Shown here: positions 1 to 24,000 of the stretch, in pieces
Layout of the letters: every line of letters starts with the position of its first letter
Position numbering within the stretch: position 1 is the first letter of the stretch
Made by a program: the position numbers and the translations under genes
From: Paenibacillus xylanexedens
Lineage (GTDB): Bacteria > Bacillota > Bacilli > Paenibacillales > Paenibacillaceae
Length of the DNA: 24,000 nt
Direction of reading: 5' to 3'
NCBI RefSeq assembly: GCF_017874615.1
Contig: NZ_JAGIKV010000015.1
Location: 63,890 to 87,889 of the forward strand
The notes under the pieces: model-generated
What the model was told of the DNA's origin: nothing
The model's input: the letters and a program-made list of their open reading frames with translations, nothing else
Databases searched by the model: none

Positions 1-319
1 GGAAGCGAATCGGATTGAAGGTTTTGTTCAGATCAAAATATTCCCGCTTGAAGTCTTCCATGTCATCCGTCCAGTCGATGTCATCGCGCGACCAATCGCC
101 ATCTTCGTCGCTCAGCGCCCAAGATTCCACGAGGCCAAGCTGGGAATACGGCCCCCAGTGCATCATCAGCCCCAGCTTCTGATCCTTGAACCACTCCAAC
201 CGCTCATTCAGCAGCGGGTCCTCCGGTTTGATCCACTCGTCCTCTTTGCTAAAATTGTGCACGCCGGCTTCGACAATCTGCTCTTCCTGCTCCAGTACGG
301 TTTCTTTGGTTTCGCTCAT
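1..319 (-). CDS. alpha-L-fucosidase, GH29 family (N-terminal ~106 codons; the rest lies beyond the window edge)
   Basis: Absent from the ORF track because it is truncated. Reverse translation from ATG (rc of 317-319) gives MSETKETVLEQEEQIVEAGVHNFSKEDEWIKPEDPLLNERLEWFKDQKLGLMMHWGPYSQLGLVESWALSDEDGDW... The WF-x-D-x-K-x-G-x-x-x-HWG block is the usual GH29 N-terminal motif. A GAGGAG Shine-Dalgarno (rc of 330-335) lies about 10 nt upstream. Confidence 0.8.
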   Translation of the reverse strand, partial: MSETKETVLEQEEQIVEAGVHNFSKEDEWIKPEDPLLNERLEWFKDQKLGLMMHWGPYSQLGLVESWALSDEDGDWSRDDIDWTDDMEDFKREYFDLNKTFNPIRF

Positions 320-398
320 TCTGTTTCATCTCCTCTGGATTAGATGTCATACGCTGAACACATAGGTTTACACTCGGCCACTGCGCGGTCAGAATAAT

Positions 399-506
399 CT
401 TCCGATCGCTGTTATCCCCAGATTTTTTTGATTATTTCCCTAGAGGGGAAATCCGGGGATAAAGGCGAGCGCTTCGCTTCTTCAGATTTCTTCTGCCCTC
501 TCCGTT
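399..506. repeat. Interspersed palindromic repeat, family A, copy 1
   Basis: Starts CTTCCGATCGCTGTTATCCCCAGATTT and ends CGCTTCTTCAGATTTCTTCTGCCCTCTCCGTT. The outer arms TTATCCCCAGATTT / AAATCCGGGGATAA are near-complementary. The inner hairpin is TTTCCC-TAGA-GGGGAAA. Related copies lie at 2503-2613 and 18623-18721. Confidence 0.8.
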
Positions 507-562
507 ATCGTGTAAATGTTTAATTCAACTAAGAAGGACATCGCAAATCCTGTCATTTTTAG

Positions 563-904
563 TGTGACTATTAAGGGGCTTAGTAACTCTGTTATTTCGA
601 TTGCAGTGCCATCTTCAATTACCATGGAACCCCATATTCCCCTCGTTTCTATAGTGAAATCCAGGAGCAGAGAGTGTGTACTGCGTTGTTTTGGATTGGT
701 TTTGCGTTCTCCGTTTTGGCGTAAACGCTTAGTTTAACTGTGAGGGGCACAGTAATTCTGTTATTTCGAGTGCGGTGCCCTCTCCCAGTCACTATGGAGC
801 CCCATATTCAATCGTTTCTATAGGGAAATTCCAAGGGTAGTGAGAGTGCGATTCGTTACTTTAGATTGGTTCTGCACTCTCCGTTTTGGAGTAAACGGTA
901 AGTC
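563..904. repeat. Tandem duplication, two ~169-bp units (family B)
   Basis: Unit 1 (563-735) and unit 2 (733-904) align over their full length, for example GGGGCTTAGTAACTCTGTTATTTCGATTGCAGTGCC versus GGGGCACAGTAATTCTGTTATTTCGAGTGCGGTGCC. Both end in TTCTGC-N-CTCTCCGTTTTGG-N-GTAAACG. GGGGC sits at 575 and 744, giving a period of 169. Confidence 0.85.
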
Positions 905-1020
905 TTCTATAGGGTGTGTCTTCAACTTCAGTTCAGGGAAGATATACGATGATGGATGTCGGCGTTTAAAGCGTCTTAAAATACAGGCCAGTTTATCCTG
1001 GTGAATAGGTAAAGTTTTTT

Positions 1021-1217
1021 CTAAGGAACACAGGGCGTCTTATTTAGCCTTTTGGTCCTCTTTTTAAATTGTAAGGAACATCAGACACGTTATTTTCCGA
1101 AATTAGCTGGTTAAAACGCTGTAAACTGCTGTTTATTCTCATATAGCGTGTGTCAGGTTCCTTAGATTTCTACTGGAGCTTCAGCTCCTTAAATAAGACG
1201 CCTCAGATTCGTTAGCG
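1021..1217. repeat. Nested inverted-repeat element (family C; MITE-like or long-hairpin element)
   Basis: There are four copies of a ~26-nt motif arranged as two direct then two inverted. They are CTAAGGAACACAGGGCGTCTTATTTAG (1021), GTAAGGAACATCAGACACGTTATTT (1070), rc-oriented ATAGCGTGTGTCAGGTTCCTTAG (1143-1165) and TTAAATAAGACGCCTCAGATTCGTTAG (1189-1215). Outer pairs with outer and inner with inner. A GGAGC-TTCA-GCTCC hairpin lies at 1175-1188. Confidence 0.7.
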
Positions 1218-1376
1218 CTTGCTCCCTACTCTGCTCCATCGGAGAGCGGGAAGGACGAATCCATACCCGCCCGGAGCGGACCTTTTCATTGAAAAGGAGC
1301 GAAGTGCTCATAACTTTTAATGCTACGGGAGTAGTAAAGTATAAAAGTAGAGCATCCCCTTAATGCAATGCCCCTT

Positions 1377-2435
1377 TTACAGTGTGATTTCGCGGCCTTG
1401 TCGGGCTGATTCGTAGATGGCGCAGAGCATCTTCATTACCTCGACGCCGTCTTCGACGGGGCTGAGAGTTTCTTTGCGTCCCTGCGTGCTGTCGATAAAA
1501 TGGTTGATTTCATTGCGGAACGAGCCCATAAAATCGAATGATTTGAAATCCACCTGTGGAGTCATGTTCAAAATGGTGTTGAATTTCTCGCCAATGATCG
1601 AAAATTCCGGCTCCAGCTCTGCGCCGCCTTTATCGCCATATAGCTTGACCGAAGTCTCATCCGCTTTAGCATGGAGCGTGAAGCTGACATCGACGAGCAG
1701 GCTTGCGCCATTCTCGAAACGAATCAAGGCATTCGCCATATCCTCAACGGTATTCTGCTCCGCGTCATAATCGGCTGCTTTGTAGAACGATAGATTGTTA
1801 ATGTTCGAGCGGTTCCCTAATCGGTTGGACACGTTAGCGGAGACGGATTTCACCTTCGGTCTGCCCATCAGATACCAGCAAATGTCGATTACATGCACCC
1901 CGATATCGATCAGCGGGCCACCTCCGGAACGGTTAATATCCGAGAACCAGCCGCCCGGATTGCCCAGACGACGCAGACTGGAGGCTTTGGCATAATAGAT
2001 CTCGCCTAGTTCACCTTCGTCGATAAACTTCTTCAGAATCTGTGCATTGTCGCTATAGCGGCGAACAAAACCAACTTGCAGCAGCTTTCCGCTGCGATGA
2101 ACGGCCTTCTCTACTTCGAGCGCATCCTCCACCGTTTGGCAGAGTGGTTTCTCACACAGCACGTTTTTGCCCGCGTCCAGAGCAGCAATACTAATCTCCG
2201 CATGGGAGTCGTTCCATGTACAGATGCTGACGGAATGGATCTCGGGCAGTGCGAGTAATTCCTTATAATCGGTAAACACATGAGGTGCATTATATTGCTT
2301 CGCGACTTCTGCGGCACGTTCTGCATTCAGGTCGCAGATAGCGTATATTTCAACGTCCGGGTTACTCGCGTAGGCTTGCAAATGGCAATCGGATATTGAT
2401 CCGGCACCGATAACGGCGACTTTCAATTTGGACAT
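1377..2435 (-). CDS. Gfo/Idh/MocA family NAD(P)-dependent oxidoreductase
   Basis: 352-aa ORF. It has an N-terminal Rossmann motif (KVAVIGAGSISDCH), the EKP motif (VLCEKPL) and the GGGPLIDIGVH block typical of the family. A TGGAGGAA RBS lies upstream of the ATG. Confidence 0.9.
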   Translation of the reverse strand: MSKLKVAVIGAGSISDCHLQAYASNPDVEIYAICDLNAERAAEVAKQYNAPHVFTDYKELLALPEIHSVSICTWNDSHAEISIAALDAGKNVLCEKPLCQTVEDALEVEKAVHRSGKLLQVGFVRRYSDNAQILKKFIDEGELGEIYYAKASSLRRLGNPGGWFSDINRSGGGPLIDIGVHVIDICWYLMGRPKVKSVSANVSNRLGNRSNINNLSFYKAADYDAEQNTVEDMANALIRFENGASLLVDVSFTLHAKADETSVKLYGDKGGAELEPEFSIIGEKFNTILNMTPQVDFKSFDFMGSFRNEINHFIDSTQGRKETLSPVEDGVEVMKMLCAIYESARQGREITL

Positions 2436-2502
2436 AGTGCTGATTCCTCCATAAATAAAATAATTAACGTCCAGCAGGTAGACGTTCCGGTTGCGAATCG
2501 TT

Positions 2503-2613
2503 CTTCCGATCGCTCTTATCCCTAGATTTCTTCAATCCCCTTTTTGTAAAGGGGAAATCCGGTGATAAAGGCGAACTCTTCGTTTCTTCAGAATCGATTT
2601 CGCCCCCTCCACT
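2503..2613. repeat. Interspersed palindromic repeat, family A, copy 2
   Basis: CTTCCGATCGCTCTTATCCCTAGATTT ... GGGGAAATCCGGTGATAAAGGCGAACTCTTCGTTTCTTCAGAATCGATTTCGCCCCCTCC. The inner hairpin is CCCCTTT-TTGT-AAAGGGG. It lies in the spacer between the isomerase and oxidoreductase genes. Confidence 0.8.
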
Positions 2614-2690
2614 ACTTTTTCTGACTGAACTAACTTTCTGTTTGAGCCATACGTAACAAGTCATATTTCATTTAAAACAAGCACTCAGCC

Positions 2691-3557
2691 CTATGCCTCT
2701 TCCCATAGGCGGCGGACGTTATCCATGGCAATGCGTGAGGAGGTTTTGCAATCCTCCATGCCTTCAAATTCAACCGAGATATATCCGTCATACCCGGATT
2801 GTTTCAACACACGGAACACCTCAGGCATGTCGATATCGCCATGGCCCACAATGGCACCGCGCAGGTAATTGCCGTGCGAGGTTTGGAACCAGCCTTCACT
2901 GGGATTTCGGTAGGAAGGTCTCCAGTAGAAGTCTTTGGCGTGCACGATCGACGCGTACGGAATGTTATTTTTTACGGCACTCACCGGATCTTCATCCACA
3001 CAGAGGAAATTGCCGACATCCAGTGTGGTTTTGAAGTTACTCCGCGCTGTTTCGTGTAACAAACGCTGAATTCGCTCGCTCGACTGCACATAGTACCCAT
3101 GGTTCTCGACGCTTGTTGTAATTCCAAAACCCGCTGCATAATCGGCTATGCGCTGACAAGCCTCCACCAGTACCGGCAGGTCAATCTCGAACTGTGTTAC
3201 GGTTCCCTCTGGTGCTGGGCGGAAAGCCACGTCATGACGCATCAGCTTCACGCCGAGCGCAGCAGCCACATCCACATGTCGCATCACATTCTGGATCTCA
3301 TGCTCCAACGCTTCGGCGTCCTCCTGCACAGCAAAGTTAGCGCCGATGGCATAATTGGAAATATCGATTCCGACCTCTTTTGCCACAGCTTTAATCTCAT
3401 CAATCAACTCCGGATTATCGATCAGACTGAATCCCATCGGTACAATCTCCACATGTTCCCCGCCCTGATCGGCGATCCAGCGAATGGCATCTGGTACGGT
3501 CAATTCTTTGCTATCCAATGCTTGTTGCAGACTGTAGGTGCTGAGTCCAACTTTCAT
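2691..3557 (-). CDS. sugar phosphate isomerase/epimerase (xylose-isomerase-like TIM barrel, AP_endonuc_2 family)
   Basis: 288-aa ORF with the typical start MKVGLSTYSL, an ENH block (VENHG) and VHAKD and SVEFEG motifs. GAGGATGAGGGGA RBS. Confidence 0.87.
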   Translation of the reverse strand: MKVGLSTYSLQQALDSKELTVPDAIRWIADQGGEHVEIVPMGFSLIDNPELIDEIKAVAKEVGIDISNYAIGANFAVQEDAEALEHEIQNVMRHVDVAAALGVKLMRHDVAFRPAPEGTVTQFEIDLPVLVEACQRIADYAAGFGITTSVENHGYYVQSSERIQRLLHETARSNFKTTLDVGNFLCVDEDPVSAVKNNIPYASIVHAKDFYWRPSYRNPSEGWFQTSHGNYLRGAIVGHGDIDMPEVFRVLKQSGYDGYISVEFEGMEDCKTSSRIAMDNVRRLWEEA

Positions 3558-3578
3558 TTCCCCTCATCCTCTCTTTTA

Positions 3579-3738
3579 GGACGTGTCTCAAAACTCACTG
3601 AAGTGCATCTTTTACCACCTTTTCGCCCCCTGCTGCGTCACTTTCCCTTGACGTGCCCCGGCACGCCTGCGGAAAATTTCCTTGCTTGGAACGAAAATTC
3701 GGCAAAATCTGCGTCCTTCGGAGTTTTCAGACACGCCC
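3579..3738. repeat. Long-range inverted repeat flanking ~124 bp in the GH35-isomerase spacer
   Basis: GGACGTGTCTCAAAACTC (3579-3596) versus GAGTTTTCAGACACGCCC (3721-3738) is complementary at 16 of 18 positions. The interior carries TTTCGCCCCCT, also present in family A copy 2, and a CGTGCC-CC-GGCACG palindrome. Confidence 0.65.
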
Positions 3739-3823
3739 TAGTCAATGTCCATACCCAACGTATACCTTTTTCCGGCGGACACGACAATTCTCAATAATCG
3801 TTTGACTCACCTATTTTCCTTTT

Positions 3824-5593
3824 CTAGCCCAAATCCGGTGTATCCACGAACGTTACCGCCAGATCATCCGTCTGATGAAGCTGGAATACGATGATTTCAT
3901 TCTCACCTTCATGAAGGAGCGGAGCAGGTACATACAGTGTTTTTTGCGGTCCTTTATTCCAGTAGCGACCCAGATTGAATCCGTTTACAAAAACAACCCC
4001 CTTGGTCCAGTTATCCAGTCGCAGAAAAGTATCTCTTACATCCGTGATATTAAACTCTCCTCGATAAAATGCTGGTCCCTGTACTTCATTAATTGCTTCG
4101 CTAATCACATTACTAAATTGCAAACCCGACAGATCAGTTAATGGCAGACAATGAATCGTCCAATCATATAAAAATTGAAAGCCATGTCGCACACCCTCGG
4201 TGATGCCCTTCGGATCTCTCAGGTACGGACCATAGTTGATTCGCCCCATATTTTCAACAAGGATCAATAGATCTGCGCCCTCAGGCGGCACTGCAAAGGA
4301 AACCGATAATGCCGTATTCCCCCGTTCCAGCACGCCCTGAAATTGCCCATCAACAAACACAAGCGCACGGTCACGAACCTCCTGAACCACCAGTTCCTGT
4401 CGCTCCCTGGGTCCGGATATTCGGGTCTGATAACAAATAAATCCATAATCCTGACCCAGCTTCTCCATCGTTTCCGGATTCGTACGCTGCACCGGGGCTG
4501 ATATCCGGTCCAACTGCGCCAGTAATGGCGCCTGCTGGTTCAACTCCACTCGCCCATAGCCCATAGTCCCCTTCGATTCTGGCAGCACAAGCTCACCCAG
4601 ATTTACCTCGCTATACCGAGCAATAAGATCACGTACGGTATGGAATTTCGCTGTCGGCTCCCCAGATTCACTGAGCAGTGAATCGTAGTCGTAACTTGTA
4701 ATTGTGGGTTCGTATTGATCCTTCTGTTGACAGTTCGCCCCGTTGTAAAATGCAAAGTTTGTTCCACCGTGGAACATATAAAAGTTAACCGAAGCTCCTG
4801 CTCGAAGCATCTCTTCAAACACACCAGCCACATCTGCGGCTTCCCGGGTATGATGCGACTCACCCCAGTGGTCGAACCAGCCGTTCCAATACTCCATGCA
4901 CATCAAAGGTTCATCCGCCTGATATTCACGCAGCTTGGCGAACGCTCCCTCCGTACCTGATCCAAAATTGACCGTAGCCAGATGCCCCGGCACCGATCCC
5001 GCTTGCAGCATGTGGTCTGTCGGTCCGTCCGAGGTAAATAACAACACATCCATACCGCGTTCTACCATGCCATCACGTAAATATTGCAGGTAACTCGCGT
5101 CGTTCCCGAAGCTGCCGTACTCATTTTCAATTTGTATTGCAATGATCGGTCCGCCATGGGTACTAAGAAGGGGTTTTAATTTGGGCAAAAGCACATCATA
5201 ATAACGATCCACATTCGCCAGAAATTTTGCATCATTACACCGCAGACGAATTTCATCATCGGCAAGCAGCCAGGCAGGTAATCCGCCAAACTCCCACTCG
5301 GCACATATATAAGGACTTGGGCGAACAATCACATGCAGACCCACATCTCCCGCAATGCGAATAAAACGTTCCAGATCAGCCATGCCTTCAAAACAATACT
5401 GCCCCGGCTGCGGCTCATGAACATTCCATGGCACATACGTCTCCACCGTATTGAAACCGCAGGCTTTCAGCTTAAGTAACCGATCCTCCCAATAGTCGGG
5501 GACCACTCTGAAATAATGGATGGCACCCGACAAAATCCGAATGGGCTCACCATCATACATAAATTGTGAACCTTTATACGTCAGCACCGCCAT
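3824..5593 (-). CDS. beta-galactosidase, GH35 family
   Basis: 589-aa ORF with the GH35 hallmarks GAIHYFRV, FNTVETYVPWNVHEP and QIENEYGS (acid/base Glu). A GGGGAGGG RBS is embedded in the end of the upstream gene. The start is 1 nt from the GH29 stop. Confidence 0.95.
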   Translation of the reverse strand: MAVLTYKGSQFMYDGEPIRILSGAIHYFRVVPDYWEDRLLKLKACGFNTVETYVPWNVHEPQPGQYCFEGMADLERFIRIAGDVGLHVIVRPSPYICAEWEFGGLPAWLLADDEIRLRCNDAKFLANVDRYYDVLLPKLKPLLSTHGGPIIAIQIENEYGSFGNDASYLQYLRDGMVERGMDVLLFTSDGPTDHMLQAGSVPGHLATVNFGSGTEGAFAKLREYQADEPLMCMEYWNGWFDHWGESHHTREAADVAGVFEEMLRAGASVNFYMFHGGTNFAFYNGANCQQKDQYEPTITSYDYDSLLSESGEPTAKFHTVRDLIARYSEVNLGELVLPESKGTMGYGRVELNQQAPLLAQLDRISAPVQRTNPETMEKLGQDYGFICYQTRISGPRERQELVVQEVRDRALVFVDGQFQGVLERGNTALSVSFAVPPEGADLLILVENMGRINYGPYLRDPKGITEGVRHGFQFLYDWTIHCLPLTDLSGLQFSNVISEAINEVQGPAFYRGEFNITDVRDTFLRLDNWTKGVVFVNGFNLGRYWNKGPQKTLYVPAPLLHEGENEIIVFQLHQTDDLAVTFVDTPDLG

Positions 5594-5594
5594 T

Positions 5595-7055
5595 TTACAA
5601 CCCTCCCCGCTCGCTCAGATATATGCCTAACCCGGACAACGTAGGGTACCATCTGGATTCATGAATGCTTAATCGCATCTTTCTCGATGTGACCTGTGGG
5701 AAACAGCAAATTCGCTTATACCCCACCACCGTCCCCGTGTAAAACGTTTCCCAACCACCATCTGCCCTCTGCGACTCCAGTGTAAAACGCTCAATCCGTT
5801 GGCCTGTCTGGATATATTCCATCAGCACCACCCGGTCAAATGATCTTTCTTCCTGCAAATCCAGCTCAATCCAAGCCTGCTCTGTTCCTTCGTGAGGACA
5901 CCAATACGTATCCCGGCGTTCCGTCAGCACTTCCGATACGGCATGTTGTTCATCCATCGTCTCCGATGCTTTTACCAGCGCCTGCGAGGCGAAATTTTCC
6001 TGAAAAATGGTACGCAGCGAATCTCCCAATTCCTTTAGTCGCTCGACATCCCGTTCGTGAATGAGACCACGCGTATCCGGTGGCAGATTGAGTAAAAAGG
6101 TGGCGTTGCCCCCCACTGCGCCATGATAGACGGCGAGCAGTTCTTCCAGTGTTTTGACCTCATCATCTTCACTGGCATGATAGAACCATCCTGGGCGAAT
6201 CGAGGTATTCACCTCGGCAGGGTACCAGATCAGTGGCTCACCTTGGGAACGAATGACCTCTCGGCTTCCCAAATCACTGTCCTGCGTATTGATCCTTGTG
6301 GCAAACTCACCATCATCCACCTGTTGCGATTGCTCCTGAATCTTCTCATTATCCTGCATATGCGCTGGCACAACGCTCCATTCCGATTCCCGCGTATGCC
6401 CCGCCTCATTGCCGCACCAGCGAACATCCGGGCCACATACCGAGATAACAGCTTCGGGCTGGAGCTCACGAATAAGCGCATAATATGCGTCCCAGTCATA
6501 GACCTGCCTTTTGCCATTCGGACCCTCACCACATGCACCATCGAACCATACACAGAAGATGTCGCCATAATTCGTAAGCAGCTCGCGCAACTGATGGAGG
6601 AAAAACTTGTTATACCTCTCGGAATCTCCATAAGTGGCTTCATGCCGATCCCAAGGAGACAGGTACACGCCAAACTTCAATCCACCCTCACGGCAGGCAT
6701 CGGCGACTTCCTGAACCAAATCCCCCGTACCATTCCTCCACGGACTAGCCGCGACCGTATGCGCTGTAAACTGACTGGGCCACAAACAAAATCCATCATG
6801 ATGCTTACATGTCAGAATCAGCCCCTTCATCCCCGCAGCCTTGCACGCCTGCACCCATTGCGTTGCGTTCAGTTCAGAAGGATTGAAAATCGCCGGGTCT
6901 TCCTCCCCAGTGCCCCATTCCTGATCCGTAAATGTATTTACCGTAAAATGAATAAACGCGTAGAACTCCATCTCCTGCCATCTCAGCTGGCGTTCGGATG
7001 GGCTGACCTGTGCTGCGGACTTAATCCATTCGGCTGGTTGCAGTTCATCATTCAT
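5595..7055 (-). CDS. alpha-L-fucosidase, GH29 (subfamily-B-like) with C-terminal F5/8 type C (discoidin)-like domain
   Basis: 486-aa ORF with the motifs EFYAFIHFTVNTFTDQEWGTG, LTCKHHDGFCLWPS and YLSPWDR. The C-terminal ~130 aa resembles a galactose-binding-like domain. AAAGGAGTG RBS. Confidence 0.92.
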   Translation of the reverse strand: MNDELQPAEWIKSAAQVSPSERQLRWQEMEFYAFIHFTVNTFTDQEWGTGEEDPAIFNPSELNATQWVQACKAAGMKGLILTCKHHDGFCLWPSQFTAHTVAASPWRNGTGDLVQEVADACREGGLKFGVYLSPWDRHEATYGDSERYNKFFLHQLRELLTNYGDIFCVWFDGACGEGPNGKRQVYDWDAYYALIRELQPEAVISVCGPDVRWCGNEAGHTRESEWSVVPAHMQDNEKIQEQSQQVDDGEFATRINTQDSDLGSREVIRSQGEPLIWYPAEVNTSIRPGWFYHASEDDEVKTLEELLAVYHGAVGGNATFLLNLPPDTRGLIHERDVERLKELGDSLRTIFQENFASQALVKASETMDEQHAVSEVLTERRDTYWCPHEGTEQAWIELDLQEERSFDRVVLMEYIQTGQRIERFTLESQRADGGWETFYTGTVVGYKRICCFPQVTSRKMRLSIHESRWYPTLSGLGIYLSERGGL

Positions 7056-7085
7056 GGCGTATCACTCCTTTTATTTAGCGCATCC

Positions 7086-7850
7086 CTATATCATTGGACC
7101 ACCCTTGCTTGGACCACTACTCAGTGCACTACTGTCCATGAATGGCTGTGATGCAAGCAATAACTGCTGCTTGGCTTCTTCAACCAAATGTGGATCAATG
7201 GGATAATTAAAGCTGCCTTTGTACCTCACGCCTGATCCCATATGGATTTCCGTGATACCCGTCTGACTCACTAGCGTTTGAATTCCCTCTATTGTGACCC
7301 CCGACCCTGCCATGACAGCGATGTTCAAGGTTTGCCCCAGTTCATGAAGCTGTTTCAGTTCCAATATGGCTTCAGGCGCTGTCTGTTTCCCTCCTGATGT
7401 AAGCACACGCTCCACGTTGCCCAATGTGTTAATGGCCTTGAGCGCCTCAGTCAGACTAATGCTCACATCAATTGCACGATGAAACGTAACGCCCAAACCC
7501 TGAGCTTCGGCCATACATGATTGCAAGGATAGGAGGTCCACTTCACCATCTCCCGTGAGGGCGCCGATCACGATGCCATCGACTCCAAGTTCCCTCGCCA
7601 CGCTTATATCCCGAGTCATCGCGCGGATATCATCTGTGCTATAGCGGAACGAGCGGCTATGGGGACGAATCATGACATACACCGGGATGGATACTTGGGA
7701 CACCACATGCTCCATGACGCCATAACTGGGAGTAAGCCCCCCTTCGGACATCGCAGACACCAGTTCAATCCGATCTGCCCCTCCCTCTTCAGCTGCTAGG
7801 GCATCTGCCGCATCCACAGCAATGACTTCCAATACAGGCTGTCTCTTCAT
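7086..7850 (-). CDS. cutC: CutC family protein (copper homeostasis protein CutC; TIM barrel)
   Basis: 254-aa ORF with LEVIAVDAADALAAEEGGADRIELVSAMSEGGLTPS, MIRPHSRSFRYS and FHRAIDV, all typical of CutC. AAGGGAG RBS. Confidence 0.9.
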   Translation of the reverse strand: MKRQPVLEVIAVDAADALAAEEGGADRIELVSAMSEGGLTPSYGVMEHVVSQVSIPVYVMIRPHSRSFRYSTDDIRAMTRDISVARELGVDGIVIGALTGDGEVDLLSLQSCMAEAQGLGVTFHRAIDVSISLTEALKAINTLGNVERVLTSGGKQTAPEAILELKQLHELGQTLNIAVMAGSGVTIEGIQTLVSQTGITEIHMGSGVRYKGSFNYPIDPHLVEEAKQQLLLASQPFMDSSALSSGPSKGGPMI

Positions 7851-7892
7851 AAGGTTGCTCCCTTCACTTCATCGTAGATTATTCCTGAACCG

Positions 7893-8084
7893 TTAACCCG
7901 TATCGATACACATCTCTCGAACTGCACACGGCCTAATCCATGACATAAAGGACCGACTGAACGCTTCATCAGCGCTCCTGCGGTCCTTCTTCATCATTAT
8001 TTGACGATGGTCAGCTTCCAGATTGCAATCTGCAAAGGCTGGCCGTCCTGAAACGATATATGATTTGTCGGCAATGATCTTCAT
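7893..8084 (-). CDS. hypothetical small protein (63 aa)
   Basis: The track ORF is 7893..8135. The internal ATG (rc of 8082-8084; MKIIADKSYIVSG...) is preceded by AAAGGAG at 9-nt spacing, whereas the longer start has no RBS. No family was recognised. Confidence 0.4.
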   Translation of the reverse strand: MKIIADKSYIVSGRPAFADCNLEADHRQIMMKKDRRSADEAFSRSFMSWIRPCAVREMCIDTG

Positions 8085-8238
8085 GATTGGATTCTCCTTT
8101 GGGGACCGGAATGGGCTAGCAAATAGAGAGCGCAACGGACATCATATACTTTGTTTGATGAGTTTTGTTATTTTTGTTATTTATAGTGTTATTATTTATT
8201 AGCAATAGTCTAAAACGTTAGGATCAGAACGTCAATAC

Positions 8239-8264
8239 AAAAAAAGACACCCGGAGGGTGTCTT
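8239..8264 (-). terminator. Rho-independent terminator after the small membrane-protein gene
   Basis: On the minus strand the sequence reads AGACACCC-TCCG-GGGTGTCT followed by TTTTTTT. Confidence 0.8.
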
Positions 8265-8301
8265 CATGTCTTGGATAACCTTCTGGTTATCCGAGCTTTT
8301 T

Positions 8302-8517
8302 CTATTTTCTACGCCGAGCCTTCGTCATTCGATTAAACATAATCAGTGCAGCAATAATCATGGCTATCATGGCAATATTACTCGCCACTTCTTGTGATAA
8401 TCCGAAAAGAACTCCCAGGTTAGTCACCAGGCCTCTTACAATCAGCGCCACCACAACCAGCAGGATTGGACTCAAAAAATTATAATTTCTCATTCCTCGC
8501 AACACCCCTGACCCCAT
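8302..8517 (-). CDS. small hydrophobic protein with two predicted TM helices (start codon uncertain)
   Basis: 71-aa ORF with two hydrophobic stretches (FLSPILLVVVALIVRGLVTNLGVLFGL and IAMIAMIIAALIMF) and a basic tail (KARRRK). A strong terminator follows. No convincing RBS exists for any candidate start. Confidence 0.55.
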   Translation of the reverse strand: MGSGVLRGMRNYNFLSPILLVVVALIVRGLVTNLGVLFGLSQEVASNIAMIAMIIAALIMFNRMTKARRRK

Positions 8518-8573
8518 TGTTCAGAACTACGAATCTCATAACACTATCATAACAGTAGCTATTCCGTGTTACA

Positions 8574-8604
8574 ACAAAGGACACCCGCGTACAGTGTCCT
8601 TTGT
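8574..8604 (-). terminator. Hairpin downstream of the GH3 gene (possible terminator)
   Basis: Perfect 11-bp stem ACAAAGGACAC / GTGTCCTTTGT with a 9-nt loop. The trailing sequence on the minus strand is only weakly T-rich (TTGTAAC). Confidence 0.5.
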
Positions 8605-8682
8605 CATATACCAACGTATTCTGCTTTGGATGACAGAACAACCTTTCGATTGCTCTTATCACCTGATATTTCCGATTATCTT

Positions 8683-11466
8683 CTACACCTGTTTGAATTC
8701 GATCCAGTCAATCTGGAGACCTGGTTTGGTGAAGTCCAGTTTCAATTCATACAGTCCTGCTTCAAGATCTACTTTGACAAGTTTCTGTCTGATCCATTTG
8801 CCTTCTGTACCATTCGTTTGGATGGTGGTCACCAACTGATCATTCAGGAGCAGGTTACATGCACTTTGAGCCAGTTCCGGCTCAGGGGACATGATCTGTA
8901 CGATAATCCGGTAATGGCCGGCCTGATCCACTTTCATATAGACGGGTTCAGCTACCGCAGGTTTCACCTGTGCGTTCTCAACCAGATCCTGAGCTTGTGC
9001 AGCAGATAGGGATGCATTCGCTTGGAACGAAGCGACGTTCTCCACGATCTCGTGTTTTCTGCCGGACACTGGTGCATTCATGATGAACTTGCAGATGTTA
9101 ATCGCGGAACGTTGCAGTTCTCCGCGCGTAAGTGTTCCATTTTCCAAGGATTCAATCGTGTTGTCGTCCCAGCCATTGATCTCTGCGCCGTAGTTCGGTA
9201 CAACCATGTAGAGATCATTCTGCGCACGAATCATCCAGTTGGTGTATTTGCGATCAGCCTCGCCACCTTCGGTCACATCATTCATAATCGCCCACCAGTC
9301 GGTCATTACGATTCCGTCGAAATTCCATTCGCCACGCAAAATCGTGGTGTTCAGGTCGTAGTTGGATGCCGCCCAGTGTCCGTTAACCGGGTTGTAAGAA
9401 GTCATGATGGAGTTGGCTCCGCCTTCTTTTACAGCGATTTCGAACCCTTTCAGGTAAATTTCACGCAGTGCACGTTCGGAGACAACAGCATCTACTTTAC
9501 TGCGGTGCTTCTCCTGGTTGTTGCAGGCAAAGTGTTTCAGTGTGGCATTGGAACCACCCTTCATGATACCTTTCGTACATGCTGCGGCAAATACACCCGA
9601 GATCAGTGGATCTTCAGAGAAGTACTCAAAGTTCCGGCCATTGAGCGGGCTCCGGCGGATATTGAGTCCAGGTCCGAGCAGGGTATCCACCTGATTTCTC
9701 AGCAATTCCTGTCCTTCCATCACATACAACTCTTCAACAAGATCCTTGTTCCATGTCGCCGCAAGCAACGTACCAATGGATACCTGTGTTGCTTTCTCGC
9801 CACTATCCATACGAATACCGGACGGGCCATCTGCCGTACATGCTACCGGAATACCGTAGTTAAACAGGCTGTCGCTGACACCACCAAATGCAGATGCCGT
9901 TCCCGAAGTAACGAGCGGACTGCTCATGCCTTCACCACGGACAATCGCCGCCAGATCCTGATCACTCAGTTGAGCGATGAAGGTTTCCAGACTCACTTTG
10001 CCAGCCTTAACGTCACTCAGCTTGTAGCCCTGATTACCCGTCTGCTCCAGCGTTTGCGGGAGATTCTGCTCAATCCGGTTCGCCATGGATATCTTACGTT
10101 TCGGTACTTCTGCATAAGTCAGTTCATAAGATCCATCTTCCTTGCGCGAACCTGGTTTCATCCGTGTAAAATCTTCAGTTGGGGCCATCGCTTCTTGCAG
10201 TTGCTCCACTAATTGAAGGGATTCAATCACATATCCATCCTGGCCATCAATGCTGATATGCTCCACTTGTTTCACACTGGTTCCTACATGCAGTCGGTAT
10301 GTGCCTTCTTCCAGAACATATGCGGAAGCATGACCTGTAACACCGGCATCATCGTAAGATGCCATGGCATGAATCGGGAAGCTGATCGTCAGAATTTCTG
10401 ACTCACCCGGCTGCAACAATCCTGTTTTACCAAAAGCCACCAACGCCTTCGCCGGTTGTCCCAGTTTGCCTTGTGGTGCTTCATAATAAACTTGCACAAC
10501 CTCTTTGCCCGCATATGTTGTACCTGAGTTGGTCACATTTACACGAACTTCGATGTAGGTTTCGCCGTCTTTGGACACTGATTTTGCTTCTTCGTGTTGA
10601 GCCAAAAACGTCGTATAAGACAGGCCGTAACCGAATTCAAACTGAACGCGCTCAGGTCGAAACGTTTCGAAATAACGATAACCTACATAGATATCTTCCT
10701 GATACAGGTTCTTGAACTCATTGCCGTAGTTGCTTGTCGAAGGGTAATCTTCAATGGAATAAGCAATCGTATCTGTCAGTTTACCGCTTGGTGTAACGTC
10801 CCCCGCCAGCACATCGGCAATCGCATTACCACCCTCCATACCGCCATGCCAGGAGTAAATTACACCTTGGATTGGATGTAGATACGTTTCGTTTAACCAG
10901 CTCATGTCGATGATATTTGAGACATTCAACACAACGATTGTGTGTTCAAATTGCGAAGTAACTTGCTTCAACATCGCTTTCTCATCTTCTGTCAGTTGGT
11001 AACTTCCTGGCGCATCCGCATTATCCTGGTCTTCTCCTGCTGTACGTCCAATCACGATAATGGCTTTGCTGGATTTGCTTCTGGCCTGTGCAACCAGTTC
11101 ATCCGTCAAAGGCATTTCTTTCTGATTCCATGGCTCGGCCGCCCATACTTTTCCGCCATCATCAAATGGATTTTCTTCAATCCACTTCTCATAGACAGCT
11201 GCCAGTTCTTCATTCACCGTTATATTCTTTTTGCTTCGCAGACCATCCAATAGATTCGTTGTGTAGGCCACATGTACACTACCGCCTGAACCCGTGCCGC
11301 TCCGATAATAATTGACTTGAATCCGTCCAAAAACTGAAACGTTTTCGTTTTCACGAAGTGGAAGCACTTGGCCTTCATTTCTGAGTAAAACGGCTCCTTC
11401 AGCGGCAACCGTACGACTAAACTCTGCAAACCCTTCCAATGGAACTCCGATTTGATGTGTGCTCAA
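8683..11466 (-). CDS. GH3 family beta-glucosidase/beta-xylosidase-like enzyme with permuted domain order and a C-terminal CBM-like domain
   Basis: 927 aa with a TTG start (rc of 11464-11466) 6 nt after GGAGGG. The N-terminal half carries GH3 C-domain motifs (AVLLRNEGQVLPL, IVIGRTAGEDQD, GYGLSYTTF) and an Fn3-like segment. The catalytic (beta/alpha)8 motifs come second (GPGLNIRRSPLNGRNFEYFSEDP, KHFACNNQE, VMTDW). The tail ends ...LQIDWIEFKQV. Confidence 0.92.
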   Translation of the reverse strand: MSTHQIGVPLEGFAEFSRTVAAEGAVLLRNEGQVLPLRENENVSVFGRIQVNYYRSGTGSGGSVHVAYTTNLLDGLRSKKNITVNEELAAVYEKWIEENPFDDGGKVWAAEPWNQKEMPLTDELVAQARSKSSKAIIVIGRTAGEDQDNADAPGSYQLTEDEKAMLKQVTSQFEHTIVVLNVSNIIDMSWLNETYLHPIQGVIYSWHGGMEGGNAIADVLAGDVTPSGKLTDTIAYSIEDYPSTSNYGNEFKNLYQEDIYVGYRYFETFRPERVQFEFGYGLSYTTFLAQHEEAKSVSKDGETYIEVRVNVTNSGTTYAGKEVVQVYYEAPQGKLGQPAKALVAFGKTGLLQPGESEILTISFPIHAMASYDDAGVTGHASAYVLEEGTYRLHVGTSVKQVEHISIDGQDGYVIESLQLVEQLQEAMAPTEDFTRMKPGSRKEDGSYELTYAEVPKRKISMANRIEQNLPQTLEQTGNQGYKLSDVKAGKVSLETFIAQLSDQDLAAIVRGEGMSSPLVTSGTASAFGGVSDSLFNYGIPVACTADGPSGIRMDSGEKATQVSIGTLLAATWNKDLVEELYVMEGQELLRNQVDTLLGPGLNIRRSPLNGRNFEYFSEDPLISGVFAAACTKGIMKGGSNATLKHFACNNQEKHRSKVDAVVSERALREIYLKGFEIAVKEGGANSIMTSYNPVNGHWAASNYDLNTTILRGEWNFDGIVMTDWWAIMNDVTEGGEADRKYTNWMIRAQNDLYMVVPNYGAEINGWDDNTIESLENGTLTRGELQRSAINICKFIMNAPVSGRKHEIVENVASFQANASLSAAQAQDLVENAQVKPAVAEPVYMKVDQAGHYRIIVQIMSPEPELAQSACNLLLNDQLVTTIQTNGTEGKWIRQKLVKVDLEAGLYELKLDFTKPGLQIDWIEFKQV

Positions 11467-11801
11467 TGATTTCCCTCCTGATTGTCATCCCCATATCTAC
11501 GAATCGCTATATATAAAATGAACTAACCAAGCGCACACTCATTTTATAAAAAGAGATTCTATGATCTGGTAGATTCACTTGTACATAGTCTCATATTAAC
11601 AGATTCTATAGAAGAAATTAAATTAGATTTGTGCTTTTGAGAAGAAATTACCCTAACGTCAAAAGTTGCAGACACAATTACGCCGTTCCACGATGTAAGA
11701 ACACGCTCATTCAATCAATTATTCGTTAAGAATACAATGATTCAAGGATAATATTTAGGGAATTATTTCCGATAAACGTATGGATAATATCTCTCATTTT
11801 G

Positions 11802-11829
11802 TTGAACTAAAAGGCTTTTGTGGTATACT
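11802..11829 (+). promoter_or_regulatory. sigmaA-type promoter with extended -10
   Basis: TTGAAC (11802-11807), a 16-nt spacer whose last three bases are TGG (extended -10 TGn), then TATACT (11824-11829). It lies just upstream of the tandem repeat units. Confidence 0.6.
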
Positions 11830-11842
11830 AGTGATATCAACA

Positions 11843-12060
11843 AATTTGGAGCGTACTGTGCTCACCAGGGTTGCAACCCTTGGTTCCACTCCGCAGTGGA
11901 CTTTAAATAAGATGCGGAATAGAGTAATTAGTTGCATAACACACGGTAATACGGAATATACTATATTTGGACCCTTAGGGTCACTGGGGAAGGCGACCCC
12001 TAGTTCCACTCCGCGGTGGACTTTAAATAAGACGCGGAACAGAGCTTTTAGTCGCCACCA
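11843..12060 (+). ncRNA. Two tandem ~120-nt structured repeat units (candidate non-coding RNA; possible RNA antitoxin or cis-regulatory leader)
   Basis: The conserved cores are 11862-11935 and 11981-12055, with TTCCAC at 11884 and 12004 (period 120). Each core has hairpin P1 (CCAGGG..CCCTTGG versus CTGGGG..CCCCTAG) and hairpin P2 (TCCAC-TCCGCR-GTGGA). Each P2 loop is complementary to a downstream hexamer (TCCGCA/TGCGGA and TCCGCG/CGCGGA). Substitutions between the units are compensatory. Confidence 0.6.
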
Positions 12061-12074
12061 TATTATAATTGTGA

Positions 12075-12107
12075 AGGCGCTGGTTCTATCTACCTAGCGT
12101 CTTTTTT
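12075..12107 (+). terminator. Modest intrinsic terminator between the repeat RNA and the downstream CDS
   Basis: AGGCGCTGG - 10-nt loop - CTAGCGTCT forms 9 bp including two G-U pairs, followed by a T6 run (12102-12107). Confidence 0.5.
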
Positions 12108-12139
12108 AGTTTGTAAATAGAAACTGTGAGGGAACCTAT

Positions 12140-12817
12140 ATGCTCGAAAGGATATCACATGTCCACGACTTAAACTCACTAGATGTAAAACCAAGAATAG
12201 ATCAGATTAACCTAAAATTGCTCCTCGACTACTACATAAGCTATCTATTACCATATCGATTTACATACCACTTGGGAGACGGCTCCGTACTTCACTTAGA
12301 TTTTAACAAAGAAAACTTTTGTCATCTTGTAGGCTTACAAAGTATTGTCAATAAAACTTTGAAGGAACGCGCAGCTTCAAAATATAAGGGCATGCCAGGT
12401 TTCAATGGTGTTATGAACGGTATAATTACGTTTGAAGATTTAAAAAAGAAAAACAAGGGTGGATTCAATAGTGTAAAAAGTAAATTAGTTAATTTCCATC
12501 TCATTCCCAAGCTACTTATGTCTTCAACACAAGTCGTTTACTACACTCAACCTGTTAATAGTATTAATTGTGCCCTATTAATATTTGATGTGTATCACAA
12601 TGCTTACATCCATCTTGGAATAGATAAAATAGTGGAAGGAACATATGTAGCAAGAACGTTTCTTATCGAACCGATAACACAAAAAAATTCGGGCACTACG
12701 TTCATTGATGGTCAAAAAGGACCCATACCCATTGTTAAGACCTTAAAAATGTTAAGACCCGATACACAAGTAGCCTCTACTGCTATCAACATCTCTGAAT
12801 CATCAGATAACTATTAA
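12140..12817 (+). CDS. hypothetical 225-aa protein; tentative BECR-fold (PBECR4-like) nuclease or toxin candidate
   Basis: GAGGGA RBS (12128-12133) lies 6 nt before the ATG. The ORF is AT-rich. Motifs include DFNKENFCHLVGL and NAYIHLGI. No signal peptide or TM segment is apparent. The family assignment comes from memory of an F-x-HL-x-G motif in PBECR-type proteins and is unverified. Confidence 0.75.
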   Translation: MLERISHVHDLNSLDVKPRIDQINLKLLLDYYISYLLPYRFTYHLGDGSVLHLDFNKENFCHLVGLQSIVNKTLKERAASKYKGMPGFNGVMNGIITFEDLKKKNKGGFNSVKSKLVNFHLIPKLLMSSTQVVYYTQPVNSINCALLIFDVYHNAYIHLGIDKIVEGTYVARTFLIEPITQKNSGTTFIDGQKGPIPIVKTLKMLRPDTQVASTAINISESSDNY

Positions 12818-12847
12818 TGGTGTCTCATCTGGAATCGATTTCAGGTA

Positions 12848-12904
12848 CAAACTAAATAACCGTTCTCCGGTATACTACTGGAAAACGGTTATTTAGTTTG
12901 TTTT
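12848..12904 (+). terminator. Strong intrinsic terminator (long hairpin plus T-run)
   Basis: CAAACTAAATAACCGTT (12848-12864) is perfectly complementary to AACGGTTATTTAGTTTG (12884-12900). The stem extends inward, and TTTT follows at 12901-12904. Confidence 0.8.
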
Positions 12905-12938
12905 GCTACCTAGAAGGCTATAGAATTCCTTTGATATA

Positions 12939-14027
12939 TTAAGTCGTAAGTTTCGCATACACCAGGAAGAATAACATGTCTTCGCCCATGATGACATAAC
13001 CCGGAACCCGGTAGACCAGATCAACAAGGACAAATGCCACCAGTAATCCCACCATGACTGCCAGATGACGTGGCCGGAGTCGTAGATGTGCGTGTCTATA
13101 ACGATGGAACACAAGTGAGGTCGACAAGAAATACAGTAGCGCTGATCCAAATACAAATCCTATCATGAACACATAGTTTAACTGATTCTGATATAACAGC
13201 TGAATGGACGCAGCGATCATACTCATAGAGATGTAGATGAACAGATGGCCGTATATGATCGCTTGCCCGGCAGTCTGAATCTCTTTGCTGACCTTTTTCT
13301 CCACGTTGTCGAAGTATTGCCACCATATCGCAATGACAAAGATGGATGTAAAGGCGGCAAACAGAATGGATTTCATATCCCAATGATCGGCTTGCAGCAC
13401 CGCAATAATGCTTACCACCGATTCACCCAACAGGATGAGTGTAAAGAGCGCGAAACGTTCCAACAAGTGATGGGTCTGAACCGGTACCTTCACCAGATTT
13501 TTGCGTCCGATCAGCGGAAGCACAATGTCCACAGCAATCCCCGCATACAAAATCACGTAGCGTAACCAGGAATCGAAGAACAATGAACCTGATGAGATCA
13601 ATATGCCAATAAGGAAACAGATACCCAAGTAACGAGCCGCTTGCTGCTGATGCTCGCCTTTTGACTTGTGAGCCGTCAGATACTGAATCGCCGTAAATGC
13701 CCGTGAGCCGATATATCCAATGAAGAAGGACAAGTAGTATTGGTCAAAATGGGTAGAGAGGCTTGCCGTCATGACCATAACGGACAGAAGCTGAAGGATG
13801 AGGAATATTCGATGGATCAGGATATCTTGACCATAGCGGTTAATAAACAAGGTCTGACCGACCCATGCCCACCAAACAGGGATAAAAATAAGCACAAACT
13901 TCATTAAATATTCAAACGTAATTACTCCATGTTCGGCATGTAACAAGACATGACCCGCTTTGGAGACCGCTGCTACAAAGAGCAGATCGTAAAACAGCTC
14001 CAGCCAGGTAACCTTTTTCTCCATCAT
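12939..14027 (-). CDS. ltrA: low temperature requirement protein A (LtrA) family membrane protein
   Basis: 362-aa polytopic hydrophobic ORF. The N-terminal VTWLELFYDLLFVAAV matches the LtrA signature (W/LELFFDLVFV). AAAGGAG RBS at 9-nt spacing. Confidence 0.85.
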   Translation of the reverse strand: MMEKKVTWLELFYDLLFVAAVSKAGHVLLHAEHGVITFEYLMKFVLIFIPVWWAWVGQTLFINRYGQDILIHRIFLILQLLSVMVMTASLSTHFDQYYLSFFIGYIGSRAFTAIQYLTAHKSKGEHQQQAARYLGICFLIGILISSGSLFFDSWLRYVILYAGIAVDIVLPLIGRKNLVKVPVQTHHLLERFALFTLILLGESVVSIIAVLQADHWDMKSILFAAFTSIFVIAIWWQYFDNVEKKVSKEIQTAGQAIIYGHLFIYISMSMIAASIQLLYQNQLNYVFMIGFVFGSALLYFLSTSLVFHRYRHAHLRLRPRHLAVMVGLLVAFVLVDLVYRVPGYVIMGEDMLFFLVYAKLTT

Positions 14028-14143
14028 CCTTCGTTGCTCCTTTGGTTTTTCTCATACTACAACGCCTGTTGCTCACTCAGTACCTAAATCGCTGACTTGG
14101 TGACGCGCCCAGAGGAAAAGCTCTGAGCGCCATCTACCTTACT

Positions 14144-15097
14144 TCATTGTACTGTAGCAGGTACGAGTGTTCTTACCTCGATCGGTTGCAGATTGTCCTC
14201 AATTTGAGGGCGGTATTTCTCGAACCATTCAGGCAGCATCAATTTTTGTCCAAGCGAATCAGCAGGTTCATCTTTGGCAAAGCCCGGAGGATCTGTAGCA
14301 ATTTCAAACAGAATGCCGCCAGCTTCTCTGAAGTAGATTGCGTTAAAGTACTGACGATCCCGCACTGGAGTCGGTTGGTACCCGTAATCACGTACAGCTT
14401 CACTCCACTGTGCATGCTCTTCATCGTCTTTGGCGCGCCATGCAATATGGTGCACGGTACCTGCGCCACCCATACCCAGAGCCATACGGGTCACTGGAAC
14501 ATCTACGACATTACCGATATCCCCGCTGGACCGGAAACGAGCATACTCTTCATTTTCACTTACTCTGACAAATCCCAAAATTTTCTCAAGAGCATCCATC
14601 GTTCTTTGCGGGTTAACACTGAACAGGACAGCACCACCGAAGCCTTTGATTGCTTTATCTGTTGGAATGCCCTCGTGCGCCCAAGTGCTGGTTGCTCCCT
14701 CTTCCCGTTCAACAAGCTCAAGCCGCAGGCCTTCGCCATCTTCGAATTGAAGCAGGTCTTCATTGAAGCGACTTGTTTTGGTTACCTCAATGTTATACTG
14801 TTCCAGCCGATTCTGCCAGAAGCCAATCGATCCAGGAGGAATGACATAGGAAGTGATGCCGACCTGGCCTCCACCAATTTTCCCCCGTGGTGATCCAGCG
14901 GATGGGAAGAAGGTAATGATGGTACCTGGGCTTCCATGTTCATCGCCAAAATACAGATGATATACATCAGGTGCATCGAAGTTGATTGTTTTTTTCACCA
15001 GACGAAGTCCCAGAACTCCGGCATAAAAATCAACGTTGGCCTGTGGATCTCCTGCGAAAGCTGTAATATGGTGAATACCTGCTGTTTGAATAGTCAT
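14144..15097 (-). CDS. ring-cleaving dioxygenase, glyoxalase/VOC superfamily (MhqA/MhqO-like)
   Basis: 317-aa ORF. GIHHITAFAGDPQANVDFYAGVLGLRLVKKTINFDAPDVYHLYFGD is the typical start of Bacillus MhqA/MhqE/MhqO-type dioxygenases. A second VOC repeat contains HHIAWRA. AAGGAGGAA RBS. Confidence 0.88.
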   Translation of the reverse strand: MTIQTAGIHHITAFAGDPQANVDFYAGVLGLRLVKKTINFDAPDVYHLYFGDEHGSPGTIITFFPSAGSPRGKIGGGQVGITSYVIPPGSIGFWQNRLEQYNIEVTKTSRFNEDLLQFEDGEGLRLELVEREEGATSTWAHEGIPTDKAIKGFGGAVLFSVNPQRTMDALEKILGFVRVSENEEYARFRSSGDIGNVVDVPVTRMALGMGGAGTVHHIAWRAKDDEEHAQWSEAVRDYGYQPTPVRDRQYFNAIYFREAGGILFEIATDPPGFAKDEPADSLGQKLMLPEWFEKYRPQIEDNLQPIEVRTLVPATVQ

Positions 15098-15144
15098 GAT
15101 TAATTCCTCCTTGGTTTGGTAAGTGATTTATAGTAAGTTTGTAT

Positions 15145-15162
15145 TATCTTTAAATTAAGATA
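15145..15162. promoter_or_regulatory. 18-bp palindrome TATCTT-TAAATT-AAGATA (candidate MarR/MhqR-type operator), copy 1
   Basis: It lies 48-65 nt upstream of the dioxygenase start codon in its promoter region. The half-sites TATCT and AGATA are separated by 8 nt. Confidence 0.55.
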
Positions 15163-15183
15163 TATGGTCTGGCGAGTTATATT

Positions 15184-15414
15184 CTAGTCGTTATTTTTAT
15201 TGGCCTGTTCTTGTTTCAATTTATCAGGAGTCACGTCATCGCCGTTTGGATCATAGATGGTTGCATTCAGCAGAATGTCGTTGACCGAACCGCGAAAAGT
15301 TTGCAGATATTCCTGGCGAAGACGAACCTGTTCCTCTTTCTCCATCTCCGTCAATCCGCCCTCTTTGGCTTTTCTTGAAAGTTCATTTATTCTGGTCAAT
15401 GTTGGGATAATCAT
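15184..15414 (-). CDS. DUF896 / UPF0291 family protein (YnzC-like)
   Basis: 76-aa ORF. RINELSRKAKEGGLTEMEKEEQVRLRQEYLQTFRGSV...DPNGDDVTPDKLK closely parallels B. subtilis YnzC as recalled. Confidence 0.85.
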   Translation of the reverse strand: MIIPTLTRINELSRKAKEGGLTEMEKEEQVRLRQEYLQTFRGSVNDILLNATIYDPNGDDVTPDKLKQEQANKNND

Positions 15415-15478
15415 CTTGATCTCTCCTTGTGTTATGGATTAAAGATATTTGTCGGTTGCTGTTTATATTTAAATTAAA

Positions 15479-15496
15479 TATCTTAAATTAAAGATA
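15479..15496. promoter_or_regulatory. 18-bp palindrome TATCTT-AAATTA-AAGATA (candidate operator), copy 2
   Basis: It lies 65-82 nt upstream of the DUF896 start. On the minus strand a TTGACA (-35) sits 17 nt upstream of the palindrome's TATCTT half-site, which would act as a -10-like hexamer, so the site overlaps the putative promoter. Confidence 0.55.
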
Positions 15497-15538
15497 AATG
15501 ATTTGTGAGCGGTTGTCAACTCTTTTATAAAAATTAAA

Positions 15539-15585
15539 AAGGGCTAGCTCCGCAGTAATTTCACTTACTACGAACCTAGCCCTTC
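15539..15585 (-). terminator. Intrinsic terminator of the psp-like operon
   Basis: On the minus strand, AAGGGCTAG and CTAGCCCTT are the outer stem arms, with an inner stem (CGTAGTAA / TTACTGCG). The sequence TTTTTAATTTTTAT follows. Confidence 0.7.
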
Positions 15586-15599
15586 ACATATTTAATTCA

Positions 15600-16661
15600 T
15601 TAGCCCAGCTTTTGACCACAATTCGGACAGAAGTTGGCTCCTTCATTTTTGGCTCCACAGTTCGGGCAGAAGTTTGGCTTCTTGTTGCCTTCTGTAGATG
15701 AAGAGTTACCTGAATCACCGTTGCTATTTCCCGCTGGTTTCTGATCGTTATTCTGATTCTGAGACGAATTGGAATTGTTGTTCTGATTCTGGCCTTGGCC
15801 TTGATTCTGGTTCATGTTTTTCATCATTTCATTGGCCATGTTCATGCCCATCATCATGCCCGCCATATCCGAAGCTGCGCCGCCGCCTTGTACTTTACCG
15901 GATGCGATGCCGTCTGTCATGCTGACCTGCTGATACTTTTGCAGATTACCAACCATCTCATGCGAAGCGGTCTTTGTAATCATATCCTGAATCTCTTTTG
16001 GATAATTGAAGCTCATCACCTGAAAACCGGTAATCCCAATCCCGATGTCCATCATCTGCATATCCAGATCTTCCTGAATACCTTTGGCAATATCCGATGC
16101 ATTGGCCTGCAGGTTGAACATATCCTTCCCTTCACGGCTAATCCACTTCATTAGAAGCTGATCCAGCACGGAAGTGATACGGATTTTGACATCCTCCACC
16201 AGATAACTTTGTTTGATGCCTGCAATCTTATCAATCAGGGTCACATAGTCACTTACTTTAAAATTAAATGTGCCGTTGGCCCGAATCGGCATCCCGCCGG
16301 GGAGTTGTGGTGTTGGAATCAACACCGGACTTTGTGTGCCCCACCGCACGGTGAACTCTTTTGTATTTACAAACAAGACTTCGACCCGCATGCCGCTGTT
16401 GAATCCAAATTTGAATCCTTTTAATGTAGAAAGAAACGGAATGATCTCGGAATCAATATTGAACGATCCTTCGTCCTCGAAAATGCCTTCCACTTTACCG
16501 TTATTCAAGAAAATGGCGTCCTGACCGGAACGGATGATCAGTTTACTCCCCTTCTTGATCTCTCGGTTGCTCCACTTCCAAAATATCATGTCATCTCTGA
16601 ACTCTTCCCATTCCACCACATTCGAAAATTGATTTCTGAAAAATCCCATACTAATTCCCAT
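15600..16661 (-). CDS. ydjI: SPFH/Band-7-like 'virion core protein-like' protein with C-terminal double zinc ribbon (YdjI-like)
   Basis: 353-aa ORF. The likelier start is the second ATG (16649, MGFFRNQFSNVVEWEEFRDD...), which has better RBS spacing. The family motif is VVEWEEFRDDMIFWKW...IIRSGQDAIF. The C-terminus reads CPNCGAKNEGANFCPNCGQKL. Confidence 0.85.
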   Translation of the reverse strand: MGISMGFFRNQFSNVVEWEEFRDDMIFWKWSNREIKKGSKLIIRSGQDAIFLNNGKVEGIFEDEGSFNIDSEIIPFLSTLKGFKFGFNSGMRVEVLFVNTKEFTVRWGTQSPVLIPTPQLPGGMPIRANGTFNFKVSDYVTLIDKIAGIKQSYLVEDVKIRITSVLDQLLMKWISREGKDMFNLQANASDIAKGIQEDLDMQMMDIGIGITGFQVMSFNYPKEIQDMITKTASHEMVGNLQKYQQVSMTDGIASGKVQGGGAASDMAGMMMGMNMANEMMKNMNQNQGQGQNQNNNSNSSQNQNNDQKPAGNSNGDSGNSSSTEGNKKPNFCPNCGAKNEGANFCPNCGQKLG

Positions 16662-16726
16662 CCCTTCTATTAGTAAGCATTGTGTGTCATCATGCCTGCG
16701 TTAAGTTATTGCGAGTGTCCGTGATG

Positions 16727-17527
16727 CTAGAAAGATCGGCTGCTACCGCTATGGGAATGGCCACCTCGGGTGGTTCCTCCACCGCCGCCTCCGCCACCGT
16801 TATTATTGTTCTTCTCAATCTTGCGTTTGGTGACCGTTGTACGAATGTACCGATCCTGACGATCAATTACACTGGAATTACTGGAATCCTCATACGTTGC
16901 ACGATTTACAGTAACTCGCCCGCCAGAACGATGGGTCATTACACCAACTACAATTCCTCCGATTGCCACGGATACAGCAAGTTGAAACCACGTCTTAAAG
17001 AGGATATTATCCGGGTTTACCCCGGGCTTAAGATCCATATATTCGTAGGAGAGCTCCAAATATTTTTCAAAAGCCAATCTATAATTTCCATCCGATACAT
17101 CTGGGGCAATTTTGGCCGTAATTTTATCGGCTCTGCCATTATCGATGTACTCTTCCCCTTTGTAAAAACCAGCCAGATACATCTTCCGATTGTACATGTC
17201 TATTGTAAGAATAACTGCGTTTCCATGCGTTTTATCGTAACCAAATCCCTGATCGTCATAAAAGTCTTCGGTAAGCAGTTTTTCACTTTTATGCTCCTCA
17301 TTATTGGAGGTATAGATTACAAAGTCCGTCTGCCGTTCCGCGCCATACTGACTTGCAAGTACATTCAGTTCACTTATCTCCTGCTCACTCAGCAGGTTGG
17401 CCTCATCGTAGATGAGATTTTTGTTCTCCGCTGCGGATGCCGATGACATGGGAATCAACGGAGCGACAAGGGTGATCATAAGTAAAATGAGCGTAGCCAT
17501 CACGGCCAGAGGGGTTCTTTTTCTCAT
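16727..17527 (-). CDS. ydjH: TPM-domain protein with signal/TM anchor and Gly-rich tail (YdjH-like)
   Basis: The start was chosen at MRKRTPLAVMATLILL... (ATG, rc of 17525-17527). It overlaps the upstream stop as ATGA, which suggests translational coupling. The protein has a signal-like N-terminus, a TPM-type core (IYDEANLLSEQE...DFVIYT), a TM segment and a poly-Gly tail (GGGGGGGGTTRGGHSHSG). Confidence 0.85.
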   Translation of the reverse strand: MRKRTPLAVMATLILLMITLVAPLIPMSSASAAENKNLIYDEANLLSEQEISELNVLASQYGAERQTDFVIYTSNNEEHKSEKLLTEDFYDDQGFGYDKTHGNAVILTIDMYNRKMYLAGFYKGEEYIDNGRADKITAKIAPDVSDGNYRLAFEKYLELSYEYMDLKPGVNPDNILFKTWFQLAVSVAIGGIVVGVMTHRSGGRVTVNRATYEDSSNSSVIDRQDRYIRTTVTKRKIEKNNNNGGGGGGGGTTRGGHSHSGSSRSF

Positions 17528-18555
17528 AAGAATCCACCTCCCATCATCCAGGAAACCAGCTTCAGTGACAACAACGAGACCGCAGAGACTCCTGCGAACC
17601 ATCCTGCCACTTTAGCTTTGCTGATCGGTGGTTTGCCGACCACTTTTCCTGTCTGACCATTCATGGCAAAGGTATACTGTGCCCGATTGTAGTCATAGTT
17701 GACCATCCACACCGGGAGCAGCACATAGTCTGCATTTTTGAGCGTAGTATCAATCTGTTTGTCCGTGTAGCTCACGCTGGTATATCCGGATACAGTTGAG
17801 GCAATATAAGAATCAATGTACGATCTCGTTTTATCCTTGGCCCGTGGAAAAAGTTCCTCGTCCGTATAACTGTATTTTTCCGCAATGTACCCCGCCAGAT
17901 ACGGGGTCTTGAACAATTTCAGTTGATTATATGGAAAAGGCTCAAGCTTATCCATCAGTTCATCCTTCATTTTCTCCGATGCATCGATGGGCAGGTTCAC
18001 GTAATTCAGCCGAATCCGGCGGTATATATCGAAGTGCTGTGTTTCCGTGTAATGGTAGTCGCCCTGGGTGTAGGATCTGACCTTGGTGCCACGACCATGC
18101 ACTTCGATTTTGTTATGTAACTCGTACAACCAGAACGGCACGTACATGCCGGTAATGCTCTGAATCCGATCGGCGGACATGAAGCCACTTGGCGTTAACA
18201 GGCCATTTCTGCACCACTTTTTGAAAGCCTGCTTGGCTTGATCCTTGTTGATCGAAAAGGGAATCACCATCGCAGGGGCCAGATTGCCCGTCAGCCGATC
18301 ACTGAGTACAACCGCTGCACCGCAGAAACTGCACGTCGTCGCACTGGTCTCCGGCTCCGTGACAATGTCAGCTCCGCAGCTGTTACAGTGGTATTCCTTG
18401 ACCTCATTCTCCGTGAACACTTGTCTCTTCAAGGGATCGGGGATCTGCTCTATGTTGTCCTGGCGGCCGCAGCTGGGACAGGATAATGCACCTGACACAC
18501 TGTCAAAGATCATGCCACTGCCGCAATTTGGACATTTATATTCAATAACCGGCAT
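17524..18555 (-). CDS. ydjG: zinc-ribbon membrane-anchored protein (YdjG-like)
   Basis: 343-aa ORF with two CxxC...CxxC zinc-ribbon units (CPNCG...CPSCG and CNSCG...CSFCG) and a C-terminal TM helix (VAGWFAGVSAVSLLSLKLVSWMM). It sits between pspA and the TPM gene, as in the B. subtilis ydjFGHI operon. Confidence 0.75.
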   Translation of the reverse strand: MPVIEYKCPNCGSGMIFDSVSGALSCPSCGRQDNIEQIPDPLKRQVFTENEVKEYHCNSCGADIVTEPETSATTCSFCGAAVVLSDRLTGNLAPAMVIPFSINKDQAKQAFKKWCRNGLLTPSGFMSADRIQSITGMYVPFWLYELHNKIEVHGRGTKVRSYTQGDYHYTETQHFDIYRRIRLNYVNLPIDASEKMKDELMDKLEPFPYNQLKLFKTPYLAGYIAEKYSYTDEELFPRAKDKTRSYIDSYIASTVSGYTSVSYTDKQIDTTLKNADYVLLPVWMVNYDYNRAQYTFAMNGQTGKVVGKPPISKAKVAGWFAGVSAVSLLSLKLVSWMMGGGFL

Positions 18556-18622
18556 CTGCTCACCTCAATGTTAACGAAATATGATTCTAATTGACACTGT
18601 ATAACTTCGCTGGCAAAACAAC

Positions 18623-18721
18623 CTTCCGATCGCTCTTAAGGGCGAAGTGTTTGCTTCCGATGCAGCTTTCTTTCAGAAAGCTTTTAGCTCCGCTTCTTCA
18701 GCTCATTTCTGCCTCTACGTT
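18623..18721. repeat. Interspersed palindromic repeat, family A, copy 3 (variant body)
   Basis: CTTCCGATCGCTCTTAAGGGCGAAG ... CGCTTCTTCAGCTCATTTCTGCCTCTACGTT. The inner hairpin is AGCTTTC-TTTCA-GAAAGCT. It lies in the pspA-ydjG spacer. Confidence 0.7.
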
Positions 18722-18739
18722 GTAGTCTATATGTTAAAC

Positions 18740-19441
18740 TCACTTCTTCAGCTTTTCCTGAATCGCTGCGAGTTCTTCCTCCGCACTTGGCGACGCATTC
18801 TCATTATTACCCGCATCTGAGTTCATGTCCCTCTCCAACTGGGCGATTAATTCGTCCAAATCATCTTCCTGTGTCCCAGCACGAAGTTCTGCCAAAGCCT
18901 CTGCTTCGTTCAGCGCCTGATTCGCCTTATCTTCCATGGCCTTCAATGCAGCATCAGCTCTGCCCGTAGATGTATTCCGTTCATTGGCCTGTTGTTGCGC
19001 CTTCGCATCTGCGATGCGACCTTTCAGTTCTGCATGCCGCGCCTCCAATTGCCCTAGATCTGCAACCAGTTTATCGTTCATATGCTTCATCATCTTGGCT
19101 TTGGCGGAAGCACGTTCATAGGCGGCTTGTAATTCATTCAATTTGTCAGTCAGCTTCACTTTCTTCTCCAGAAAACCACGTGCCTTGTCTTCGTCTCCCG
19201 ACTCCGCTGATTTTTCCGCATACCGCTGTAACTTCTTGACCTCGGCGCTGCACTCATCCAATGCTCGCTTCGCCCGGCTCTCATCCGACAGCACCGCTGT
19301 CGTTTCAGCCTTCACCTGACCCAGATCACTGCTCAGGCTGCGCATATATTCATTCACACTTTTCTCCGGGTCTTCCGCCCGAGACAACATGTGGTTCACA
19401 TTGGCCTTCATCACGTCTCTAAACCTCGATAAGATTCCCAT
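18740..19441 (-). CDS. pspA: phage shock protein A (PspA/IM30 family)
   Basis: The start was chosen at MGILSRFRDVMKANVNHMLSRAEDPEKSVNEYMRSL (the canonical PspA N-terminus), preceded by GGAGGAGG. The long coiled-coil sequence is typical. The 59-codon extension in the track has no RBS support. Confidence 0.93.
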   Translation of the reverse strand: MGILSRFRDVMKANVNHMLSRAEDPEKSVNEYMRSLSSDLGQVKAETTAVLSDESRAKRALDECSAEVKKLQRYAEKSAESGDEDKARGFLEKKVKLTDKLNELQAAYERASAKAKMMKHMNDKLVADLGQLEARHAELKGRIADAKAQQQANERNTSTGRADAALKAMEDKANQALNEAEALAELRAGTQEDDLDELIAQLERDMNSDAGNNENASPSAEEELAAIQEKLKK

Positions 19442-19487
19442 TACTTGTTCCTCCTCCGAAAAGTTCATATGTATACTATAATACATG

Positions 19488-19515
19488 AATACGCCCACAT
19501 ACGTTTCACATTTCA
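19488..19515 (-). promoter_or_regulatory. ECF sigmaW-type promoter upstream of pspA
   Basis: The minus strand reads TGAAAT (rc of 19510-19515), 16 nt, then CGTATT (rc of 19488-19493). The B. subtilis sigmaW consensus as recalled is TGAAAC-N16-CGTATA. A second TGAAAC lies immediately downstream, within the 16-nt spacer (rc of 19503-19508). Confidence 0.6.
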
Positions 19516-19669
19516 CGATGGCAAGTGGAGTTACTACGATCCAAAGTCGGGTAATGATGGAGTATAAAAGAAAAGACGAACACCTATAGTGTCGCCTTAT
19601 GACCTTGTATAAACACACAAAAACTCAAGTACTAATCCTTTCTCGCAATCCACAAATCCCTACCTAAAT

Positions 19670-19903
19670 CTATGGCTCGACCGGAAGGCTCTCCACCGCT
19701 GTGAAAAACACATCCAATAATTCAACGTTATACGTTTTATGGACGTATTCGGTTATTAACGCCACATCCGCTTCCCTCTGATACTCAAGACATGGACGGC
19801 CTTCACTCCACAGCACCCTGCACGGGAACTTCCCGACAACATCCTTAATGATGTGATCCGGCTCAGCTACTTTATGAATGTCTCCCATATGAAATTTCCT
19901 CAT
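19670..19903 (-). CDS. hypothetical small protein (72-77 aa)
   Basis: The ORF starts MRKFHMGDIHKV.... The second Met (19888) has a GAGGAA RBS. A weak hairpin plus T-rich tract follows at about 19575-19600 on the minus strand. No family was recognised. Confidence 0.5.
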   Translation of the reverse strand: MRKFHMGDIHKVAEPDHIIKDVVGKFPCRVLWSEGRPCLEYQREADVALITEYVHKTYNVELLDVFFTAVESLPVEP

Positions 19904-20116
19904 TTCTCTATACTTATCGTGTGCAATTATGCATTAATTTTGAAATACATAACGATTCGATTCAGTGCATTTCATCACATTCCACTCGGAGAGTTATGAA
20001 GGCATAACACACAGGCATTTTGCAGACACAACAGGGCTGGTTCCCCCATAGGTGCCATTCCTTCGCAAGTTGGCTATAATAAGGGGATCAAAGTTTTCTA
20101 TAAAGGCAGGAAAAAT

Positions 20117-21799
20117 ATGCGTACACGAGTTCACTTTATTGCTCCCTACGAATCGATGATTCCTATTATACAAGAGTGCATTCCTCGCTTTCCCCAGTTA
20201 ACCATTCAGACGGACGTGGGCGACTTGGCGAACGGTGTGGAATTAGCAACTCAAGCTGAGAAAAACGGTGCAGAGATTATCATCAGCCGCGGCGGAACCG
20301 CCCAACTCATTAAAAAAGCAGTGACCATTCCCGTCATTGATGTGCAGTTATCGGGCTATGATATGATTCGTTCACTTACACTGGCAAGCCAGTTTAACGG
20401 CCAAACAGCCATTGTTGGCTTCTCCAACATCACCTCTGGTGCACAATCGATTATTGATCTGATGGATCTGCCCCTCAAGGTCTATACCATACATAGCTCG
20501 GAAGATGTCGCCCGATTACTTTTGGAGTTGAAAGCTTCCGGGTACCGACAGATTGTCGGAGATGTGATCACCGTCAACACCGCGAAGACCTATGGTCTGG
20601 AGGGATTGTTAATCCAATCTGGCCAGGAATCCATCCTTAGAGCGATGGAGGATGCACAGTTGGTCTACCGTTATTTGAGCAAAAATCATGCGATATCGAT
20701 CATCCTGAATGACCTGGTTACACGGGAACATCCCAATTTGCTTATTTTAAATGAACGGAATGAAGTTGTATTTGAGAACCTGACCGATTTTGAGAAAAAT
20801 CCGCTGACCGATAATTACATATATCTGACCAACACCAGCCTGGATTTCCATCAATCCCAGATCCAAAATGTGTTCATGGTGGACGATTACCAGCTCACGG
20901 TTAACGCCTATGAAACGACCCTGGACAACAAGAACTACAAGGTATATATGCTGGAAAAAGGACAACCCTATGCCTTTGTACAATTCGGCATAACAACGTT
21001 TACGGACGCATCGATGGAGCCTATCGTTGCCGAATCCCCTGCCATGCAGGCGGTATTACAGAACATTCAGGCACTCTACGAGAATCATGAACCGATCTAT
21101 CTGCGGGGTGAAGCAGATTCCGGTAAATCTTTTCTGGTCAAACATATTCATCAGATGTACTCAGGTGGCGGACTCTTATTACAGATGGATCTCTCGCAAG
21201 TTCCGCCCGGTCATTTGCACAAGATACCACTCGCCAAGGTTAGAAATGTAGAGATTAACCACATGGAAACACGTATGGAAGATCCGGAGTTGCTCGCCTT
21301 TATCCAGAGCTGCCTTCAAAACCAGATTGGGGTGTTTATACTCGGGGAACAGATAATGAACCCGCAGTGGTCACTTGATCTGGAGCTTAATACAATCATG
21401 ATGCCAAATCTTGCGGATAGACCAGAGGATCTGGCTCCACTGATGCAGCATTTCCTGACGGATTACTACCACAAATACGGAACTACTGCGGTGAGAATCA
21501 AAGAAGATGCTCTACAGCTGATCCAAGATCAGATCACACATATGAATGTCAACCAGCTGAAACAGCTGATCAAGCAGGCTGCACTCAACGAACAAGATTA
21601 TGTAATCACCACGGCTACCTTGTCCCGCTTGCTGGATCAGCAACCTTCTTCAAGCCCAATGAAGTTGGATGGTACGCTGAAGGAGATTGAGAAAGAAGTT
21701 ATTCAGTTCGTGCTTCAGGAGGAAAATAATAATCAATCAAAGGCCGCAGAGCGTCTGGGGATTAACCGGGCCACATTATGGCGTAAACTTAAAGATTAA
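20117..21799 (+). CDS. PrpR_N-domain transcriptional regulator with degenerate AAA+ module and C-terminal Fis-type HTH
   Basis: 560-aa ORF. The N-terminus (IISRGGTAQLIKKAVTIPVIDVQLSGYDMIRSL) matches the PrpR N-terminal sensor domain. A P-loop-like GEADSGKS follows ESPAMQAVLQNI. The C-terminal NQSKAAERLGINRATLWRKLK is an HTH_8 motif. No GAFTGA is present. Confidence 0.85.
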   Translation: MRTRVHFIAPYESMIPIIQECIPRFPQLTIQTDVGDLANGVELATQAEKNGAEIIISRGGTAQLIKKAVTIPVIDVQLSGYDMIRSLTLASQFNGQTAIVGFSNITSGAQSIIDLMDLPLKVYTIHSSEDVARLLLELKASGYRQIVGDVITVNTAKTYGLEGLLIQSGQESILRAMEDAQLVYRYLSKNHAISIILNDLVTREHPNLLILNERNEVVFENLTDFEKNPLTDNYIYLTNTSLDFHQSQIQNVFMVDDYQLTVNAYETTLDNKNYKVYMLEKGQPYAFVQFGITTFTDASMEPIVAESPAMQAVLQNIQALYENHEPIYLRGEADSGKSFLVKHIHQMYSGGGLLLQMDLSQVPPGHLHKIPLAKVRNVEINHMETRMEDPELLAFIQSCLQNQIGVFILGEQIMNPQWSLDLELNTIMMPNLADRPEDLAPLMQHFLTDYYHKYGTTAVRIKEDALQLIQDQITHMNVNQLKQLIKQAALNEQDYVITTATLSRLLDQQPSSSPMKLDGTLKEIEKEVIQFVLQEENNNQSKAAERLGINRATLWRKLKD

Positions 21800-21820
21800 C
21801 TTTAAGTTTGCGTCTTTTTT
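21785..21820 (+). terminator. Possible terminator after the regulator gene
   Basis: AAACTTAAAG (21785-21794) is complementary to CTTTAAGTTT (21800-21809). The stem is AT-rich and spans the stop codon. A T6 run lies at 21815-21820, 5 nt after the stem. Confidence 0.4.
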
Positions 21821-21871
21821 ATCGCCTTTATATGTTGCATTTTTAAACAGTTAACCGAGTTCTTAAAATTT

Positions 21872-21886
21872 ACAATAATTTATTGT
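21872..21886. promoter_or_regulatory. Perfect 7-1-7 palindrome ACAATAA-T-TTATTGT (candidate operator upstream of the permease)
   Basis: It lies 80-94 nt upstream of the KdgT-family start and overlaps TTTACA (21869-21874), a -35-like hexamer. Confidence 0.4.
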
Positions 21887-21965
21887 TGCTATATTAAACG
21901 ATATGGGATAATATAATCCCTGCAAGCGCTTCATAAAAACGATTACTTCATAAGGAGCTACTACT

Positions 21966-22952
21966 ATGAACATTAAAGCAACTTTAGATCGCATCCCTGG
22001 CGGTATGATGGTCGTTCCCCTGTTACTTGGTGCAACCATCAATACATTCTTCCCGAATGCCCTGCGCATTGGCGGATTCACGGAAGCACTTTTTGTCAAC
22101 AGTGCCAGCACGTTGATTGCCCTGTTCCTGTTCATTGCGGGTACACAGATTACGTTTAAAACAGCAGGTTCCTCTGTCGGCAAAGGTTTGACCTTGCTCA
22201 CGTTCAAATGGGTGATTGGTGCAGCCCTTGGTTTTATCGCTATTTTGTTCGCGGATTCAAATGGGTTATTTCTCGGCCTGGCCCCGCTTGCCATTATTGC
22301 TGCAATGACTAACTCCAACGGTGGTTTGTACATTGCTCTCGCCGGCCAATACGGGAAAGAAGATGACAAAGCAGCCTACCCTTTCCTAGCACTCAGTGAT
22401 GGTCCTTTCCTGACCATGGTAGCGCTCTCCGTCTTTGGTGCGATGGGTTTTGCGAACGGTATGTTTTCCCCAATGGCCTTTGTCGCGGTATTGCTTCCGC
22501 TTATCGTTGGTGTCATTATTGGTAATCTGGACCGCAATCTGGGGGAATGGCTGCATAAAGGCAGTGACAAACTTGTTCCGTTCTTTGCATTTGCTCTGGG
22601 TATGAACATTAGCTTCTCCTCCATCATTCAAGGTGGTCTTAGCGGAATTTTACTGGGTGTGTTAACCGTGTTATTAACGGGCGGAATCGGTTTCCTGCTC
22701 TTTAAAGCCATCGGCTGGAACCCCATCGTGGGTGCTTCCGAAGGTTCAACAGCCGGGAATGCCGTAGGTACACCTGCTGCCATCGTGGCTGCTAATGCTT
22801 CATTTGGCCCAATTGCCGAGATTGCTACGGTGCAAATTGCAGCGAGCGTTGTAACAACAGCCATCCTGTTGCCGATCTTCATCGGGTTCCTCTCCAAACG
22901 ACTGGAGAAATCAGGCGGAGTCGAGAAATACAATCAACGACCAACCACATAA
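21966..22952 (+). CDS. kdgT: 2-keto-3-deoxygluconate permease family transporter (KdgT family)
   Basis: 328-aa polytopic ORF. The start MNIKATLDRIPGGMMVVPLLLGATINTFFPNAL is typical of KdgT-family permeases. AAGGAG RBS at 8-nt spacing. Confidence 0.87.
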   Translation: MNIKATLDRIPGGMMVVPLLLGATINTFFPNALRIGGFTEALFVNSASTLIALFLFIAGTQITFKTAGSSVGKGLTLLTFKWVIGAALGFIAILFADSNGLFLGLAPLAIIAAMTNSNGGLYIALAGQYGKEDDKAAYPFLALSDGPFLTMVALSVFGAMGFANGMFSPMAFVAVLLPLIVGVIIGNLDRNLGEWLHKGSDKLVPFFAFALGMNISFSSIIQGGLSGILLGVLTVLLTGGIGFLLFKAIGWNPIVGASEGSTAGNAVGTPAAIVAANASFGPIAEIATVQIAASVVTTAILLPIFIGFLSKRLEKSGGVEKYNQRPTT

Positions 22953-23047
22953 ATGGGTATCACCTGATTTAATGTGATTGATCTGTGCTTAATGGATGAT
23001 CTGAACGGACTTTTTATTAAATTGTGCTTACAAGGAGGGATGACTGC

Positions 23048-24000
23048 ATGAAATTAGCCATTATTGCAGATGATTTGACCGGTGCCAATGACAGCGGGGT
23101 GCAGCTTGCCCGTCATGGCTTGAAGACCAGTGTTCTTTTTAATATAGATGAAGGCCCTCTTACACGTTACGATGCCGTCGTCTTTGATACAGATAGTCGT
23201 TCCATATCTTCGCAGGAAGCGTATGACCGTGTATATCAGGCTGCTGAATTGCTGACGAACAACGGATTTGAGACGATTTTCAAAAAAATGGACTCCACCA
23301 TGCGCGGTAATATCGGCATCGAGATTGATGCTGTATATGATGTCGTAAAGCCGGACTTTATGATGATTGCCCCGGGTTATCCCAAAAATAACCGGACGAT
23401 ATTGGAAGGAATCCACTACCTGAACGGCGTTCCGCTGGCAGATACTGAAATTGCCCATGATCCGAAGACACCTGTAACGATTTCCTACCTTCCGGACTTG
23501 TTGAAACAACAGACCAAGTACGAAGTTGGCGAAATCACCGTCGCCGATCTGGAAGCCGGGCAGAATCATATTCGCACCAAGCTAGAGCAGTTGAAAACAA
23601 ATAATATCCCGTATGTAATGGTGGACTCCACCGAAGAAAGACATCTGGAACTGATTCTGCAGATGACTCGCGAGTTGGAGTATACCTTTACTTGGGCAGG
23701 TTCGGCGGGCATTGCCAATTACCTCCCCGCACATTACGAGTTGGAATCCAGAGCTGCGTCACTTGATATCCCGGAGAATTCCGGTCCAATTCTAACGGTG
23801 GTTGGCAGCGTGAACAAAAACTCCCGCGAGCAGCTGCATCGCTTGATGCGTAAGTCCCGCGTTGCTTCAGTCTCCTTCCATTCCTTCAAAGCGGTATCCG
23901 CAACCGCAGACCGCGCGGAAGAGATGGAACGTGTCTATAACGAGGTCCGAGACAAAGCGCTGGAAGGACAAGATGTTGTCCTCTACTCCACCGCTGAACA
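23048..24000 (+). CDS. four-carbon acid sugar kinase (DUF1537; YgbK/OtnK/DtnK family), 3'-truncated by the window edge
   Basis: Absent from the track because it is truncated. Translation from ATG 23048 gives MKLAIIADDLTGANDSGVQLARHGLKTSVLF...FDTDSRS...FKKMDSTMRGNIG..., the hallmark N-terminal domain of DUF1537 kinases. AAGGAGGG RBS. Confidence 0.88.
   Translation, partial: MKLAIIADDLTGANDSGVQLARHGLKTSVLFNIDEGPLTRYDAVVFDTDSRSISSQEAYDRVYQAAELLTNNGFETIFKKMDSTMRGNIGIEIDAVYDVVKPDFMMIAPGYPKNNRTILEGIHYLNGVPLADTEIAHDPKTPVTISYLPDLLKQQTKYEVGEITVADLEAGQNHIRTKLEQLKTNNIPYVMVDSTEERHLELILQMTRELEYTFTWAGSAGIANYLPAHYELESRAASLDIPENSGPILTVVGSVNKNSREQLHRLMRKSRVASVSFHSFKAVSATADRAEEMERVYNEVRDKALEGQDVVLYSTAE

Follow-up and report, generated by a model that had tools for sequence, protein, structure and literature searches.

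A tandem double-pseudoknot RNA ahead of a PBECR4-family gene in Paenibacillus: a candidate type III-like toxin-antitoxin locus

What is the role of a pair of structured RNA units that lies between a promoter and the gene for a predicted ribonuclease? The question arises from a locus of Paenibacillus xylanexedens, located in the 24,000-nt stretch of contig NZ_JAGIKV010000015.1 analysed here (positions 63,890 to 87,889; hereafter, the window), for which an earlier reading of the sequence—the original prediction—had proposed a type III toxin-antitoxin-like module and, as its alternative, a riboswitch-like leader controlling the ORF. The cassette runs from promoter through RNA units, terminator, and ribosome-binding site to a PBECR4-family gene, an order shared by the homologous loci examined; a single promoter with the RNA directly upstream of the ORF, in the same orientation, is the arrangement that serves as a criterion for type III systems. 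Its features, in window coordinates, are as follows.

11802–11829, + strand: sigma-A type promoter (−35 TTGAAC at 11802–11807; 16-nt spacer ending in TGg; −10 TATACT at 11824–11829)
11849–11863, + strand: small 5' hairpin GAGCG-UACUG-UGCUC directly before unit 1 (dG −5.1 kcal/mol, not significant alone)
11860–11939, + strand: RNA unit 1, double pseudoknot (covariance-model match of 55 bits, E=1e-12; covariation)
11864–11870/11878–11884 (P0), 11873–11877/11931–11935 (P1), 11885–11889/11896–11900 (P2), + strand: helices of unit 1, read from the sequence
11901–11912 (A-rich linker L3), 11890–11895/11913–11918 (PK2), + strand: pseudoknot part of unit 1
11940–11978, + strand: inter-unit linker, with a partial copy of the PK2b-linker segment at 11949–11963 (similar to 11912–11926)
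11970–11982, + strand: small hairpin GACCC-UUA-GGGUC (dG −7.2 kcal/mol)
11979–12059, + strand: RNA unit 2, double pseudoknot (covariance-model match of 43 bits, E=2e-9; covariation)
11983–11989/11998–12004 (P0), 11992–11997/12051–12056 (P1), 12005–12009/12016–12020 (P2), + strand: helices of unit 2
12021–12032 (L3), 12010–12015/12033–12038 (PK2), + strand: pseudoknot part of unit 2
12073–12108, + strand: intrinsic terminator between RNA and ORF (hairpin 12073–12104 plus U-tract; dG −15.8 kcal/mol, z=−3.7)
12128–12132, + strand: ribosome-binding site GAGGG, 7 nt before the ATG at 12140
12140–12817, + strand: 225-aa PBECR4-family protein, putative toxin (Pfam PF18813)
12842–12905, no strand assigned: strong terminator hairpin (dG −33.9 kcal/mol, z=−9.1) between the PBECR4 gene (+) and a convergent LtrA-family gene (−)

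The promoter had been predicted at these very positions as an extended −10, sigma-A-type element. It scores 9/12 consensus matches plus the upstream TG (TTGAAC-16 nt-TGgTATACT) in a simple promoter scan, one in which shuffled sequence yields as many such sites as the real region. When five Paenibacillus loci were aligned, the TTG of the −35 element and the whole TGGTATACT were invariant, and while identity between species is 85% in the RNA region, it is only 49% in the intergenic DNA just 5' of the promoter; the promoter is credible because it is conserved, unlike that DNA just upstream. Analogous promoters lie immediately 5' of the RNA motif in other homologous loci. The ribosome-binding site and the 225-aa ORF were likewise where the original prediction had put them, and the GAGGG is invariant in the Paenibacillus alignment. 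A 105-aa ORF (11780–12097) that overlaps the repeats was considered as coding sequence and rejected—it starts upstream of the promoter, its frame would be interrupted by one-base indels in P. vandeheii, and variation across the region is compensatory for RNA helices.

We then asked what the transcribed region would encode. Two tandem repeats of ~120 nt had been proposed at 11843–12060; there are indeed two units, with a start-to-start spacing of 120 nt, but the fold takes up only ~76–80 nt of each period. The units share a 63-nt common core with 84% identity (11873–11935 versus 11993–12055), and since the similarity extends over just about half of the 120-nt period, Tandem Repeats Finder did not detect the repeat. 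For a covariance model built from related loci, the two units are the sole matches in the 24-kb window. By eye, the small hairpin before unit 1 also precedes the RNA unit in several other loci; the second small hairpin has its 5' arm and loop (11970–11977) in the linker, its 3' arm entering unit 2. The number of units varies among homologues, many of which carry a single unit, or a mini-unit followed by a full one.

Evidence for the fold comes from covariation. Across the alignment, 89.4% of cells were paired, versus 33–50% when the partners were slid, and 13 pairs had changed on both sides. The same holds for the two pseudoknot helices that stand outside the model—in P1, both sides had changed in 6/7 pairs, and in PK2, 99.4% were paired with 3/4 pairs covarying. 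Between the two units of the window, the differences in P0, P1, and PK2 are compensatory. The L3 junction nucleotides are highly conserved within the main clade, and the P2-L3-PK2 core is almost invariant across loci whose proteins are 35–40% identical to the window protein; between protein subfamilies, the L3 and helix sequences vary and the fold is kept. The motif was detected with the covariance model and a shuffle-controlled test, a loose pseudoknot descriptor having produced many false positives in AT-rich DNA. No Rfam family matched the motif at the gathering threshold in the 24-kb window, none at E<=10 in positions 11700–12250 (riboswitches, ribozymes, and the toxI, cptI, tenpI, and abiF motifs included), and none overlapping the motif at E<=1 in 11 related loci. 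The RNA unit is thus a previously uncatalogued double-pseudoknot family, absent from Rfam, and a search for known riboswitch or leader families, which could have lent weight to the regulatory alternative, does not favour it. The P2/PK2 half does resemble preQ1-I riboswitches and frameshifting pseudoknots in being H-type, with a 5-bp stem, a fully paired loop, and a 10–12-nt A/U-rich linker; the pseudoknot in the window is instead nested inside a second one (P0/P1), lacks an Rfam match, and is linked to a nuclease gene, not a metabolic one.

Both terminators of the original prediction, a modest one at 12075–12107 and a strong one at 12848–12904, are present with slightly extended boundaries, the latter apparently placed for bidirectional action. 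The first was not detected by a simple terminator scan because of its bulge and 7-nt loop. Read by eye, homologous loci carry a terminator hairpin at the equivalent position, and an automatic finder delineated it cleanly in most representatives, mispicking ~10. An order of promoter, structured RNA, intrinsic terminator, ribosome-binding site, and gene, present at every locus read, would also suit a purely cis-acting leader. Such an attenuator or riboswitch-like element would respond to a small molecule, or to PBECR4 itself, by adjusting how often the terminator is read through, with no neutralisation in trans. Conservation of the L3 junction within the main clade is in keeping with this, as is the window itself, where nested-only folding allows the terminator arms to pair with unit 2 instead. 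Moreover, RCd22, the RNA partner of AbiF considered below, works in cis by premature termination, so that some action in cis is likely whichever reading holds. However, in the 15 loci with a correctly picked stem, folding predictions that ignore pseudoknots gave terminator stem probabilities of 0.75–0.98, with pairing of the 5' arm upstream at <=0.05; P. vandeheii does not conserve the alternative pairing seen in the window, and no conserved antiterminator was found either in those 15 loci or in the P. vandeheii comparison. In these models, the terminator 5' of the PBECR4 gene looks constitutive. What the RNA accompanies is a single protein family, not a metabolic regulon; its L3 and helices differ between protein subfamilies in a manner unlike a ligand-binding core, and Rfam riboswitches do not match it. 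Together with the gene-less copies described below, these observations make a leader acting purely in cis rather unlikely in our judgement.

The protein had been taken for an orphan, and this does not stand: its sole Pfam match, PF18813 (PBECR4), is clear (E=5.9e-16; 59.8 bits against a cut-off of 27), and homologues receive the identical assignment. PBECR domains are predicted metal-independent endoRNases with a conserved His (Iyer et al. [quoted passage not shown] In the window protein, His62 lies in an F-C-H-L-x-G motif within a predicted helix (57–64) and is invariant in 55 sequences, and His158 is nearly invariant in a 12-sequence alignment; both are in line with the published description of PBECR active sites as His-based. 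T173, in an R-T-F segment, is common by eye and falls outside the columns listed as invariant or nearly invariant. The family set comprised 194 PBECR4 representatives, the protein sample having been gathered through the FCHL[LV]G motif with a bias towards one clade, and the related-locus search used the 12-sequence subset alignment. The AlphaFold2 model of the 225-aa protein has a pLDDT of 95.2. We predict from these features that the protein is a metal-independent BECR-fold endoribonuclease, an identity that strengthens the toxin reading. Its dissimilarity to ToxN/AbiQ, already suspected, agrees with the lack of a ToxN match in Pfam or PADLOC; neither PADLOC nor NCBIfam classed the protein as part of a defence or toxin-antitoxin system, and PDB sequence and profile searches returned no match. 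The ORF has a GC content of 34.8%, compared with 45–48% in its flanks.

The association of this protein with the RNA extends well beyond the window. Homologues elsewhere are consistently preceded by related RNA, as the original prediction would require—among PBECR4 loci with enough upstream DNA, the motif, followed by terminator and ribosome-binding site, stands directly 5' of the gene in 89/102, corresponding to 23/33 distinct clusters of upstream sequence. The remaining 13 of the 102 loci are divergent and have the same double-pseudoknot architecture without sequence similarity; the covariance model, even run unfiltered, found no match in the divergent plasmid subfamilies, and 7 of the 10 divergent plasmid homologues tested beat their shuffles (that is, outscored >=196/200 dinucleotide shuffles). 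Conversely, within ~394 kb searched on both strands, covariance-model matches occurred only upstream of PBECR4 genes and on the same strand. The loci are spread over Bacillota chromosomes, plasmids (16 plasmid matches), and viral contigs, and because neighbouring genes differ at every locus, there is no conserved protein partner. The L112-type phage genes are also PBECR4 by Pfam and jackhmmer, and in some phages lie downstream of the endolysin.

So obligate a linkage (89/102 by motif) might also be expected if the nuclease used the RNA as a cofactor, guide, or activator or acted on it as a preferred substrate, or if PBECR4 were a non-toxic enzyme that matures the RNA. Precedents can be cited: RNA-targeted roles, such as attack on CRISPR RNAs, have been considered for PBECR domains (Iyer et al., PMC5512222), and guide RNAs have been discussed as possible descendants of the AbiF non-coding RNA (10.1101/2025.04.15.648962), a bound non-coding RNA conferring specificity along the proposed route from AbiF to Cas13. 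A terminator that keeps protein scarce relative to RNA, however, fits sequestration better than stoichiometric guidance, and the RNA is without a variable spacer-like segment. Furthermore, RNA-only copies exist and no protein-only loci were seen among the loci surveyed, an asymmetry expected of an antidote. We accordingly regard this family of explanations as improbable.

The RNA-only copies are informative in their own right. A search of viral contigs with the RNA pattern returned 78 loci, 56 of them without a PBECR4 ORF. About half of these 56 (27) have one synteny, in which the motif is followed by a convergent HTH gene and a serine recombinase, and the gene-less copies therefore represent few lineages. 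Eight of the 56 lie in or beside same-strand tRNA arrays, and one phage contig with the RNA also encodes an RtcB RNA ligase. The RNA motif was also found near a GOLLD RNA. On the Bacillus plasmid pJ62_2, the promoter, one unit, and the terminator have been kept and the gene lost. The viral copies come from uncultured viral contigs; in INPHARED genomes of isolated phages, neither protein nor RNA was found at the sensitivity used. RNA lacking the gene in viral contigs argues against the riboswitch alternative, a cis-acting leader being hard to square with 56 viral copies that have no PBECR4 gene downstream, some of them standing before a convergent gene or inside tRNA arrays. We conjecture that the gene-less viral copies may be antitoxin mimics or immunity RNAs. 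The pseudo-ToxI of phage PhiTE, reportedly a phage-encoded antitoxin mimic, offers a parallel: there, as here, an antitoxin-like RNA is carried without a toxin gene, its function in the present case being inferred. Unlike pseudo-ToxI of PhiTE, the copies described here sit in tRNA arrays or beside recombinase modules, on contigs of uncultured viruses.

Occurrence in phage tRNA arrays and near GOLLD RNA might instead point to an intrinsic RNA function, for instance in RNA processing or stability or as a self-cleaving ribozyme of a new kind; in that case, the linkage to PBECR4 would reflect joint life on mobile elements. Small ribozymes likewise cluster in phage DNA and beside tRNAs, and the compact, pseudoknotted form with near-invariant junction nucleotides would suit such a function. 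There is even a superficial likeness to pistol ribozymes (a hairpin-loop pseudoknot, a UUAAAUA linker, and a GUUGC/GCAAC helix), judged against what we take to be the pistol consensus. Yet Rfam contains no matching ribozyme family, even at E<=10, and the helix order, read from the sequence, is unlike that of pistol and HDV-like folds; these two topologies were ruled out on those grounds. A catalytic core, moreover, would be conserved in divergent subfamilies, where the L3 and helix sequences are not, and the position is strict, with the motif directly 5' of one protein family and followed by a terminator at 89/102 loci. An intrinsic function of this kind seems to us very unlikely.

How, then, does the locus compare with known RNA-antitoxin systems? 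In ToxIN, CptIN, and TenpIN, as here, one promoter is followed by an RNA region, a rho-independent terminator, and an endoribonuclease gene (here, a predicted one); the RNAs are pseudoknotted, occur in tandem units (in the window at least), and are found on plasmids, prophages, and chromosomes. To our knowledge, however, every classical type III family has a ToxN-like toxin, with the ToxN/AbiQ (Kid/MazF-like) fold, rather than a BECR-fold protein such as PBECR4. Their arrays of near-identical 34–45-nt repeats also contrast with a ~76-nt double pseudoknot at a 120-nt period, of which the window has two units and many homologues one. Since a single unit is present in many homologues, repeat processing by the toxin in the manner of ToxIN is not required. 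The proposed type III-like module therefore survives in part: promoter, RNA repeats, leaky terminator, and RNase-like protein are all in evidence, but tandem repetition is not family-wide and the toxin does not have the ToxN/AbiQ fold.

[quoted passage not shown] The layout is the same, and in some phages the gene follows the endolysin, as at the L112-type PBECR4 loci. The two differ in protein fold (HEPN versus BECR) and in the RNA—the abiF motif (RF03085) spans 36–37 nt and is in Rfam, whereas the ~76-nt double pseudoknot of the window has no match there. With the PBECR polyvalent proteins (PMC5512222), the window protein shares its Pfam family, PBECR4, the predicted endoRNase activity, and the conserved His. 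That description, which notes solo PBECR versions in phages and mobile elements, contains no RNA partner, leader, or toxin-antitoxin-like organisation, whereas the solo ~200-aa proteins studied here are invariably accompanied by the RNA.

Taken together, we lean towards assigning the locus to a new family of type III-like toxin-antitoxin or abortive-infection systems whose nearest parallel in logic is AbiF/RCd22. In the mechanism we propose, one sigma-A promoter would give rise to a transcript with two double-pseudoknot RNA units, and the structured RNA would be in excess because the majority of transcripts would end at the intrinsic terminator. Occasional read-through would supply the PBECR4 protein; tRNA or mRNA may be what this predicted endoribonuclease cuts. 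The RNA would bind the nuclease and keep it inactive, the likely contact surface being the conserved pyrimidine/purine P2 helix together with the A-rich linker and PK2. Should transcription stop or the RNA be degraded (when a phage infects, for example, or the element is lost), the protein, being more stable, would be freed to cut cellular RNA, resulting in growth arrest, abortive infection, or post-segregational killing; gene-less viral RNA copies, including those in tRNA arrays, would act as mimics of the antitoxin or as immunity RNAs. The layout of the locus, the covarying RNA fold, the protein family, the linkage of RNA, terminator, and gene, the occurrence on mobile elements, and the RNA-only copies are observed; toxicity, direct RNA-protein binding and inhibition, the relative stabilities, the substrate, and a role in defence are inferred. 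Among the points against a toxin-antitoxin reading is the near-invariance of the P2-L3-PK2 core across proteins with 35–40% identity to that of the window; a co-evolving antitoxin would not usually show this, and the pattern is also compatible with an intrinsic function of the RNA.

A broader and more tentative scenario is that RNA antitoxins of this kind, as ~76-nt double pseudoknots, form a widespread, hitherto undescribed family that restrains PBECR4 toxins on Bacillota plasmids, prophages, and chromosomes, and that phages of the gut have taken over this RNA by itself to counter such toxins. Expressed from tRNA arrays along with spare tRNAs (and, in at least one contig, RtcB), it might allow them to survive abortive infection that cleaves tRNA or mRNA. 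We consider this possible rather than probable; if true, it would amount to an arms race of RNA versus RNase, with a new toxin fold for type III systems. On the toxin-antitoxin reading of the locus, the BECR/PBECR4 fold and a new, larger RNA architecture would be added to RNA-antitoxin (type III-like) systems, and solo PBECR4 proteins, now annotated only as 'domain-containing proteins', would gain a concrete, testable biology. The covarying structured RNA missing from Rfam can be modelled and searched for immediately, and its RNA-only copies in phage tRNA arrays may provide a handle on the purpose of phage tRNA clusters and on the evasion of RNase-based defences.

Each element of the module that the original prediction had listed was recovered, in the same order, at the following positions in the window:

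11802-11829: extended -10 promoter of sigma-A type (TTGAAC, 16 nt, TGgTATACT)
11860-11939 and 11979-12059: two tandem RNA units, the only matches in the 24-kb window (55 and 43 bits) to R1, our covariance model of the unit
11873-11935 and 11993-12055: 63-nt core common to both units, 84% identity, 120-nt spacing
12073-12104: modest terminator, a hairpin followed by a U-tract (-15.8 kcal/mol, z=-3.7)
12128-12132: ribosome-binding site GAGGG
12140-12817: PBECR4 open reading frame, starting with ATG
12842-12905: strong terminator, a 64-nt perfect hairpin (-33.9 kcal/mol, z=-9.1) separating the PBECR4 gene from a convergent LtrA-family gene

Tandem Repeats Finder did not report the two-unit repeat, because similarity covers only about half of each 120-nt period, and a simple terminator scan missed the hairpin at 12073-12104. 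Within the promoter, the -35 TTG and the whole of TGGTATACT are invariant across five Paenibacillus loci; immediately 5' of it, the intergenic DNA of the window and that of P. vandeheii share only 49% identity. A 105-aa open reading frame encoding a repeated peptide (11780-12097, plus strand) lies over the RNA units and was judged non-coding: it starts 5' of the promoter, and its frame would be broken by one-base indels in P. vandeheii. Elsewhere in the window, an apparently non-coding repeat at 574-897 (170-nt unit x1.9, 78% matches) holds GC-rich hairpin-like segments and matches no Rfam family at the gathering threshold.

The nearest loci to that of the Paenibacillus host—Paenibacillus sp. 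LS1, PAMC 26794, ClWae2A, and P. vandeheii—all have the same synteny (GH3, module, LtrA, glyoxalase, DUF896, Band_7). The PBECR4 reading frame has a GC content of 34.8% and its flanking genes 45-48%, which points to horizontal acquisition.

The protein had been taken for an orphan and proved to belong to a Pfam family, PBECR4 ('phage-Barnase-EndoU-ColicinE5/D-RelE like nuclease 4'; E=5.9e-16, 59.8 bits against a cut-off of 27), for which an exhaustive HMMER search gave 194 representatives, most of them free-standing and some 200 aa long; searches of PADLOC, NCBIfam, and PDB sequences returned no match. His62, in the motif F-C-H-L-x-G, is invariant in a 55-sequence alignment, and F60, C61, H62, L63, G65, G160, F174, and Q192 are invariant, with H158 nearly so, in a 12-sequence subset. 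A confident AlphaFold2 model (pLDDT 95.2) places H62 within helix 57-64. Iyer et al. (PMC5512222) predicted PBECR domains to be metal-independent endoRNases with a conserved His, noted solo versions in phages and mobile elements, and mention no RNA partner. In the papers available to us, neither PBECR4 nor BECR toxins are connected with an RNA partner.

Side-by-side comparison of the two window units resolved four helices in each. P0 is a hairpin (ACCAGGG/CCTTGGT in unit 1) whose loop, GCAAC, pairs with the 3' end of the unit, GTTGC, to form a first pseudoknot, P1; a second hairpin, P2 (TCCAC/GTGGA), has a loop, TCCGCA, that pairs with TGCGGA beyond a 12-nt A-rich linker, forming a second pseudoknot, PK2. 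This linker, L3 (CTTTAAATAAGA), lies between P2 and the 3' strand of PK2 and, like P2, is identical in the two units, while compensatory changes distinguish unit 2 from unit 1 in P0 (C-G to T-A), P1 (GCAAC/GTTGC to GCGAC/GTCGC), and PK2 (A-T to G-C). We restricted R1, built from 27 units, to P0 and P2, the nested helices, and counted covariation on a model-made alignment of 42 units to which P1 and PK2 were added as pseudoknots. Standard pairs filled 89.4% of cells, compared with 33-50% when partners were slid by 1-3 columns; both-sided changes occurred in 13/23 pairs, and covariation as high as that observed arose in none of 500 shuffles. The best-supported helices were P1 and PK2, the two absent from R1, in a comparison where the Paenibacillus rows sit one column off in P0 and P2 and artificially lower the scores of both. 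Double changes affect six of the seven P1 pairs (GCAAC/GTTGC, GCAGC/GCTGC, GTAGC/GCTAC, ACAAC/GTTGT, and others), and PK2 is 99.4% paired with three of four pairs covarying (CTGC/GCAG, CGGC/GCCG, CGTC/GACG, CCGCA/TGCGG).

Two full units are found in Paenibacillus chromosomal loci, B. cereus and B. mycoides plasmids, one Paenibacillus plasmid, and three metagenomic loci; three loci carry a mini-unit (P2/PK2 only) and then a full unit, and all others a single unit, often with a small hairpin 5' of it. Wherever there are two units their P1 helices differ, which would prevent mispairing between them. Bacillus plasmids and two metagenomic loci have the same unit-specific P1 (GTAGC/GCTAC in unit 1, GCARC in unit 2), so the duplication is old.

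The RNA also accompanies PBECR4 genes far beyond Paenibacillus, which favours the proposed pairing. A 38%-identical metagenomic homologue is preceded by one motif copy, a terminator-like hairpin, and a ribosome-binding site. A tblastn search gave 16 plasmid records, 15 from Bacillales, and no PBECR4 protein among isolated phage genomes; at all 12 fetched plasmid loci, a promoter, structured leader, and terminator-like hairpin lie upstream of the gene. Scans with a 12-sequence protein alignment added six viral and 80 metagenomic loci. When upstream DNA was clustered at 90% identity, the motif could be seen by eye in all 33 distinct types, and of the 102 loci whose upstream DNA extends over 150 nt or more, R1 matched 89 (23/33 clusters); every match at E<1e-6 in 393,794 bases searched on both strands lay on the gene strand, immediately upstream of PBECR4. 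Ten divergent clusters were not reached by R1 even with filters off. For divergent loci we used a shuffle-controlled descriptor of the same four-helix topology, which located it at the expected place:

Shuffle control of the four-helix descriptor at divergent loci (shuffles at or above the observed value, of 200 each)
L015: 0/200, significant
L016: 0/200, significant
L020: 0/200, significant
L021: 0/200, significant
L026: 0/200, significant
L013: 2/200, significant
L018: 4/200, significant
L022: 17/200, not significant
L019: 59/200, not significant
L011: 78/200, not significant

In the significant loci the helix and L3 sequences are entirely different: from one protein subfamily to another, the sequence changes and the fold persists. 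Plasmids, viral contigs, and a low-GC chromosomal islet all carry PBECR4 genes, which have no conserved protein partner, since neighbours differ at every locus (for example GH3/LtrA, hypothetical/3'-5' exonuclease, HTH/ArsM, USP/AAA ATPase, RNA ligase, integrase or relaxase). In a divergent phage subfamily, typified by locus L112 (Pfam PBECR4 E=9e-26), the gene follows closely on that for endolysin. Several of these loci carry further elements:

L112 4744-4995 and L165 1750-2030 (minus strand): phage PBECR4 after endolysin, with its own promoter and a different leader; in this type an ~84-nt direct repeat (CAACGAAAAGATATTTTAACTGGATATCACG at 4837-4867 and 4921-4951), with a P2/PK2 mini-pseudoknot and terminator about 100 nt further upstream
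L016 3302-4162 and L017 3317-4159 (Brevibacillus laterosporus plasmids): gene annotated LigD / RNA ligase family directly 3' of PBECR4 on the same strand, which may be an RNA-repair partner
L016 1591-1855, plus strand: sub-threshold BsrG match (RF01412, E=3.6e-5; 36.7 bits, gathering score 55) about 650 nt 5' of PBECR4, a candidate relative of type I toxin-antitoxin systems on this plasmid
L021 1121-1174, minus strand: Bacillus-plasmid RNA (RF01691, 59.5 bits) about 100 nt 5' of the PBECR4 leader; the 'Salmonella' plasmid, pSD853_7.9, has a gene content (MobV relaxase, DUF3967, PBECR4) that looks Firmicutes-like
L006 3669-3794 and L007 766-891 (one metagenomic lineage): called 41-aa ORF 24 nt 3' of PBECR4, then a 705-aa protein matching no Pfam family; neither occurs in the window

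The RNA is also found on its own. Searching IMG/VR with the P2-L3-PK2 core pattern gave 78 loci, about 38 of them full units by R1 (60-88 bits) and the others mini-units or variants with divergent P0/P1; 22 have a PBECR4 reading frame 60-370 nt downstream on the same strand, and 56 are orphans, with none anywhere in the fetched DNA. A common synteny (motif, convergent HTH gene, serine recombinase) unites 27 of the orphans, which count as few lineages, and eight lie inside or beside same-strand tRNA genes. Examples include:

L119 (contig encoding a large terminase): unit between tRNA-Ser(GCU) and tRNA-Ser(UGA) in an eight-tRNA array
L118: unit 58 nt before tRNA-Cys
L145 (206-kb viral contig) 7434-7500, 8072-8545, and 8611-9205, plus strand: motif, followed after about 600 nt by a GOLLD RNA (RF02032, 152.8 bits) and four tRNAs
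L110 1568-2767, 5268-6371, and 9727-9802, minus strand: orphan full unit, three tRNAs, and an RtcB-type tRNA-splicing ligase (PHROG E=7e-131), all on one strand
L187 (B. cereus plasmid pJ62_2) 1950-2110: promoter, one unit, and terminator kept; PBECR4 gene of the related pJ7_3 absent

RtcB joins the 2',3'-cyclic-phosphate and 5'-OH ends made by metal-independent RNases, and L110 looks like an RNA-repair and anti-RNase toolkit. The pJ62_2 locus is a putative RNA-only remnant or 'orphan antitoxin'. We found no clear case of a protein-only locus, whereas RNA-only loci were found, an asymmetry that would be the expectation for an antidote and a poison. At the sensitivity used, isolated phages in INPHARED have neither the PBECR4 protein nor the RNA motif.

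An intrinsic-terminator-like hairpin between RNA and ribosome-binding site was seen by eye in the loci read; an automatic finder gave clean results in most representatives and mispicks in about ten. In whole-leader nested folding, which ignores pseudoknots, 15 representatives with a correctly delineated stem had terminator stem probabilities of 0.75-0.98 and probabilities of 0.05 or less that the 5' arm pairs upstream. The window is an exception: its terminator 5' arm, GAAGGCGCTGG, is similar to the P1a region of unit 2, GAAGGCGAC, and the 3' arm and U-tract are complementary to L3/PK2b, which splits the predicted ensemble. P. vandeheii does not conserve this alternative pairing, and its terminator dominates the fold; no conserved antiterminator was seen in the leaders folded. 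From these predictions the terminator seems to attenuate read-through in a fixed manner, like those of ToxIN and AbiF/RCd22. Its stem apex is semi-conserved (YTCTGR/YCAGAR, for example GCTCTGAT/ATCAGAGC; L012, L013, L023, L029, L031, L053, L092) across very divergent loci, beyond what is usual for terminators, and could reflect shared leader ancestry or a recognition site.

A purely cis-acting leader or riboswitch had been the original alternative. No Rfam 15 family matches the motif, at the gathering threshold or at E<=10, and none matches it in related loci at E<=1; orphan copies within tRNA arrays, the absence of any conserved antiterminator, linkage to a single protein family, and a subfamily-specific L3 also make this reading unlikely. 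An RNA with an intrinsic function, such as a new ribozyme, is quite improbable given the want of an Rfam match, a helix order unlike that of pistol or HDV, and a core not conserved across subfamilies.

The best-supported model, which we consider narrowly probable, is a type III-like toxin-antitoxin or abortive-infection module. The promoter would drive transcription of the structured RNA, the terminator would keep it in excess over the nuclease mRNA, and its binding would silence the PBECR4 RNase; loss of the RNA supply would free the enzyme, which would be toxic and could act in defence. The anatomy, RNA fold, family assignment, linkage, and distribution come directly from the data, and toxicity, binding, the substrate, and a defence role are inferred. 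In this working the module is type III-like, yet it does not belong to ToxIN, CptIN, or TenpIN, because its toxin fold, repeat size, and repeat number differ from theirs. Among experimentally studied systems AbiF/RCd22 of C. difficile comes closest: its non-coding RNA has two motif copies, is transcribed from the toxin's own promoter, ends at a terminator, and acts against the toxin both in cis, by repression, and in trans, by neutralising it through direct binding (10.1101/2025.04.15.648962). In some prophages AbiF genes also hold the post-endolysin slot of L112-type PBECR4.

One observation suits the type III-like model less well: the P2-L3-PK2 core is nearly invariant in the main clade, though the proteins are only 35-40% identical to that of the window. 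If the model is true, the RNA must touch a part of the protein surface that varies very little, the active site for example. That the RNA is instead a cofactor, guide, or substrate of the nuclease would rather surprise us. With the RNA as antitoxin, both toxin fold and RNA architecture would be new for RNA-antitoxin systems, and the RNA has an unexpected second life, free-standing in phage tRNA arrays.

Follow-up and report, generated by a model that had tools for sequence, protein, structure and literature searches.

We found that two tandem 120-nt repeat units in Paenibacillus xylanexedens are copies of a previously uncatalogued, evolutionarily conserved double-pseudoknot RNA, which lies between a promoter and a terminator just upstream of a gene for a predicted toxic RNase (PBECR4). 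Given this arrangement, the covariation of its helices and its tight linkage to the gene, the RNA is most likely the antidote of a new type III-like toxin-antitoxin system, a reading to which we assign a probability of about 0.55; the toxicity and RNase activity of the protein, its binding by the RNA and the processing of the transcript are inferred. The units lie in a stretch of 24,000 nucleotides (contig NZ_JAGIKV010000015.1, positions 63,890 to 87,889), hereafter the window, and all coordinates refer to it.

Structure of the two units and their surroundings

The original prediction held that the differences between the two units are compensatory for a hairpin, P1, and for a pseudoknot between the loop of a second hairpin, P2, and a hexamer 17 nt downstream (PK2), and this was confirmed. 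All 17 of these pairs are standard in both units, three change on both sides (C-G to U-A, A-U to G-C, and A-U to G-C), and none is broken. The aligned core has 12 differences in 66 positions, and random placement of 12 substitutions gave three or more compensated double changes in 73 of 100,000 trials (P about 7e-4), although this value is optimistic given that the structure was chosen after seeing the data. The repeat itself has a 63-nt core at 84% identity with 120-nt spacing and was not listed by Tandem Repeats Finder. Interestingly, a second pseudoknot, PK1, had been missed: the P1 loop pairs with a pentamer about 55 nt downstream, which adds two more compensatory changes (U-A to G-C and A-U to G-C). 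Each unit is therefore a nested double pseudoknot, in which P1 and its distal partner enclose a compact H-type pseudoknot made of P2, PK2 and an A-rich linker, and each starts with a hairpin, P0, of a different sequence. A hairpin of different sequence is found at the same place in other loci.

Table 1. Features of the two units and of the downstream gene in the window (all on the + strand).
Position	Feature	Details
11802..11829	Sigma-70-type promoter	-35 TTGAAC (11802-07), 16-nt spacer, extended -10 TGgTATACT (-10 hexamer 11824-29); transcription start inferred near 11836
11849..11863	Unit 1, P0	GAGCG/UGCUC
11865..11883	Unit 1, P1	C11865-G11883, C66-G82, A67-T80 and GGG68-70 with CCC77-79, one bulged T; loop UUGCAA carries the PK1 5' strand (TGCAA, 11872-76)
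11885..11900	Unit 1, P2	TCCAC/GTGGA; loop TCCGCA (11890-95) is the PK2 5' strand
11901..11912	Unit 1, A-rich linker	CUUUAAAUAAGA; loop 3 of the P2/PK2 H-type pseudoknot
11913..11918	Unit 1, PK2 3' strand	TGCGGA, pairs with 11890-95
11932..11936	Unit 1, PK1 3' strand	TTGCA, pairs with 11872-76
11937..11969	Spacer between the units	ATACGGAATATACTA (11949-63), a degenerate copy of the PK2 3'-strand region ATGCGGAATAGAGTA (11912-26)
11970..11982	Unit 2, P0	GACCC/GGGUC
11984..12003	Unit 2, P1	C11984-G12003, T85-A02, G86-C00 and GGG87-89 with CCC97-99, T01 bulged; loop AAGGCGA carries the PK1 5' strand (GGCGA, 11992-96)
12005..12020	Unit 2, P2	TCCAC/GTGGA; loop TCCGCG (12010-15) is the PK2 5' strand
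12033..12038	Unit 2, PK2 3' strand	CGCGGA, pairs with 12010-15
12052..12056	Unit 2, PK1 3' strand	TCGCC, pairs with 11992-96; part of the minimum-free-energy fold of unit 2
12073..12107	Intrinsic-terminator-like hairpin and U tract	GAAGGCGCUGG/CUAGCGUCUUU, 10-nt loop; hairpin 12073-12104, 35 nt before the ATG
12128..12132	Ribosome-binding site	GAGGG, 7 nt before the ATG
12140..12817	PBECR4 gene, putative toxin	225 aa

The promoter is a consensus match only (9 of 12 positions, with TG before the -10), and the same promoter sequence is conserved in four related loci (L001 and L032-34). The terminator hairpin folds at -7.2 kcal/mol (z -2.9), and its equivalent in L001 folds at -19.8 (z -5.4). It was detected with a scan of our own, as the loop exceeds the 8-nt limit of the standard terminator scan. 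The downstream ORF encodes a PBECR4 domain protein, the only Pfam hit (PF18813, E 5.9e-16, 59.8 bits against a cut-off of 27). An exhaustive search found 194 representative relatives, almost all stand-alone proteins of about 200–230 aa. His62 was invariant in 61 sequences and lies in helix 57-63 of the AlphaFold2 model (pLDDT 95.3), in line with the conserved N-terminal-helix His described for PBECR domains by Iyer et al. (PMC5512222). However, the protein had no PADLOC or NCBIfam hit, and no significant solved-structure neighbor was found by sequence profile or by Foldseek, which gave no match below E 0.1 against the PDB. Neighboring genes in the window (a GH3 glycosidase and LtrA) are housekeeping-like and are the same in Paenibacillus vandeheii.

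Covariation across related loci

The original prediction also argued that the compensatory differences reflect selection on RNA (or single-stranded DNA) structure rather than a decaying duplication, and proposed a covariation analysis of homologous units, which supported selection on RNA structure. A covariance model built from 23 units and containing only P1 and P2 found 33 units at E below 1e-6 in 114 kb of related loci, all of them on the gene strand just upstream of PBECR4 genes. On this alignment, 86.5% of cells were paired, against 73.8% in shuffles (0 of 500 shuffles reached the observed value), and the covariation score was 0.406, against 0.208 in shuffles and 0.06–0.16 when partners were slid by 1–3 columns. 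P1 was 88% paired across the family, with 4 of 6 pairs changing on both sides, and the family consensus P2, UCUCC/GGAGA, differs from that of the window by two double changes. Both MAFFT and the covariance model leave the window-type P2 5' strand one column out of register, so that the eight unpaired rows for P2 are an artefact, and P2 was therefore checked directly.

All four helices covary. Given that the pseudoknots were absent from the model, the alignment was not fitted to them, yet PK2 showed pairs 36:58 (GC 16, UA 15), 37:57 (GC 19, CG 8, UA 4) and 38:56 (CG 22, AU 4, GC 4), and PK1 showed pairs 18:76 (AU 19, GC 9, GU 2, UA 1) and 17:77 (AU 28, GC 3). RNAalifold, run on the same alignment, predicted exactly PK1 and PK2. 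The original prediction had cautioned that, with zero-length connecting loops, terminal pseudoknot pairs may need to open, and this was borne out: only the four inner PK2 pairs are conserved across the family, and the fifth forms only in the window-type units. A second set of 102 units, found by DNA pattern, gave the same result as the first alignment, with PK1 again covarying (pair 17:80, AU 26, GC 24). Single-stranded DNA is an unlikely alternative, as the frequent G-U pairs (P1 8:24, GU 20; P2 33:39, UG 13) make sense only for the + strand as RNA, and the units lie between a promoter and a terminator.

The model did not detect more divergent units, including those of the Bacillus type, which carry an extra hairpin between PK2 and PK1. 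A descriptor scan of 14 divergent loci nevertheless found the four helices with entirely different sequences, for example CGUGG/CCACG, CGUAG/CUACG, GCUAC/GUAGC and GAUGG/CCAUC for PK2, and GGUGA/UCACC, GAAACA/UGUUUC, UGGAUGG/CCAUCCA and GGGUAGC/GCUACCC for PK1. In 12 of these 14 loci the score exceeded all 30 dinucleotide shuffles, while in the other two it did not. In contrast to the helices, unpaired nucleotides were poorly conserved between subfamilies: UAAAUA in the linker was nearly invariant in two of our alignments (A7 and A8), but the linker was A-rich and variable in the Bacillus-type loci.

No Rfam 15 family matched the window, at gathering score or at E up to 10, and in 20 related loci the only hit was Bacillus-plasmid RNA, elsewhere in one locus (L015) and on the other strand. 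ARAGORN found no tRNA or tmRNA. Full-text searches, which did not cover the contents of two 2026 preprints (on genome-language-model ncRNA mining and on BECR classification, neither among the papers containing "PBECR4"), revealed no paper linking PBECR4 or BECR-fold toxins to an RNA antitoxin.

Linkage to PBECR4 and stand-alone copies

DNA of the protein relatives, retrieved through exact-protein look-ups, tblastn on plasmids and a genome scan, gave about 40 distinct loci, from hosts including Paenibacillus, the Bacillus cereus group, Heyndrickxia, Oceanobacillus, Halobacillus, Sporosarcina, Brevibacillus, Lachnospiraceae and Anaerovoracaceae. A tblastn search of phage records gave no match. 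Essentially every intact gene retrieved was preceded by a 240–700-nt non-coding stretch holding the same RNA design, on Paenibacillus chromosomes, on Bacillus, Halobacillus, Sporosarcina and Brevibacillus plasmids, and in Lachnospiraceae and other Clostridia. All 36 loci scanned had a terminator hairpin with a U tract between the RNA and the start codon. The exceptions were decayed or rearranged: L055 is a gene fragment, an inserted RloB gene removes P1 in L009, and L054 has a 330-nt insertion. Many loci sit on plasmids or next to resolvases, integrases or Mob relaxases, and flanking genes differ from locus to locus, so that no protein antitoxin is evident. Two units were also present in L001, L007, L023, L024, L031 and L032-34, but most homologous loci have one full unit, and some Clostridia loci carry a mini-unit (P2 plus PK2 only) at the place equivalent to the spacer in the window.

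From the RNA side, a degenerate DNA pattern for the P2/PK2 region found 36 stretches in IMG/VR viral contigs and at least 120 in metagenomes, and the model confirmed 102 units in the 100 of these loci that were searched. Of the hits with enough downstream sequence, 50 were followed by a PBECR4 ORF and 30 were not, with no PBECR4 anywhere in the 1–14 kb examined around these orphans. Many orphans belong to one lineage of contigs classified as viral by IMG/VR, mostly about 75 kb long, where the RNA has its own terminator and faces a cI-like HTH gene beside a resolvase, with an IS3 transposase and a GIY-YIG endonuclease among the local genes. The 217-aa ORF upstream of the orphan RNA in viral contigs is not related to PBECR4. 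Orphans largely keep the fold, with PK1 89.6% and PK2 95% paired, against 99% for gene-linked units, and this slightly lower pairing leaves open that they could be relics of gene loss. A few copies precede other genes, namely a YhcG PD-(D/E)XK nuclease, a beta-CASP enzyme and a phosphoesterase.

Interpretation and comparison with known systems

A predicted RNase with no conserved protein partner, on mobile elements and with an obligatory structured RNA upstream, is best explained as a toxin with its RNA antidote, probably also acting in abortive infection. In the mechanism we propose, a constitutive promoter transcribes the units, each unit folds into the nested double pseudoknot, and most transcripts stop at the terminator, giving an excess of a roughly 270-nt RNA, while read-through produces a little PBECR4 mRNA. 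The RNase would be bound and kept inactive by the pseudoknot RNA, possibly after cutting the precursor into units. When transcription collapses upon phage infection or loss of the element, the RNA would decay faster than the protein, and the freed RNase would arrest the cell. The conservation of helices rather than of unpaired sequence is typical of an RNA co-evolving with a protein partner, and stand-alone copies with their own terminator are predicted by a trans-acting antidote or decoy but not by a cis leader.

The best-surviving alternative, although unlikely, is that the RNA is a cis-acting leader, either a riboswitch or a protein-binding attenuator, that senses a ligand or PBECR4 and sets how often transcription passes the terminator without neutralizing the protein. 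It does lie in the 5' leader, the terminator follows the last pseudoknot strand by only 4–25 nt in many loci, as in riboswitch leaders, and tandem aptamers with a single expression platform seem to have a counterpart in the glycine riboswitch. In the window, the unit 2 P1 loop AAGGCGAC and the terminator 5' strand GAAGGCGCUGG share AAGGCG, so the PK1 3' strand GUCGCC could in principle pair with either. However, this possible anti-terminator pairing is only 4 bp and was not found in other loci by visual inspection, unpaired nucleotides are not conserved across subfamilies as expected for a ligand pocket, mini-units exist, no Rfam riboswitch family matches, and 30 of 80 assessable copies lack a PBECR4 gene in the DNA examined but keep their own terminator.

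Less likely still, the RNA could be an independent mobile-element RNA with some other job and PBECR4 only a frequent passenger, given the copies that lack the gene or precede other genes, the plasmid and phage-like contexts, and the different plasmid RNA that lies nearby in one locus. Against this, linkage from the protein side is essentially complete, with fixed order, strand and spacing across very divergent sequences and hosts, chromosomes included, and RNA subtype (window-type, Bacillus-type and Clostridia-type) tracks protein subtype. A self-cleaving ribozyme or processing signal is very unlikely: nested double pseudoknots may be typical of small ribozymes such as HDV-like and twister, and the units occur in tandem on mobile elements, but no Rfam ribozyme family matches, no invariant unpaired core survives across subfamilies (the linker varies from CUUUAAAUAAGA to CACUAAUCUA to UGAAACU), and many loci have a single unit, so that nothing needs to be separated. 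Finally, chance pairing in a recent duplication of non-functional DNA, or in the ATG-started 105-codon ORF 11780-12097 that spans both units, is refuted by the covariation and slid-partner controls and by the ORF itself, which starts upstream of the promoter and is broken by stop codons or frameshifts in L001, L032, L033 and L034.

The order of parts in the window follows the criteria used to define type III loci, in which a toxin gene is preceded by a terminator, tandem repeats and a promoter, with pseudoknotted antitoxic RNA (PMC3401426). As in ToxIN, CptIN and TenpIN (PMC3401426; PMC5086642; PMC4627078), where ToxI and CptI pseudoknots are precedents, the loci sit on plasmids and other mobile elements in Firmicutes and no protein antitoxin is present. 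However, the putative toxin belongs to the BECR-fold family PBECR4 rather than the ToxN-like fold, with no ToxN, AbiQ or CptN chain among the Foldseek matches listed, so that the system is not a member of ToxIN, CptIN or TenpIN and is type III-like only by inference. The units measure about 88 nt (P0 to PK1) with a 120–140-nt period, against about 31–46 nt for ToxI repeats (longer for CptI and TenpI), each is a nested double pseudoknot rather than a single hairpin-type pseudoknot, and the copies number 1–2, have diverged and include partial mini-units. The characterized type III systems appear to use ToxN-like toxins, apart from the recent AbiF case, and a BECR-fold RNase neutralized by RNA would add a new toxin fold to the class and give a function to stand-alone PBECR4 proteins, which no paper we found has explained. 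The RNA itself is a well-supported structured family absent from Rfam, with an unusual topology, an H-type pseudoknot nested inside the third loop of another, and more than 100 units already offer enough sequence diversity for structure modeling. Its detection also shows that compensatory differences between just two repeat copies can flag a real RNA.

Tandem riboswitches and H-type pseudoknot aptamers, probably including glycine, preQ1-II and SAM-II, would share the 5' leader location, tandem structured domains, a pseudoknot with an A-rich loop and a downstream terminator, but here there is no Rfam match, no conserved ligand-pocket nucleotides and no conserved anti-terminator (by visual inspection), and stand-alone copies exist. 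These orphan copies on viral contigs resemble the pseudo-ToxI RNA of phage TE, an antitoxin-like RNA carried without the toxin that lets the phage escape the host system (Blower et al., 2012, as summarized in PMC5086642). We tentatively hypothesize that phages and other mobile elements of gut Clostridia carry stand-alone copies as decoys that disarm a host toxin belonging to a new family of type III toxin-antitoxin or abortive-infection systems, although the orphans could be relics. Lastly, in Clostridioides difficile, the RNA RCd22 carries two structured abiF motifs upstream of abiF, lowers toxin expression and neutralizes the protein in cis and in trans by direct binding (PMC12373285). The protein family differs (Abi_2, described in that paper as structurally linked to Cas13 ancestors, against BECR, with no Abi_2 hit in our protein), as does the RNA, given that the Rfam scans, which would include an abiF family if Rfam holds one, gave no match. 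Nevertheless, that system likewise has a structured RNA motif present twice upstream of a toxin gene, and it shows that type III-like antidotes need not be short exact repeats or pair with ToxN-like toxins.

RNA copies without PBECR4 or next to other genes

In addition to the copies linked to PBECR4 genes, we detected stand-alone copies of the RNA on IMG/VR viral contigs, mostly about 75 kb long (for instance locus L075; L numbers denote the loci analyzed). Each of these copies has its own terminator, lacks a PBECR4 gene in the stretch of DNA examined, and faces a cI-like HTH gene beside a resolvase, and they could represent either decoys or relics. In three other loci (L110, L088, and L069), the same RNA and terminator are followed by other genes, namely a YhcG/DUF1016 PD-(D/E)XK nuclease, a beta-CASP/metallo-beta-lactamase enzyme, and a calcineurin-like phosphoesterase, which may reflect toxin swapping or chance.

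Coordinates of additional features in the window and in related loci
Sequence	Coordinates	Strand	Feature
L075	5204-5290	-	Stand-alone RNA copy on a viral contig
L056-L063, L066, L068, L071-L073, L081, L086, L089, L090			Stand-alone RNA copies, as in L075
L110	RNA 2353-2427 with ORF 1204-2292	- (RNA and ORF)	RNA and terminator followed by another gene
L088	RNA 245-319 with ORF 838-2280	+ (RNA)	RNA and terminator followed by another gene
L069	RNA 712-787 with ORF 1215-2027	+ (RNA)	RNA and terminator followed by another gene
L040	1242-1312		Mini-unit
L043	1290-1351		Mini-unit
L046	1307-1361		Mini-unit
L009	74-853		Inserted RloB-family gene
L054	1140-1488		Extra non-coding sequence
L015	2163-2216	-	Bacillus-plasmid RNA (RF01691)
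Window	340-1370		Long non-coding stretch
Window	574-897		170-nt tandem repeat within this stretch
Window	11949-63 against 11912-26		Degenerate copy of the PK2 3' region in the spacer
Window	12003-12007 with 12036-12040		Extra helix GUUCC/GGAAC in unit 2

Variation in unit architecture

Mini-units made of only P2, the A-rich linker, and PK2 lie upstream of the full unit in some Clostridia loci, and the spacer of the window holds a degenerate copy of the PK2 3' region. In L009, an RloB-family gene is inserted directly upstream and removes P1 of the unit, leaving P2, PK2, and the PK1 3' strand, while in L054, from a Ruminococcus MAG, about 330 nt of extra non-coding sequence lie between the RNA/terminator and the PBECR4 gene. 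In unit 2 of the window, the minimum-free-energy fold uses PK1 and PK2 plus an extra helix that competes with P2. The hairpins and the long-range helices might therefore alternate rather than coexist. This extra helix is not conserved outside the window-type units.

Interestingly, the terminator stems of L007, L023, L024, L025, L031, L035-L037, L039, L045, L046, L048, L049, and L051 share sequence across distant hosts (GCUCUGAU...AUCAGAGC, or GGGUUCUG...CAGAACCC in others), indicating that the terminator hairpin may be part of the functional RNA.

Other non-coding elements

Elsewhere in the window, a long non-coding stretch with no Rfam hit contains a 170-nt tandem repeat (1.9 copies, 78% matches) and recurring boxes such as CTCCGTTTTGG-GTAAACG. 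A known RNA, the Rfam Bacillus-plasmid RNA (RF01691, 59.5 bits), was identified in L015, where it lies on a small Mob plasmid about 100 nt upstream of the promoter region of the PBECR4 RNA and is a separate element.

Follow-up and report, generated by a model that had tools for sequence, protein, structure and literature searches.

A PBECR4-family gene of Paenibacillus xylanexedens behind a conserved double-pseudoknot RNA: a candidate type III-like toxin-antitoxin locus

A 225-aa protein encoded in the 24,000-nucleotide stretch of Paenibacillus xylanexedens DNA that we analyzed (the window) is a member of PBECR4, a family of predicted RNases, and its gene lies directly behind a conserved structured RNA and a terminator-like hairpin. 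Sequence analysis established to which family the protein belongs, in what order the parts stand and, by covariation, how the RNA folds. We put the chances at about even that the locus is a type III-like toxin-antitoxin module in which both the toxin family and the RNA are new. Few predicted RNases of phage and plasmid conflict systems are as common as the PBECR domains, and the retrievable literature gave no explanation of how solo PBECR4 copies stay harmless to their carrier. A conserved, cis-encoded RNA partner would be a concrete and testable answer.

The PBECR4 protein and its predicted active site

The ORF was confirmed in the window, and its translation contains both motifs quoted in the original prediction, LHLDFNKENFCHLVGLQSIV and HNAYIHLGIDKIVEG. 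The good ribosome-binding site claimed for it corresponds to a Shine-Dalgarno sequence 7 nt 5' of the ATG (Table 1), and the locus is AT-rich as described (GC 0.36 versus 0.45-0.51 in the flanks). The proposed assignment to PBECR4 was borne out by a Pfam profile search: PF18813 matched with E=5.9e-16 and 59.8 bits (curated cut-off, 27 bits), and the match spanned residues 31-176 and profile positions 8-149 of 188. PF18813 was the sole Pfam family matched by the protein. Its homologues likewise carry this domain, and the NCBI name for close relatives is "PBECR4 domain-containing protein".

The label "orphan" had to be abandoned, as 194 homologous clusters were detected at E<=1e-3 in a library of 1.84 billion proteins. 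Close Paenibacillus relatives are 94-97% identical, the gene occupies the same locus in five Paenibacillus genomes (75-97% amino-acid identity), and relatives on many plasmids and in metagenomes share 26-55% identity. Because of this conservation in Paenibacillus genomes, plasmids and metagenomes, the ORF is more than a chance reading frame. PADLOC contained no model matching the locus, and no published assay of RNase activity was found for any PBECR4 member in the searchable literature.

Conservation fell on the two histidines singled out in the original prediction: H62, within the motif FCHLVG, and H158, within HLG. H62 was invariant in two alignments (51/51 and 30/30 sequences) and H158 was kept in 46/51 sequences. 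Position 173 was T or S in 49/51 sequences of one alignment (A2) and in 30/30 of another (A3), and Q192 was conserved in 47/51. The PBECR passages of Iyer et al. [quoted passage not shown] This pattern was present in the AF2 model, in which H62 lies within a predicted helix (57-64) and T173 within a strand (168-178).

The model is a compact alpha/beta globule (mean pLDDT 90, pTM 0.85), in which helix 57-64 is followed by a helical insert (66-128) and then by five strands between residues 131 and 205; about 15 C-terminal residues are disordered. The BECR fold, similar to that of barnase, EndoU, colicin D/E5 and RelE, has a helix at its N terminus and, after it, a sheet of 4-5 strands. A Foldseek search of the model against the PDB gave no match at E<=1e-3; the weak, non-significant PDB matches were to CdiA-CT toxins (7m5f_C, 6vek_A, 6cp8_A), a HigB-type protein (6af3_E) and BrnT (3u97). 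A profile search of the protein against the PDB found nothing. In BFVD, two unnamed viral proteins matched at E~1.5e-5, followed by weak matches to polyvalent or "nuclease" proteins. We regard the protein, with its conserved residues, as a predicted metal-independent endoRNase.

The family itself was described as phage Barnase-EndoU-ColicinE5/D-RelE-like nuclease 4 (Iyer, Burroughs, Anand, de Souza & Aravind 2017, PMC5512222), and the protein in the window, which scores above the threshold of its profile, is a solo version of about 200 aa of the kind found on mobile elements. In the passages of that paper that deal with PBECR domains, these are predicted BECR RNases of phage and plasmid conflicts, acting as offensive effectors that are injected by phages or reside within polyvalent proteins and perhaps target host mRNA or CRISPR RNA. 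Unlike the locus in the window, the same passages mention no associated RNA and no toxin-antitoxin-like arrangement.

The upstream RNA, its linkage to PBECR4 and its stand-alone copies

The PBECR4 ORF is the only + strand gene within a long run of - strand genes. On its strand, a promoter-like site, two RNA units of about 75 nt, a terminator and the ORF follow one another (Table 1). The promoter-like site shows 9/12 consensus matches plus the TG extension, a consensus match only, and is conserved in four related loci (L001-L004); in other loci, equivalent strong -35/-10 pairs are recognizable by eye 20-40 nt 5' of the RNA. No other plausible promoter is predicted for the RNA and the ORF. The terminator hairpin (12073-12104, with the U-run ending at 12108) has a fold energy of -14.9 kcal/mol (z=-3.9), and 0/200 shuffles were as stable; a simple scan of the sequence did not report it. 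A hairpin with a T-run was present at the corresponding place in every related locus. Since only 31 nt separate the T-run from the ATG, there is no room for a separate promoter of the ORF.

Table 1. Features of the PBECR4 locus (positions in the window)
Feature	Position	Strand	Basis
Promoter-like site: -35 TTGAAC, 16-nt spacer ending TG, -10 TATACT	11802..11829	+	consensus scan
P0 hairpin (GGAGC-GUACUGU-GCUC), 5' of unit 1	11848..11863	+	MFE fold
RNA unit 1, double pseudoknot	11864..11936	+	direct repeat, hand segmentation, covariation, covariance model R1
Unit 1 P1	11864-11870 with 11878-11884	+	segmentation checked against sequence
Unit 1 PK1: P1 loop UGCAAC with GUUGCA	11872-11877 with 11931-11936	+	
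Unit 1 P2	11885-11889 with 11896-11900	+	
Unit 1 PK2: P2 loop CCGCA with UGCGG	11891-11895 with 11913-11917	+	
Unit 1 A-rich linker CUUUAAAUAAGA	11901-11912	+	
RNA unit 2, fold as unit 1 with compensatory differences	11983..12056	+	repeat, segmentation, covariation, R1
Unit 2 P1: ACUGGGG with CCCUAGU		+	
Unit 2 PK1: GGCGAC with GUCGCC	11992-11997 with 12051-12056	+	
Unit 2 PK2: CCGCG with CGCGG	12011-12015 with 12033-12037	+	
Intrinsic-terminator-like hairpin (GAAGGCGCUGGU / ACC-U-AGCGUCUU) and U6 run	12073..12108	+	fold energy
Shine-Dalgarno GAGGG	12128..12132	+	read from sequence; 7 nt to ATG
PBECR4-family protein, predicted metal-independent endoRNase (ATG start, 225 aa)	12140..12817	+	Pfam, residue conservation, AF2
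Hairpin with 26-nt arms between convergent PBECR4 and ltrA-like genes	12847..12901	.	inverted repeat I2, fold

A structured repeat RNA directly upstream of the ORF had been part of the original prediction, and two 63-nt direct repeats with 84% identity were located there (11873-11935 and 11993-12055), spaced 120 nt apart. Judged from the sequence, each unit can fold into two nested H-type pseudoknots. When unit 2 was folded alone, the helices of both PK1 and PK2 appeared, nested, in the MFE structure (-25.7 kcal/mol, z=-2.3). Unit 2 is preceded by a hairpin equivalent to P0 and of different sequence (11969-11982, GACCC-UUA-GGGUC), and such hairpins also stand 5' of units in L018, L019, L028 and L030.

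All four helices covaried across 26 units from about 20 loci. In this main alignment, which was fitted by hand, 99.5% of cells paired compared with 59.9% in shuffles and 36-47% in slid controls, and changes on both sides were seen in 24/25 pairs. An unfitted MAFFT alignment of 24 other units was 97% paired versus 29-47% when slid, with both-side changes in both pseudoknots. Further, the complementarity between each loop and its downstream partner was significant in a shuffle test (Fisher p=2.5e-13 for PK1 and 1.3e-10 for PK2). A covariance model built without the window's own lineage (R1) matched unit 1 at 11862-11938 (30.6 bits, E=1.7e-6) and unit 2 at 11981-12058 (20.7 bits, E=1.3e-3). R1 missed the more divergent units in which a hairpin is inserted ("group B": L011, L017, L019, L021-L023, L025-L027), which were assigned through the hand alignment only. 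When 17 mixed units were aligned with MAFFT (A5), two subgroups had their P1 helices out of register; that alignment was replaced by a hand segmentation (A4) that uses N as gap filler and is unsuitable for a covariance model, in which N counts as a residue. No statistic was drawn from a generic hairpin/pseudoknot descriptor scan of upstream regions, which returned the true units and many spurious ones in AT-rich DNA.

Between the window and P. vandeheii, identity was 86.7% for the RNA plus terminator and 81.0% for the ORF, compared with 55.8% for neighbouring intergenic DNA. The readable RNA substitutions among close relatives fell at unpaired positions or were compensatory. Covariation and conservation together indicate that the upstream RNA is a conserved structured RNA. 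Rfam 15 had no match overlapping it at E<=10 (window positions 11400-13000) and, at the gathering score, none on the RNA across the whole window or in 14 related loci; nor was there a match over the viral copies at L041 (9750-9777) and L044 (4660-4687). The sole Rfam match among the 14 loci was an unrelated Bacillus-plasmid RNA in L026. Neither the double-pseudoknot RNA nor its pairing with PBECR4 was found in Rfam 15 and the searchable literature. This compact nested double pseudoknot, rich in covariation and abundant in gut-phage contigs, is a candidate new RNA family whatever its function.

When related loci were collected starting from the protein, every sampled relative of the subfamily with enough upstream sequence had, on the strand of the gene and directly 5' of it, the RNA and a terminator. 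One search for such loci used a 13-sequence subset of the 51-sequence alignment. The whole sample included five Paenibacillus chromosomes, 11 of the 16 matching plasmid records and some 18 contigs from metagenomes. Locus L024 was a partial exception to this arrangement. The relatives carry one or two RNA units, many loci having a single one, and their hosts comprise Bacillales plasmids, Clostridia and metagenomes. The 16 plasmid records, the integrase, resolvase or ParA neighbours, prophage moron regions and the AT-rich islet in the window all point to mobile elements, on which the linkage of RNA, terminator and gene is constant in the sequences compared. The subfamily had no match in 50,697 phage records; related PBECR4 loci do occur in prophage-like contigs of IMG/VR. 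No protein-coding neighbour was conserved across related loci, and hence there is no candidate for a protein antitoxin. In a subfamily of PBECR4 distant from this one (the L044 type, with a Pfam E of 9e-26), the same layout recurs, namely a promoter, two 59-nt repeats, a terminator and an ORF, but its tandem-repeat RNA differs from the double-pseudoknot RNA. Since a different repeat RNA occupies the same position there, PBECR4 proteins may have a general need for a cis-encoded RNA.

A scan starting from the RNA found the core motif at 74 loci in IMG/VR viral contigs. A PBECR4 ORF followed in 22/74; in the other 52 (about 70%), the RNA had its own terminator and no PBECR4 ORF downstream, though a very divergent relative, or a copy beyond the stretch that was fetched, could have escaped notice at these loci. 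The sample contains redundancy, a single metagenome having supplied many of the contigs, and a narrow sequence pattern was used. The HMM from alignment A2 was too narrow, detecting PBECR4 at 4/74 loci, and Pfam with jackhmmer added 20 with divergent PBECR4. Thirty loci (V1) lie beside a serine recombinase, and 31 (V2) directly after a prophage endolysin gene, 11 of the latter being devoid of PBECR4 (V2b). The V1 motif follows a GC-rich, structured-looking stretch and might be one domain of a longer RNA. The stand-alone copies in phage contigs are 84-92% identical to the PBECR4-linked copies and still show compensatory PK1 changes. The RNA can clearly exist without the PBECR4 protein and seems to be maintained without it; such copies might act as decoys, or the RNA might serve a function apart from PBECR4.

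How the locus may work

On this reading the locus would be a module of two parts, selfish or defensive, for which we infer RNase activity, toxicity, RNA-protein binding, processing and a trigger as follows. One promoter would drive an RNA of two double-pseudoknot units, and the strong terminator would stop most transcripts, leaving the RNA in excess, with occasional read-through providing the mRNA for the PBECR4 protein. The protein would be an endoRNase with H62 and H158 as acid/base catalysts, assisted by T173 and Q192. The RNA would bind it and keep it inactive, possibly after the protein has cut the RNA precursor in the AU-rich linkers. Upon loss of the element or a shut-off of transcription (for example, in phage infection), the less stable RNA would decay, and the freed RNase would cleave cellular or phage RNA.

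Operationally, a type III system has a terminator before the toxin gene, tandem repeats further upstream and a single operonic promoter (Blower et al. 2012, restated in PMC12283969). In the window, a rho-independent terminator lies immediately 5' of the putative toxin gene, tandem RNA repeats lie between the single promoter-like site and the terminator, and two pseudoknots per RNA unit have the support of covariation and of shuffle tests, the main alignment being hand-fitted. However, the protein lies outside ToxN/AbiQ, CptN and TenpN (PBECR4 was its only Pfam match and PADLOC gave none). The locus falls outside the three described families, and it would therefore be at most a new family working alike. 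It resembles ToxIN, CptIN and TenpIN in its promoter, tandem RNA repeats, rho-independent terminator and (predicted) endoRNase gene, in pseudoknot units with A-rich linkers and in plasmid or prophage carriage; its toxin family, PBECR4/BECR, is unrelated to the ToxN/AbiQ type. Canonical type III antitoxin repeat units are tens of nucleotides long, much shorter than the core of about 75 nt at 120-nt spacing seen here, which forms a double pseudoknot and often occurs as one unit. The repeats of TenpIN may also be imperfect or few (PMC12283969).

A second parallel is AbiF (Abi_2) of Clostridioides difficile, whose abiF-motif RNA, RCd22, neutralises the toxin in cis and in trans (bioRxiv 10.1101/2025.04.15.648962); the motif was known first from comparative genomics only, and its action as an RNA antitoxin was demonstrated later (same source). 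Both kinds of locus have a structured RNA just upstream of a toxic RNase-like gene (here a predicted one), occur in prophages and often have two RNA copies. They differ in the RNA motif and in the protein fold, AbiF being a HEPN-like Abi_2 protein, and the abiF motif is in Rfam, whereas the PBECR4-linked RNA has no match there.

The layout also suits an RNA that is a cis-acting leader (attenuator, autoregulatory or riboswitch-like) setting the level of PBECR4 mRNA with no neutralisation in trans, although we consider this unlikely. The RNA, the terminator and the ORF belong to a single transcription unit that lacks an internal promoter, as is standard for Firmicutes attenuators; the RNA is highly structured and conserved, and product-bound leaders such as those of ribosomal-protein genes show an equally exclusive linkage of RNA and gene. 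Moreover, RCd22 acts in cis too, so that the leader and antitoxin models overlap. What argues against a leader is that the last helix has neither an overlap nor an obvious alternative pairing with the terminator, from which an AU-rich spacer separates it, that the units occur in one or two copies with no terminator after the first, and that 52 viral loci keep the RNA, its own terminator and compensatory changes with no PBECR4, where a pure cis regulator would decay. Because the linker between the last helix and the terminator is AU-rich (about 17-40 nt) and no obvious anti-terminator was read from the sequences, constitutive attenuation fits better than a riboswitch platform. The same viral copies (52 of 74 with no PBECR4 downstream, including V2b), the settings of V1 and V2 beside recombinase and endolysin genes and the possible place of the V1 motif in a longer RNA suggest another explanation, to which we give equally little weight: an independent phage or plasmid RNA (for example an sRNA, an element for stability or processing, or a piece of a larger RNA), with PBECR4 as its processing enzyme or a frequent neighbour and not as a toxin that it restrains. 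Yet the linkage seen from the protein side is essentially complete, with strand, terminator and ORF in fixed positions; the L044-type subfamily has a different repeat RNA in the same place; and orphan antitoxins and phage decoys are well-documented outcomes of toxin-antitoxin systems (PMC3475682).

It is very improbable, in our judgement, that the protein is catalytically inert or a non-nuclease RNA binder, as has been suggested for Mu MuF's inactive PBECR domain, and that the module serves some non-toxic purpose, for example RNA chaperoning or plasmid maintenance. In favour of this, no significant fold match to solved RNases was obtained, and the PBECR passages of Iyer et al. (PMC5512222) describe inactive versions that probably only bind RNA; unlike in those versions, the predicted catalytic residues H62, T/S173 and H158 are strictly conserved here.

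Beyond the type III-like module in the window, a wider proposal, which we hold somewhat more tentatively, is that PBECR4 proteins are the toxins of a large unrecognised type III-like class in plasmids and prophages of Firmicutes. Their antitoxins would be modular pseudoknot RNAs, comprising the double-pseudoknot family together with one or more further repeat RNAs of a sister subfamily, and the toxin-less gut-phage copies would be decoys that disarm such systems. Phage PhiTE encodes such a decoy, pseudo-ToxI, which was shown genetically to neutralise ToxN (Blower et al. 2012, PMC3475682); by analogy, antitoxin-like RNA carried by phages with no toxin would explain the 52 viral loci. If they are decoys, RNA-based mimicry against defence systems would have a second example, far more widespread than the first, in an arms race comparable to that of pseudo-ToxI. 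If the module is real, RNA-antitoxin systems would extend beyond the ToxN-like fold, and type III would gain BECR as its second toxin fold, along with a new RNA architecture. In practice, the pair could provide an RNase specific for a sequence or a structure, together with an RNA inhibitor that is itself genetically encoded.

Rejected candidates and the right border of the locus

A 105-aa ORF at 11780-12097 was rejected as a protein antitoxin: it starts upstream of the -10 box and its frame is not conserved in other loci. Comparison across loci revealed no conserved ORF inside the RNA region. ARAGORN found no tRNA or tmRNA in the repeats. A type I antisense arrangement was likewise discarded, the RNA being upstream on the ORF's own strand with no overlap.

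Beyond the gene, the arms of inverted repeat I2 are 92% complementary and fold with -33.9 kcal/mol (z=-9.7); this hairpin is probably a bidirectional terminator. It marks the right edge of the AT-rich islet.

The PBECR4 protein and its genomic islet

We examined the 225-aa ORF, in which both motifs quoted in the original prediction are present and which is preceded, as predicted, by a ribosome-binding site (GAGGG, 7 nt 5' of ATG). The suspected relationship to PBECR4 was confirmed by a Pfam search, which returned a single match (PF18813, E=5.9e-16, 59.8 bits; cut-off, 27). Thus, membership of the protein in the PBECR4 family is established. The protein had also been called an orphan. This description does not hold, because an exhaustive HMMER search of 1.84 billion representative proteins detected 194 homologous clusters at E<=1e-3 and several homologues carry the NCBI name "PBECR4 domain-containing protein". 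The proteins were nearly all solo and 180-250 aa long; a single polyvalent protein of 4,369 aa was also among them. There was no match in PADLOC or NCBIfam, and one PHROGs family of unknown function matched.

In a 51-sequence alignment, H62 and F119 were invariant, and H158 (46/51), Q192 (47/51), T/S173 (49/51) and G160 were near-invariant. The PBECR active-site pattern, as given by Iyer et al. [quoted passage not shown] Both features are present in the AlphaFold2 (AF2) model (pLDDT 90, pTM 0.85), where predicted helix 57-64 contains H62 and predicted strand 168-178 contains T173. From the N-terminus, the model has a two-stranded element, the helix that bears the His, a helical insert (66-128) and a sheet of five strands. 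Foldseek detected no significant match to the model among solved structures, and a sequence-profile search of the PDB found nothing. The weak top Foldseek matches included BECR/RelE-type RNase toxins (CdiA-CT 7m5f, 6vek and 6cp8; BrnT; a HigB-type toxin), a hint rather than a test. In BFVD, two unnamed viral proteins matched at E ~1.5e-5, followed by weak matches to polyvalent or "nuclease" proteins. We found no assays of a PBECR4 protein in the searchable literature; we infer that the protein is an RNase.

An AT-rich islet of ~1.4 kb (GC 0.36 vs. ~0.45-0.51 in the flanks), bordered by genes for a GH3 glycosidase and an LtrA-family protein, contains the ORF, which is the sole + strand gene amid a long run of - strand genes. 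The islet is kept at the same locus in four other Paenibacillus genomes (protein identity 75-97%). A 13-nt direct repeat (TTTTTTAGTTTGT / TTATTTAGTTTGT) occurs on the 3' side of both terminators bracketing the ORF; it may be coincidental in such AT-rich DNA or may mark how the gene was inserted. A 41-aa ORF was called directly 3' of the PBECR4 gene in two loci, L005 and L006; it was not seen in the other loci and is confined to this metagenomic lineage.

Fold of the upstream RNA

The repeat RNA noted upstream of the ORF in the original prediction was recovered as two 63-nt direct repeats with a spacing of 120 nt, lying between a promoter-like site and a terminator, with the ATG 31 nt 3' of the latter (table below). 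The P1 hairpin loop of each unit and the unit's 3' end are complementary (PK1), as are the loop of the adjoining hairpin, P2, and a segment 3' of a conserved A-rich linker, CUUUAAAUAAGA (PK2). Each unit is thus predicted to form a nested pair of H-type pseudoknots. Compensatory changes distinguish the two window units in PK1 (UGCAAC/GUUGCA vs. GGCGAC/GUCGCC in units 1 and 2, respectively), PK2 (CCGCA/UGCGG vs. CCGCG/CGCGG) and P1 (ACCAGGG/CCUUGGU vs. ACUGGGG/CCCUAGU). No Rfam 15 family matched the RNA.

Positions of features in the window and in related loci
Locus	Feature	Position	Strand	Remark
Window	105-aa ORF	11780-12097	+	Over promoter and both RNA units
Window	Promoter-like site	11802-11829	+	TTGAAC, 16-nt spacer ending TG, TATACT; consensus match
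Window	RNA unit 1	11864-11936	+	Upstream of ORF
Window	R1 match, unit 1	11862-11938	+	30.6 bits, E=1.7e-6
Window	RNA unit 2	11983-12056	+	Upstream of ORF
Window	R1 match, unit 2	11981-12058	+	20.7 bits, E=1.3e-3
Window	Terminator	12073-12108	+	Hairpin and U6; fold -14.9 kcal/mol, z=-3.9
Window	PBECR4 ORF	12140-12817	+	225 aa
Window	13-nt direct repeat	12102-12114, 12889-12901
L005	Divergent RNA unit	3770-3850	+
L005	41-aa ORF	4669-4794	+
L006	41-aa ORF	766-891	+
L026	Bacillus-plasmid RNA	1121-1174	-	RF01691, 59.5 bits
L041	Viral RNA copy	9750-9777	-
L046	Viral RNA copy	near 6218-6245	-
L078	Viral RNA copy	2657-2684	+
L044	Promoter	near 4710-4737	+
L044	59-nt tandem repeat	4831-4889, 4915-4973	+	Spacing 84 nt
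L044	Terminator	just 5' of ORF at ~5035	+

We segmented 26 units by hand, checking each against its source and replacing gaps with N. In this alignment (A4), standard pairs occupied 99.5% of the paired cells, compared with 59.9% in column shuffles and 36-47% when the 3' partners were slid. Further, 24 of 25 pairs changed on both sides (shuffle mean, 19.4), and the covariation score was 0.932 (shuffles, 0.226). Because A4 was fitted to the structure, we added three less biased checks. Loop-to-downstream complementarity in 17 non-redundant units exceeded that with shuffled downstream sequence (Fisher's combined p 2.5e-13 for PK1 and 1.3e-10 for PK2). Twenty-four units from one subgroup, aligned with plain MAFFT (A7), were 97% paired vs. 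29-47% when slid, with both-side changes in both pseudoknots. A covariance model (R1), built from A7 without any sequence of the window's lineage, matched both window units full-length and found nothing else in the window.

A tRNA identity of the repeats was rejected, as ARAGORN found none. We found no conservation of the 105-aa ORF in other loci and regard it as almost certainly spurious; mis-annotation by gene callers is a risk, and in locus L024 the PBECR4 CDS had been extended across the RNA. The hairpins between RNA and ORF are unusually long (9-12 bp; L010, L018, L019, L021, L030-L036, L058, others and the window), and a CUCUGA...UCAGAG-like core recurs in many stems from distant loci (in the window, CGCUGG...CUAGCG). 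This similarity exceeds what generic terminators need, and therefore the RNA may include the hairpin as a functional element. Most units (e.g., L011, L012, L017, L023, L025-L027) have, after PK1 and between the last helix and the terminator, a semi-conserved AU-rich stretch that is single-stranded (AUUUAAU, AAUUAAAU or CAUUAAUUU), a possible site of processing or cleavage.

The RNA at PBECR4 loci and in viral contigs

We fetched PBECR4 loci from the protein side, from genomes, homologue-encoding contigs, plasmids (11 examined of 16 matched records) and metagenomes. Every locus with enough upstream sequence possessed, in order on the same strand, the RNA (one or two units), a hairpin with a T-run, a ribosome-binding site and the ORF; the only partial exception was L024, in which PK1 was unclear. 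This layout holds down to 26-30% protein identity, in Paenibacillus, Bacillus, Brevibacillus, Halobacillus, Sporosarcina, Heyndrickxia, Oceanobacillus, Clostridium and a MobV plasmid recorded from Salmonella. In some units, a further hairpin separates the 3' strands of PK2 and PK1. Between the window and P. vandeheii, identity was 86.7% for the RNA-terminator region and 81.0% for the ORF, vs. 55.8% for neighbouring intergenic DNA. No protein-coding neighbour was common to the loci compared; the recurrent context was mobility (16 plasmid records; integrases, resolvases, ParA and restriction genes nearby).

L005 carries a more divergent unit, resembling the plasmid "group B" type (GGGGACACUAAACUACC), 5' of a clear one, and thus two units of one locus can differ in subtype. 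In Salmonella Dublin plasmid pSD853_7.9 (L026; NC_015392.1), the PBECR4 RNA is preceded, at a distance of ~100 nt, by a Bacillus-plasmid RNA, and the whole plasmid looks Firmicutes-like, though recorded from Salmonella.

The PBECR4 subfamily of the window had no match in 50,697 phage records. When the P2-linker-PK2 core served as DNA pattern in a search of IMG/VR, 74 viral contigs were obtained, a redundant sample (many from one metagenome) drawn with a narrow pattern. A downstream PBECR4 ORF was detected in 22 of these and not in the other 52. In two contigs (L058 and L075) the ORF is directly 3' of the terminator, as in the window. In 31 others (V2), the RNA, with its own terminator, is directly 3' of a prophage endolysin gene (Amidase_2 and SH3). 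A divergent PBECR4 (Pfam E=9e-26) lies ~375 nt further downstream in 20 V2 loci (V2a), preceded by a new promoter, a different tandem repeat and another terminator; the remaining 11 (V2b) lack the gene. Each of the two 59-nt copies of the V2a repeat (spacing 84 nt) can be read as an H-type pseudoknot, followed in L044 by conserved AACGAAAAGAUAUUUUAACUGGAUAUCACG. L044 shares the architecture of the window type, but the RNA is different.

In 30 loci (V1), the complete double pseudoknot and terminator adjoin a serine recombinase gene, and we detected no PBECR4 in the downstream sequence that was fetched (~80 nt to ~10 kb). The V1 RNA shares 84-92% identity with its PBECR4-linked counterpart in L058. 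Orphan copies of the RNA keep compensatory PK1 changes (e.g., GCAGCT/AGCTGC vs. ACAGCT/AGCTGT), suggesting that the RNA is maintained in phages without the protein. The first HMM missed the divergent PBECR4, and therefore apparently PBECR4-less viral loci may hide further relatives. A GC-rich, structured-looking stretch (...GGGGCGGCGGGCU...) without an Rfam match lies ~200-350 nt 5' of the motif in V1 loci L046 and L088 (oriented coordinates), where the motif may be part of a longer RNA.

Comparison with type III toxin-antitoxin systems

The window layout corresponds to the operational definition used for finding type III toxin-antitoxin loci (PMC12283969), because it combines a single promoter, tandem pseudoknot RNA, a constitutive-looking terminator, a predicted RNase gene, mobile DNA and no protein partner. 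The layout is shared with ToxN, CptN and TenpN systems, but the PBECR4 protein is from a different family; therefore, the module falls outside the known type III families. [quoted passage not shown] Phage RNA copies without the toxin gene fit the pseudo-ToxI precedent (PMC3475682).

We favour a type III-like module because of the layout, these two precedents and the repeat RNA of the sister subfamily, and, judging from sequence, give it an even chance. The terminator would cause the RNA to be made in excess, and the excess RNA would bind and silence the predicted endoRNase. That the RNA is instead a purely cis-acting leader is unlikely, as it occurs in orphan copies and no anti-terminator was found. 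The many orphan copies support a function of the RNA itself, with PBECR4 processing it or merely adjoining it; we consider this similarly improbable. An inert RNA-binding PBECR4 protein is less probable still.

The PBECR4 assignment was already in databases. In Rfam 15 and the searchable literature, we found neither the RNA family and its double-pseudoknot fold nor its obligate linkage to this PBECR4 subfamily or its stand-alone spread in phage contigs. It is about an evenly balanced call whether the module represents a type III-like system in which toxin family and RNA are both new. Further, judging from the different repeat RNA that precedes the sister PBECR4 subfamily, solo PBECR4 genes may in general require an RNA encoded in cis.
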